From: Haliotis cracherodii
Lineage: Eukaryota
Direction: 5' to 3'
Assembly: GCF_022045235.1 (NCBI RefSeq)
Contig: NW_027266286.1
Coordinates: 68,696,001-68,760,000 of the forward strand
DNA length: 64,000 bases
In this document: positions 1 to 64,000 of the stretch, piece by piece
Layout: each line of letters opens with the position of its first letter
How positions within the stretch are numbered: the first letter of the stretch is position 1
Notes under the pieces: model-generated
Databases searched by the model: none
What the model was told of the DNA's origin: nothing
The model's input: the letters and a program-made list of their open reading frames with translations, nothing else
Program-made: the position numbers and the translations under genes

Positions 1-77
1 CGTCGAATACGGTAACCTAGTTTGGTCATACGCTGACGAACTGTGACAGTCTTTCAAAACTTGACCGTTGGTCACCA

Positions 78-307
78 ATGCTGCTGGACATATGAAAGTA
101 AACACAAGAATATTGTATTTAGCCAAAACATTTCAAACTTTATCCGTTTCTGTGTTGAAAACAGCCGCAAATCACTACAAATGTAGTCCACAAAAACAAC
201 TATGATACCCGTATCAAATACATCATCATTAAATAACCATTTCTTGTTTGTATTATTTTTTTCCACCATCAAACCTGGATGTATACTTTTTTTATTCCGG
301 CGGTTGT
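78..307 (-). mobile_element. Tc1/mariner-type MITE (family M1), degenerate copy
   Basis: Reverse-complement homology to 31651-31857 and 53474-53686 (shared 'tggttatttaatgatgatgtatttgatacggg' core); decayed TIRs of the type (c)tgc.gg..aaa.gaaagta.acac. Confidence 0.6.
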
Positions 308-440
308 GCGTGTACTTTCGGGAAGGTGTCCACGCTTGAATAAACTTGTTATCGAATAATTCTGCAAATGTAAGAACGCTTCAAAGTTCGATTGCATCCT
401 GTTCTGTCAAATCTGCAAACCTTAGAAATATCTCCCTGAG

Positions 441-600
441 AGGGGGGCCTGAAAAAGAGGGATGGGTGGGGAGAGAGGGAGGGGCGGAAAGAGTGGGGGT
501 GGGTGGGTAGGAGAGAGATGGGTGGGGTGGGAGAGAGAGAGCGAGAGAGAGAGAGGGAGAGAGAGAGAGAGACGGATGGGGAGGAGAGAGACGGATGGAG
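441..600. repeat. Purine-rich (GA)n / G-run low-complexity tract
   Basis: Direct reading; explains ORFs 381..668 and 422..646. Confidence 0.9.
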
Positions 601-1804
601 AAGCGTACTGAGCGATCGACATGTAGATCTCTAGCCACTGACCCACTTAGAGTAACATATTGGGACATAAATTAAGACCAAAATGTGTATTAACGTGTCC
701 CGTGTTACAGTTGCGAATATATAGTATGTCATGATAGTCCATACTAACATCTAACGGAAACACGTAGCTTAATCGCCGCGTTAACGATGCTAAACACTAA
801 CTAATGCGTGCAGTTTCACAAATGCACAAAACTCAATTAACACATACGATAGTATTTGTATACACAGGTTATAGAAATAATATATGACAGTTTACAAACA
901 CAAAAAAAACTTACAACTCATTGAGAAATGAAAGCCTTTAGACTTTTTCAGTGTTTTGTAAGGGGGTAGTTTGCGCTAATCCGTCAGATGAGACAGTACG
1001 TGACTGGGAATAATTGTTGCCACTAAGTACCCGGTTATGAAAGTGTCGAGTGGTGAGATAACCCCTCAGACGCGTGTCGTCACCCCCATCACAGGCTATT
1101 GCGGGCTGGAATTTGCTCGTGTTTTGTCTTCTTGTTTGTGACCTTTGAACTGAAATGGTGCCACTGGCGTTAAATGGGTCGTCTCAAATATATTGGTCAA
1201 TATTTCAATACCGTATTTTCTTCAAATATTGACTTGATGAGTATATGATATGTTTGAAATTCAATATATGTTCGCGAGCATGTGTGTTAAGTCAGTCTGA
1301 GCGAGTGAATGCGTGAATGGTAAAGGTTTTCGGGAGTGTTGGTTTACGCCGCATTTATAAAACAACCCTTATCTACACAATGTCGAGCCTGGGCCAGGCA
1401 AACCAGTGACTGATAGCAAGAGACACGATACACGTCATTGGGACACTGAAACACAACGAAGAAGCTCACACATTGAAAACAACCCAACTCTATATTAATT
1501 TATAATCCCTCTATGTATTATCAGCAGTCGAATGTATTTGACATCGTCACCATTTCAGCACCGTCTTACACCAACAGAATAACCCATTAATCACCACTGA
1601 AGCGTTGATAAAGGAAGAGACAGTATTAAGACAATATCGGCGGTTTGTGTCAATTGAACCACCATTCGATTAAACGATAAATTCTGAAGCTGATTTCGGT
1701 CGTCCTGCAGACTAATATATAGTCACTGAAAAACGTTACGTCACAAAATTTAACAAAGATTCTATAAGACACCCTCTAGTATGAAGAGACATAAAGTCGT
1801 TTAT

Positions 1805-2720
1805 TAGAGCTGAGAAATGGGATGAATTTAGGGTGCTAGAACTGAGAAGTTCAGGGATGAGTAAATGCTGCTAGAGCTGAGAAGGGGATGGGTATAGGTC
1901 GCTGGAGCTGAGATTGGGGATTGGTATAGTTTGCTAGAGCTGAGAAGTGGGGTGTGTATAGGCTGCTAGAGCTGATTGGGGATTGCTAGAACTGGGAAGT
2001 GGGGTGTGTATAGGTTGCTGGGGCTGAGAGGGTTTGAGTATAGTTTGCTGGAGCTGAGAGGGCAAGTGAGTATAGACATAGCGCCTAGAACGGGATTTGT
2101 ATAGGCTGCTAGAGTTGAGACGCGGGTGAGTATAGGCTGCTAGAGAGAGTTGAGACGGGGGTGAGTATAGGCTGCTAGAGCTGAGACGGAGGTGAGTATA
2201 GGCTGCTAGAGTTGAGACGGGGGTGAGTATAGGCTGCTAGAGTTGAGACGGGGATGAGTATAGGCTGCTAGAGTTGAGACGTGGGTGAGTATAGGCTGCT
2301 AGAGCTGAGACGGGGGTGAGTATAGGCTGCTAGAGTTGAGACGTGGGTGAGTATAGGCTGCTAGAGCTGAGACGGGGGTGAGTATAGGCTGCTAGAGTTG
2401 AGACGGGGGTGAGTATAGGCTTATAGCTCTGAGAATGAGATGAGTATAGGCTGCTGGGTCTGGGAATGAGATGAGTATAGGTTGCTAGGGCTGAGAATAA
2501 GGAGAGTATACACTGCTAGAGCTGAGAAGGTTTAAGTATAGTTTGCTGGGGCTGAGAAGGCGACTGAGTATAGGCTGATAGCGCTGCGAAGGGGATATGT
2601 ATAGGTTGCTAGAGCTGACAATTGGGTGAGTATAGGCTGCTAGAGCTGAGAAGGGGATGAGTATAGGTTTGTAGAGCTAAGAATAAGGAGAGTATACACT
2701 GCTAGAGCTGAGAAGGGGGT
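1805..2720. repeat. 31-bp minisatellite (consensus gctgctagagttgagacgggggtgagtatag)
   Basis: Exact 31-bp period in the core (units at 2208, 2239, 2270, 2301, 2332, 2363, 2394) with degenerate flanks; resumes at 3005-3040 after a SINE insertion. Confidence 0.95.
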
Positions 2721-2722
2721 GG

Positions 2723-3005
2723 GGGGCACGGGTGGCCCAGTCGTCTAAGGCGCCGCGATTTGCTGTGCAGAGTTTCGTCCCTTGGACACGCCAGAAACCT
2801 ATGATTGTGGGTTCGAATCCCGGTTCGCCCCGATTATGTTTCTAGGTTTGTCAGCACCATACCCGTGCTCGTGGGTTTCACCGAAGTGGTAAACGTCTGA
2901 GACCGGCATCACTTCGGGCTTTCCTCCCACATTAAGCTGAAACGCCGTGTTATAACTGGAAAACTGTTAAAAGCGGCGTTGAACCAAACTCACTCACTCA
3001 CTCAC
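2723..3005 (+). mobile_element. SINE family C, full length (tRNA-Leu-like head, V-domain-like core, (ACTC)n tail)
   Basis: A box tggcccagtcgtctaaggcg; B box gggttcgaatccc; core gtgggtttcaccg...ctttcctcccaca; tail gcggcgttgaaccaa(actc)n; flanked by ~14-bp TSD ctgagaaggggg(g)tg inside the minisatellite. Confidence 0.9.
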
Positions 3006-5821
3006 TGAGAAGGGGGGTGAGTATCAGCTGGCAGGGCTGTGATAAGAAATTGGGTGATTGTCCTACTTGTATATGATCTTGGTTCTGAAAGAGACACTAG
3101 TCGCCTCCATGCAGTCTCACTCTGTTCCCTGCAGGCAAAATGCTTCATCGGTTTTGAGACATGCCCCGTACTCGGGGTCATTCCAAACGTCTCATTAAAT
3201 TCGACCTGATTTTTTAGCTAAACGCTTCACAGCTGACCTCGTGTCAAGATTGAAATCGGTGAGCATGATTGAAATGTACCAGTTTTAATCCCAAACTGAA
3301 GGGGATTATCGACGCAATGTACGCGATGGAATGTCGGCAAAGCTTCAGAGTTGAAAGATATTTAAATTGGACAGACTGAAAAGGAAACATTCTTTGAACG
3401 TTAATCTGTCTGTACCCTTTTTTCTAATTCCCGTGACACAGCCTTTGTATTTTTTTTTAAATTGCAGATGGTGGTTTGGTTTGGCTACTCACAATGAGAC
3501 TGCGTCATATTTCAGGTTATCATGTTCTGTTGATATCATGTACATAGTCTGTCGTCTCGGTTGGCAAAACAAATTAAATATTTATTTCATAAATAAAATG
3601 ATTTTGTTCATTGCCCAGCCCATCAATACCCCCACCCCCACGCCAACCATCTCCTTACCCCAAATGTACACACAACCACCTGTATCCTGTACCCATATGA
3701 TATTTGTGATGAAAACATGTGCACCAGGCTCACGTGCAGAACGTGTTTTAATTTAAATCATTAAATACAAATGATACACAACGGAATCAGTTCACCCTTC
3801 CATAACGATATTCTGATACCGCGATACTCGCAGTACTACTTTCCTTTTTCATCGATATATCGATAACCTCTCAAGTAAAAGTTTATGTTCAATATTAACT
3901 CTCGTACAAAAGAAAGAATACACTTCAATCTTGGATTTGACCCCCAAAATACAAACATTATCGAAACTTTACTCGGCTGACATATTGTTTGATACTCATT
4001 TATATGATACACGTAATATCGCTTATGATACTCGAATAAAAACATTACCCATGTCTTATCTGTTTCATTTTTTTTAGCCACCGTCAATCATTTGTGTATA
4101 CTTTCATTTGCCCGACAGTTTTATTTTAAAAATAAAAAAACACTTTGCTTCCCATAATAGATTTAGGCTAACGCGAGCTTTTTTGTATGCTTGACTTTTT
4201 TCAAGTGGAAACTAGGTGATGCGTTGTCGACTTTATAACAGTAGTGGCAAGGAGGGGGTGGGGGTGGGGGTGAAGGTGGGTGGGTGGAATGAGCCATTCC
4301 AAATTGTACCCATGTGGGTATTGGAACGTGAAACACGACCACTTTAACCACTGCCCTACCATACATCCACTCTGAAAGTCCAGTCCACTAGAATAATTAG
4401 AAATGTGTGATCACGTTGACCTAGCGGTAGCGTTCCTTGGCGATACTCGAACTCTGTCTACAATGAATTAGACCCTACCCTCATCAGTAAACAACGAGTT
4501 AGGTTCCCAAACCCCAGAGAATGGATCTCCGTTTAAATATTTACCTTTTCCGATACGTTTTGTAGTAAGGTAAATGTTTGTGTTCATTTCTACTAACAAC
4601 GACCACCGTGTCTAATACAGCATGGAGCTGATTTGACCCCTAGCTCTAAATGTGTTGTTGAAATGACAATAACAAGCTTCCACGGCTCTCTAGTGTTATT
4701 TGAGTAAGGGACAAGTTGTCATTCAAGCAATTTCAACGTCATTCACTGCATGGCATTTGCACGTATGGAGGAATTATCATATTAATTGCTGAGTCAACGA
4801 ATTTTTATCTGCGTTACCCGGGAAATAGTACTAGAAAAACAAACCCAAATCACCTCTACCGTTACCAAACAAACAACTGCTAGGATTTCCGTAGCTGCTG
4901 AAATAATTGCCATTTAGTAGGTTTCTTCACAAGATCTTGTTTAATGCTTTATGCAAAGAAACGGTAATTGTTGTGTTAGTTAGACCATAAATTGATGCTG
5001 AACGCTTAGACTACCAGTGCTTTTGTCGAGATTTTATACCTGTTCCTTTTTTAGAAAGCGGTGACATCAAAGGTTTTCATTCTTTACGCCGATGGGCGAG
5101 CGACCTCCCGCGAGGTTCGGTGTCTTTGATGTTATGGTTTATATATACAGCAAGTGGAAAATAATGCCCAATCTAAAGCAAATTGTGCAATTGTAAGCGA
5201 GTTTACGATTTGGACGTCGGGAAAGATTTGATAAGGAATTTTCATCATTATTACAGCGGATTACGCTGTGTAACGTTCAAGGATTTATGGACACTTTATC
5301 TTATCAGTTCTGCAATCCATCGTGGAATCTGTTTCTGTGATATGCTACAGAGTAATTTATTGATCTATAAATATGTCGGACAAAGAAATCATTTACTCAG
5401 ATGAAATACGTTTATTTGTTCAAAGGTATTGATGATGGTGTAAATACCAGATATTGATCGGGTTGCTGTGAGTTAATTCGCTGTAATGGACATCAAAGCA
5501 CATGACATGCAGTTATGTCAATAAAAATAACCCTTTTATATCGATTACCCTTTATCTAACTTTTTTTTAAAAACAAAATGACTTGTAAACAGTACTGTAT
5601 AGCCCCATAAAATAAATCCTAATGTTTATTACTGTTTGCATGAAGTTTTAACCCGTTTGTGCCTTCTTTCGTAGTATTGGTGATTCAGTGATGTACTTGT
5701 GTGGTGTGGGTATGCGTGTGTATGTGCGTGTGCGTGTGCGTGTGCGTGTGTATGTATAAAGAAACTGACTGAACGTTCTATTGACGTATATCTGTATCTA
5801 TTAATGTATTTATTTTACTGA

Positions 5822-6046
5822 CCGCCTCTGTGGTAGAGCGTCTGTCAAGTGAGTCGAAGGTTGTGGGTTCGATCCCCGGCCGAGTCATACCAAAAAACGT
5901 TTAAAGGTGGTACTTCTGAGGTTAACTTCGCTCGTCATTAAGGGGCTAAAACAAGGACCGGTTGGCAGAGTCAGTGTACTGTGTCTGAGTGGGGTACGCT
6001 GGGGCACTGTTAAACTGTGGCATGGTATCACCTCACCTCACCTCAC
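5822..6046 (+). mobile_element. SINE family D (tRNA head, Meta/Mesc-domain-like), internally deleted
   Basis: B box gggttcgatcccc, then ccgagtcataccaaaaaacgtttaaaggtggtac; (CACCT)n tail; homologous to 32824-33167. Confidence 0.8.
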
Positions 6047-6265
6047 ATCGATTTTAATACATATTTATATTATTATCATTAATTAATTAAAACCAACATT
6101 CATACATTTATTAACACACATCACCAGGCCGTTTTGAGGGCCTGTCTGGACAAGGCAGGGTTACTTCTCACACATCTACCTTAATTAAAGGGTGTAGCTC
6201 ATTTCCAATCTGTCTAATTGTCTCGTTGTAATAAGGGTCATCATTAAACTGCTGGACGGATATGC

Positions 6266-6530
6266 GACCCGTGAAGATCCGGGGTAGAATAGGTCTTCAG
6301 CAACCCATGCTTGCAGTAAAAGGTGACTATGCTTGACGTAATAGGCGACTAACGGGATCGGGTGGTCAGGCTCGTTGACTTGGTTGATGGAAGTCATCGT
6401 ATCCCAATTGCGTGGATCGATGCTCATGATGTCAATCACTGGATTTTATAGTCCTGACTCCTTTATTTACAGACCGCCATCATATAGCTGGAATGTTGAT
6501 GAGTGCGGCTTTACAAAACAAACAACCAAT
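6266..6530 (+). mobile_element. Retroposon family B, full length (no tRNA head, structured 5' end, (AAAC)n tail)
   Basis: Starts gacccgtgaagatccggggtagaataggtcttcagcaaccc; ends tagctggaat.ttg.tgagtgcggc + aaac repeats; at least 15 related copies or fragments in the window. Confidence 0.9.
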
Positions 6531-6552
6531 CTAACCCGGATCTTCACGGGTC

Positions 6553-6679
6553 TCATCAAAGTGGTAAACGTCTGAGACCTGCATCACTTCGGGCTTTCCT
6601 CCCACATTAAACTGACGCGCCAAATATGACTGTAATACTGTTCAAAGCGGCGTTAAAGCCAACTCACTCACTCACTCAC
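6553..6679 (+). mobile_element. SINE family C, 3' half
   Basis: aagtggtaaacgtctgagacc...ctttcctcccacattaa...gcggcgttaaagccaa(ctca)n. Confidence 0.85.
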
Positions 6680-6760
6680 ATACCTGGGTTACGTACAGGT
6701 AAATGAAGTATAACAGAAAGGTGTCTTATTTCAGCGTGCAATAAAGGCCACCCAAGCAGT

Positions 6761-6910
6761 CGCCGGGTAGCCGAGTGGTTCAAGCGCGCGCTTGTCACGT
6801 CGACCAATCTGGGTTTTGTTTCCCCCATGGATATATACGTACCATGCTTGCTATCCCTTCTGTGATGTGGATGAATATTGTTAAAGGCGGCGTGAACCAC
6901 TTCTCACTCG
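6761..6910 (+). mobile_element. SINE family A, degenerate
   Basis: gggtagccgagtggttcaagcg...gtcacg...ggcggcgtgaaccac; homologous to 9364-9528. Confidence 0.65.
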
Positions 6911-7573
6911 CCCATACAGTAGTCTTCTTGGATGATCATCATTAAAAAGTAACGTACCTTTAGGTTTACGGTTAAGAGGTTAAAAAACACGCGGTATGTC
7001 GCAAGTTGTTTAGGGTCAAGCATTCTTTTGTTATTATTTACTCAGAACATAAAAAACAATTTATACACCCGAGATCTCATCTGACAAGCGCACATACCAT
7101 GTTCAAATCGTCATATACGAAGATGCCAATCGTAAACAATGGCTAGACTCTCAACAATCTATCTCCACGGCTTGTCCACCTCATTAGTTGCACGGAATGG
7201 ATTTTATCTCATAAAAGGTACATCAAAGGTAAATAAAAAGCAAATAAATAAAGACGTGTACACCGAGATGGTCCATCGTCCCCGTAGGCGATGTCCATTA
7301 AGCTCACTGCCGATGGTGATGTTGATCTCTGATGATCATCATAATCTACTTGTTCTTTTGTTCGAACGAATTGTAAATATGTTTTCTGAGAAAGGTGTAT
7401 AATATAGTGCATCTTAACTGCTGTTGGACTTAACCTGAAGACTATTTCTGGTTTCTATTAATGGCTATTTCGATGAAGGGATAATCCATCCTTTTACATA
7501 TAAGTAATGTCAAATGAAACATATAATCAGCATCATACAGTTTAACCTTTACCATGGGTTTTAGATTAGACTA

Positions 7574-7840
7574 GCCCTGTGAAGACCCGGGGTAGAATAA
7601 ATCTTCAGCAACCCATGCTTACCGTAAATGGCGACTACGCTTGTCGTAAGAGGCGAATAACGGGATCGGCTGGTCAGGCTCGCTGACTTGGTTTGATGCA
7701 TGTCATCGATCCCAATTGCTTGGATCGACGCTCATGATGTCAATCACTGGATCGTCTGGTCCAGATTCGATTATTTACAGACCGCCGTCATATAGCTGGA
7801 ATATTGCTGAGTGCGGCGTTAAACAATAAACAAACAACCA
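7574..7840 (+). mobile_element. Retroposon family B, full length
   Basis: Family consensus end to end; 11-bp TSD agattagacta (7563-7573 / 7841-7851), as expected of retrotransposition. Confidence 0.92.
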
Positions 7841-9329
7841 AGATTAGACTAAACAGACTCTCTACAGTAACAAAAACCGAAATTTTACCCAATATCAAAA
7901 CCCGATAACTTTTTCTCCCCTCCCCCTCCCGCCTCCCTCCAAAAGAAGCAAAAAACAATCAGTGGCAATATGGCGTTAACAAGGTCCACCCGGTAGTGCC
8001 AAATTTGATATTTTGGAGGAAAAGTCCTCTTGGCGTTCCCGGGACCAATAAGGACACGGTTTACTGACACGGAATTGTTCTCTCCCGGTACCAGGACCAG
8101 AATTCTCGATTTATGAGTTCGGCACCCCCGGGACTATCCGAAATTCTGATTTGCTTTCCAGACCCATAACCGTCACCATAGCGGTGGGGTGTGTTGTCAT
8201 CACTATTGTGACGTCATTGCACATCACGTTAACAATGGTATTACTTTACGTCAACAATGATGTTGGATTCGTGAATAATTTATATTTTTGTAAACCTCTA
8301 AACGAACATATGATCAGAAAATGTCAGGTACAGCGACAGAGGTTTGAGACAACACAGTGTAGATACCGGGGTTTCATGTTCATCCGTAGTTGAAGAGGGG
8401 CTTGCTCGACCATGCACATCAAAGGGTCCATGTTTATGATCATCTCATAAATATCCATTGATATGTACAGACAGCTGTCACGATACACGCATATTGTTGT
8501 TTTTAATATCATCAAAGCATATGCCGTTTTCAAAAAACGTCGTAAATATTATTGGACTCAACGGACTTATAATGTTTTTCCTGTTTTCGATTGCTATCAT
8601 TATGGGTCTATAAAAGTTTTCTCATAGTTCTGATAAAGAAAATTAAGAGGAAATTTGTCATCTGTTGTCATAAAAAGATTGAACACGTCAAATTTGTAAA
8701 TGTTTTATGGCTCAGGTTTTGCCCTTGAAATGGAAAAACCTTTTGATCTGTGGTAGAGCGAAGTTGTAAACAGGTTTCATCAGTATTTGAGGAGTGTGAT
8801 ACTGGTTTATCCTAAGTTTCGCTTTATGTTTAATATCATGTGACTACTTGTTGCTCGTACTACTTGCGGTTTAGGTTTTTAATTGAAATAATAATTATGA
8901 AAAAACGAAATTTAAAAAAAGTAAGTTTGCTTTTTAGATACGCACCAAACAGCTGATGTATCAACTCAACTCTATTCCCCAAGTACGTCCTTGTATCTGC
9001 AATATTAATATGTAGGAATTAATCCGATTTTTAAATAGACACGCCTGTACTTGTTTTAGTGATCAGCCGTTTCAGAAGTGTCGATTCAAATTAGAATGAC
9101 CATATCAATTGCTGAGTCAACATATTTTCAGTGAAAAAATATCAATTTGGATTTAACTCTTCGAGTAATTCAAAAAGAGCAGAAGATTCCTTCAATACGT
9201 GTTTGCCATTTCACCATATTTTCCATGTCTTAAAAATATATTCCAGAATATTTCACTATTTGATAGTGATTCGTGAATATTCGCTTTGGATAGAGTCGGA
9301 ATCATACAACGGTTTGAGCGGAGATTCCT

Positions 9330-9710
9330 TTGCAGATGACTACAACTTTCCTTTATGTCGAGCCGGTCGGGTTGCCTAGTGGTTAAATCGTTCGCTCGTC
9401 ACGCCGAAGACCCGGGTTCGATTCCCGACATGGGTACAATGTGTGAAGCCCATTTCTGGTGTCCCCCGCCGTGATATTGCTGGAATTTTGCTAAAAGCGG
9501 CGTAAAACCATACTCACTCACTCACTCACTTTATGTCGAGCAATATTCCAGCACAGCTCCAGCCTTTTGTGTTTAATATTTCACAACTTTTGAGGTACGA
9601 TCTAGTATGCTCTTTCTACCAAGATTTCGAAGAAAATCTTACGACTCTTTCTCAAAGGATGCTTGATCAAGATTCCAACATTCAAAACATCAGCAACGCT
9701 TTCACAGGTG
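9330..9710 (+). pseudogene. Decayed Penelope-like (Naiad-type) reverse transcriptase C-terminal fragment, split by a SINE
   Basis: After removing the SINE (one frameshift): DDYNFP(x)MSSNIPAQLQPFVFNISQLLRYDLVCSFYQDFEENLTTLSQRMLDQD. This matches the remembered PLE motif DDFNF..NFPFLSSNIP..PAYGVYISQLIRYARACS.Y.DF......L..KLL.QG. Confidence 0.8.
9364..9528 (+). mobile_element. SINE family A, full length (tRNA-Asp-like head, (ACTC)n tail)
   Basis: A box tgcctagtgg; gtcacgccgaagacccgggttcgattccc resembles tRNA-Asp(GTC); perfect 13-bp TSD ctttatgtcgagc (9351-9363 / 9529-9541). Confidence 0.95.
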
Positions 9711-9734
9711 GATGGTGGACAGGTGCAGAACATT

Positions 9735-9990
9735 TCAAAATTTCCATCAGTGACAAACATTGTGTTCGGTGAAATATTCCCTGTTTTGACTAGCATATAT
9801 GTTCCCGTGTTCTTTCAGGTGATCACCTGACTTGCCGTTGCATGTGTTTGTGACGGGTGCCACTGGTGGGGCAGAATACGCATACCTCTTCACGAACACC
9901 TGGTATCCACTAATTGAAAGTGATTCATAAAAACATGCTCATGATATGGTCAGAATCATACGTTGGAGATTTCTGAGGATTATGGATTTT
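9735..9990 (+). mobile_element. 3' non-coding region of the Penelope-like element (copy 1)
   Basis: Follows the RT fragment; gtgacgggtgccactggtggggcagaatacgc...gaacacctg block recurs at 13415-13665 (-) and 56915-57110 (+). Confidence 0.7.
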
Positions 9991-10002
9991 TTGGTCGCCA
10001 TT

Positions 10003-10044
10003 ACTATTATGATTATGATTATCATGATTATTATGATGATTATT

Positions 10045-10082
<38 letters not shown>

Positions 10083-10122
10083 ATTTATATTTATATTTAT
10101 ATTTATATTTATATTTATATTT
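10003..10122. repeat. Compound microsatellite (GAT/TAT)n + (TATATT)n
   Basis: Direct reading; source of the poly-His/Asp/Met ORFs. Confidence 0.95.
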
Positions 10123-10960
10123 GGTCAAATAAATTATTTGGTCTTTTTTATTAATTATCTTTCATTTCGATCCGCCACACCATGGGGTAAACCTACCCCA
10201 AGTACTCACAACATAACCTCAGTGTATTTATATATTTTCCATTATCACGAACTGTGCACTTTTCGTTGCCTTCTGTCCGACAACGTGGGAACATAACTTT
10301 ACTTTCAGATAAAACTTTCATAATTTTACGTTTTTTGTTATACCGTAACAATGATTCATAAACATTATTTGGTCAAATTGTTAGGGTATCCAATTACTTT
10401 GAAGTAGGCCCAATTAAACTAATTAGCTTAGGCCTTACGCAAAGTTCGATTTTAAACAAAACATATCTCCGTCCAAACGGCTGAGCAGGGTCTTGCAACA
10501 GACGTGCGTCGGGGACCGATGCGTGCAAACGGTTCATAAGCGCTTTAAACTTTAAAGTTTGGAATTTCAATTACCGAAAACAGCTTGTCGTTTTACGCTC
10601 ATTTTCTTTTCAAAGTGAAAGTGGCATATTTTCTTTTTTGGGGACGGGAATTAACTAATGGCCTCTTACAATCAACACCCATTGAACCAGCATTTGCCAC
10701 TTGGTATAAATAGGGTGAATTATAGGACGACGGCACGGTACGTGTTTTCTTTCTCACCATTTGTTGTTTCGGGAAACAAAATATGTTGATCAACAGTTCA
10801 TGTTTTGTTTGTACTCGGGAATACTCGGGGTGTTTTGAATTTTTCCCGTGAAGAAATACGTTTTAAATTTCATGGATATTCAGAATGAGTGAGTTTTAAC
10901 ATCGAATCGGCAATAGTACAGTTATGAACACACAATGCCATTTAGAAAGTGGTCAAATGT

Positions 10961-11168
10961 AACAAATGTTATATTTGGGATAACACTTTCTGAGTAAAGT
11001 ACAGATTCTCGTACTTTTTGGACTGAGAGCGGTGGCTGAGTGGGTTAGATCGCTGACTTTGTGTGCTGGCAACAAGGTGCCTCACTCTGGCAGTGTGGGT
11101 TCGAATCCCCAAAAGAATGAGAATCTGTACTTTACTCAGAAAGTGTTATCCAAAATGTAACATTTGTT
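10961..11168 (+). mobile_element. tRNA-like head (11025-11109) enclosed by ~60-bp inverted repeats
   Basis: A box tggctgagtgg; B box gggttcgaatccc. Arms 10961-11021 and 11109-11168 contain ggataacactttctgagtaaagtacagattctc and its perfect reverse complement. Confidence 0.75.
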
Positions 11169-11374
11169 CAATAATACAGTTGTAGAGCGACGAGAACGCG
11201 ATATTGAATTGTTAAATACCTGTCGACAGTAGAACAGTGAGAAGAACATCACAGTTGTACATATGATTATTAGATTATAACACATGGTTATTCAACAGGG
11301 TAAAGGGTGTTTGTACAAATCAGCCTATAGACAACCAGTAACCAAAGCTGGTCCCCTTACGGGGGATCACTGAG

Positions 11375-11612
11375 GCTTATAATATCTCTGCTTCGGGGTA
11401 GAATAGGTCTTCAGCAACCCATACTTGCCGTAAAAGGCGACTATGCTTGTCGTAAAAGGCGACTAAAGGGATCGGGTGGTCAGGCTCTTTGACGTGGTTG
11501 AAGCATGTCATCGTATCCCAATTGCGTAGATCGATGCTCATGATGTCAATCACTGGATTGTCTGGTCCAGACTCGATTATTTTACAGTGCGGCGTTAAAC
11601 AACAACAACAAC
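11375..11612 (+). mobile_element. Retroposon family B (insertion-bearing subfamily)
   Basis: Family B body preceded by gcttataatatctctgctt, an insert shared with 21246-21466. Confidence 0.85.
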
Positions 11613-11667
11613 AAAAATCCTGCAGGATTCCTGGCAGGAGAAATGCCATCGCAGTTGTCACCAGTTT

Positions 11668-11848
11668 GTTAGTTCTTTAACGCTTGTAATAGTACAACTA
11701 TATGACAGTGGTCTGTAAAAAATCGATTCTGAACCAGACAATCCAGTGATTGACATCATGAGCATCGATCTACGCAATTGGGATACGATGACATGCTTCA
11801 ACCAAGTCAAAGAGCCTGACCATCCGATCCCGTTAGTCGCATCTTACG
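11668..11848 (-). mobile_element. Retroposon family B, 5'-truncated, inverted relative to its neighbour
   Basis: Reverse complement of the family B body. Confidence 0.85.
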
Positions 11849-12034
11849 TCTGTCATCAGTGGTTGTATGTCATTCCAGAAAATATTAAAAACAAATATAA
11901 ATCAAAGTATTAAACAGTAGTTTATATAATAATTATATACGAGGTGTAAAATCGAACTTACGTGCCACTGACAGGGCAGACTTTATTTTTTAACCTCTAG
12001 AGAGGCACCGCCATTCATAGCGTGTGTGTGTCTG

Positions 12035-12279
12035 CTTTGAGGCCCGGTTGTTTTAAGTACGGTGAGATCCTTTGCAAAGTTGCGTCCCGTAGCCCTACCA
12101 GGATCCGCTGATCGTGGGTTCGAATCGGAATTGTTCCTGGTCATGACCTCGATCTGTTAGCACCATACCAGTGCTCGAGAGTTTCAGCAAAGTGATAGAA
12201 CATTCAAGACATCGTAAATTCGGGCTATACTCCCTCGTCACGCTGACGTAAATCTGTCATGACGATCAATCACTCACTC
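12035..12279 (+). mobile_element. SINE family C, degenerate
   Basis: gtgggttcgaatc B box; tagcaccataccagtgctcg; (cact)n tail. Confidence 0.65.
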
Positions 12280-12375
12280 TTTCGCGTCTACTGAGAGAAA
12301 AAGACCAACATCGTGGACCTAAAGTGTAGCATTCATAATGGCATCCATGGTTACCATACATCACATACAAACCTT

Positions 12376-12565
12376 TAGACTAACATCTAGTCTCTGAAAT
12401 CTTATATTACACAATATCCTTCTTGACTCTAAAAATAATAAAAAATTCCCTATGCTGATTGTGGAATAGAGCTAGCTTGATCTGGCTAGACTTGCTGTTG
12501 TATGCATTTCTAGATTATTATGTTTTCATAAAATAAATATATTCCACGGTCATGGTGCAGGACTA
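12376..12565 (+). mobile_element. TAG...CTA non-autonomous DNA transposon (AcademH-like), subfamily E2
   Basis: tagactaacatctagtctctgaaat...gacta; imperfect 9-bp TSD acaaacctt / acaaaacat; homologous to 24418-24601. Confidence 0.7.
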
Positions 12566-13414
12566 ACAAAACATGATAACATACAAATATATCACCTCAT
12601 GGAAACCTTATGGAATATTGACAGAATAAGTTGCATGACGCTCAATCATCTAAAGTACTTTCGAAGTGACACCTACAAAATTTACGCATTGAAACAAATC
12701 AATAGTTCAAGAAAAACGTTTCAATTACAGAAACCACAAATCAACTTCCATGCAAGCAGCCACGTCTTAACATGTCACAACGTGATGACAAAGCCCCAGC
12801 ACCCCTCCCGCAAGGCGGCCTTAAGGCTGCCAGCAAGTCTCGTCAAGTGATGTCATAATCACGTAATCACGTTTGTCAAGCACGCCGGGTACGTGACTTG
12901 GGCGTGACGCTGATGACAGCTGATTACCTCCCTTTGTTGAAACTCGCCTATAACAATAGGTTGGGATCTTTTGTTAGACGGCCGAGCTCGGGACCTCACG
13001 CCAGCCTTTCAGGGACACTATGCATGTTCAGCGGCTAATCGATTGGTCTCGCTGTGTGAAAATGATTTAGCAAAACCCAACCGTGTAATCTTTGGATTTG
13101 CTTCCAAAATCTGGTTTGAATTTATATTCTGTGGTGTGACGAATAGCTCGTTTGTTGATGTAAACGCAATTGGGGCCATGCGGTTTTTTTGCCTGAAACG
13201 AGGCGTTGGACGTCGGCCTGTTATATAACACTGGGAGTTATACCGTTGCAACAATTTGTCGCTACCCTGATTTTCTGATCCAGTATCACAGAGTCAGATT
13301 GCGTTTCCTTTCATGGGAAATGGGTGGGAGTCAAATATGTTATGGTACCCGAGAAACAGTTAAATCCCTTTAATCTATAATGATGATGATTACTGTTACT
13401 AAAACCGTCAAAAC

Positions 13415-13665
13415 CCTTACCATAATCATAAGGAATCCATTATTGTACGATTCCATTGTACGATTCCAACTATAGCATTAGCACTATCAATAATTGATGA
13501 TATCAGGTGTTCGCAAGAATGTGAGCGTATCCTGTCCCACCAGTGGCTCCGGTCATAAACACATACAAAGGCAAGTCAATTGTTCACCTGAAAAAGAAGG
13601 TAACATATGTTTCAAGTCAAAATCAGACATAATTTTTGTCACTGAAGCCTCAATTTGGAAATCTA
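13415..13665 (-). mobile_element. 3' region of the Penelope-like element (copy 2)
   Basis: Reverse complement reads tcaggtgaacaattgacttgcc...gccactggtgggacaggatacgc...gaacacctgatatc, homologous to 9735-9990. Confidence 0.75.
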
Positions 13666-14079
13666 CTTGTGTATAATACAATTTAAGTAAGTAATTTAAG
13701 CTAAGTAATTTCTTAGCAATAGTAGTATGTCGCTCTTTGGCATCCTCGTAGAAAGGGCATGCTCAATTGTGCCTCAACTGTTGTTATCTTTTTACATTAC
13801 AAAGTATTCATGAATACTTTATTCAGAAATGGATTCCTCCCACACGATTCCAAGAGAAACGCGATTTCACTGTACCATTTTAAAAATTAGAAATTGTTAC
13901 CGCACCATGTCTGTGATGTTATTCAACAGTAATTTCAGACCATACCCTGCAAATCACAATCAACCCACCTATGAAGAAGCATTATACGGTGGTGTATTAT
14001 GTGAACTCATTTGACAAACTAAAAAAAGGTTCATCAAAATAGTATTCCTATTCTAGTATAAGATACAACGTTACCTCAG

Positions 14080-14250
14080 GTTTGTTTTGTTTTTGTTTGT
14101 TTGTTGTTAAGCCTTGCACTCAGAAATGTTCCAGCTATATGACGGCGGTCTGCAAATAATCGCGTCTGAATCAGACAATCCAGTGACTGACATCGTGATC
14201 ATCAATCCACGCAATTGGAATACGATGACATGCATCAACCAAGTCATCGA
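14080..14250 (-). mobile_element. Retroposon family B, 3' part
   Basis: Reverse complement of the family B body and tail. Confidence 0.85.
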
Positions 14251-14275
14251 GTCAGGGATACAAGTCTTAAAGAGT

Positions 14276-14485
14276 GCACGGGCGGCCCAGTCGTCTAAGT
14301 CCTTAGGGACGCTAGAAACCTATGGTTGTGGGTTCGAATCCAGGTTAGCCCCGATTATGTTTCTAGGTTTGCCAGCATCATACCCGTGCTCGTGGGTTTC
14401 ACCGAAGTGGCAAACGTCCGCTGACACGCCGTGATATAACTGGAATACTGTTAAAAGCGGTGTAAAACCAAACACATTTCTCACT
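14276..14485 (+). mobile_element. SINE family C with internal deletions
   Basis: cacgggcggcccagtcgtctaag...gggttcgaatcc...gcggtgtaaaacc. Confidence 0.85.
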
Positions 14486-14593
14486 ACTAGGATTAAAACA
14501 TTATTTTACCTCACATCAGCATTTGTCAGCCTCATGGGAGTCTACTCTGCCCTAAATTTGGTTCGAAATTACAAGTATAAACATAGCTCAGAC

Positions 14594-14615
14594 CAAAGAC
14601 GTATATACGTCCGTG
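14594..14615. mobile_element. 22-bp palindromic micro-insertion with 7-bp TSD (P-element-type remnant)
   Basis: caaagacgtatatacgtccgtg flanked by ctcagac on both sides; CA..TG termini. Confidence 0.5.
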
Positions 14616-15045
14616 CTCAGACTCTGAAGCTAAGGTGAAGAGGTGTTGGACATTGATGACATCATATTATGCATTGGTACGCATCTGTTCTGTAGCCATG
14701 GTAACGCTGCCGTAGCTAATCTCTTCTCAACTTACAGCAAATCAGATGTTTAAACCTTGTTACGTGGATACGATGGCCACGAGCCGTAACACCTGGTTAC
14801 GTTGAGCGTGGCGTAATGCGTTACGTTGTGTTACTGCGCCCACGTAATACTTATACAAAACGTGAGTTATCGCCCTTGTGGTGAGTTAACAGAACTACAA
14901 AAAAGTGGTAACCGTTCTCCAAGTTCTGGTCATAACCAATTTGTGGTTGGGGGTGCAATGTATGTCGTACAAGCGAGGATAGGTAGCATTGTTGTAAGAA
15001 ATGGTTACAAATTATTTCATTGCAGTGTAAGAAATGTTGTGTGGT

Positions 15046-15204
15046 AAGATAAGATAAGATAATATTTATTGCAGAAACGTTCCATTACGGGACAGATGCA
15101 ATTTTAAAAGACAAGACATTATGATTCATATATACATATATACAGACATACATAATTTACATCCCTGTAGACACATACAACAACAAAACAATCAATATTA
15201 CATA
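15046..15204 (-). mobile_element. Probable LINE 3' end with AATAAA + (ATCTT)n tail, running into the gap
   Basis: Reverse complement ends ...tgcaataaatattatcttatcttatctta; no coding part is visible. Confidence 0.4.
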
Positions 15205-15370
15205 NNNNNNNNNNNNNNNNNNNNNNNNNNNNNNNNNNNNNNNNNNNNNNNNNNNNNNNNNNNNNNNNNNNNNNNNNNNNNNNNNNNNNNNNNNNNNNNN
15301 NNNNNNNNNNNNNNNNNNNNNNNNNNNNNNNNNNNNNNNNNNNNNNNNNNNNNNNNNNNNNNNNNNNNNN
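15205..15370. other. Assembly gap (166 N)
   Basis: Run of N. Confidence 1.
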
Positions 15371-15498
15371 AAAGGTCAGAAGGAATGTGTGCAAAGTCAG
15401 AAAGAAATACGAACAATAGTGACTTGTAGTGTAACCATAGAGTTTTCGATATTTTTTGTCAATAAACAATATATCACGTGACTAACCACGGGTCCGGG

Positions 15499-15500
<2 letters not shown>

Positions 15501-15575
<75 letters not shown>

Positions 15576-15584
15576 CGTGCGTGT
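15501..15584. repeat. (GT)n microsatellite
   Basis: Direct reading. Confidence 0.98.
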
Positions 15585-15999
15585 AATGAGTGGACGGTCA
15601 CTTATTAGAGGGAAGGGGGCTGGGGCAGAGGGGATCAGGTGATCAGAGGAGGGTAGCTCAAAAATAGAACAGTTTATTGGTTACGGTCGTGATTAAAATG
15701 AACATTCAATTATAAAATTTGAAGTCTTTCAGGTTGTGTTGTGAACACAATGTGCAAGGACGTGGGAAGGGTCATCAAAATAAATGAATGACAAGCATTA
15801 GGGGAGCGTAAGTATTTTCAATACTTTAGTGTATTAAACACCTCTGACACCCCGAGGTGACAATGTCCCATGTGATATTACATAATAGAGATTCATTCTT
15901 CACGCTCTAAAGTTGTAAAAAGTCTCATTGGAATTTTATTTACTAAAATCTTCCAATGTGGGCATTTACATTCAACATCCTGATTTCCTGTACCACATG

Positions 16000-16035
16000 T
16001 ATATAAGGCGGTGTGAATCCCAAAAGAGACATTCA
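16000..16035 (+). promoter_or_regulatory. TATA box + initiator core promoter
   Basis: TATATAAG at 16000-16007 and Inr-like cAttc with A at 16031 (31-nt spacing), followed by a short leader, ATG and a canonical donor. Confidence 0.6.
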
Positions 16036-16076
16036 AATTGTTTATTCTCTCGTGGATAAACAACGTAACTGACAGG

Positions 16077-16113
16077 ATGCGCCTTCTTAACGTTGCAGTT
16101 GTTGTAGTCTTGG
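16077..16113 (+). CDS. First coding exon of a probable secreted protein (signal-peptide N/H region MRLLNVAVVVVL, phase-1 intron)
   Basis: aggATG with A at -3; basic residue then hydrophobic run; G|GTAAGT perfect donor at 16114. Downstream exons not assigned. Confidence 0.6.
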
Positions 16114-17694
16114 GTAAGTGTGCCTTATCTGATGAGAATTCGCAATCTTAAACTTTGTAATGATCAACTTTATTAGCTCTTCCTGAGTTTTAAGTGGCTT
16201 TTCGATTTGCTGACAACGTAATGAATAGGATTCTAAAAAGAAAAATACTTTCACAGAAGTCCATTAAAGAGTCTATTTCACTTCATCCCCAACCGAGCAT
16301 CGTTTCAATAGTTTTTTCTCATCCGTCTATCAACAACGCTAAACTTTTGAACCTGATGGTTGATCTCTAATGACTTCAGCGTCTTTGCGGCAAACAAAGT
16401 ACTTAGACTTTTTTATAGTTTCATATTACTTGCGGGCCGTCTTGACCCAAGGATTACGCTGCGCTCCTGGGTCACCGGTCATAGCCGCGAATGTCACCCC
16501 ACGGGGTCGTGCTCTCCTACCCCCTCTTCACCGTAACAGGAGCCAGGGAGCCAAGAGCCGTTGACCCGTGTCATTGGGGAGATTGACAGGTTTAAAACAT
16601 AAAATTCTCCCAGATTAACACCTGTGGACGCTGGGGCATGATCATTTACAATTATCAACTCACTCTGAGTTTGATCGTAGGTTATAGTATTACCAAAAGC
16701 TGGTAAATAAGAACACTTAAGTCGTAAATTACATGAATCAATACACCGACAGGGAATATATTTCCTCATAGAGTGTAAACTAGATCAGTCCAAAAATTGC
16801 CGGGTCATCAAAAACATAACTGATTGTTTGAAAGGTGACGAAGAAGCGTTCAAGACCTCAGAGAACATCTCAAGAGGTCGACCTTTCTTGACAGGAAAAT
16901 TATACGTTGGTCGCTAATTACACCCAGAACGTTGCGCCTTTTTCGACATTATGGTGGCAAAACTACCGCTATGTCATCGAAACATGCTGGGTTCTTTACA
17001 AACTTCGACCCCCAAATTACCCCCTCCACAAACCATGGCGGCGGTCGGGCTGACCCGAACCTGTGACATTGTCAATTTCATTGTCGGTGGGTATTTCATA
17101 ACTAGGTTGAAAAATGGAAGTGGTGGTAAAATATGACAACGCTATATTTGCTACGTCAGTGGTTATTGAAAGATTTGTGACATATGACTTTTTTTTAATG
17201 GTTTGACAGGTGAGCGTGACAAGTGAAAGAGAGCAAGTGTTTGAAGAATGGTAAACTTGACCTCTTTCATGAAATAATACCTTTCAGGAAACCACAAGGA
17301 GTGCGAAGTCAGTCCGTTATGACTTGTAGCGTCCGTTCAGTATTAGGGAATGTGCCTTTATGTTGTGGTTTGACAGGCATTGGTTGAAATAGACATTATA
17401 TTTGACAGAACCTCTTAACGGTTCTCCTCAACACATTAAAGCCTCATTGAGGTACGTTTCTGAACAAAGGGTTATGGGTGTCGTCATTAACAGTAATTGA
17501 CAGGCTGTAATACTATTGTGAAATGTGACAGATTTGTGTGGGAAAATAAATTCATTCGTCCAGAAGGTGTTGTGAATAGATAGAAAATTTGATGACACAA
17601 TAAAGAAATGTACATGAAATTAACAACTAAATAGGAAGGCCTTCATTTCACAGAAAATCTGTACATTTCGACGAACATTTCAATGGGCCATTGA

Positions 17695-17877
17695 GTGAGT
17701 GAGTCAGTGAGTGAGTGAGTGAGTATGGTTTTACGCCGCTTTTAGCAATATTCCAGCAATATCACGGCGGGGGACACCAGAAATGGGCTTCACACATTGT
17801 ACCCATGTCGGGAATCGAACCCGGGTCTTCGGCGTGACGAGCGAACGCTTTAACCACTAGGCTACCCGACCGCCCCA
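17695..17877 (-). mobile_element. SINE family A, full length
   Basis: Near-identical to 9364-9528; perfect 13-bp TSD aatgggccattga. Confidence 0.95.
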
Positions 17878-18374
17878 AATGGGCCATTGAAATACATGTA
17901 GATACTAGTACTTAATTTGTGATTTTAATGACGCATGTATGATATTGTTAGAATAGTAAAACGGGCTTGGCAGATATTTTTTATGATTATGTTTGTGATT
18001 TGTCGCTTTTGTTTATGTCATCCTCATACATGCACATCATGTAGATAATTTCAGCGTTTGATCCTGTATAATGACCCCACCCTAATTGGATGTATTGCGA
18101 ATTCTTTTTCTGTAAAAGTCTGTATTTCCATTCTTAATGCCTAGTTTTGTTGCAATTGTTAGTTGTGCGAAAACTGAAACACGACCTGAAAATTATCTTT
18201 GGCATTTAAGTGCTGCTGTGAACAATATTTTCTTGAAATGTCCTCAAGTGAAGCAGTTCGTAGATATTGACCATTTACATGTAGTTGAGATCTTTGAGTG
18301 CTGGCTAGACACAGGGACCAATGTCCCTTTAATCTAGGATTCGAACCATTACATTCGTAATGTGGGTAAAGACA

Positions 18375-18592
18375 CCGCCTCCGTGGTCTAGTGGTAGGGC
18401 GTCTGCCCAGGGAGCTGAAGGTGCTTGTTGTTACCCTGCCTGACGCTTGCCATTTAAGGGATAAAACAAGGACTGACGGCTCGTAGTCATAATAATGTCT
18501 GCGTGGAGTATCAATGTAAAACTGCGGAATTGTAGCACTATTGAACCGGCATTAGTCCGGACAAATACAAGAGGCCACAGGGACACGTGCGT
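18375..18592 (+). mobile_element. SINE family D, internally deleted
   Basis: cgcctccgtggtctagtggtagggcg head; ttgttgttaccctgcctgacgc...aaaacaaggact core. Confidence 0.8.
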
Positions 18593-18594
18593 GC

Positions 18595-18752
18595 TTTGTT
18601 TGTTTGTGTGTTTGTTTGATGTTTAACGCCGCACTCACCAATATTCAGCTGATTGACTGCAGTCTGGAAGAGATAATGAACTGGACCAGACAATCCAGTT
18701 ATTGACATCATGATCATCTATCTACGCAATTGGGATACGATAACATCAATCA
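18595..18752 (-). mobile_element. Retroposon family B, 3' part
   Basis: Reverse complement of the family B tail and body. Confidence 0.8.
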
Positions 18753-19597
18753 AGCTATACACGAGCTCTATAAGTGCAATAATATTGAACTTGAGCAGAC
18801 TATAACGTTCAATTTTGCTTTTTCATAATGTTTTGCATGTACTGTTAAATTCACTTCGAGTTGAATTGATTTCAGTACATGATTGACAGACGATCTGGCA
18901 AATGCAGCTGCCATTTTAAACTCGTCGGGGTTGAAATCGACAAGTATGCTATCTACCTGTCAACAACTGAAACATACAACCGTCACGAGCCGAACATGCT
19001 GACATCTGGTAGGCCTCAGTCAACGCCTGTCATTACGCAACTCACTCCCGCTTGTCGATTTCTTATCAGCGAAGAAAACTGAAATCTACACGATATGTAC
19101 TTTATCAAACTAGGGGTTGCCTGTTGTAGATTTCACACACCAAACAGCTGTGTCTCGTGCGAGTTTATGAATTATGAGTCTGTTTCACTTGACTAACAAT
19201 TTTCACAAGTGCTATATAACATCCATAAAAACATAAGTATTTATTCAAAGCTTATCTATTCGTGATGTCGATTTCAGTGTGTCTCTTTCATGATCGCATG
19301 TTGACGAGAGTATTGCATGTGTAAATTTAATCTCGTTTACTCAAATGTATCGTGGTAGTTAAGTAACAGTCATTGCTATGTTAAACCTACAGTGTTAATA
19401 TACACGCACGAAGGTGTTTCTACATGAAAGCAAGCGTTTGAAGTTAAATCTTTACTTTACAGACCTCTCAGTTACACCAGATTGTATCAGTTAGATTACA
19501 ACAGATACATTACTGTCTGTCGGTAAAGCTACTCTACATATTTGAAGGTGGGGAGCGTGGATGTTATGACGGTCGTTACATTGCTTGCTGTTAAAGG

Positions 19598-19829
19598 GTG
19601 ATGGGGTAGCCTTGTGGCTAACGCGTTCGCTCGTCTCGTAAAAGGCCGGGGATCGATTCCAACATGGGCACAAGGTATGAAGCCAATTCCTTGTGTTTCC
19701 CGCCCTTATGTTGAGGGAATAATGCTAAAAGCGGAGTAAAACTATACTCACTCACTCCTCATTTCACCACGTTACATTGCTTGCTTCACGGAGTAAAACT
19801 ATACTCACTCACTCCCCATTTCACCACGG
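19598..19829 (+). mobile_element. SINE family A, diverged, with duplicated tail
   Basis: Head ggggtagccttgtggctaacgcgttcgctcgtc; tail cggagtaaaactatactcactcactc..catttcaccacg occurs twice. Confidence 0.8.
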
Positions 19830-20561
19830 GCCTAAATATTTTCTTAAAACCATTGTTTTTGTGAACAGCTCATGTATGAGTTATACGAACTGCTAAATAC
19901 AACATGGGAGATAAAAAAGTATAAGATTCACATATCAATTATGAGAAATCTAGAATTTTTAAAACAAATTTATGAGAGTAAATCCAAGCACAATAGAAAA
20001 CTACTCCGACCGAATACAATGTTGTGGTTCTCAATAACCGCAGATTGTTTCAGTTCTGACTTTCGGAGATTAGAAGATCTCAATGCGATCTGAGGGATTC
20101 ATCGTTTCTCTGTTAAAGTACGCGGATCTGGTTAAGCGTTTTTCGGAGTGTTTGTTTCAGCCAAGGTATATCTCTGTTTCTTGTGAAACAGAAAAAGATT
20201 GATTGATATCCAGAACACAAAGACTGCACCTGCGAACACTGAGATTCGTGTTGATAATCCTACATGCATCAGCATCACTGTAGAACACGGGGAGATTGTA
20301 TATCGGTGTGCTACCAGCTCTCTTGCAGGTGTAAAACAATAAGCCGATAACACCTCGTGAATGCCTCATCATGTTTTTTGTTTTTGTATGACTTTGTATT
20401 TTAGTTGTAGTTTTTTTTCTTCTAAATTTAACTTTGAGTTGTTTTAGGGTTTGTTGTTATTGTTGTTATTTGTATTGTTTTTGTTGTTTTTTGTTGCTTC
20501 TTTTGGGCTACATCTTCATCTATGAATTCATGTTCATATATTCATTTTATCATGCTTATTT

Positions 20562-20710
20562 TCTGTTTGTTTGTTTGTTGTTTAACGCCGCACTCAATAT
20601 TCCAACTATATGACGGCGGTCTGTAAATAATCGAGTCTGCACCAGACAATTCGGTAATTGATATCACGAACATCGATCTAAGCCGTTGGAATACGATGAC
20701 ATGTATCAAC
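20562..20710 (-). mobile_element. Retroposon family B, 3' part
   Basis: Reverse complement of the family B tail and body. Confidence 0.85.
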
Positions 20711-20746
20711 AATATCTTGGTTGTGGTCTCTCCAGCTTGATGACGG

Positions 20747-20847
20747 CACAGGGCCACGGATAGCCATACTATACTGACTGTACTGATTACATTAAAAAAA
20801 GATGTAATCAGTACAGTCAGTATAGTATGGCTATCCGTGGCCCTGTG
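20747..20847. mobile_element. 101-bp perfect hairpin MITE (46-bp arms, 9-nt loop), 8-bp TSD
   Basis: Arms 20747-20792 and 20802-20847 are exact reverse complements; termini CACAG...CTGTG; flanks gatgacgg / gataacgg. Confidence 0.85.
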
Positions 20848-20940
20848 GATAACGGTGTAAGAATTGTCACGGAGACGTCGCTATATGCAACACAACCCGA
20901 AAGTTGTTATCCATTTTGTCGTCTCTTATGACACGCAGGG

Positions 20941-21180
20941 GCCCGTGAAACCCTTGCTTGCTGTATGAGGCGACTACATGTATGCTTGTCGTGGGACACG
21001 ACTAAATGGATCGGGTGGTCAGGTTCGCTGGCTTGGTTGACGCTTGTCATTGTATCCTAATTGCGTAGATCGATGCTCATGATGTCAATCACTGGAATGA
21101 CTGATAGAGACTTGATTATTTACAGACCGCCGTCATATAGCTGGACTATTGCTGAGTGCGGTGTTAAACAACAAACAAAC
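20941..21180 (+). mobile_element. Retroposon family B
   Basis: Family consensus with a deletion in the 5' head. Confidence 0.85.
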
Positions 21181-21245
21181 ATACAAGCATGGATGTTGGG
21201 GACCTTTTATCTTTCCCAGAATCCCCAAGGGTCTTATCTTATGTT

Positions 21246-21466
21246 TGTCTGGACCAGACAATCTAGTGATTGATATCACGAGCATTGATCCACGCAATTG
21301 GGATTCGATGACATGCATCAACCAAGTCAAAGAGCATGACCACCCGATCCCGTTAGTCGCCTTTTACGACAAGCATAGTCGCCTTTTACGGCAAGTATGG
21401 GTTGCTGAAGACCTATTCTACCCCAAAGCAGAGATATTATAAGCCTACCCCGGATCTTCACGGGTC
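21246..21466 (-). mobile_element. Retroposon family B (insertion-bearing subfamily), 3' tail missing
   Basis: Reverse complement starts gacccgtgaagatccgggg and carries a ~25-nt insert taggcttataatatctctgctttgggg. Confidence 0.9.
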
Positions 21467-21916
21467 TTATTATATGTCATCCTGGCTAATCCTGAACGAG
21501 TTTCTTATAACGATGACTTCACGAAGTGACGTCATGACGCAGTATTTTGTCTCGTGGACTAACTTCATAAATACAACACAGTGTAACGTTTCCGCCCAAC
21601 TCTCCGTCCAACGTCATAACGTCAATATGTAACGTCGTCGCCATCTTCTTCCTTCCCCCGTCACCACCTCATGACATTCGTATGTCTTAATTTGCAGATA
21701 ACATACATTTAACGCAGAATAGATCATTTTGTCTTGATTCAATGTAAATTTATAACGTCAACACCAGAGAAAACTCGATTATCCGACGTAACAGACACTG
21801 GGTGGATAAGCCATAACTGTATGAATAGATCACTGAAAATTAGTGAAGACAGCAGGTGTTTACGAAAAGGGTACACCACCGGTAGCGTCCGCCACTCACA
21901 CAATTCGCATAAAAAG

Positions 21917-22161
21917 GTGAAGATTCTGGGTTAGAACTGGTCTTCAGCAACCCATACTTGTCGTAACAGGCGATTAACAGGATCGGGTGGCCAGGCTCGC
22001 TGACTTGGTTGCTGCATGTCATCGTATCCCGATTGTGTATATCGTTGCTCATGATGTCAATCATTGGATTGTCTGATCCGGATTCGATTAATTACAGACC
22101 GCCGTCGTATAGCTGGAATAATGTTGAGTGCGGCGTTAAACAACAAACAAACAAACAAACA
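21917..22161 (+). mobile_element. Retroposon family B (single-hairpin variant)
   Basis: Only one at.cttgtcgtaa.aggcga.t unit; (AAAC)n tail. Confidence 0.88.
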
Positions 22162-22785
22162 AAGCATAAAACAATTAGTGTTTGTTGCCAAATCCCGCAC
22201 CATAGTACTCGTGCCATACGATTGCAGCCTGTAGACAATATATTTGACCAGAGATTGGTTCACATTCCTTCGTCTTTAATTAATATGAGCTATCATGGGG
22301 CTATGGTAAAATAAATACATATTTTACAAAATGATTCTGATAAAACAGTAAACCCAAGGCGCACTATCGTTTTATAATTTCACTGTAATCCTCTTTGCCC
22401 TTTATGGTTTTGATCGAGGCATTATATAACCGAACATGACCCGCTCTGCGGTTCCCAAGTGTAAGATAACTGTTGTTAATTGCCCCGATCTGCGTCACAA
22501 TGTTATATTTTATGGTAATATTATAACCCTGTGAGGTGCCCGTTTCGCATGTCGATTTCACATAATGGCAGGTGTTTCATTAGCGGCACTCTTTGATAAG
22601 ATGCTTGCACGCAGAGCACGTTCAGAAGGATACGGGTGTGTACAGGCGAACGTGTAAGATATGAAATAGACATAATAAATGTATCCTTATCGCACACGTG
22701 CATGATAATTTCGCGGTGTATGTTTCACATTTCAGCTGGCCATCATGCTGCGAGATCATGACATCAATTTTCGACATTTTATATA

Positions 22786-22878
22786 CTACTCAAAAGAAGT
22801 TAAAGAACACCCGATTTTTTCATATGACAATTGTTAATCTGTCATGCTATCGAGTGTTCCTTCCCTTCTTTTGAGTAG
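22786..22878. mobile_element. 93-bp Tc1/mariner-type MITE
   Basis: TIR ctactcaaaagaag / cttcttttgagtag with TA on both sides; partial relative near 59349-59404. Confidence 0.8.
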
Positions 22879-23379
22879 TATAAATTAGGCAGCAAGATAA
22901 CAGTTCTTCACATTCTATGAACTCCTTGCCATTCCTAATTTTGTTCCATGGTTCTTTTTGTACAAATACCAGGCGGTTTTAAGCCTTCGATGCAAACATA
23001 AAATATAGGACTCAATATGATTTGTGTGTATGTTGTTTAACGCCGCACATTGCAATATCCGAACTATATGACAGTGACTTGTAAATAATCGCGTCCAGTG
23101 ATCGATATTGAGAGCAACGACCAACCGTCGGGGTACCCGGTCGCCTCTTACAATGCCATAACGTATTTCTTATTTTGGCTGTTTTAAGTTATATTTCATA
23201 TCTACGCGTACAGAACGTAGTGTCTCATAAGCCAAATAATTGGACGCGTTGTATATCATGTGTGATCATTATGTATATTTTACATATACACGTGCGTATA
23301 ACACGTTAGAAAACAGTATGCTGCCAATTCTTACAACCAGCGTACGGGACCTGTGCTAACCGGGAGTCCCCAGGGAGAT

Positions 23380-23650
23380 GTTGGTTGGTTGGTTTGTTGT
23401 TTAACGCCGCACTCAGCAATATTCCAGCTATATGACGGCGGTCTGTAATTTAATCGAGTCTGGACCAGACAATCCAGTAATTGACAACATGAGCATCGAT
23501 CCACGCAATTGGGATCGATGACATGCATCAACCAAGTCAGAGAGCCTGACCACCCGATCCCGTTAGTCGCCCTTTACGACAAGCAGAGTCACCTTTTACG
23601 GCAAGCATGGGATGCTGAAGACCTATTCCAACCCGGAATCTTCACGGGTC
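23380..23650 (-). mobile_element. Retroposon family B, full length
   Basis: Reverse complement of the entire consensus including the gacccgtgaag start. Confidence 0.92.
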
Positions 23651-23710
23651 CCCATATACAAAAGACCGCTGTGACATGACTAACCCTTTTTCTTTTCGCT
23701 TTATAAGGAA

Positions 23711-23965
23711 GTGGTAGAGCGTCCGCCCGGAAAGCGGCAGGTCAGGGGTTCGAACCCCGGCAGCGTCATACCAAAATACGTTAAGAGATGGTACTTGTTG
23801 TTACTCTGTCTGGCGCTCGGCATTAAGAGACCAGAGCTGGTCGGTCCGGAGTCAGTATACTGTGTCTGAGAGGGGTATTACTGTTAAACTGCGACATGGT
23901 ATCTCAGTGGGCTAGCACTATAAAATCGGCATTTGTCCGGACTATTACAAGCAGCCACACATACA
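23711..23965 (+). mobile_element. SINE family D
   Basis: ggggttcgaaccccggcagcgtcataccaaaatacgttaagagatggtac...tggcgctcggcattaag. Confidence 0.88.
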
Positions 23966-24417
23966 TACTTTTCACAAGTGTTGAGAGAAAAATAGGTATA
24001 CTAGCTAGGTCACGACAAGATGGTTGTATGTCACGCGGGGGCACGCCCTTCTTTGTGGGGGAAATTATGTCTTCCAGAACAGGAACAGCTAGAGTGCTGA
24101 CTGCATCAACGACATTTCTTACTCTGAATAAACATGTAGAAAATACCCAGACTAAAAACACTCTCGGGAAATGACGCAATGCCTGAAATAAGTAATACCT
24201 CATGCATCTGTTGATGCCATACTGATGTACATTAAGAAAGACCTCCCAGTCGTTCAGTCTTCGCCAACTATGTACGAGTCAACATCGTCCAACGAATTTC
24301 TTCTAAGACATCTGAAGACAAATACTTGAAACTGATCATCAACTTGCTCATTATGTATTTTCAAGAAAACTTACAATTGTTGATTTATATGATTTACAGT
24401 GCATTGTATACTCCACC

Positions 24418-24601
24418 ACGACTAACGTTTAGTCTATGAAATCTTATATTTCAATACTCCTTTGCCTCTAAAATTAAACAAATGCTTTTCCTGATGCTAT
24501 AGAGTAGAGCTTTACTGCTGGCTAGACTTTCTTTTGTATACACATCTAGATTATCTTTTTTTCATAAAATAAATATATTCGACTGGCATGTTGCAAGACT
24601 A
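24418..24601 (+). mobile_element. AcademH-like non-autonomous element, subfamily E2
   Basis: Perfect 9-bp TSD tactccacc (24409-24417 / 24602-24610); ends agacta; homologous to 12376-12565. Confidence 0.78.
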
Positions 24602-25519
24602 TACTCCACCTTAAATAAACCGATGCAGAGTTTCAACAACAACATATTGGCCCGACTAAAACATTAATTAAATAACGAAAACCTATCCAAAGTTTTAACA
24701 CATAAAAGAAGTCAGAAAGAAGTTTTTAGCCATTCTTAATCCTTCTGCCTGACACCAATACCAACATTTCACTATTCAATGTTTTAATGACCTCCCAAGG
24801 GACTGTAAAATAGCTAGTCGCCTACCTCATAAACAAAGCCCCCTATATCATTTTGCTCAGGTCGCTTACGCCAATGCTAAAGCCCCATACAACAATGTCG
24901 GTCATTTGACGCGTTGTCCCAGCCACGCGTAACGCCAGCGTTGTGGGAGACAAGTATGTAAATTTACGACATCGCATTCGATGTTGCTATGTTATCTAAG
25001 TTAATAATGCTCAATTGTTACGGAAATACATGTAATAAAATACGAATTGGCAATAAAACACCGTTCCTCTCAGCAGTGGGTTTCACCTTACGGTAAAAGC
25101 ATCTCTGTATCAACTTTGATGAGATCTGTTGTGTCAGCAACTGTTGAGTGTACCATGTTTATCGCTCTTCAACGTCTCCTGGTATTTATGACGTCTTTGT
25201 GTGAAACTCGACAAAGTTGGCCTTGTGGTCGAGAAGATGGAATTTATGCTGTGAACGATATTGGGTTTTCACAGATGTTCTCGATCTTTGGTTGTAGCAA
25301 TCATTTGTGATTGGCTTCAGACAACGGCAATACGTTTGAGAGAGACGGTAAGATTGTTTATTTGCGTCACCTCGTACATAAATAAACAAAGGATAAAATA
25401 TTTCATAGGCTTTTTAAAGACTTCAAATGCATCAAATTCAAACAAAGTGAAATATGCGGTTAGTTTATTTTTTACACGCATTTAAACGGTTGTGCGGTTA
25501 ATACACTCGCACTACCAAC

Positions 25520-26370
25520 AATACACATATACATATACATGATATGTACACGTCATACATATGTTTCATATACACATGTCACACATACAGTTCATACATA
25601 TAAATCATGTACACATACATTTACATAACATACACACGTCATACATATATATCATATATACACTTCATACATATATATCATATATACGCTTCATACATAA
25701 ATATCATATATACACTTCATACATATATATCATATACACGTCATACATATATATCATATACACACTTCATACATATATATCATATACACGTCATACATAA
25801 ATATCATATATACACTTCATTCATATATATCATATAAACACTTCATACATATATATCATACATACACTTCATACATATATATCAAATATACGCTTCATAC
25901 ATTTATATCATATAAACACGGCATACATATATATCATATATACACTTCATACATATATATCAAATATACACTTCATACATATGTATCATGTAAACACTTC
26001 ACACATATATATCATATACACACTTCATACATATATATCATATACACGTCATATATATATATCATATAAACACGGCACACATATATATCATATATACACT
26101 TCATACATATATATCATATAAACACGGCATACATATATATCAAATATACACTTCATACATATATATCATATAAACACGGCATACATATATATCATATATA
26201 CACTTCATACATATATATCAAATATACACTTCATACATATATATCATATAAACACTTCACACATATATATCATATACACACTTCATACATATATATCATA
26301 TAAACACTTCACACATATATATCATATACACACTTCACACATATATATCATATACACACTTCATACATAT
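25520..26370. repeat. AT-rich 21-23-bp minisatellite (cacttcatacatatatatcatata-like)
   Basis: Direct reading. Confidence 0.95.
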
Positions 26371-26394
26371 ACTGCATGTATGCATGGCATGAAC

Positions 26395-26810
26395 ACATGT
26401 CATACATACAGTTCATACCTACATGTCATACATGGGGGTCGTAATACAGTTCATACATACAGTTCATACCTACATGTCATACATGGGGGTCGTAATACAG
26501 TTCATACATACAGTTCATACATACATGTCATACATGGGGGTCGTAATACAGTTCATACATACAGTTCATACATACATGTCATACATGGGGGTCGTAATAC
26601 AGTTCATACATACAGTTCATACATACAGGTCATACATGGGGGTCATAATACAGTTCATACATACAGTTCATACATACAGTTCATACATACATGTCATACA
26701 TGGGGGTCGTAATACAGTTCATACATACAGTTCATACATACAGTTCATACTTACATGTCATGCATACAGTTCATACTTACACGTCATGCATACAGTTCAT
26801 ACATACAAAC
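26395..26810. repeat. 51-bp minisatellite built on 13-bp catacatacagtt subunits
   Basis: catggggg anchors at 26431, 26482, 26533, 26584, 26635, 26699. Confidence 0.95.
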
Positions 26811-29223
26811 AATACACACAAGTCTTACATACGGTTCGTACAAACAAGTCATGATTACATTTCATATTTTACATACAGGTCATACATTGCCATACACTTA
26901 CATGTCTTCATCCTCGCGTCATCATACCCGTCATCAACAGATACTCATCGAACTTGTCATCTGCGTTGTGTGGAACAAATGAAAATCGGGAGCGTGGAGA
27001 GTGAAGCCCACTGAATGTATTGAACAAGACCTCAAGTCGGTCTCAAGTTGCAGTCATTTTTTCTTCGCAACATCTGAATAAATATTAAGATTAAATTATT
27101 TACCCGACTTTTTTTACAGGGGATCTAATTATTTTGTTCCGAAATGTAATGCCAGGTTCCTTGTGTAGCATTTAGGGCAATTATTAATCAGAACATTTAA
27201 AAACCTTAACTAAAAAACTGATTTTTTAAAATAAAGACTTTTAGTGTTAAACAACACGCAGATGCGTATCACGTCATCATCGTCAGTCAACTTCCTTTCA
27301 CGCCCAATAACCAACTTGTGACCGAAAGCTTGGGGACAAAGAGGCACGCGACTTCCTAACACAGTGACTGTTTTGTCGAAGTTACCCATGGTGATTCAGC
27401 CAATCTTTCAACAAGATCAAATTCAAAATATTATTCGCCCACGGCGTGCATTAAGTAAATGTATCTGGCCAACAGCTGCATCGACTTGAAAACCATGTAT
27501 ACATGTTTCTGTAAACATATGTATACGGTCTGTAGGGACTAGGAAGAGAAGTGGTATCCGCTGATAAACTGACAACATCGTATTTAGTGAGAAATATGAA
27601 ACTTAAAAAACGACATATTCTTCATTTGGGCAGTCAAGGCGAGGGTCAAGGTCGGATGGTGCCGGTGGGGGGTTAAGTGGAACTTTGAATAGCATTTCGG
27701 TCACATAACAGAAGTCTGCTTCGTGTGGGAGAGGTGATGTAGGTCTTTGACGTTAACCACTAAGCCTTTGGTCTAACCTTCAAGCACGGCCATGGTGCTG
27801 CCAAACCAAAAATGGTACTGTCACGATATGGCTGAAATATTGCCCATGTGACGTTAAATAATACCTCACTCACTCACTAACATAATCAGGGCTAATGTTG
27901 GATTTTAACCGGCGTTTGTTGGATTCATGCACTCCGTAGGTCCCAGCAAAACTAACTCAATTACTTTTTTCTTCTCAGCGACGATAATAACTTAGATTTA
28001 GTTAGTCATGGCCACCTTGGCATGATATAAAGACTAGTGATCGAAGCGCTGCTTGACCACGATTCCCCACACAATCAATGAAGCCTATTATATATCTTAC
28101 TGTCCACCTCTTTGATGTGGATAGAACTTTGCTAGCAATAAACTCACAGACATACCCAGTCTCTCACACGCTAACCATCCAACCATCCCAATGAAATAAC
28201 TTTAATCAGGCATTCACGGAGACAGCCCCCGCTAGCATATATACCACTTCAAAGAATTTCGCTCTATATTTCAAAGATTGTTCAGACAATACGAAGTGGA
28301 AGTGATCCTATTGTTAACGTTTTACCGTTATATAGCAGTCACCAGATGTTGTCAAATATTCATTAAGACCAACATACTGAATATCAAGTAATATGTGTAC
28401 AATTTCACCCTTTCTTTGAAAGTCTATGGTCTTATCCCATAATGACCCTTCCCCTTTGACCCTGAACAATACCAATGGAAATACAGGTGGTCTAATGCTG
28501 TAGAGACTCTCGTTGACTTCTCGCACCTTGCGTTAATTCGCGATAATTTGGGCGCGCATGGCCGCTCCTCACAATAGGCTAATGACGGCGGAGACATCAA
28601 CCAGCATTATTTACAGTGATTAGTTATGTATTAGCACGTCCTGTTAGTCGACATGGTTACGTTTTGGTGGAGCTAATTGCCGTTTAATGAAACCATTAGC
28701 CATGCGTAAAGTAGGATGGAATAGTTTATCTTTGATTTCAAAAGACAAGTGCTCGCTTGTGGCCTCATAACTTAGTCAGGACGGTCTTGTTCATTTTGTT
28801 CCATTTTGTTCCTGTTTGGTTCCTGCATGTTCATATATGCGTTTTGTAATGTATTCGGTGACTTGTTTTCATAGCCTATTTTCCCTTTACGAAAATCACT
28901 CTTCACGCAAAGATTTTCTAATAGTAACGCCCCACCATTCTGACGTCATTAATACCGTTGGCACTTTCATTCGTTTACCGCTCGTTCGTTGATAGGGATA
29001 CTTTACCGTTAATTTAGTCATGCAACCAGTACCTATTGTATCAGTTGATCTGCATATTAGTAACATCTATATACAAACATGTCTCCATTGATATTATTTC
29101 TGTTGATCTTGCCAGAATACGTTCCTAACAACAATAATCAAGTTTTCACTTGAATAAAACGTAGTCTTTTATCCCCAACACCAGTCGTCGATTCGCTACC
29201 AGGATCCGATAATCCTTGAATTC

Positions 29224-29380
29224 GAGTGAGTGAGGTGGGTTTTACGCCGCTCTCAGCAATACTCCAGCTATATCACGGCGGTGGACACCAGAAAAGGGCT
29301 TCACATATTGTACCCAGGAAGGGAATCGAACCCGGGCCTTCGGCGTGACGAGCGAACGCTTTAACTACTAGGCTACCCAA
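29224..29380 (-). mobile_element. SINE family A
   Basis: Reverse complement of the family A consensus. Confidence 0.9.
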
Positions 29381-29476
29381 CTCTCTTAGCAATCAGTTCC
29401 ACATCCGTACGGTTGTTTACAAACTACGTTACATTATAGACCTGCATCACATCAGGTGACTTTCACATGAAGCTGA

Positions 29477-29746
29477 CACCCGTGAAGATCCGGAATAGAA
29501 TTGGTCTTCAGCAACCCATGCTTGCCGTGAAAGGGGACTATGCTTGTCGTAAGAGGCATCTCACGGAATAAGGTGGTCAGGCACGCTGACGTGGTTGATG
29601 CATGTCATCATATCCCAATTGCGTGGATCGATGCTAATGACGTCAATCACTGGATTGTCTGGTCCAAACTCGATTATGAACAGATCGCCGTCGTGTAGCT
29701 GCAATATTGCCGAGTGCGGCGTTAAACAACTAACAAGCAAACAAAC
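29477..29746 (+). mobile_element. Retroposon family B, full length
   Basis: Family consensus from acccgtgaagatccgg to the aaac tail. Confidence 0.9.
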
Positions 29747-29761
29747 TGAAGTAACTGAAAT

Positions 29762-29793
29762 CAGAGACCATATAATCTATTATATGGTCTCTG
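29762..29793. mobile_element. 32-bp palindrome with perfect 7-bp TSD (P-element-type footprint)
   Basis: cagagaccatataat-ct-attatatggtctctg flanked by ctgaaat on both sides. Confidence 0.75.
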
Positions 29794-30825
29794 CTGAAAT
29801 ACGTATCAAAGCTACGTCAGCCGAAAGTCCCTCACTCACTCACAGACACCTTTTAGTACACACTTGCAGTTGTTCTATAGTAAAACGCCACCCCATTAAT
29901 TATGATATCCATGCACCTGCGCAGGTTTTCACAAAAAGGTTTAACCTATTTCACTAACAACCAGGAAGGACACAGATATACGACATTTAACAGCGACAAA
30001 CATCGTCAACTTTATCCCGCTGCAGCCGTCAAATACATCGCCTGAGGATCCCCCACTTAGATGTAGATAACTCACAAAGGGATGCTCGTTCTGTAGGTTC
30101 AGCACGTATTCACAGCAGCTGGTGGCTTACCTACAAATACAGAAGTCACTAGATGTTACAACCACACCATGAAACCTTCTCAATCAGCTACCGGCAACAT
30201 TTCTCGCCTGAAGCATGATGGCTGGTGACAAGTTGGTCTATCAAATGTAATTATCCCACACAAATTGTTCACAGGTGGCGTAGCAATTTTCGAATCATAC
30301 GCGGTAGTCTACTTTGAGTAAATCGCTTTACTATATCGTACCTGTTGACCGTTGTGTGATGTATGGGCGTCAGTCACGCGGACATTTAGTGTTAAATCAT
30401 ATGTTGATGCTAGGGCGACAGATTCTGTCTTGCGATTTACATGACAAGACACGACAAGAATTTATCACAATTTTATATGCGAAAAGTTCGTGGACAGATT
30501 TCTCTTCATACTAAACATTCGGTGGAATTGTTCAAATTATTATATTTGATATTTGATGCTTGTTTTTGAATAACGGTCAGACTAATGGTAGTGTTTCATG
30601 ATCCGGAAGTTCAGGACAAAGGAAGGTATGTGGACGGTTGGATAATAATAATTCACAGTTCTAATGAAACTAATCATGTAACGGTTAATACTTCTGGATA
30701 ATAAAATCACTCACTCACTCACTCACTCACTCACACTCCTCCACTGAAGCAGTTTCTACACTGGGGATACAGACAGTGTGTTCACCAGGGAGCGTTACTG
30801 TCTCCTTCATCATTTACACATTCAG

Positions 30826-30984
30826 CGGACTTCAAAGCCCCGGGTGTGATAGAGTGGTACAAGGCAAACTGTTAAAACTGTCACCTCTCTGCAACGTAAA
30901 TAAGAGATTTCAGAGGATTAGACAGAAGCTGAAGCAACACCTTCAGTTGAAACACAAAGAGGATTTAAACACTTTAAACAAACA
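30826..30984 (+). CDS. Candidate exon, 159 nt, product unknown
   Basis: Pyrimidine-rich acceptor ...tttacacattcag|; donor |gtatgt; open phase 2-2 frame GLQSPGCDRVVQGKLLKLSPLCNVNKRFQRIRQKLKQHLQLKHKEDLNTLNK. No recognised homology. Confidence 0.3.
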
Positions 30985-31232
30985 GTATGTAAACGTATGC
31001 TGTGACTTCTCACCTACTCTTTCAAGTCTTGATGCTGGTGTATATTGCAGGTATTTAGAGGTGTTATTCATGTTCCTTTAGAGATTGGAAAACTACAATA
31101 TAATTTTCTGAATGATTTCCAAAACGTGACCGGTGTGTACTTATATTGATACCATCTGGTTTAACGAACCACGTCCATCTGGCCTTTATTCTGGAACTTG
31201 TGAAAGTGAAACATAGGTTGCTCGCTGCGTTG

Positions 31233-31410
31233 TAGACTAACATATAGTCTCTGAAATGAACACATCATACAGAAAATAAAAATCTAATAAAAAGGGAGCC
31301 CAGTGATTCTCTTCATTTTCAGATACTACAGTAATCTAGACTTGCCAAACATTATAGACTTGCATGGGCTGTATTTGATATAAATGTATCAGGGTCTGTA
31401 AGACAGACTA
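31233..31410 (+). mobile_element. AcademH-like non-autonomous element, subfamily E1
   Basis: tagactaacatatagtctctg...cagacta; perfect 9-bp TSD gctgcgttg. Confidence 0.82.
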
Positions 31411-31650
31411 GCTGCGTTGAAACTTAGTTTAGGTTTTGTTCTACAATTGCCATGATGAGTGTATCGTATTTGACGTTATAAGATATATAATACAATAAGG
31501 TACATATAGGTTGTACTACTCTTGTATGGTACAATTGTTTCTTCAACATATACTCTATAAAGACAACGGCATTAGTATGTTGACAGGCCTATACTGACTA
31601 TACTAAACACAAACTGATTACACACATTTCAGTATTTCACGGTTTAAAAA

Positions 31651-31857
31651 ACCTGCCGAGTAAAAGAATGTATACACCATGTTTGACGGTAGCTATAAAT
31701 GAAAGAGACAAGAAATGGTTACTCGATGGCGACGTATTTGATACGGTTATGTGTCTTTCCTCTGAAGATTGCAATCTTTCAGCCGTTTTGATAACGTTTG
31801 TGGAACGTGTTGGTCGAATCCAAATTTCAAGTGTATACTTACTTTTGCCCGGCAGTG
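31651..31857 (+). mobile_element. Tc1/mariner-type MITE (family M1)
   Basis: TIRs ctgccgagtaaaagaatgtatacac / gtgtatacttacttttgcccggcagtg followed by TA. Confidence 0.75.
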
Positions 31858-32823
31858 TAGAACATATCGGCGTAATATTAGAGGAAGGCGTATTTCTGTT
31901 GTCATTACACTCACTGATACCCCTTAAACCGTATTGCTACCAATAAAATCATCCGGATATAAAATGGGTACAGACTAACGAGATTTCGCTGTATCATATA
32001 TTGCATTGTTTGCCCCGCGTGTATTCCTGGGCATAAATTGTCACCATTTATACTTGTTGTAAGAGTCGACAATAATGAGGATCGGTTGGTGTGTGACCTG
32101 GACCCACTTGCACAAAGCGATTGTAGCGCCAGGACCCATGTTAATTACGTCCATGGGATATGCGATAGTAGTAGCACTAAACTCGCTTTGTGTACGTGGA
32201 CCAGTATCGATTTTTACGCGGCATTTAACAACATTCACACGTTTATTTGTGTCTAAACATATGTCAAGTATGCCCATCAAATATTGTCTTCTCGGTCTTA
32301 TAATCATCTTTATTTCAGTGCAAGGGTGTTAGCCACTCCAGAACCCACAGCGAGTCGAACATTCGTTTCATACTCCGAATTACGTAAGTTTATCAAGATC
32401 AAGAGACCACTTACTGACAAAACACAACACACTGCGATCCCAACCTGCGCCTCCCGGGTGGAAAGGATAATCATTAGGTTGACCACAAAAGACCGAGCTT
32501 GACCCCATGTAGTGACCAATGACCTGGACACAATAGGCAAAACTAATCATAGCCTGGACAAAGGAATCTGTAACACTTTGTAAGACAGTGAGTCAACCTT
32601 GGTGTTGATTACGTATGATGAAGCTGGGTATTTTTTTCGGGTCACTTTGAGGTTACAGAAATCTCAGCGTGCTTTCACTAATATTTGATTATCAGCTGAA
32701 GTAGGTGTGACAAATATGTTGCTTGTTTACTTTGATTTGAGTGATCAAAGGAACACTCGTGGAAAACAATATTGGGAAACGATGCTTCCTTCTTGATCTG
32801 AATGAATGACGTTGTTCTGAACT

Positions 32824-33167
32824 GGTGAGGTGAGGTGAAATGGGGTTTAACGTCGCGTCCAAGATTATCGCACTTGCATGCACGTGTGTGTGGCTGCTTG
32901 TACTAGTCCGGACTGATGCCGATTTATAGTGCTAGACCACTGAGATACCATGCCGCAGTTTAACATGAATACCCCACTCAGACACAGTATACTGACTCCG
33001 AGCCGACCAGTCCTTGTTTTAGCCCCTTAATGTCCCTTAATGCCGAGCGCCAGACAGGGTAACAACAAGTGCCATCTATTAACGTCTTTTGGTATGACGC
33101 TGCCGGGGATCGAACCCCGGACCTTCCGCTCTCCGGGCGGATGCTCTACCATTAGACCACGGAGGCG
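32824..33167 (-). mobile_element. SINE family D, full length
   Basis: Reverse complement: cgcctccgtggtctaatggtagagc (A box), ggggttcgatcccc (B box), Meta-like core, gcgacgttaaacccc + (CACCT)n; flanking ttgttctga repeat. Confidence 0.92.
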
Positions 33168-33269
33168 ATCTTGTTCTGATCTATATTCTAGTTGTATCAC
33201 TGAGTGTCATCTTAGTGTTCTCCGAAGGGATTCCCAGCTAGAACAGGTCATCAGCAAACAATGCGGGTC

Positions 33270-33455
33270 AAACGAGGCGACTTGATGGATAACCGGGTGG
33301 TCGGGCGGGGTGACGTGGTTTGTGGCGTGTCCTCGTACCCCGACGGCGCTGATCGTTGTTCACAATATCAATCACTGGATTGTCTGGTTATTTACAGGCC
33401 GCCTTCATATAGCTGGAATATTGATGAGTGCAGCGTTAAACAACAAACAAACAAC
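33270..33455 (+). mobile_element. Retroposon family B, degenerate
   Basis: aatcactggattgtctgg...tagctggaatattgatgagtgcagcgttaaacaacaaac. Confidence 0.75.
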
Positions 33456-34080
33456 TAAGTGTAGGACCAAATTGACACCATTTCGATGACAACCGGGGCA
33501 TTGTGCTGACAAATTTAGCACCAAAATTGGGACGAGTCTGGGGTTCGAACCCCGACCCACGGATGGTGGTCATTAGGGGACACTTTGCACAACACCTTGT
33601 AGCTTCCAGACCACTGGGCCAAGATTTACTCCGAGGCTCGTGGAAAAGTTGCTACTGCTCCTGTTTTCTTATAACTGACCAAAGTGGTCACAAAGAGCGA
33701 TTAGGGGGTTGTTGAAGTTCAACGGCGGCTTTTAGAAATGTCTTGTCATAAAATTGATTGTCAGATTTGCTGAGGATGGTGTAAATAAGTGTAAATCAAG
33801 TTTATTTTCTGCAAACACCATCGTCATGCTTGCCTTAAACAACTTCATATGAATAATAATCTGGGGTCAGGAGTTTAGCTGGGGCGACTCAACCCATGTA
33901 GGATGCCGAAGAAGCAATGTATACCTCATACTAAATTACATGAATTTCGGTCGCAATAATGTTGTTATATGTTTCGGTCATTTCGTCAGCGGTATTCCTA
34001 CAATGATCCATGTGATAAGAGTGTGTTAGCTCTTACATGTGCTGAATATGTGAACGAGAGTGTGTATGTGTCATAACGAG

Positions 34081-34960
34081 TGTGTATAGAGTCAGAACGA
34101 GAGGGTACTGTGTCAGAACGAGAGGGTATAGTGTCAGAACGAGAGGGTATAGTGTCAGAACGAGAGGGTACACTGTCAGAACGAGAGGGTATAGTGTCAG
34201 AACGAGAGGGTACAGTGTCAGAACGAGAGGGTATAGTTTCAGAACGAGAGGGTATAGTGTCAGAACGAGAGGGTATAGTGTCAGAACGATAGGGTATAGT
34301 GTCAGAACGAGAGAGTACAATGTCAGAACGAGAGGGTACAGTGTCAGAACGAGAAGGTATAGTGTCAGAACGAGAGGGTATAGTGTCAGAACGAGAGGGT
34401 ATAGTGTCAGAACGAGAGAGTATAGTGTCAGAACGAGAGGGTACAGTGTTAGAACGAGAGGGTATAGTGTCAGAACTAGAAGTTATAGTGTCAGAACGAG
34501 AGAGTACAATGTCAGAACGAGAGGGTACAATGTCAGAACGAGAGAGTACAATGTCAGAACGAGAGGGTATAGTGTCAGACCTAGAAGGTATAGAGTCAGA
34601 ACGAGAGGGTATAGTGTCAGAACGAGAGGGTATAGTGTCAGAACGAGAGAGTATAGTGTCAGAACGAGAGGGTACAGTGTTAGAACGAGAGGGTATAGTG
34701 TCAGAACTAGAAGTTATAGTGTCAGAACGAGAGAGTACAATGTCAGAACGAGAGGGTACAATGTCAGAACGAGAGAGTACAATGTCAGAACGAGAGGGTA
34801 CAATGTCAGAACGAGAGGGTACAGTGTCAAAACGAGAGAGTACAATGTCAGAACGAGAGGATACAATGTCAGAACGAGTGAGTACAATGTCAGAACGAGA
34901 GGGTACAATGTCAGAACGAGAGGTTATAGTGTCAGAACTAGAAGGTATAGAGTCAGAACG
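34081..34960. repeat. 21-bp minisatellite (gtcagaacgagagggtatagt), about 42 units
   Basis: Exact 21-bp period; the unit lacks stops in several frames, producing the 299-aa and 267-aa ORFs. Confidence 0.97.
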
Positions 34961-37734
34961 GGATCACATGTGTCAGAATGATAAGCCATGTGTGTCAATT
35001 GAGAAGACGTTAGGAACAATGAGAAGACGTATGTCTCAGAATGAGAAGACGCGAGGCAGAATGAGACGACATGTGTGTCAGAATGGGAATCATTCATATT
35101 GACTTTTCCAACGCAATATCATAATCAAAATGAATAATTACTTTAAAAAGTACATGAAGAACTTCTCTTCAGCACGTTGTCGATCTTTATCTCATTTACT
35201 ATTCGAAAACATGAATGTAATGGTAATTGGTTCGACATTGTACAGAACACCACTTTGATTCAACTACCATATAACATATGTGATGTGAGATGTGAATGTT
35301 TGAAAATGCATATGTTCCAGAACATACTGAGAAACAAATCTGAATCAGATGTAAAACACAAAAAAAACCGTTTGACATGATGGATGTCCCGGAAGCTATG
35401 TGTTGTAAAAAAATAAATTACTCTGCATTGCAATGGTATGTCATCTTTGTCAAAATCCAATCAAATCCAGGTCTGGTTTTGGCAATATGCGATAACCCAA
35501 ATTACCACCAAATGACGCTTCCTACGTCTAAGTGCGTGCTTCTGTGACATGAAGTTCCTCTTTATTGTCTTGAAAGTTTCATTACATCAGTTTTAACTCC
35601 TGAGCATCTTGTGTGAAACCTAACCACAACTTATCTGATCAATGTGAACAGTTGTCGAATGCGTCGTCTAACACCCGAACACAACCACAGAGACAGCATA
35701 TGTCACATTGAACATTGACCCAAGTTCCATTACATACAAATACCTCCTTTACAATTAGTGTCAGACGAGGCACTTGTTGTGCCACCATGGACATTCCACT
35801 CACCAGCCATCTGTCAAAATCCCCTCTTTGAGACATCCGATAACCCACTGACAACCTAATCCTACAATTTCAACAGTAATGCTATGCACGACCCAAATTA
35901 ACCCTCCTCTCAAATTATAACTATTTACCTTATCAGTGCATCGGACTATCCTAAGGATACATTTAGGCGTTGTAGGGGACTATTACCATCTTATGACGTA
36001 ACGAAACGTTATCAATTAGCGCCCCCTTGTGGCTGACAAGTCTGGCACGAAGGTCAATGATTTTTGCAGAAGACTTACCTCCCTTAAGGACACTGCCCCC
36101 TGGATTGGTGACGTAATAATGAGGGTAAGGGAACGCTGAGGGGTAGTAAAACAGTCGGGGTTATACTCACATGACGTTAATGCCTTGACGTATCCCTCTT
36201 GAGAGGGCATAAGTAGTGTACTTAGCTGACTTAGGTATTTGTAAATACTAGGATTACCGTTATTTCAGCTACTGACGTTTTATTTGGTCTGTTGGAGGAG
36301 GTTTTGGCAACTGTACATTAGGAGTTGATTGACAGGTGTTTATTGTCTTGTTACCGATTTGTGAATTAGCTTGTCCGTGTCCCCATAAAGAAATTGGTCC
36401 ATTTTATTGGAACGTGTTTGACAAATGTTTCTGGTTTACAGGACAATGAATAATTTATGGCCTCCAAATGAAATGAAGATATATTTATAGAATTGTTTCT
36501 ATTTATTTAAACAAGGTAACAGGTGAATCAACTCGAATGTATTACGTCCACCGAGATTGTAAAATAAAATTTCATTCTTTGTTCAGACTTTCATAAAATC
36601 TAAAGTATTAAAGAAGTTGTTATCCGTAAATTGTGTCTTCTTTGTCATCCGTCAACTTCTAAGTAATGCCTATCAAACAAAACAATTCTTTCATAAAATC
36701 TGTCCAAAGCGGCGTTAAAGCAAACTCACTCACTCATTGACTGTGTGTCGTGTCAAGCCTTATAACAACGACTTCTGACGCCGTCACGGTGATGTACAAA
36801 CAGCTATGACAGAAAGCCTGAGCATCGGTCCCCATCCAAGTCGGTTTTTACGAAAGGTATCAGAGGCTTATTCTGACATGAAACCATATCAAGGTTTATT
36901 TCCTTCAAACACCTGCCGTACATAAACCCAAGAAGGCGAGGTCAGATTCATAAGTTCCTCGTGAGTGATGCATCTTACTGTGCATAGTTACCTCCCTTAG
37001 CCGTGCCAGGATCCGCCGAGCATTTGTTCGAATCCCCGATTCAAACTGATTGTCATCTTTAGTGTGCCCAATAACGTATAGAGATGTACGTATTGTATAT
37101 ACTATATACGTCTTTGGTCTACTCCTTTCTTGTAGGCTTGGGCCTCACAAGTAGTTAGGAATCGATACATTCGTGGGGGAGTATCGTGGTCCGATGGCTA
37201 GGATTAAAAAGACATTTTCTCAGAATATACATGAACAAAATGTATCTTTGTGCTTTTCTCTTGCAATATAATTAAATTGTCCGCTGCACATGATGGGTGT
37301 CCTGTACAAATCGGTCGGCCCATAAACTTCTACGGTAGACGTTAAGACACGAGGAGTTATCGACGTAAAGCCATGTCAGCCATTGGACGGGGTCAAGGTC
37401 AGATATACGAGACGTTTAGGGAATAGAAGGGCCGATATTATACATAGGAAATCAATATCGTGGACTCATATTGATACGTCTCGACATTTGTATGGACAGG
37501 TTAAGCGTTATATTAAATATACATTAGAGATTAAATGTATGTGATAATATTGATACACTGATCTAGAAGATTGAAAAACACGTCATGATCGGTACCAACT
37601 GACCACATCCCGAAGCGACCGCTTGCACGGGTATCTGACCCAAGACTGACCTGTCAGATTGTATGCTCCTTGTAGTCAAATAGTACTCGGAGAGGGAAAG
37701 AAAGTGCGAGAAGAAACATATAGAGAAACAGATA

Positions 37735-37915
37735 CAGTTAACTACGGTTATAACGAACTCACAGGCATCACTCAGTTTAGCTCGTTACAACCGTAGGTCG
37801 TCATAAGCATGTATACAGCATATATACAGCAAATGACCGGGACCAAAAAAAACAAAACACTTCGCTGTATCGGTCAGTTCGTTATATGCGTGTTCGTTAT
37901 AAACGTAGTTAACTG
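37735..37915. mobile_element. pogo/Tigger-type MITE (family M2)
   Basis: TIR cagttaactacg(g/t)ttataacgaac with TA TSD; homologous to 46011-46150. Confidence 0.88.
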
Positions 37916-39411
37916 TATATATATGCAGAGGACGAGAGAGAGAAAGAGGGAGGATAGACAAGTAGAGAAACACATACAAGGGTCCATTGCTTGTCACGAA
38001 AGACAGGGATCGACTCCCCACATGTGAAGCCCCCACTGTGAGACTCCAGGATTAATTTTAAAATGGGGAACTAGGGTCAGGATATTTGACAATGCCAGCA
38101 GACTTGATCCAAGTCTCCCAAACACCAGTTCCTAGTTGAACCCCACGAGCAGGGGATCTTACAGAAGAACCTCCTGACATTAGTGTTTAGGGTGTATGTG
38201 TTGCTGTCAGACTCAATATTGATCATCGTATTATTATATCTTCTGAAAACGCATGGCTTTAGCAACGATATTTTCACCATGTATAAGTCAAACAATGGAC
38301 TGCAGGGTGAAGCTCTTAGAGTTAAATATACATTGCAAAAAGAGAAATAAAATACAAATGGAGACCAGATCAATACTTAATTTCAATCTAGACTTGCCAA
38401 ATCTTTCTAGAGTGAATGAGTGAGTGAGTGAGTAACCATTGAACCATTCCCATCCATGTCTCTGACACATGTAAATGAATGCAAACAAATTGAGTTTACA
38501 ATACAAAATAGTTTCACATGTACACAAATTGAGTGAACCATGACGAAACCAGCCCCCCCCCCCCCCACACACACACACACACACCCCACCCCTCATATGG
38601 ACGAGTTTGTCAACCCGACCGGTCACAACTGTCCGACGGTTCTTTCATCACAACCGTCTAAGTGAGGCCACATTAACGTAATGATTCCTTTCATGCCAAG
38701 ACCCTTTGAGCAAATACCAAACTCTTTCAATAATTTTTTAAAAAACCCACCAAACAATCGCCCTCATGCATTTCTGTATATGTCAAAGTAAATACATGGT
38801 TCTATCACAACGTGTGTATTATGTTAATTACGGTAATGTGTATTATGTATATTACGGCAGCATCTTTTCTCTGTGGTTTATTCCAAAAGACATACGCCGT
38901 GAAGCAACGTCCAGCCGGACTTCATTATTACGGAACCCCTCATTCCGGTCGATTACCACTGATGACGTTTATGCTTAATCAAAGGTATTTATCAATACCT
39001 GTGATTCATTTATCTGGACATGAGTTCATTCATACGGTGAGATACTGGTCGTATTATTTACAGACAACGTCAGAGTGCACACAGACACACACATAGATAT
39101 CTTTATGTATCAGTCTCCTCGCTCCAAGGGAGTTAACTGTCCTACATGGCCACGTCCAAACAGCAACAAAGAGTCCCTATCAGCACTTAAGTTGTAGTTT
39201 ATCAGGCCGTTGTCGGGACACGGTGTATATTTTGGAAGTAATCAAAAGCTATGGGTCGCGTGGCTAGTTGAAATTAGATTTATGTTGCTGTCAAGCTGAC
39301 CGGGATCAAAGGTGTTACCTTTATCTGTGTAATTAAAACTGCATTATACCCCCCGGTGGAAGTAGAGGGTGCTCTATCGTGGCGACATCTGCCGGCAGAA
39401 CAAAGAAGGGG

Positions 39412-39539
39412 TATAAACTGCTATCAGTATCAGCTGATTACTTACACCTTCACAAACAGACTTTGTTTTCACTTTCATTTGATATTTGCACTTTTTTTTT
39501 CAAATAAAATCAGTGAATTCAATATCATTTGTTGTAAGT
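39412..39539 (+). promoter_or_regulatory. Possible TATA promoter and non-coding first exon
   Basis: TATAAA at 39412, Inr-like ttActt at ~39440, GTAAGT at 39534; no coding support. Confidence 0.25.
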
Positions 39540-39984
39540 TTGGCCTCTTCTAGTTTAAGTCCTTGGTGCCATGGATGAAAGGAACAGATTGTCTGGTTAC
39601 AGTATATTCATTGTAAATGACTTGGGACAACGATGAAGTCCACTTTAAAGTGAGGGACGCAATACCAACAGAGTTGTTCTTATTCATAGTCTCTAGTGCA
39701 CGTGCAAATCGTGCACTTTGGATTTTCACCCCGTGAAAATGGACTGTGCCCCGCACGTACACGTGAGATGCGTGCAGGTGTTTGTTGTGCCAGTTTGGTT
39801 GTGTTTAAATGATGTCAAACGAAACTTGACCTTGTTTGTCTCAAAAGTTGATAAGAAGAACAACTGCTTACGATTCGGGAAAGTTTACCATTTCTTTGAT
39901 ATTCGTTGCTTTTAGGGTTTCCGCAATTAATGGCAATTAATCTCCACTTACTCACCACCTTACCTTTGTTGTTAATTCTGCAAT

Positions 39985-40066
39985 GCTGGTGTCTCCCGTC
40001 GTGATATTACTGGAATATTCCTGAAAGCGGCGTAAAACCATACTCGTTCACCCGCACACGCACTCA
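39985..40066 (+). mobile_element. SINE family A, 3' half
   Basis: ctggtgtctcccgtcgtgatattactggaatatt...gcggcgtaaaaccatactc. Confidence 0.8.
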
Positions 40067-40373
40067 TTTCAACATGAAGTATTTGCAATGCAAACTCTAC
40101 AATTTTCTTGTTTCAAATTGTTTTTAATACATTAAGTTACATCCATATAAAACGGGAAAATGCAATAGTATATCTGCTGATGTTTCTGTATATCAATTTG
40201 CCTTCTGAAAATATATTTGCAGTTGCTTTGTAAATTGTTACAAAAGTGGTCTTGATATAAGCATGTCTAGAATAGCCATCACATGTTTGTTTGTTTTTTG
40301 TTTAACGGCATGTAATTCCCAAATCGTTCAACGTTCCATGCAAGTCGAACATACATTCGCCCGTTACGCCAAA

Positions 40374-40635
40374 GTTTGTTTGTTGTTTAACGCCACCCTC
40401 AGCAATATTCCAGCCATATGTCAGCGGCCTGTAAGTAATCGAGTCTGGGCCAGACAATCCAGTGATTGACAACATGAGCATTGATCCACGCAATTGGGAT
40501 ACAATGACATGCATTAACCGAGTCAGCTAGCCTGACCACCCGATCCCGTTAGTCGCCTCTAACGACAAGCAGAGTCACCTTTTACGGCAAGCATGGGTTG
40601 CTGAAGACCAATTCTACCCCGGATCTTCACGGGCC
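40374..40635 (-). mobile_element. Retroposon family B, full length
   Basis: Reverse complement of the entire consensus. Confidence 0.92.
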
Positions 40636-41407
40636 TGCCATCACAGGTACCCTCCGCATCTGCAAATATTCACCGCAATGCAACCTGCTCCGCCTGTTAC
40701 GGTAATTCGTCGCAGAATAAATACAGCAAAATGCGTGTTCATAACCTCGTGACGTAATAATCCCAAACTGTTATGAACGACCACGAGAACATCAAAGTGA
40801 CGGCGCTCATACTACGTCATTGTATACACACAGGCCAGATGTACCACGTGGCTCATTAGCACTGTCATTGAACACGTGTAATGAATCATCGCAATGATTG
40901 ATTACCTAATCATGTTGTTAATTTCTCCGGCGGTAGTCTTTCAAGTCGACCCTGAAGTACATCATGGTGTCTAGCAACAAGATAAAACCGTTATGTTACG
41001 TCGAGTGATGGTAACTGTTAACGTCTTGGGCTTTTTGAGTTAATCATGTCGTTAATCTCATCAGATGTTATTGCACCATGTACATTTCATGTCTTTGTTG
41101 ATAAAGATTAGTGTTGCTTTTATGTTGACGGGATGTTGATGCGTACTGTCTGTCGACTTGACAGAAATGTGTGTTATATTTGACAGCATCTGATTTGTTG
41201 CTTACTGCCTGACTGAAGTTTGCCGACGATTGCTTTGAAGGGAAGGTGTCTGCAGAATCATAGAAATAAATAACTGATTAAGATAAAAAGGTCATGTTCA
41301 AAGACAGCCTATTTGGATTTATGCATATCGTATATGAACATTAACTACATATATTTACAAATCATTGTGGACGCACATCAAGGAATAGACTTGTGTGTTT
41401 GACATGA

Positions 41408-41567
41408 GCGAGTGAGTTTTTTCGCTGCTTTAAGCAACATTTCTAGCAATATCACGGCGGGAACACCAGAAATGGGCTTCACACATTGTACCCATGTCAG
41501 GAATCGAACCCGGGTCTTCGGCGTGACGCGCGAACGCTTTAACCACTAGGCTATCCGACCGCCCCCT
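41408..41567 (-). mobile_element. SINE family A, full length
   Basis: Family consensus; 10-bp TSD tttgacatga. Confidence 0.92.
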
Positions 41568-43588
41568 TTTGACATGATCTTTGGCTTTGAGAACGTTACG
41601 ATTTTCGTTATCATGAGGGTGTAACTACTCTTCACATATGTATTATGTATGCGTTTATGTATGTATTATAATGACTCCTCCCTCTCCGAGGTCCAGTGGT
41701 TGAGCGTCCGCCCGGAGAGCGGAAGATCCGGGGTTCCTTACTTTCAGAGCTAGAGCTGAGGCAATCAAGACTTGAGTTAGACTCTTTTTTAAATTTATTT
41801 CCCTCTCGGGTCTAGGAGACAGACTTGGGTACTGTGTGTGAAGCCAGTAGTGATATTGCTGCATTATCACTCACTCACTCACTCACTCACTCGGTCACTC
41901 ACTCACTCACTCGGTCACTCACTCACTCACTCTTGTAGAGCGTTAGCATCTCGGCAACTGTTCGACCATCAGTGTTTCACTGATGATGGGTGTATGTAGA
42001 CTTTTTCCATTTAATGCGAATTCTACTGGTCTCTGATGGATTGTGCAAGACATTCAGTTATAATAATAAGTAGTTCCCGGTCGGTAACGTGGTTATGGTT
42101 TCATTGTATAATATTCCCGAGACATACACTCTCGTCGTTATTAACATCGGATTACTTAAGGGAAGATCATATCTACACAACCACAGCCGACAGCGAACAT
42201 AACCAGAACCCAAGTCGCGTAATATGTCATAACTATTACAACAAGGATGTTCTCAAGTTCAGCCCTGATAAGAATATTCATGTAACGATGATCAATAACC
42301 ATATAACCAAGAAGTGAATACCTAATATCACAATGAGGCATATTCAGGAAGATGCCATTATTGGGGTATATTTGTTCGCAGCGGATGTAATATTATCCAC
42401 TGTAACTAACAGCATTGTGCCAATATTCCAGAGCTTATATAATCACTAATGAACGTTGTTGTCTAATACACTGTTTCTACATCCCACACTCAAAGTCACA
42501 GCAGGCTTTAGTTAACATATTACTTACATGTAGAGATTTGAACAAAGGCGTTCTTCAGGGTGCACAACTAACACCTTCATCATTTATACATTCACTGCAT
42601 TTTATTGTATCAGGTGGGACGCAAGAGTTCCTGAGTAAACCTAAGGGATTACAGTTAAATGTTAATTGCCGAGATATGCATTAGAGCTTGAAATTGCTCA
42701 TTTATTTTATTTTTTTTTAAAAACACCATTCTGCACTGTGACGTTGGTGAACTACATTTCGAATGAATGTCTCCGTTTATCAAAGCAAACTCAATGTTCG
42801 AAAAGTGTTCGTTAATGTTGTATGGAAAGATATGTTAAACACATGGGTTGATGCATAATTTGCATTGAAAATGTCCCAGAAGGGCATACAGCAGGGAGCA
42901 CCACTGGGCCCAACCTTATTTGCAGATTGTCCTTACTTCAAAGAATGAGATATGATGCATGTGTGAAAGGCTGAGTCCGAAAAAACGCCTATCTCATTAT
43001 CAGAAGATTTAAAGAATTAGCGGATGTAATAGTATGGCTGTTAGTTTAGGGACAGAAAGCAGAAAAGCTTAACCCTTCACAGAACAAACACAACCTCAAG
43101 TGTTCTCTTATTGAAAATGTCGAGGCGGTTTTTTCGCCCATTGTGCAAAGAGAACAAGACAGGTTGGTGGTAGCTCCCTTGCATACGTAACCGACATTAC
43201 TTAGGCGTTGATTCTTACATACTGGGGGATATATCAACCGGGACGACAGCTAAAATGTTGTTGTGTTCAAGTTAACGCAACACTGTATGGATATATTACA
43301 GAAGTACCACATTCCTATGTCCACTCAGGAGACAGACACATGCGTTAACTTTAATCTAATTCGCCTTTAATTACTTTAAAAGTCCTGTTTCCAAACCTTC
43401 TTTCGAACACACGCCAGTGATTTATAAGGATACTCATACTAATCGGAAATTTCTTTTCCATCCACAAGTGTTGGATTTACAATATTTAGACCGAACAATT
43501 CTAGGGGTCATATTTCCAACAAAATCACCCCGGACTAACATGGATGCATCGCATTCTGTTCTTATGGATTATTATGTTCTTATTATCC

Positions 43589-43720
43589 TGGGGCGGTTGG
43601 GTAGCCTAGTGGTGAAAGCGTTCGCTCGTCATACCGAAGACCGGGTTCGATTCCCGACATGGGTACAATGCGTGAAGCCAATTTCTAAAAGTGGCGTAAA
43701 AGTCATACTCATTCACTCTC
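43589..43720 (+). mobile_element. SINE family A, internally deleted
   Basis: Head intact; tcttattat repeated on both flanks. Confidence 0.88.
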
Positions 43721-43874
43721 TCTTATTATTCGTGGTTCGGAGATGGGGAGGTTGACAGCCTGGCAGTTTACAGAATGGACTTGAGGGTGTAATGTTCTAC
43801 ATGTATGTGACCCGTCTTTCTTCACGATTTATGTATTATAAGGACTTGCGGTAAGATTACTTTTTGTTAATATA

Positions 43875-44129
43875 GGGTGACAAGGTTGTCTTAGGTGCCG
43901 CTGTTCGCTGTGCAGAGTATCGCACCTTAGATGTAGCAGCAACCTATGAACGTTTGTCCGGATTCCAGATTCGCCTTGGTTAAGTTTCTAGGTTTGTCAG
44001 CACCATGCCCGTGCTCGTGAGTTCCACCAAAGTGGTAAACGTCTAAGACCTGCATCACTTCTAGCTTTTCTACCCCGCCGTGATATAATTGAAGTTGTGC
44101 TCAAAGCGTTACTAAATTCACTCACTCAC
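43875..44129 (+). mobile_element. SINE family C, diverged
   Basis: gctgtgcagagt...tttctaggtttgtcagcaccat.cccgtgctcgtg...aagtggtaaacgtct; (cact)n tail. Confidence 0.82.
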
Positions 44130-45081
44130 ATTTAATGTATACCGTTTATCACGAGAGATAACACAAACACATAGAAGAAATAAATTTGCAGTTTCTGACC
44201 CAATGGCCTAAAAGATGTTTTCAAGTTGTCCCTTCATCTTTAGAGCAACAGGTACAACGTCTACAGAAGGTTATTATTAAGCTGCGGATATAACTAAAGA
44301 CATACTGTGATGGACACAGGCGGCCACTGCTCTCCCTACAGTCAACGGACCCCTAGGGAGACCATAACGAAAAGATCCCCCACCCCTACCGGTTACCGCT
44401 ATACCCGACACAGCAGCGGACAATACCCAGGTTTTTGTTACAGGCAAAATGTAACAGTTTCTAACACCGTGACTCAACCTTGGCGATAATTGCGTGGAGT
44501 TAGGGCGGGTGGGTTTGCGGGTCACTTTGAGGCTAGGACGAGTTCAGCAGGGTTTCGTCAATATTTGTCTTACAAATAGGTAGGTATTATATACCTGCCG
44601 CGCTGGTGACACTGGATGCTGGAAGAAGCTCATTGTCGCGCGAATGAACCACACCTGCATGGACTTTTGTAAGCATCTGTAGATAGAAAATACAATACGG
44701 AGACCCTTCTTTGTTGCAAAAGTGTGATTGTTTGGTCAGTGTGCAGGTTTAGATTGTTTTGTTGCTGAAATATCGTTCCCACGGGTTTGAAAGAAATATA
44801 CAGAGATGATTCTATAATATCAGAAACACCCCTTTGTGTTGCCTGTGTACCGTCAGTGTGCAATGAATAGCTACGGCAGTATTTTATTAATGTTGTTATA
44901 AAATTGCTGAAAGGATTTAACGAAATGTGTCGAGATTGGATGTCAAAGGAAACCATCTTGGTATCAGTTGCATCTTCCGTGAGTTTGACGTACGTCTTGT
45001 AAACCATGATGTCTTCAGGTATTCAACGAAATGTTTGGTAATTCAAGAGTCTTGGTAGCTGACAAAACCTGGTATTCAAGG

Positions 45082-45638
45082 GTAAGGATAGGATACATGG
45101 ATGAACATCTTCTTTACTACAATTGGGACCTCCTAATTGTAATAAAGAAGTGTTTCATCCATATATAATATTCGATATGACTAATGACATTTGAGTAAGC
45201 AAGCAAAGCCAATAACTTGGATTAAACTTACTGGGACTGCTAATATAGCCAAGCCCAGTTTAACGCCATCGATTTCTGACTGGCATGACTGGGATCCTTT
45301 ATCCTAAAAGGCCCGTATCAGTTACAGTATCAGCATCCCAGAACATGCTTTTCTGTAGTCCTAATTGACCTGCTAATTGTAATAAAGAAGTTGTTCATCC
45401 ATATATAATATTCGATATGACTGATGACATTTAAGTAAGCAAGCAAAGCCAATAACCAATGTAGCCCAGCCCAGTTTAAAGCCATCGATGTCTGACTTGG
45501 ATCCTGTCCACAGTTCCAATTTGCTTCATCCTAAAAGGTTCGTATCAGTTAATATCCGCACCCCAGAACATGTATTTCTGTAGTCCTGACCTGCTAATTG
45601 TTATAAAGAAGTTGTTCATCTTTATATCTTATCCTTAC
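45082..45638 (+). mobile_element. Tandem 240/221-bp repeat with inverted 43-bp terminus (PLE/retrozyme-like architecture)
   Basis: Unit starts gacct.ctaattgt.ataaagaag at 45127, 45367, 45588; 45082-45124 is the reverse complement of the right end; another unit at ~48455-48660 (-). Confidence 0.7.
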
Positions 45639-46010
45639 TTAGTACTCCAACTTCCAAATGCCTCTCAAAGAAGAAATGTCTGGGTATACAACGAAGTCTG
45701 TTGATATTTAACGATATGGAGCATTATGTACAATAACTCACAACACTGTGATCTTGACGAAACGCCTGGATATCCAACGAAATGGCCCGGCATTCTAGGA
45801 AACCGTTGGTAAATTCCGGAATATTGTTACCCGACGAAACCACTGGTATTCGACGAAATGACGAAAGCAATCAGTAAAACACTTTTGACAAAAACGGCTA
45901 GTAAAATTAGTGGGATCTGGATCAGTATCTTATGTTCTGTGATGACTTCTTGCTGGTTCCATTCAGCACGTAAATGCCATTACTATAGATAGTGATGCCA
46001 TATGCTTATA

Positions 46011-46150
46011 CAGTAAACTACGGTTATAACGAACTAAGTTCGTTCCAACCGTAGTTCGTTATAAGCATTGTACGACCTACATACAGCAAATAGTCGGGAC
46101 AATAAAACCAGTTTCCTTATAAGCGTGTTCGTTATAAACGGAGTTTACTG
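46011..46150. mobile_element. pogo/Tigger-type MITE (family M2)
   Basis: cagtaaactacggttataacgaac / gttcgttataaacggagtttactg with TA TSD. Confidence 0.88.
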
Positions 46151-46184
46151 TAGGTCTTTGAAAGTCATTTAGAAGTAATACACA

Positions 46185-46680
46185 TAAGAAAGAGAATACA
46201 TGGATGTCAACTTCTTTATTATGATGAAAACAACATTTCGGAGTATATGCTTACTCCTTCATCAGGTGAATGAATGCCATGAGGCAGATAGCATAAATGT
46301 ACATGTAAGGACAACAACATTAATAAGATAACAAAAGGTGGAAAATAGCAAAGGTTAGAAACTAACAAGGGAAGCCAACAGATGATTTCCACTGATATGT
46401 GATTAGCAATAGACAATAGAAGCCACCACTCTACTGTAATTAGCGCTGATGGTATGGAAGCCATGACTTTAGTTATCATAGATAAGTTATAGGTAATGGA
46501 CGCTGGGCAAACGGATGGAATGGGGTAATAAGCACTGAAAGGTGGAAGAAAGGACATAGCAAAGGGCAAAATTGAAGCCAGCTAGGTAAGCAGCACCAAC
46601 AATACATGCAAAGAAGTGAGGCAGAAATAAATGATTGATTGATATGCATTATATGTTTGTTCACTGATGTTGATGTCAAT
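46185..46680 (-). mobile_element. Penelope-like pseudo-LTR carrying a hammerhead motif
   Basis: Homologous to 57170-57632; reverse complement ends cctgatgaaggagtaagcatatactccgaaatgttg...aataaagaagttgacatccatgtattctctttctta. Confidence 0.8.
46229..46268 (-). ncRNA. Minimal hammerhead ribozyme motif (stem III C>T variant)
   Basis: CTGATGA-A-GGAGTA(agcata)TACTCC-GAAA-TGTT. Confidence 0.7.
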
Positions 46681-47231
46681 AGCTGTCACTGTCACTTGTC
46701 AGAAACTACGTACTGAAATGTACACACCCATGCTGATCGTATCAGCGTGCACGGTACTATCACTGACACCAATTAGAACTTAGTGATAAGATAATGGGTT
46801 ATACAGCAGATCCTCCCGGATTATCTGCGCCAGTTTAATTACTTACTGTATCCGATTACTGACTGCTATGTACACCTGTCACCTGTCAGTCAAATATCGT
46901 GTACATATACCACGATTAGCAGCAGGTCAGGTAACCGCAATCTCGTAACTGTGTTTCAGGTGAGATTGCAGTGATTAGTCTGATTAGGGTTTTGGACATG
47001 GGAGGTCGGAGGTTCGGTTGATAAATACCTCAACAAGATGGGACAAGGAAATGTATAAGAATGGTTGTCAAAGTGTTATTTAATGTTTGCAATGAATATA
47101 CATATTGACTTTAAAGTGCATCTGTTCTTTAAAATAACGTATTAACATGAAATATTATCTTATCATATCAAACGATGAGACGAAATGATGTTTAACTTCG
47201 CGTTCAAGTTAATGCATTTACACAGTGACGG

Positions 47232-47400
47232 GGGCGGTCGGGTAGCCTAGTGGTTAAAGCGTTCGCTCGTCACGCCGAAGACCCGGGTTCGATTCTTGAC
47301 ATGGGTACAATGTGTGAAGCCCAATTCTGGTGTCCCCCGCCGTGATATTGCTGGAATATTGCTTAAAGCGGCGTAAAACCATACTCAGTCAGTCAGTCAG
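47232..47400 (+). mobile_element. SINE family A nested in a family D copy (~47170-47645, -)
   Basis: Family consensus; (AGTC)n tail; TSD aca(c/t)agtgacgg. Confidence 0.93.
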
Positions 47401-48739
47401 ACATAGTGACGGAAATGCACTTGTGTGGGTGCGTGTGCACGCGCGTGTGTGTGGGTGTATTGATGCTTATACTAATCCGGACTAATGCCGGTTTTATAGT
47501 GCACGCATGTGCATTGAGATACCATGTTTTAAGATGAATAATCCACTCAGGCACAATATGCTGAATCCGAGTGGACCAGTCCTTGTTTTATCTCCTCAGT
47601 GCCTATGGTGCCAGGCTGGTTAAAACAAGTACCATCTTTGAACGTTTTTTATATAGTATGAGAAACATAGGTCTACACTAAACTGACGTCCCCGATGAGT
47701 GTATGTGTGGCGATACCGTAACAGGTACTTGAGGAGTCGTAGTAGCAATTATAAACAGCCAGATTTATCTACTTCAGAACATTTGAGTAAGCAGGCAAAC
47801 AAAATGAAGTATTATATACATTAACCAACCATGATGAGAGCCAAGTGGGCAAATCTTAGTTCGGCTTTGAAAGTTAAGAATGGTCAGTCCAGAATTGCGG
47901 GGTTAAACTGTAGTTGAGAAGAGGCATCAGATAACAGGCTCTAAGATATATATTTCAGTATGTAATAATCTTGCAACGAAGGATTTCCTGTCGGTTTCTG
48001 CTGAAGTGTGTGAGATAAGACTTATCCGGAAGACATGTAACTGACTTTACGAAATCGCGCTGAATAATCTACTCACAAATGGCGGCTCGTTTACCAAAAC
48101 AATTTACACTTAGAAGTTGCCCAGGGGGACCATTTACCTCCTTCAGTGGACAATTGTATACTATGAGCTAATCTGACGGCATCAGTTAACGCCCCCTTGC
48201 GGCTGACAAGTCTGCCACGACGGTCACTGCTTTTTGCAGAAAAGTTACCGCCCTTAGGAGCTGTCCCGCGATCTCGTGATGTAAGGCGAGATATTAACGA
48301 CACCACTGGGTCACTAAATCAGTTTGACGTCCACGGCCATGCTGTTAGCAGCCAGGTAGAGCATAATGCTCCCGTTATTGTTGTTGAAACCTACTTTGCA
48401 CATGATGTGATTCTTGGCACTTTTATGATAAAAGTTGTTTTATTACTGATTGGGTCTGTACTACTGAAATGCACGTTCTGGGGTGCGGGTGTTTTAACTG
48501 ATACGGACCTTTTAGGCTAAAGCACAACTGGAACGGTGGACAGGATCCCTGTAAGAAATCGATGGCTTTAAACTGGGCTGGGCTAAATTGGCAGTCCCAG
48601 CAAGTTTGATCCAAGTTATTGGCCTTGCGTGCTTTCTCAAATGTCATTATTCATATCGAGCTTCAAGTTTATTTTCACCCTAATTACACAGAGCCAATGT
48701 CCAAGTGTCCAACACGTTTCGCCAGAACCACGACTGGAC

Positions 48740-48852
48740 TGAGTGAGTGAGTTGGGTTTAACGCCGCTTTTTACAGTATTCCAGTTATATTGCTGCGTGT
48801 CCGCTTAATGTGGGAGGAAAACCCGAAGTGATGCAGGTCACAGACGTTTATC
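48740..48852 (-). mobile_element. SINE family C, 3' part
   Basis: Reverse complement of the V-like core and tail. Confidence 0.82.
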
Positions 48853-49484
48853 CTCAGGATGCGAGATATATAGTTCCTTTATTCGGTCTCCCATACATAC
48901 CCTAGAACCAAATTATGCCCCAAATCCCAACCAACTTTGGCATGTCTAAATTTCGTCATGTCTTTTACGAAAAGATTCTTTGGGACCCTTTTCTTATATA
49001 TTCAAAGACAATTTAACATAAATTAGAATTTAAGATATTTTTATTTAGGAGTTTCAATTTGACACTATCACTCTATAAGACACATGTATATCTCGACTAG
49101 ACACTAGCCCATTTTCCGGTCCGCGAGATCTCCCGCGATTCAAACTGTTGTTAATCACGTGACACACAGGGCACCCAACCCGGAAGAGACATCGCAACAG
49201 CATGATTCGTTGTCCGAAACCAGTTGGTAATCAGGCTATGTAGACTTGGTATACTTATCGAGATGTCACAATGATATACGGAGGCTGTGGGTATCTATCT
49301 ATGCGAAACACTTGAATAAGAGTTTGACAGTAGCTCTTTTGTCCTTTAACGCATTCTTCATCACGTGGCCATCGAATGGAGCGGACATACCAGTACTGAT
49401 TTTTTAATATAATAATAATATTTGCGAAACAAGCTCATTAAAATAATTCTTTAGTGCCACACGATACCCCACAGTATCCCACTC

Positions 49485-49632
49485 GGGGGTCGCCCGATTA
49501 TATTTCTAGGTTTGTCAGTGGTAAACGTTTGAGACATGCACCGCGTCTGCCTTTCCCCTCACATTAAGCTGGTAAGCCATGATATACCTGGGAATACTGT
49601 TCTAAGAGGCGTTAAACTCAACTCACTCACTC
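49485..49632 (+). mobile_element. SINE family C, 3' part
   Basis: tttctaggtttgtcag...cacattaagctg...ggcgttaaactcaa(ctca)n. Confidence 0.8.
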
Positions 49633-49640
49633 TCTTTACC

Positions 49641-49915
49641 GACCCGTGAAGATTCCGGGGTAGAATAGGTCTTCAGCAGCCCATGCTTGCCGTAAGAGGT
49701 GACTATGTTTGTCGTAAAAGGCGCCTAACGGGATCGGGTGGTCGGGCTCGCTGTCTTGGTTGATGCATGTCATCGATCCCAATTGCGTGGATCGATGCTC
49801 ATGATATTAATCACTGGATTGTCTGGTCCAGACTCGATTATTTACAGACCGCCGTCATATAGCTGGAATATTGCTGAGTGCGGCATCAAACAACAAACCA
49901 ACCAACCAACCCAAC
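49641..49915 (+). mobile_element. Retroposon family B, full length
   Basis: Family consensus from gacccgtgaag to the (AACC/AAAC)n tail. Confidence 0.93.
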
Positions 49916-49983
49916 GGATGTGTAGTGTTCATGAACGCGTTAAATAGATTTCTACATGTTCAGACTCCCTTATATATGGAATA

Positions 49984-50119
49984 CCGTAAGGAACATTCTC
50001 GCGATTTTGGTCAAATCTGGAGTTCTCGCCTTCTCGCATTCTCGTGATTTGGGCATATTAAGCTCGTTTCCAAATGTCGAGATCGCGAGAATGTGAGAAC
50101 GCAGGAATGTCCCTTACAG
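49984..50119. mobile_element. Small TA-flanked MITE
   Basis: TIRs ccgtaaggaacattc / gaatgtcccttacag, TA on both sides; internal ttctcgc / gcgagaa inverted motifs. Confidence 0.7.
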
Positions 50120-50726
50120 TATTCCATACTTATAAGCAACACTACTTACTTCTTAGTTCCCGTTTCAACATAGGTTCTATACAAAATTATTCCAAAACAC
50201 TTCTTTCGGCAGATGAGTTGTCCCGAATATGTGACTGGGGTCCTGTCTGCAATATATTTATGAAAGCGCATACCAAGCTACTCGTAACAACAGCGAAAGA
50301 CCAGCCACACCGAGCGTCAGACCTCGTGTCTGCAATTACATAACGCAGATGCTAAGGGAGATAAGAAATGGCGTCATGTGCCTGTGGCATACCACTACAA
50401 ACAAAGCCATCCCATAGGGGTAATTAGCTGGGGTGGGAATGTTGGCTGGTTTTCCCCTGTGTCCCACAGGGCTCGTTTAGGGGGTCGGGCATGTAATGTC
50501 ATTACCTTGACACCTAGATTTACCAGGTAGCAGTTGTCAGCGGATGGAGGCTTCTTTCACGTGGGAGTGAATGTATGTGTACGGTTGGGCGTGCAGCTAG
50601 AAATACTGCCTGGCAGAATAATGCAACTAATCATTTCTCGGCCTGTAATAACTGATCGATCCGTTGACGAGCATTGTCCATTACCCAAAGACACAGCGTA
50701 TATGCAGCGACATCGTTAGTTTTCAA

Positions 50727-50758
50727 CAGAGACCATAAAAACTATTTCATGGTCTCTG
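50727..50758. mobile_element. 32-bp palindrome with 7-bp TSD (second P-element-type footprint)
   Basis: cagagaccataaaaa-ct-atttcatggtctctg flanked by ttttcaa / tttccaa. Confidence 0.65.
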
Positions 50759-50914
50759 TTTCCAATAAGTGAGTGGTTGTTTTAACGTCGCGTGTAGGGC
50801 TTCACCATCATGATCCAGACGGGGAGCACCGGTGAGTGAGTGAGTGAGTGAGTGAGTGAGTGAGTGAGTGTTTTGACGTCGCTTGTAGGGCTTCACCATC
50901 ACTATCAAGACGGG

Positions 50915-51242
50915 GGTGAGGTGAGGTGGGATTTAACGTCGCGTCCAAGATTATTGCGCTTATATAGCGACGTGCATGCACGTGTATGTGTGTGTGTGTG
51001 GCTGCTTGTACTAGTCTGGACTGATGCCGATTTATAGTGCTAGCCCACTGAGATACCATGCCGCAGTTTAACATGAATACCCCACTCAGACACAGTATAC
51101 TGACGCCGAGCCGACTAGTCCTTGTTTAGCCCCTTAATGCCGAGCGCCAGACAGGGTAACAACGAGTACCAGCTTTTAACGTCTTTTGTTATGACGCGGC
51201 TGGGGATCGAGACCCGGACCTTCCGCTCTCCGGGCGGACGCT
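50915..51242 (-). mobile_element. SINE family D, nearly full length
   Basis: High identity to 32824-33167. Confidence 0.92.
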
Positions 51243-51532
51243 GTGAGACATACATACATAGCATGGGAAACGTCCCACGCCGACGTGGAACGATGGCACG
51301 CAACCAAAATCACCCTGCCCAACCACCCGATCCAAATTCGTGCCTCCTTACGACAAGAAGTACGGTGATGGAGCCAGAGCTCCTGATAAGCTCTGTATTT
51401 GCGTAAAATACGCAAAACAAATCACCATCACCCAATTAATTTTGAGTTGCTTGCGTATAGATATGCGTCAGTAATTACACAATGCAGTATATTCAATTTG
51501 AGTGCCAGAATATCTCCACACCTCTTATTTAC

Positions 51533-51687
51533 TGGGGCGGTCGGGTAGCCCAGTGGTTAAAGTGTTCGCTGGTCACGCCGAAGACCCGGGTTCGATTCCC
51601 GACATGGGTACAATGCGTGATGCCCATTTGTGGTGTCCCCCGCTATGATGTTGCTAAAAGCGGCATAAAAACCATTCTCACTCACTC
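51533..51687 (+). mobile_element. SINE family A
   Basis: Family consensus; ttatttactg repeated on both flanks. Confidence 0.9.
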
Positions 51688-51824
51688 TTTATTTACTGTT
51701 CGAATGTAGGCATCAGCTGTACATAAACTGCAGTGAATAATGCACAACATGTCGCGCTTTCTGAAACTGACATATGTATCGCTGTTGTGAGTTTATATGA
51801 CATCGGGCGCATTTGAGGCCGTAT

Positions 51825-52005
51825 TAGACTAACATCTCGTCTCTGAAATGAACATATTTTACAGATCAAGCCATTTGTTAAATAAACTGTTATGAAATAT
51901 AATAATAAGGAGTCCAGAGTCTCACTTCTTTTTCAGTGATCTAGATTTGCCAAATAGTATAGGCTTGCATGGGCTGTATTGGGTAAATTTATTTCAGGGT
52001 CTGTT
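51825..52005 (+). mobile_element. AcademH-like element E1, diverged
   Basis: tagactaacatctcgtctctgaaatgaac...cttgcatgggctgtatt...cagggtctg. Confidence 0.7.
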
Positions 52006-53232
52006 TGACGCATTTGAACAGAAGAAAATAAGTAGCTTCCCAAAACAGGTTTTTCAGCAGAATTCATTTTTAAATGTCCAATCATTGGAAGATACATATA
52101 CATGCACAAAGACCCTGAAAAACTCATTAGCCAGATACGCCGCTGCCCAGGCGAAATTGCCGGAATGACTACATATATACAAAAGATACTAATAAAAAAC
52201 CCATGTAATTATTTCCCCCAGTCTCAACGCTATCGAGTGTGTCTGTCCACACGGCCCATGCGACGCTGATGTAAAAGCTCTCACGCATAAAAATCATCAA
52301 AATTATTTGTACCGACGACATTTAATAACTACCGCTACTTTCTACCATATCATTTATCCCAAACGCAAGTCCTGTTTCATTATGGGTTGATCCACAAGCA
52401 TCCGCGTCGCGTATTCCCGGAACCAGCTGGCGATTTGGAACCGTTATATCCCGAAATGTCACTCTAATCCGCGTGTCTCGTCGAAAATTGGATCTACAAG
52501 CGCGTGTCCAGATGATTGAGCGTTTGACAACGCGTTATTATATAATTCATAATTGATATGGACCAGCTGGCACGCCGAAATATAGAGTAGGAGTGAGGGG
52601 TTGGCGAGGTGTTTGTCTAGGTTCGAGAGGGGGGTAAGAGAGTTTATGCTTAAAAGCAGGTACATGCATTAAAACCTCTCAGCTGTATGAAAGCCTTCCC
52701 TAATCTTTATGGTGCTTCTTTAATGCCTTTTGAGTGGTACTTTAACCCTGTTAGCAAGCAAATATGAAACGCTCGCTTGTGGTTGGTTATGTAAGGGGAA
52801 GCAGACGCGCCTTCTTTAAGGAAACAACCATGTTGACCGGTTAGGGGAAGGAAACAGGAGTTCCAGTCTTATGCCTCTCCCTATATTCAGTGCTTGTAGG
52901 CCACGGGCCTTATTGTACACACGGAATCAAACGCGTCTACAACCCAGCATAATTTCAAACCGCTACATTGTCCCTCACAGATATATCATGTGACATACAT
53001 ATCCAAATTTAAATATTAACGCCATCTATTTATCAGTCTCGATTATCTTATATGATATCTGATTATAAGGCACAATAGTGATGAAATTATATGAACGGAT
53101 GACGGAAAATCGCAAAAATGGTGAGCATGACCTGCTCTTCAGGCAGAACCCGCTACTCACACTATTTGTTTAGCAATGTAAGTGACATTGATTGAGGAGG
53201 GAAAATTCCAAAGGTCAGGCATGGATGGCATC

Positions 53233-53435
53233 TAGACTAACATCTAGTCTCTGAAATGAACATGTCGTACAGAAAAAAGCAGTTGTTCAGTTATCTTAAT
53301 AAAAAATATAATAAAAGGGAACCCAGTGACTCTCTTCATTTTCAGATACTGCAGTAATCTAGACTTGCCAAATATTATAGACTTGCATGGGCTGTATTTG
53401 ATATATGTTTGTATCAGGGTCTGAAACACAGACTA
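53233..53435 (+). mobile_element. AcademH-like element E1
   Basis: tagactaacatctagtctctg...cagacta; perfect 10-bp TSD ggatggcatc. Confidence 0.85.
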
Positions 53436-53473
53436 GGATGGCATCGTGCATCGTGTTGTACAACAGACCGATA

Positions 53474-53686
53474 AACTGCCGGGGAAAAGAAAGTAAACAC
53501 CCATGTTTGATGCTGTCTGAAAAGTAAACAAACAAAAAATGGGTGTTTGATGGTGATATATTTGATACGGATATCATAGTGTGTTTTGGATCTTTAGTGT
53601 AGAGTGTTTCAGCAACTGTTTTCAGCCAAGTAACGTTTTGATAACAAATCCAATTTTCAAGGGAATACTTTCTTTTGCGCTGCACT
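53474..53686 (+). mobile_element. Tc1/mariner-type MITE (family M1)
   Basis: actgccggggaaaagaaagtaaacac...tactttcttttgcgc; homologous to 31651-31857. Confidence 0.7.
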
Positions 53687-54632
53687 TTATTTTATTTTTG
53701 TCTCACAGCTGTACATCATAAAGACATGCATATAATAGGAGTTTATAAGTAAAAATTAGAGCATCGCCACTGTTGGCAAGCGACATTATTTAGTAATGTT
53801 CGGCGTTCCGAACCGTAACCGTGATCATTGATGAAGAGAACCAGTTCTTACAGTTGCTGTATCAAGAAGTTGACAAAGAGCCTTTTGATCTTTCAACCTC
53901 GTTCTAAGTCACGTATAAATAGCCGGGTCTGTGGATCATACACAACTAATAACGCATTTGAAAGGTTAAAATAATCCTTTTTTATCTTTCGGTTTTTATA
54001 ACTTCCAGATGCCGTTTAAGTACCTCCTATTTGTTCATTTCAGACATATATAGAACATTTTGTAAATGAAACTAATAACATCAACTTTTATTCTTTTGTT
54101 TACTGAACTTACCAACCTCAAAAATAAGGAGATACAATTAGTGAATGACAAACAAGCTTCATTTCATTTCCCGTTCATCATTAGTGGTACGCTACTAATG
54201 GCATACGGGCAATTATCTCCCTTAGAAACGTTCAACAAGATGGACGATGTCAGTTATCAGGCTGATTGAGTAACGTGATTCGGTGATGGAGGTTACCTAA
54301 CGACCTTAAGACGTGATTTCAAATGAAGGTCAAATATCAGTCAAGTCACCTTTTGACCTCTCTTTCTTCCGTCCTGATACATAACATCGACGTTTGTTAC
54401 TAGGCTGCCGTTTTCTTCTCTGGTCGCTTTAGCGCGATACGAAATAATAAACTCATATTCACATTGTCATTGGAAGGTTTGCCCACTTCTCTCAATAGTC
54501 ACGCGTCATATATCTCAAAGACATTTTAACTTTTGATGCCTACTTATTAATACGTTGAATAGTGACATCCGCGATTACTCTGAAGACGGATTAATAATAT
54601 TCAAATACATACATAACATATTTGGGGAATCT

Positions 54633-54823
54633 GATGGCCAAATCGTCTAAAACGCCGAATTCGCTGTGCAGTGTTGATTCACTTGGACACGCCAGAAGTC
54701 TTTGTGTGTTGGATAACCGGTTCGCCCCGATCATGTTTCTAGGTTTGTCAGCACCATACCCGTGCTCGTGAGTTTCACCAAAGTAGTAAATGTCTGAGAC
54801 ATGCATCACTTTTGTTTTCCCCA
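54633..54823 (+). mobile_element. SINE family C, tail lost
   Basis: gatggccaaatcgtctaa...cttggacacgccagaa...tttctaggtttgtcagcaccatacccgtgctcgtg. Confidence 0.82.
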
Positions 54824-54829
54824 CTCAGT

Positions 54830-54992
54830 CGTGAGTGAGTGAGTATGGTTTTACGCCGCTGTATTCCAGCAATATCACGACGGGGCACACCAGAAAAGGC
54901 TTCACATATGTATCCATGAGAGGTATGGAATCGAACCCGGGCAATCGGCGTGACGAGCGAACGTTTTCTCCACTAGGCTACCCGACCGCCCC
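54830..54992 (-). mobile_element. SINE family A
   Basis: Reverse complement of the family A consensus. Confidence 0.88.
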
Positions 54993-55737
54993 TGAATAAT
55001 AGCATGATAACCACTAGGTTACACACACACACACACACACTCCCCCGCCAACAATAATAATGTCAATACGTTAAGTTTTGTCTCATGTTATCGTAGTCGT
55101 TCATTTCTAGAACAATTACGGTGGACATGACTCTATTACACTTGTTCGCAGAGAATATCCTGTTGCGTTTCTTCCCCGCGTGTACGTTCTGTATTACAAA
55201 TGCAATGGGCTTAACATATATCGATAAACAGCTACCCTGGCTAAACTGGTTGTTTTAGGAGTATTTTAGTAGTTTATAACGGGAGTTGTACTGTTAGATC
55301 GTGGCGCGTGGTCGTTTCTCTCATTTCCAGGTACGTTTTACAGCAGGAGAACCATTTGACCAATTACCTCTCACTAATCCCAGGCTATAATGGAAATAGC
55401 TTTTACAGTAGGATAAATGTATTCGACCTTTCCTGACAGTTGATAGTGACATTTGTAGCTCAATGACATAAATCTTGTTGTCAGATCTGTGTCAGTTGCA
55501 ACGTTGTTGCCTGCACATGGTTTGATACTCTACATACGTACATAGATAGTGCCGTAGTGTCGACACCACGACTGTCAATACACATATATACACTCATATA
55601 CAACGAATATGTTTTGTATATACTGAAGTATTTTATAAACGCAACGTGTATGTCTATGTCGATGGGGTGGTAATTTTGGGTAGTTACAATAATACTGCTA
55701 TATTACAATGAATACCTTATTTCCATCAATTAGATAC

Positions 55738-55948
55738 AGATGGCCCAGTGGTCCAAGGCGTCGCAATCTGCAGTGCAGAGTTGGGTGTCTGGGCCAAAAA
55801 CCCGTGATCTTGGGTTCGAATCCCGATTCACCCTGATTGTGTTTCTACGTTTGTCGGCGCCATATCTGTACTCTAAGTCTAAGACCTGCCTTACTTCGGG
55901 GTTCATCCCCCATCAAGCTGACACGTCGGGAGCACAACTCACTCACTC
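55738..55948 (+). mobile_element. SINE family C, diverged
   Basis: tggcccagtggtccaaggcg A box; gggttcgaatccc B box; (actc)n tail. Confidence 0.8.
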
Positions 55949-55949
55949 C

Positions 55950-56263
55950 AACGATCCCGTCCGCCGTCATATAGCTGGAATATTGCTGAGTGCGGCGTTA
56001 AACAACAAACCAAAACCAAAAAACAACGATCCCGCTGTCCTTGTGAAGATCCGTTCGAGGCGACTATGCTTGTCGTGAGAGGCGACCAACGGGGTTGGGT
56101 GGTCAGACTCGCTAAACTTGGTTGAAACATGCATCGTATCTGAATTTCGTAGATCGATGCTCGTGATGTTAATCACTGGATTGTCTGCCCAGACTCGATT
56201 ATTTACAGACAGCCGTCCTATAGCTTGAATATTGCTGAGTGAGGCGTTAAAGAACAAACAAAC
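55950..56263 (+). mobile_element. Family B tail fragment plus family B copy
   Basis: Tail 55960-56025, then gtgaagatcc...body...ggcgttaaagaacaaacaaac. Confidence 0.82.
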
Positions 56264-56468
56264 TATGATGTCTAATCTAATCTGTTGGCCTTGTGATGTG
56301 TGAAGTGTGCTGCATTGGAGTTAAGGGTGTTGGTTCTGAATATAATCTGCTATAAGTAAAAGCGACAAAACCATTTCCATATTCGTAGGAAATATCTGCT
56401 TGTTTTAAATAGATACGAGCATTTAACGGTATATCTTGAACAATACGAACGGTCAACCACGTTTCCTG

Positions 56469-56592
56469 AGTCTGTCTTACAGACCCTGATAGGACTCTCT
56501 GGGCTCCTTTTTATTATATATTTTTTTAAGATAATTGAACAACTGTTTTTTTCTGTTCTGTAAGATATGTTCATTTCAGAGACGAGATGTTT
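56469..56592 (-). mobile_element. AcademH-like element E1, internally deleted
   Basis: agtctgtcttacagaccctgat...atgttcatttcagagacgagatgtt is the reverse complement of both E1 ends. Confidence 0.65.
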
Positions 56593-56914
56593 CCTGTGTA
56601 ACGATACCATCGATAATCGAGGGCGGTGTCCTATTTAACCGGCGATGATATATATTATCATCGATATGATAGCCATCGGACAAAGGTCAATGCATCAGTT
56701 CGATCAGTAGGCGATATCAGTAGTTACATCAGTTGTCTTCCCTAGTATGACCTCATATTCTCTTTCGTCAGCTGGACACAAAGGCAACACACTTATTGTA
56801 TCCTGTTCTTCTTTTGTTTCGTTGGTCTAAATATGGAACAAATATGATTTCTTTTATACATTTCTGTTTCACCTTGGAATTTTGGCATTTCTTGCTTCTC
56901 CGATTTTGTACTAT

Positions 56915-57110
56915 GTATCTTTCCGTGTTTTTGTCAGGTGAACAACATTGACGTGCCTATGCATGTGTTTGTGACGGCGGACAGGATACACTCTCCGATC
57001 ATCTGATATCATCAATATTTGATAGTGGTTCATAAACACATGATTAGGATATGGTCAGTGTCGTACAGTGGACTCAGCTTTTAGTGGAGAGTTTTAATGA
57101 TTATGGAAAT
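56915..57110 (+). mobile_element. 3' region of the Penelope-like element (copy 3)
   Basis: tcaggtgaacaacattgacgtgcctatgcatgtgtttgtgacgg...gatatggtcag, homologous to 9800-9990. Confidence 0.7.
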
Positions 57111-57169
57111 GTTCCAACAGACCACTGAAATAAATGCCTACTTTACATGTTTAGATAGATTAGGTCTAT

Positions 57170-57208
57170 GAAACGTTTCGGAGTATATGCTTACTCCTTC
57201 ATCAGGGG
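57170..57208 (-). ncRNA. Minimal hammerhead ribozyme motif
   Basis: Reverse complement: CTGATGA-A-GGAGTA(agcata)TACTCC-GAAA-CGTT; stem I disrupted. Confidence 0.7.
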
Positions 57209-57548
57209 AGTGCCATGAGGTAGACAGGATATGTATACATGTAAGGACAACAGAATTAATAAGACAACAAAAGGCGAAAAACAAGGGAAACCAAAAGATG
57301 ATTGGCGCCGATAGGTGATTAACAATAGACAATGGAAGCCAACACTTTATAGCAGTTAGCCCTCATTGTGCCCTGTGCTATGTCCTTTCTTTCACCTATC
57401 AGTGCTAATTACCCCGGCCTCCCGTTTGGCCAGCGCCCATAACCTATAACTTATGTATGATAACTTAAGTAATGGCTTCCATACCTACAGCGCTAATTAC
57501 TGTACAGTGTTGGTTCCATTATATGTTCACTGTCTCATGGCATTCATC

Positions 57549-57588
57549 CACCTGATGAAGGAGTAAGCATATACTCCGAAACGTTGTG
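57549..57588 (+). ncRNA. Minimal type I hammerhead ribozyme motif, intact
   Basis: Stem I cac/gtg; CTGATGA 57552-57558; stem II GGAGTA/TACTCC; GAAA 57578-57581; palindromic ACGT stem III; GUU triplet. Confidence 0.8.
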
Positions 57589-59570
57589 TTCCTCATAATA
57601 AAGAAGTTGACATTCACATATTCCCTTTCTTTAGATAGATTCTCACTCTTTACCGCTATACCAGCGGTTACTCCTAACACCGAGATCTTTCACTGAACAG
57701 CTGCCCCTAATATTACGGAGAAACGGTATCAACACAACAAACCCCAATTCTGTTTCTGTCAATTAGCGAGCAGATCACTGATATGGCGACCATAATTATG
57801 CCTAGGGCTCCTTTGAAGTGACCATCCCGTTATGGAAATCTCCAGCACGTGAGATAACGCACACGTTTATAATTGTACTGTCCACGCGACCGTAATAACT
57901 TCACGAATATAATTGGTCGGCACGTTGGTCTAACGCGTCTATGAACGGCCTAGGATATTTATATCGCGGGTCTTTGATCTGTTTATTAACGGTAATCATT
58001 TGCAACCACGTGATAAAGCCTGACGTCTACAGATTAGACAACACTATGTCGCGTGGATGCAACACAGAGGTTCCGGCAACAGCTGTTATTTGTGACGTCA
58101 TCAAACCGCACCGACTTCCGTCTATTTAAATGAAATTTGTCAATTCGGCAATCTTTGGTCGTAATCGCGGCGTAGTGTTGCCATATCATTTGTATTCCTC
58201 AATGGCCTTTGTCATGTATAATTGTCCTTTAGCAGGCTCAATATTTATACACGTTCACAGATGGGTCGAGAAGCGGTCGAGGGTGGGAGAGAGAGAGAGA
58301 GAGGGGGGGGGGGGGGGAAACGTCAGAAACAAAGGAATTCGATCTACTTGATACAAATTACCATATAACACGGCAATATCCTGCTCTGAAACCAGGTCGT
58401 AGGTTTGGAGCATTTATCAAAGACAAAGATATCAATTTTCGATGTTTGGTAGACGTATTGGCAGACGTATTTGGCAGGCAAATTGTCGCGATATATACAT
58501 GTATATATATATATATATATGTCTGCCAAACATCGAAAGACCGAGACTAAGAGAGAGAGAGAGCATGTTCCATGCTTTTTCTTTGGACATAATGAAAGCA
58601 GTATCACATAAACCAATATAACTACAATATTTTGACATATCTGTATATATGTAACTTTCGTGTTCAATACAGAACAGCAATAATCCTCATATTTTTACTT
58701 TGAAAACTGACGATATGTCCATCCAAGGATTCTCGTTTAAAGTCTGTACTCAATCACTGATATGTCCGAACACGGACAGAAATAACCTTGAGGAAACGCA
58801 ACACAATGCCGACTGAGTGAAATGATTCAACTAGACGCCCTCCGTAGCATCGCCAGCTTTGTAGATCATTGTGAAGTTGGATTCGCGTGTGAAAATATTA
58901 TGCTCGAGGGAGTCCACATTTCCATATCCTCTGTTTTGAACTGCTCCCCTAAGAATACAATACCTACATCCGTAGACCACAACCAACTGTCCCGAATTAT
59001 ATATAGTGCACAATGATTTTCCTGTGGTATTTTCCTGTGGTATAGCGCCAGGAAGAGAATTAAGGTTATTAACTATTTATATTTGCGCGATTGTTTACTT
59101 TAGATTTTTGCATGAACATTTAAATTTAGTAAAATATGCATATTTGAAATTAACACCATGGCTTGTATCTAATCTTATTTCTTATAAATTAGAGGTTTCC
59201 TTAGATATATCACGTATATCTCAGTTGAATGTGGGAGGAAAATGACACAGGTCGTTGACCATTGATACCATGGCACAGACATATTACTGAGAATATGTTG
59301 TCATAATCAGCACTACTCTCATTTCTAGAAAGCATGGGAATTTTGTATAAAGAAGTTAATGAACACCCGATTCCTTCATATTACAATAGTTAATATGTCA
59401 TCACGTGACGGATTATACCAAGACGGTGGACTCACCTCGGGAAGTAAACCCAGTCTCCTGCTTGTAGAGTCCCCGTTTCACCTACTGGGCTACTCCATTT
59501 GATTAAGTTAACTATAAGCGAAACAATTCTTTCGATAACCATAAGATAAAGAGTCTATTTATGATTGTAC

Positions 59571-59642
59571 GAGTGAGTGAGTGAGTTTGGTTTCACGCCG
59601 CTTCTAGCAATATTCCAGCAATATCACGGCGGGGGACACCAA
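59571..59642 (-). mobile_element. SINE family A, 3' half
   Basis: (gtga)n...cacgccgcttctagcaatattccagcaatatcacggcgggggacacc. Confidence 0.85.
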
Positions 59643-60175
59643 AAGATTGTACGAACAAACGACACACACGATCTTGCACAATTCCAAAGTAAAAATTTAT
59701 GGAACCATTTGTCGTTGATTACTATTTTCTTGTCATATTTTATTTTAGTAAAATGTTTGTAAATTACGACGGATCAGGAACTCCATCCATCAAGAGTGAC
59801 GGATCTATATATCACCGTGATTGAACCTACAAATTGACGTTTTCCGCAAGTGAATAGATATCAAGAATAACTCTAATCAGCTGACGTGATTGAAATGTGC
59901 ACCAGGAGACATGAACATGATGTATGTGTGTCAATCTCACAAGTCAGTGTCACATGTTTCAAGGCGATCAGACCCGGAAGTGTAACAGCTTGTCGATTGC
60001 AATCAACACTGCACTGAACACACGATGTACATTGATTGATGTGAATTGTCAGATATGTACATTATCGTTACTGTATGTGTTAGTTCCCCCGAAACTGCTT
60101 AATTTCAATTGAACTGACAATGATTGAAATGTACATTTTGACACCTGTGTTTATTTCCTCGTCGTTTGTCTTCAG

Positions 60176-60208
60176 GCAATGAACGTCCAAACAAACGTCC
60201 TTCCCACA
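60176..60208 (+). other. Candidate 33-nt micro-exon
   Basis: Strong acceptor ttatttcctcgtcgtttgtcttcag| and donor |gtaagg; length divisible by 3; frame unknown. Confidence 0.3.
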
Positions 60209-60709
60209 GTAAGGCAGTTTGGAACAAAGAACGATTTTCCCGGTACGTTTCTTAATCAGACAAATCTAATTGCACCGTATTGAACGATACTAAATATGCA
60301 AGGTGTTTGTCGTCGTCAAAATATCTGTTTGCCAATTACGAGTGTTTCAATATGATCTCTGGTTCTTGCGGTATAAACAGTATGCTTGTCACATCTATCA
60401 TATTTACATCACTTACTTGAAATGTTTCAACGATTCTTTTTTGAAAAACCAAGCTTCGCTATTATGACAGACAGTTTTATTTTGCATGAAGCAATCAGAC
60501 CCATAGTACAAGAGGGTTTTTCACGTGCGATTTACACAGAGAGTTTTTTTTGGGTTTTTTAGGGAAAGATAAACAACTGATCTGACTGAGAATATATATG
60601 CAGGAACTTGACAAAGCCTTACATTACATTAACATGTGTTGACTCACATAGTCTTTGTAATGTATAATAATTAATATTTACAGTTTATAAATCTTCAGTA
60701 TTTTGTGTT

Positions 60710-61098
60710 ATGAGTGAGGTGGCTTGAACCCTCTTTGAATTTCACTTTTATCAAGGCGTGTCAGGAAAGTTGTGTGGAAGGAAAGTCGAGAAGCGACCAC
60801 ATATCCACGAGCACCAGTATGGCGCAGACAAACCAGGGATCGTAATCAGGGCGTTTCGTGGATTCAAACCCACTTTTATAGGTTCCTGGCTCGCCAAAGG
60901 GGCGCAACTCTGCACAGCAAATTGCGATGAGGACGCGACACGACCACGAATCCACGAGCACCAGTATGGCGCTGACAAACCAGGGTTCGTAGTCAGGGCG
61001 ATTCGTGGATTCAAACCCACTTTTATAGGTTCCTGGCTCGCCAAAGGGGCGCAACTCTGCACAGCAAATTGCGAAGAGGACCCGACCGCGCCACCCAT
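60710..61098 (-). mobile_element. SINE family C variant with 147-bp internal tandem duplication
   Basis: atccacgagcaccagtatggcgc at 60803 and 60950; reverse complement aligns to the family C head and body. Confidence 0.8.
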
Positions 61099-61164
61099 GA
61101 CTCTATATGTATTATGAAGCGAGAAATGCAATTGATAATGACAGTTTATTCTGACGAACTGGTA

Positions 61165-61626
61165 GGAATTATATTATACATATCTCATTCTTATCACTGA
61201 ATTTACAAGGTGACGACTGCTAGTGACAACGTCGGCATTACATCAAAGACATGCGTTGTCGATTTCATCTGCCCTGAAATAACTGTCGACAGATCAAACC
61301 GACCGCAACACCAATTCAAAATAAACTTTGATAAGACATGTTCACAGTCCAAACTTTGGGCTGCACCGGTGACAAGCTTTACATAACGCTTGATTAACTC
61401 CCTGTTAGTGCCTGTTAACTTATCTGATGTGTTTCATGGGATTAGGTCAATGGTTCTGTAGCGGTCATTTCACGCCTTTCTTATCTCTGGACGGTCAGTT
61501 ATTGGTGTTGGGGTATTACCTGGTGTCAACACGATGATCAATGTTTAGTCCACGCTCACGGAGACGACGTAACAACAGATGCTGCAACTAGTACAAGAAC
61601 CGCGACTGCTACAGGTAGAGCTGCTG

Positions 61627-61686
<60 letters not shown>

Positions 61687-63819
61687 TACTACTTGAGTAC
61701 AAAGAATGTAATCAATTCTCGACTTCTACTTCTGCTGCAACATCTCATGCAAAAACAACTACTGCTGCAACTACTACTACTACTACTACTACCACTACCA
61801 CTACTACTGCAGAACACCGTCATATACATGTATCTGACTGTTGCTGAGTGCGGTGTTAAACAACGACCAAACACACTACCACGATCCCTGCTGCAACAGC
61901 TACTGTTACTACTACCACTACTGTAGACTAACCAAATAACTCCATTTAAATTGAAAAGGAGCCCCAATGGGAACGGAGATTCCGAACCTCATGAACATTT
62001 AGACTTGCTTCACTCACAGCTCTTGCATCACAGAAAGGACTGGGCGGAAGGGAAAATAATACGGCTCAAGGACTGTGAGACAGGCTACCACGACTGCTAC
62101 TTCTCCTTCTACTATTGCTGCTGCTACTACTACTACTACTACTACTACTATTTGTACTACTGCTTCTACTGATATTGCTACTGCTACTGATATTGCTACT
62201 GTCACGGCTACTACTACTACTACCTCTATTGCTACTGTTACGGCTACTACTATTCCTAATGTACATCTACTGCTGCTGCTGTTGTCGATTCTACACATCT
62301 ACTTTGACCAGAATCACTGCAACTACGAATACTTCTACAACAGCACAAGTCATTCTGCTTCCTTCTATGCTTGCGAAATAATTCACACAGTGGCAAATGA
62401 AACGAGTAAAGCTACATTTTGTGTCTCCCTTCTCAACTTGTCAATAATGACGCATTAGAAAGTCATTTCAAGCAAAATTTATTGTAAGTGTAGATGTAGA
62501 TTACCATATAAAAATCATAAAAATAAAAATTACCTCAGATAAAAGCATATGTTGCTACAAAATACGGAAAGAAATGCATCTTAAGACCACATTGTCCTTT
62601 CTCTGTTTCAAAAGTAGAAAAGAATATCTTTAGGATATATAGATGGTTGTCAATTTCACTCTCATTCACACATTAGCACCTTAAGTGGTGTATATTTCAA
62701 AACCACGCTACACATTTCCACGTGTACTTGCTATGAGTGTCAACATCACTTGTCAAATAAAACTGTCACATGTTTATCAAATATTCATTACACTTCAACA
62801 ACTAAGCCACATCTCTGACAAGGTTGGTCAAGCTTCAAATGGCTCGAGGGTCCTTAACGCTGCTAATATCATAAACGAAAAGCTGTCATACTTCAAAATG
62901 TAATAAATTATGTATTCGGAGTATTGTCATATGAGTTATGACAAACAGCTGATCTTTAACCTCATCACGTCGCTAAGCACCTGGCTGATTGTAAAACATG
63001 GGTTGCGGATGCATCTCATAATAGAAATACACGCTTGTTAGATTATCACCAAAGCCTCACTGTCAACTACCCTCTCCCCCTAACGCGCCTTTTTCACGGG
63101 GCTACCGCTTTAATGGTGTGTCTAACACACGCCCATAACAAGTGGTTATATTTGTTAAAATATTATCGACCTTACCCAGCTCATTTCGTTAAACAAATAT
63201 TTAATTAACTATGTTTTCGTGGAACATGGCTCTTATCATTGGCGATAATGGTCCTGTTTTCGATCATGACAGTGCTTTCATAAAAAATGATTATTTCGCC
63301 ATACCTACATACAAATGAGAATGAGGATGACACTGCTTGTAACAGACAAAATTTTTGGATAACCTTATGAACCGTACTAAATTTAACCTCGCCCCGAAAC
63401 CCCACAAAGGTCATACTCTACCGTTCACAATTACGGTCAGTATCTTCCAAACAAGCCATCTTGGGGGACTGGACAACACCAATAACTGACCGTCCAGAGA
63501 TAAGAAAGGCGTGAAATGACCGCTACAAAGCCATTGACCTAATCCCATGAAACACATTAGATAAGTTAACAGGATCTAACAGAGAGTTAATCAAGCGTTA
63601 TGTAAAGCTTGTCACCGGTGCAGCCCAAAGTTTGGACTGTGAACATGTCTTATCAAAGTTTGTTTTAATTTGGTGTTGCGGTCGGTTTGATCTGTCGACA
63701 GTTATTTCAGGGCAGATGAAATCGACAACTCATGTCTTTGATGTAATGCCGATCTTGTCACTAGCAGTCGTCACCTTGTAAATTCAGTGATAAGAATGAG
63801 ATATGTATAATAGAATTCC
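61165..63819. repeat. 346-bp long inverted repeat (61165-61510 / 63474-63819) enclosing ~1.96 kb
   Basis: Arms align as reverse complements with only scattered mismatches; no TSD seen. Confidence 0.93.
61549..62381 (+). pseudogene. Broken Thr/Ala-rich (mucin-like) reading frame or degenerate (ACT)n array
   Basis: Open frame 61551-61846 (HAHGDDVTTDAATSTRTATATGRAAAT19LLLEYKECNQFSTSTSAATSHAKTTTAATT...); further Thr-rich blocks in shifted frames to 62381; family B tail inserted at ~61816-61871. Confidence 0.4.
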
Positions 63820-63969
63820 GTCTATTTCTAAGGAATAAAATGTCGCTAATAAATTTCTTAGGATTAATGTCGTCTAATTTGACGATGGGGAGGGGGGGGG
63901 GGGGTTGTCACAGTCAAACAAGTCAAACACGTAATTTCAACTATGTATCCCGTTATGTAGGTACTGTGT

Positions 63970-64000
63970 TGAATGAATGAATGAATGAATGAATGAATGA
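63970..64000. repeat. (TGAA)n microsatellite at window end
   Basis: Direct reading. Confidence 0.9.

What the first reader, a model, noticed from the sequence alone, without database searches (positions are those of the whole stretch)
29755..29800. 32-bp palindromes with 7-bp TSDs: likely P-element excision footprints
Seen: two independent loci (29762-29793, 50727-50758) have the same architecture: CAGAGACCAT...ct...ATGGTCTCTG, exactly 32 bp, each between its own 7-bp direct repeat. A related 22-bp case with other termini lies at 14594-14615, and the same caaagacgtata terminus recurs inverted at 37102-37116. Known: P transposase cuts with a 17-nt stagger, so end-joining leaves about 16 nt of each TIR between the TSDs. 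Inference: these are scars of germline excision by a P-superfamily (THAP-type) transposase, giving a fossil record of its cleavage geometry in a non-insect animal.
Basis: partly seen in the sequence, partly recalled or inferred. Interest (0 to 1): 0.7.

Follow-up and report, generated by a model that had tools for sequence, protein, structure and literature searches.

The report
Excision scars of split P transposons
These tiny mirror-image inserts in what is likely abalone DNA are most likely scars left when relatives of the fruit-fly P jumping gene cut themselves out; the genome holds over a thousand, far more than intact copies, and their lengths suggest that one family cuts 18 bases into its own ends while sister families cut 17.

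Summary
Observation confirmed; one of the two 7-bp duplications has a mismatch. The genome holds 1,050 such 24-50-bp inserts (control 0), of varied length and junction; 43 of 50 examined sit in 7-bp duplications with at most one mismatch. Parents exist: 2.1-2.8-kb non-autonomous copies and an 8.2-kb element with a P-type transposase. Two other samples of the species carry the empty site at 29762. Footprint arms stop sharply inside the parent's 30-bp inverted repeat: at position 18 in this family (17 of 29 double-long scars are 18+18, none 17+17), at 17 in two sister families. In each family the stop lies just before an internal motif that could re-pair with the terminus, as in the fly structure. 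The transposase lacks THAP and its C-terminal domain; that domain is encoded by a second, convergent zinc-finger gene (structural match Z 11.4). The cut is inferred from scars, not assayed; no allele holding a full element at a scar site was found. This scan noted similar scars, some with family-specific depth, in other genomes.

The parts
29755..29761 (+). Left copy of 7-bp target-site duplication
   Evidence: single copy in the empty allele
29762..29793 (.). 32-bp family-1 footprint: 14-15 nt of one terminus joined to 18 nt of the other through a 1-nt overlap; the commonest junction type
29794..29800 (+). Right copy of 7-bp target-site duplication
50720..50726 (+). Left TSD copy of second footprint (1 mismatch to right copy)
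50727..50758 (.). Older 32-bp footprint of a family-1 variant terminus (A at position 12), about 2 substitutions
   Evidence: a parent end with that variant at G000:C23:49253576
50759..50765 (+). Right TSD copy of second footprint
14587..14593 (+). Left TSD copy of family-3 footprint
14594..14615 (.). 22-bp family-3 footprint with asymmetric termini, joined through a 7-8-nt self-complementary stretch of the TIR
   Evidence: parent-like element L068:1399-8538
14616..14622 (+). Right TSD copy of family-3 footprint
37069..37116 (.). Possible decayed 48-bp family-3 footprint with filler; flanks match only 4 of 7 (weak)

Best explanation
These inserts are most likely inherited donor-site scars left when a P-superfamily DNA transposon excised and the break was closed by end joining. 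Shown: the inserts consist of the outer ends of real P-type elements between the original 7-bp duplication, with varied junctions, and the window site exists as an empty allele in other samples. Inferred: the transposase cuts one strand at the element end and the other 17 or 18 nt inside, leaving long 3' overhangs of TIR sequence on the chromosome; microhomology annealing, blunt joining or short templated fill-ins then give the 22-45-bp products; one-sided gap repair gives the rarer longer remnants. Inferred, less sure: family 1 cuts at 18 nt and families 1b and 2 at 17 nt, because the inner nick is placed just before an internal NGGA motif that can fold back onto terminal positions 3-7. The enzyme is predicted to be a two-part P transposase: a THAP-less catalytic core plus a C-terminal-domain protein made from a second gene.
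For: 1,050 loci, control 0. 7-bp TSD exact in 31 of 50 and one-off in 12 of 50 family-1 loci, none exact at 6, 8 or 9 bp; family 2: 25 of 30 exact. Parents with the same termini and exact 7-bp TSDs: 6 of 7 non-autonomous 2.1-2.8-kb copies (1 with 2 mismatches), and L064:1148-9314, 8,167 bp. Its 881-aa frame hits PF21787/21788/21789 and fly P transposase 6p5a_A (E 1.3e-14), with D303, E531 and the eight GTP-contact residues named in PMC7776569 sec. 8 aligned. Empty allele: joint 29754>29794 skipping 39 = 32+7 in runs X2 and X5, two studies. Empty paralogous sites for scars inside other repeats, gap = scar + about 7 (5 clear cases among 7 hits from 95 scars). Family-1 boundary: of 418 arms reaching position 17, 24 lack A18 and only 10 reach G19. 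All 29 double-long scars: 17 are 18+18, 7 are 18+17, 0 are 17+17; these 24 have distinct TSDs and flanks. Where the other arm holds no A, 24 of 32 keep A18. Family 2: 7 are 17+17, 0 are 18+18 among 9 double-17 scars (Fisher p 3e-6 against family 1). Family 1b: A17 in 12 of 14 arms, G18 in 0 of 14; its parents carry the internal motif one base nearer the end. One-sided repair products keep 18 (L038) and 17 (L247). Junction classes match those after fly P excision (PMC2895639, passages).
Against: No cleavage was assayed; stagger is read from the longest retained arm, so trimming could hide a longer overhang and added bases could mimic one. Many A18 cases are ambiguous because the A can come from the other arm. 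8 of 32 lack A18, 10 arms pass position 18, and 2 of 9 family-2 double-17 scars show T18. No allele with a full element at a scar site was seen in the 5 runs laid. Families 1 and 1b have different transposases (41-72% identity by piece), so DNA motif and protein cannot be separated as the cause of 17 against 18. The fold-back window (positions 3-7) was chosen after seeing the data. Family-3 depth is not resolved.
Confidence: 0.88

Rival explanations
1. The 32-mer and its kin are self-mobile micro-MITEs copied to new sites by the P transposase.
For: Identical simple junctions recur at unrelated sites: the window's 32-mer is 21 of the first 100 rows, and 17 identical 36-mers have different TSDs.
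Against: Dozens of junction types exist; the recurrent ones are those that blunt joining or 1-2-nt microhomology would make again and again. The one complex junction seen three times (37 bp) sits in 95-99% identical flanks, so it was copied passively. Scars lack TIR positions 19-30, which the fly enzyme contacts (PMC7776569 sec. 8).
Confidence: 0.04
2. Transposase-independent internal deletions (slippage or cruciform collapse between the TIRs) or randomly aborted gap repair shrank whole elements to their tips.
For: A minority do extend beyond the boundary: 10 arms reach position 19, 5 of them 20 or more, including a 42-mer joined inside the TIR; 50-350-bp remnants exist.
Against: The drop from about 394 arms at position 18 to 10 at position 19 lies in the middle of a perfect 30-bp TIR and shifts by one base between families; random deletion gives no such edge.
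Confidence: 0.04
3. The scars are excision footprints, but all families cut at 17 nt and family 1's 18th base is an A added during repair that happens to equal the parent base.
For: The extra base is A, which repair polymerases often add (established knowledge); 8 of 32 short-partner scars stop at 17.
Against: Family 2 gives clean 17+17 joins with no added base in 7 of 9, whereas family 1 gives 0 of 29; family 1b, whose TIR is one base shorter before the same internal motif, stops one base earlier.
Confidence: 0.15

Closest known systems
Donor-site end-joining products of the Drosophila melanogaster P element (PMC2895639, passages incl. table rows; PMC7776569, passages and section 8)
   Same: Both TSD copies kept; arms made of the outer TIR only; microhomology, blunt and templated-insertion junctions; one-sided synthesis products.
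   Different: Natural, inherited and over 1,300 per genome rather than experimental; 7-bp not 8-bp TSD; family 1 keeps 18 nt, not 17.
Drosophila P transposase (6P5A) and THAP9 (PMC10983969, passages)
   Same: RNase H core with GTP-binding insertion, catalytic and GTP-contact residues aligned; C-terminal domain fold present.
   Different: No THAP domain found; the core stops 65-76 aa after the NQD-x-x-E motif in 27 of 28 homologues with that motif (26 aa in one); the C-terminal domain sits on a separate convergent gene with a C2H2 finger.
Galileo and 1360/Hoppel, P-superfamily families with 7-bp TSDs (PMC3698922, passages)
   Same: 7-bp TSD; palindromic target preference (here GTNWNAC).
   Different: Short 30-bp TIRs, two-gene layout, marine-invertebrate clade; Galileo has a THAP domain (title listing PMC3688188).

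Membership tests
P-element donor-site excision footprint | Both copies of the original TSD retained around TIR-only sequence | tested here: met
   43 of 50 and 27 of 30 loci with 7-bp TSD at 0-1 mismatch
P-element donor-site excision footprint | Longer parent elements share the termini | tested here: met
P-element donor-site excision footprint | Retained arms capped at a fixed depth inside the TIR | tested here: met
   cap 18 in family 1, 17 in families 1b and 2
P-element donor-site excision footprint | Varied junctions with microhomology and templated filler | tested here: met
P-element donor-site excision footprint | Pre-insertion (empty) allele with one TSD copy | tested here: met
   runs X2, X5; paralogous empty sites
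P-element donor-site excision footprint | Allele holding the full element at the same site | tested here: inconclusive
   not seen in 5 runs at one site; contigs drop rare alleles
P superfamily (parent element) | DDE RNase H core with GTP-binding insertion domain | tested here: met
   PF21787/21788/21789; 6p5a_A E 1.3e-14 with residues aligned
P superfamily (parent element) | TIRs and 7-8-bp TSD | tested here: met
   30-bp TIR, exact 7-bp TSD
P superfamily (parent element) | GTP-dependent cleavage and strand transfer | not testable with these tools
   needs biochemistry; contact residues conserved
Canonical THAP-type P element / THAP9 | N-terminal THAP domain | tested here: not met
   no THAP hit in 56 frame segments of 30 aa or more from the outer parts of two elements, nor in 21 of 48 homologues rescanned; a THAP split over exons under 30 aa is not excluded
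Canonical THAP-type P element / THAP9 | C-terminal domain in the same polypeptide | tested here: not met
   core ends about 70 aa after the catalytic E; the domain is on a second gene
Canonical THAP-type P element / THAP9 | 17-nt staggered cut | tested here: inconclusive
   inferred 17 for families 1b and 2, 18 for family 1; not assayed
Self-mobile MITE | Copies with a shared complex internal sequence at unrelated target sites | tested here: inconclusive
   the one recurrent complex junction tested was a passive duplication; only simple junctions recur

The most novel reading that the evidence does not exclude
A widespread marine-invertebrate clade of P elements works as a two-protein transpososome: a THAP-less catalytic core plus a separately encoded zinc-finger/C-terminal-domain subunit. 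Its inner nick is set by fold-back of the terminus onto an internal TIR motif, so a one-base change in the TIR moves the stagger from 17 to 18 nt. Excision with end joining is the usual fate of its insertions, and the roughly ten scars per surviving element give a direct count of past germline excisions.
Probability: 0.5. Interest if true: 0.8.

Novelty: new variant of a known kind. Interest (0 to 1): 0.62.

Why it matters
Excision of most DNA transposons leaves traces too small to recognise, so excision rates in nature are hard to measure. Here each end-joined excision leaves a readable, family-tagged scar, some still segregating, so excision, repair pathway and target choice can be counted in a wild animal genome. 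The 17-nt stagger is described as a hallmark of fly P and how the strands are cut is stated to be unknown (PMC7776569 sec. 8); natural 17 and 18 variants give a testable rule. A split, recently active P transposase (four 7.3-kb copies 99.2-99.9% identical) offers a way to separate the C-terminal domain's role from catalysis.

Tried and rejected
Foldseek on the whole ORF2 model found nothing at E<=0.001; the wider structural search did. Direct Pfam scans of ORF2 gave no family; only 8 of 107 relatives hit the P C-terminal model weakly. The first read-laying was swamped by a neighbouring repeat; in runs X7, X11 and X12 the unique contig starts at or right of 29794 but no joint was listed, so nothing is claimed for them. 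A seeming 11-kb element at C1:2724406-2735727 is two unrelated ends. Termini were not found for transposase copies L065 and L069. Family-3 cut depth stayed ambiguous (16-18) because parents vary at position 17. No parent-element remnant lies in the window beyond shared small repeats. Two primary papers (Ghanim 2019, Beall and Rio 1997) were not held, so the exact fold-back register in the fly structure was not read. Paper searches listed no report of natural genome-wide P scars or of a two-gene P element; Repbase entries and subscription journals are not covered, so this is not proof of absence. No complex prediction was run.

Full report
Observation. The 32-bp insert at 29762-29793 lies between exact copies of CTGAAAT; the one at 50727-50758 has the same 10-nt termini but a 6-of-7 duplication; 14594-14615 has other termini and an exact 7-bp duplication. 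The terminus at 37102-37116 is real but its partner and flanks are decayed. No shuffle of 100 gave a match.

Genome-wide picture. The pattern with both 10-nt termini and a 4-30-nt gap has 1,050 loci in G000 (1.18 Gb); the reversed control has 0. Among the first 50 listed, lengths run 24-45 bp with peaks at 27 (7), 30 (9), 32 (7) and 36-38 (10). Of 50 distinct family-1 scars held as loci, 31 have an exact and 12 a one-off 7-bp duplication; none is exact at 6, 8 or 9 bp. The target consensus is a palindromic GTNWNAC. A second family has 253 scars (25 of 30 with exact 7-bp TSD, one with 8 bp). A third, to which 14594 belongs, gives 620 terminus hits against 71 control hits; 13 of 28 distinct loci viewed have an exact TSD 15-43 bp on.

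Parents. The family-1 terminus continues into a 30-bp TIR in 2.1-2.8-kb non-autonomous elements and in L064:1148-9314 (8,167 bp, exact 7-bp TSD). That element holds an 881-aa frame with the three P-transposase Pfam domains. It matches the fly enzyme 6p5a_A at E 1.3e-14; D303, E531 and the eight GTP-contact residues listed in the review align. Family 2 has four 7,319-bp copies, 99.2-99.9% identical, with an 864-aa frame. Parent ends number 154 for families 1 and 1b and 10 for one end of family 2, so scars outnumber elements by roughly ten to one or more; these are exact-match counts and the ratio is approximate. Closest named proteins are from Haliotis (98% identity), with relatives in mussel, oyster, scallop and a hemichordate, so the host is likely an abalone.

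The scar is an insertion into a pre-existing site. Contigs of runs X2 and X5 (same species label, two studies) join 29754 to 29794, skipping 39 bases with 7 that fit either side (shorter side 23 and 31 letters). This is the empty allele, so the scar is polymorphic. No full-element allele was seen in the five runs laid. Among 95 scars tested for paralogous empty sites, 7 gave hits and 5 show a clean gap of scar plus about 7.

Cut depth. In family 1, 418 scar arms reach TIR position 17; 24 lack A18 and 10 reach G19 (slightly wider gap). Many A18 cases are ambiguous, so I used unambiguous classes. All 29 scars with two long arms and a 0-3-nt linker: 17 are 18+18, 7 are 18+17, 5 are other, none is 17+17. 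The 24 simple ones have distinct TSDs and flanks, so they are independent. Where the other arm is too short to supply an A, 24 of 32 keep A18. Family 2 is the opposite: of 21 scars with two arms of 16 or more, 9 have both at 17 or more, 7 of them exactly 17+17, none 18+18, two with T18 (p 3e-6). Family 1b shares the first 13 nt with family 1, but its parents carry the internal GGGAC motif one base nearer the end (9 of the first 100 parent ends); its scars keep A17 in 12 of 14 arms and G18 in none. One-sided repair remnants keep 18 (L038) and 17 (L247).

Mechanism. From established P biology (17-nt 3' overhangs at the donor, PMC2895639 and PMC7776569 passages), excision leaves TIR overhangs on the chromosome and end joining makes the scars. 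The common 27-, 29- and 32-bp products are what pairing of the 3'-terminal A18 with the three T residues of the other overhang would give (inference from sequence). [quoted passage not shown] In all seven ends tested, TIR positions 3-7 pair best with an internal stretch starting at 19 in family 1 and at 18 in the others, which is the first base beyond the inferred nick. This is a post-hoc fit, and the families also differ in protein, so it is a hypothesis.

A split transposase. No THAP domain was found in the elements or in 21 homologues rescanned, and none of the 48 carries it in the precomputed domains. The core ends 65-76 aa after the catalytic motif in 27 of 28 homologues showing it. The transposase-bearing copies L060-L068 carry a second, convergent frame, and in L062 and L064 a C2H2-finger exon lies upstream of it (annotated relatives P0001 and P0002 join both). 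It has 758 relatives at E<=0.001; the best 150 are all under 490 aa. Its profile's best PDB hit is the P transposase C-terminal chain 6p5a_B (E 3.8e-5), and its model (pLDDT 89) aligns to all 118 residues of that chain at Z 11.4, rmsd 2.5, next hit 6.9; Z under 13 can be a common helical arrangement, but sequence and structure agree. Foldseek missed it. That the two proteins act together is predicted, not shown.

Rivals. Self-mobile micro-MITEs: only simple junctions recur, and the one recurrent complex junction was a passive duplication. Random internal deletion: explains the few longer remnants but not a sharp, family-shifted edge. Uniform 17-nt cut plus added A: not excluded, but family 2 shows no such addition.

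What is known. End-joined P donor sites are well known from fly experiments. My paper searches (listings only, apart from passages of PMC10983969, PMC2895639, PMC3698922 and passages plus section 8 of PMC7776569) showed no report of natural genome-wide P scars, variable stagger or a two-gene P element; Repbase and most subscription journals were not searchable. This scan's own notes report similar scars in at least six genomes, two with family-specific depth; these are unchecked and were not used as support.

Verdict. Real feature; excision-scar reading about 0.88; 18-nt stagger in family 1 about 0.8; new variant of a known kind; interest 0.62.

Noticed in passing
L064:6122-9009 (-), L062:6338-8710 (-): Second convergent gene in the autonomous elements: C2H2-finger exon plus a stand-alone P-transposase C-terminal domain; a family of at least 758 short proteins.
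   Followed up: yes
L064:8107-8141; also L066, L245: A 35-bp scar sits inside the autonomous family-1 element itself and was carried along in its copies.
   Followed up: partly
L060-L063 (G000 C8, C23, C67): Four 7,319-bp family-2 elements, 99.2-99.9% identical with open frames and different TSDs: likely recently or still active.
   Followed up: partly
G000:C5:37206510-37207654: Family-1b terminus repeated at multiples of 47 bp: a scar plus flank seems to have become a tandem repeat unit (listing).
   Followed up: no
L119 (G000:C1:83356987): A 17-nt single arm plus TSD lies directly upstream of a complete scar with the same TSD.
   Followed up: no
L149, L182: Rare scars with an 8-bp instead of 7-bp duplication.
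   Followed up: no
window 12396, 31253, 51845, 53253 (-), 56577 (+), 1728 (-): A recurring short motif of about 40-50 nt: T-rich run followed by a small 6-bp hairpin; not a scar, no shared coding frame; perhaps the end of another mobile element.
   Followed up: partly
window 61140-63844: 371-nt inverted arms, 94% complementary, around internal tandem repeats: a separate foldback-type element.
   Followed up: no
window 29478-29746, 6267-6535, 7575-7843 and others: Very abundant dispersed repeat of about 270 nt next to the main scar; several scars elsewhere lie inside it.
   Followed up: no
window 2084-2765, 25529-26803, 33943-35100: Minisatellites with 31-, 13/26- and 21-bp units.
   Followed up: no

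Follow-up and report, generated by a model that had tools for sequence, protein, structure and literature searches.

Do two minimal hammerhead ribozymes lying back to back form a unit with a role of its own, or are they the residue of a single transposition event? The question is raised by positions 57162-57631 of a 64,000-nt stretch of Haliotis cracherodii DNA (contig NW_027266286.1), which is called here the window. A sequence-only reading had recognized an inverted Penelope-like element (PLE) whose pseudo-LTR carries hammerhead motifs of the minimal type I, and this identification is borne out by the motif features, by the open reading frames (ORFs) of related copies, and by the architecture of the locus. 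The stretch 57162-57631 is very probably one decayed Penelope/Poseidon-type insertion, in which two pseudo-LTR arms, each truncated at its 5' end, meet head to head and the hammerhead pair is likely a passive by-product. Taken alone, the locus is of little importance, since dead stubs that show the published structure of PLE insertions are many. Its family, by comparison, offers a usable data set for the question of what minimal PLE hammerheads do in vivo.

The Hammerhead Motifs

A perfect 35-nt inverted pair (57172-57206 and 57551-57585) holds identical 34-nt minimal hammerhead cores at 57552-57585 on the + strand and 57205-57172 on the - strand, and it confirms that two divergent pseudo-LTR pieces with identical cores are present. 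The sequence common to both copies is CUGAUGA-A-GGAGUA(agcaua)UACUCC-GAAA-CGUU. On the + strand, sequence features and covariation in related motifs point to a complete minimal type I hammerhead at 57549-57588, with a 3-bp stem I (57549-57551 with 57586-57588), the core at 57552-57558, an extra A at 57559, a 6-bp stem II (57560-57565 with 57572-57577), GAAA at 57578-57581, a palindromic ACGU at 57581-57584, and a predicted cut after U57585; the 3-bp stem I and the palindrome (ACGT in the DNA) had been correctly identified from the letters. On the - strand, the minimal core at 57172-57205 has an intact stem II and no stem I, which is impossible there (C.U, C.C, C.A); its 3' strand is deleted and its 5' strand mutated.

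The catalytic boxes CUGANGA, GAAA, and UH occur in both copies, as does the palindrome at 15.2-16.2 (ACGU), with which stem III forms only in a dimer. The extra nucleotide between 9 and 10.1 (A57559), the G10.1-C11.1 pair, and the long stem II are all present. The pairs of the 6-bp stem II have predicted probabilities of 0.88-1.0, and the 3-bp stem I of the + copy has p<=0.01 in the predicted monomer ensemble. An Rfam scan of 52000-64000 returned eight weak matches at E<=5, with no hammerhead among them. Judged by the accessible part of PMC4209133, the motifs share with metazoan PLE minimal type I hammerheads the core boxes, the extra nucleotide ahead of stem II, G10.1-C11.1, the long stem II, the palindromic 15.2-16.2, a short stem I, and the occurrence of opposite-strand pairs, which are reported there at distances of about 100-700 bp. 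They differ in the GUU triplet and in the loss of stem I from the - copy, and the 3 bp of stem I compare with the 4-5 bp given in the same text for Schistosoma and the 2 bp for D. virilis.

Exact 30-nt cores number 433 genome-wide against 0 in a reversed control, and a looser core pattern gives 1245 matches against 14 in its control; thus, the motif pair is not due to chance. Sister families in the genome carry compensatory changes in stem II while spacing and stem I stay the same. Examples of sister hammerhead families lie at G000:C1:54257526, C1:49671664, and L329, and some have a GUC triplet. A metagenome scan for the same core yielded at least 106 distinct matches (at least 118 loci), which are partly related to one another. 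Among the matches listed, 54 have a stem II of at least 5 bp, and 37 of these 54 also have a stem I of at least 3 bp, compared with 7.6 (maximum 16) in a shuffle control; stem I is made of several different pairings, that is, it covaries across related motifs. A narrow pattern for other hammerhead families gave seven matches, six of them clearly variants of the same family, and was set aside.

In the genomic copies, catalytic positions are mutated like their neighbours (U4 in 7/35, G8 in 4/42, and G12 in 14/66, in a tally of 91 arms from which 9 arms rich in exact cores were left out), and their decay is neutral. A third copy of the family in the window, a single long arm with tail on the - strand (46150-46590, ends approximate; core 46236-46265), carries one change in C15.2 of the palindrome and one in stem I. 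Both cores of the pair, by contrast, are exact, yet their arms differ at 19 of the 64 remaining shared positions and have no common derived change there. Exact cores make up 5 of 53 in the sample, from which double exactness is expected in about 0.9% of pairs, and another such pair (C5:21240889/21241126) occurs within the first 100 core matches listed. Double exactness is rare, yet it is expected a few times per genome, and the locus was picked for that feature, which suffices as an explanation; conversion between the arms is a possible source of the identical cores.

The Element That Carries the Motif

No ORF lies between the arms at 57162-57631, where only a stub remains. In other copies, an ORF with reverse transcriptase (RT) and GIY-YIG-type motifs stands directly upstream of the same pseudo-LTR, so that the expected association of the motif with PLE ORFs is found among the genomic copies. 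The ORF end that precedes the pseudo-LTR in L059 and L061-L072 reads GCIYQIPCNCGHQYIG...R..EH...EAI.I, and L103 aligns at 55-64% to an RT protein of 797 aa (over its residues 328-794), a homologous protein that matches Pfam RVT_1; the named homologs of the ORF are uncharacterised gastropod proteins. A profile of eight C-terminal ORF fragments had endonuclease II (2wsh) as its sole match (E=0.0027), which we take to be a GIY-YIG enzyme. A Pfam search with the degraded ORF fragments gave nothing above cut-off, and no full-length element was found in five loci of 8.5-9.5 kb or by tblastn over the examined loci, which reach only residue 328 of 797.

In these copies, a single ORF contains the RT and then a C-terminal GIY-YIG domain with two Cys between its motifs, all of it 5' of the pseudo-LTR. 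Inspection by eye of the fragments L063 and L069 and of the homolog P0002 revealed no extra CX2-5CxxC finger in the segment that links RT to endonuclease; according to the available text of PMC8557442, such a finger marks Neptune/Nematis. Because this zinc finger is lacking in the linker, the motif layout makes Penelope/Poseidon the likely clade of the element. The family tail encodes MPFKD and P0002 begins with MPFKN, and thus the ORF begins within the tail, at +97, its initial codons being part of it (family positions are counted from hammerhead C3 in a majority reference built from 21 long copies). The 3' ends of the family are bimodal, falling at about +80 (short) and about +112 (long), so that a tail, about 32 nt long, is present on just one of the arms; a tail of 30-40 bp on a single arm is a mark of complex insertions by endonuclease-bearing PLEs.

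Anatomy of the Insertion

A 12-bp direct repeat encloses both arms, and the hammerhead pair therefore represents a single insertion, which spans 57162 to 57629/31. The left target-site duplication (57150-57161) recurs exactly at 57630-57641, where the first 2 nt of the right copy equally match the end of the + arm, and the 12-mer is found nowhere else in the window. The - strand arm (57162-57369) is an inverted, 5'-truncated pseudo-LTR covering family positions of about -174 to +33 plus tail, with 20 mismatches over 203 aligned nt; the + strand arm (57363-57631), likewise 5'-truncated, covers about -295 to +80, has the short end, and shows 24 mismatches over 269 aligned nt. Each arm is thus 9-10% diverged from the family reference. 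The head-to-head joint, where some 7 nt fall within both alignments, is placed approximately at 57361-57372.

Both arms have also lost internal sequence. The + arm is missing about 103 nt at 57519/57520. The - arm lacks 70 nt, at a junction with TT microhomology (2 nt), and this gap is followed by the last 12 nt of the family tail (57162-57173, - strand, family positions of about +102 to +113, 11 of 12 nt matching) and then by the target duplication. The sequence-only reading had noted that the - copy loses homology near the predicted cleavage site; the breakpoint does lie 0-2 nt ahead of the predicted cut (57172/57171), and what had been read as a loss of homology proves to be an internal deletion beyond which the tail resumes.

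The arm-arm joint is covered without differences by a contig from public DNA run X1, and the left end, the joint, and the right end are each spanned by contigs from two public DNA runs, one of which is possibly the source of the window; assembly error is therefore unlikely for the inverted pair. An empty pre-insertion site was absent among the junctions listed from the public DNA runs.

Architecture of the Family

The organization of the locus recurs in its relatives. Among the first 100 listed matches of a 23-mer downstream of the motif (1873 genome-wide), 65 sampled arms have an adjacent inverted partner, and the 51 pair loci comprise 41 with a short and a long end, 2 with two long ends, and 8 that are unclassified. 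A target duplication of 10-15 bp was seen at 24 of the 51, compared with 0-1 in three flank-swapped controls, and both arms span the hammerhead core in 11 pair loci. Exact-core loci tell the same way: 27 of 72 have a core on the opposite strand, always divergent and never convergent (0), in a set from which a 46-nt array and 14 further matches of the first 100 listed were left out.

Head-to-head inverted, 5'-truncated PLE structures are already described in the portions available of PMC3846280, PMC8557442, and PMC2377424, and the short-plus-long head-to-head form is both this published structure and the usual form of the family. With the insertions of endonuclease-bearing (EN+) PLEs in those texts, the abalone locus shares the inverted 5'-truncated copy, a tail (about 32 nt) confined to one arm, a pseudo-LTR and tail that enter the start of the ORF, the short target duplication, and microhomology deletions. 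It differs in being a stub with no ORF between the arms and in that the 3' part of the tail arm is mostly deleted; moreover, the duplication measures 12 bp at the locus and 10-15 bp in the family, whereas the rotifer examples have 8-10 bp.

Another hammerhead-bearing, non-coding, PLE-derived form, the non-LTR retrozyme, was considered and rejected for 57162-57631: in the accessible part of bioRxiv 10.64898/2026.07.22.740005, retrozymes are direct tandem units, whereas the arms here are inverted. Tandem arrays whose unit is little more than a hammerhead do occur elsewhere in the genome, at L046:3840-5249 (46 nt x31), L468:689-1245 (44 nt x12.7, sister family), L082:1339-2347 (36 nt x28), L090:1410-2232 (41 nt x19.6), and L215:979-1680 (64 nt x11). 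The 46- and 44-nt units retain stem I and would be natural dimer substrates; both are below the 51-bp minimum reported for retrozymes.

Origin of the Inverted Arms

Two priming events, one at each RT start site, probably gave rise to the two arms. The endonuclease of the element would nick both target strands 12 bp apart, and each 3' end would serve as primer for RT at one or the other of two internal start sites, situated just downstream of the ribozyme; the two cDNAs would halt early and their ends would be joined, with deletions and point changes building up later. The ribozymes would ride along because they are located just upstream of the RT start sites. For the motif in the active parent, the prediction is a weak ribozyme close to the RNA's 5' end, assisted by dimerization or by protein. 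In the available sections of PMC11167929, which deals with Anolis Poseidon in vitro, both target strands are cut and extended, RT has two internal starting points, which bound the tail, and the ribozyme requires protein and is dispensable for insertion in vitro. The Anolis element of that work, PAc, and the present family both have two ends 3' of the ribozyme that delimit the tail and a ribozyme at the junction of pseudo-LTR and ORF, whereas the ORF starts at +97 inside the tail here and not at stem II.

The inverted arm could also have been made from a single copy by fold-back self-priming, the mechanism preferred in the accessible text of PMC3846280, although we regard this as rather doubtful. 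Palindromes at inverted joints are reported in that text, and many joints of the family use short complementarity around the front edge of the ribozyme; on the other hand, the arms of a pair almost never share an RT start site as their end point (the 41 short-plus-long pairs among 51), and the extension of both target strands in vitro described in the sections seen of PMC11167929 speaks against fold-back as well. If correct, it would alter the mechanism and leave the identity of the insertion unchanged. That two independent insertions landed back to back is extremely improbable: a common derived substitution occurs at 0 of 99 shared positions, as separate histories would allow, but a single duplication encloses both arms, and the pairing of a short with a long end is the rule of the family.

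Function at the Locus

A two-way ribozyme unit kept by the host, from which transcription in either direction would give self-cleaving RNA, has hardly any likelihood. Both cores are exact although their flanks are 9-10% off the family, and this is the observation in its favour; several others weigh against it. The - copy has no stem I, and since the two copies sit on opposite strands, no RNA carries the tandem pair from which a dimer could form. For read-through RNA, folding predicts a long hairpin (-166 kcal/mol) in which the + core is masked, pairing with the - arm at a mean probability of 0.98 in the predicted fold of RNA across both arms. Divergent pairs are, moreover, common by-products in this family, and in the accessible part of PMC4209133, single minimal motifs show no cleavage. 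Only the + copy retains the full predicted ribozyme fold, and in RNA spanning both arms this copy would be masked as well. The claim that the locus is a hammerhead unit working in two directions is thus not upheld, given the missing stem I of the - copy, the lack of a tandem dimer, and the masking of the + core in read-through RNA.

Breakpoints at the Cleavage Site

The deletion in the - arm could be a fossil of ribozyme cleavage, if RT, having begun in the tail, switched to the 3' terminus of the 5' piece left by the cut. Were this so, GUU-site breakpoints across the family would document in a genome, for the first time, that minimal PLE hammerheads cut their own template during transposition. 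The proposal starts from the left breakpoint, 0-2 nt ahead of the predicted cut, and the base after that cut is G in 920 copies and non-G in 63. The first 30 matches with non-G after GUU (26 independent loci) gave 9 breakpoints against 7/58 in the controls (p=0.03). Once all 63 had been classified, however, the enrichment was not significant: 14 of 58 independent loci (window locus left out) had breakpoints at the cut site, compared with 7 of 58 for the two control positions (p=0.15); for events longer than 5 nt the count was 9 of 58 (p=0.79), the classification being partly by eye and the controls using 30 of 89 and 30 of 78 matches, with denominators unmeasured.

Other observations also disfavour a cleavage fossil. 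The site lies within a GUU/GU repeat that is prone to slippage, the control locus L217 has a similar deletion into the tail that starts from loop II, and 5' ends form no peak at the cut (8/89 at +29..+36). The junction of the - arm deletion was shared by no other copy among the classified loci. Furthermore, the accessible part of PMC11167929 records no RNA-seq ends at the site and insertion with no need for cleavage. We therefore consider a cleavage origin of the deletion quite unlikely, and prefer to regard it as one of the later deletions of the decayed insertion.

5' Ends at the Front Edge of the Ribozyme

A different accumulation of ends is found in the family. Of the arms that reach +5, 44 of 71 have their 5' end between +5 and -10 (loci L223-L252, L265-L312, and L471-L478), a rate of 0.055 per nt against about 0.01 in the flanking intervals, that is, about fivefold; four 5' ends placed at -32 are artefacts, produced where the alignment ran on into the inverted arm. 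The cluster also appears in unpaired arms (12/29). Short self-complementarity at the front edge accounts for many of the paired joints. Beside the cluster, at -8..-3, stands TCATTC, which we take to resemble the initiator consensus, and a putative RNA template starting at the front edge of the ribozyme is the likely cause of the clustered ends. The 3' ends of the family fit the model with two start sites, no significant pile-up occurs at the cut, and the 5' pile-up would fit a short template. A literature search, which was not exhaustive, found no paper devoted to such a cluster. Both arms at 57162-57631 extend far beyond it.

Neighbouring and Other Repeats

The repeat at 56900-57115 (+), next to the insertion, had been described as a fragment of another PLE family. 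It is indeed the 3' piece of a separate family (best relatives 72-78%, with one short match of 84%, among 1906 candidates), but it is an independent repeat and not part of the insertion, as it lies outside the 12-bp duplication and is more diverged than the arms. In other copies of this family, frame fragments resembling an RT thumb are located directly upstream, and 10 of 11 loci lack the core pattern; a protein search with the family gave no match. Naiad PLEs have an N-terminal endonuclease, an RT at the ORF's C-terminal end, and no canonical hammerhead. The neighbour is likely the 3' end of a Naiad-type PLE, a label that we assume from its motifs. The same abundant second repeat is found in the window at 9570-9970 (+) and 13480-13600 (-) in addition to 56900-57115 (+).

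Of 20 tail matches among the examined loci, 12 (L015, L016, L051, L083, L104, L107, L119, L144, L151, L154, L178, and L490) have a LINE-like element with an (AAGT)n tail lying upstream of the hammerhead core at a distance of about 10-20 nt, a share that is inflated because the loci were selected around the core; duplications are present in L104 and L107. At 58437-58538, a short inverted repeat surrounds a (TA)n run and gives weak matches to miRNA models, below gathering scores. Finally, a dispersed repeat of about 100-130 nt has four copies in the window, at 56490-56590, 53239-53332, 51831-51919, and 31239-31409.
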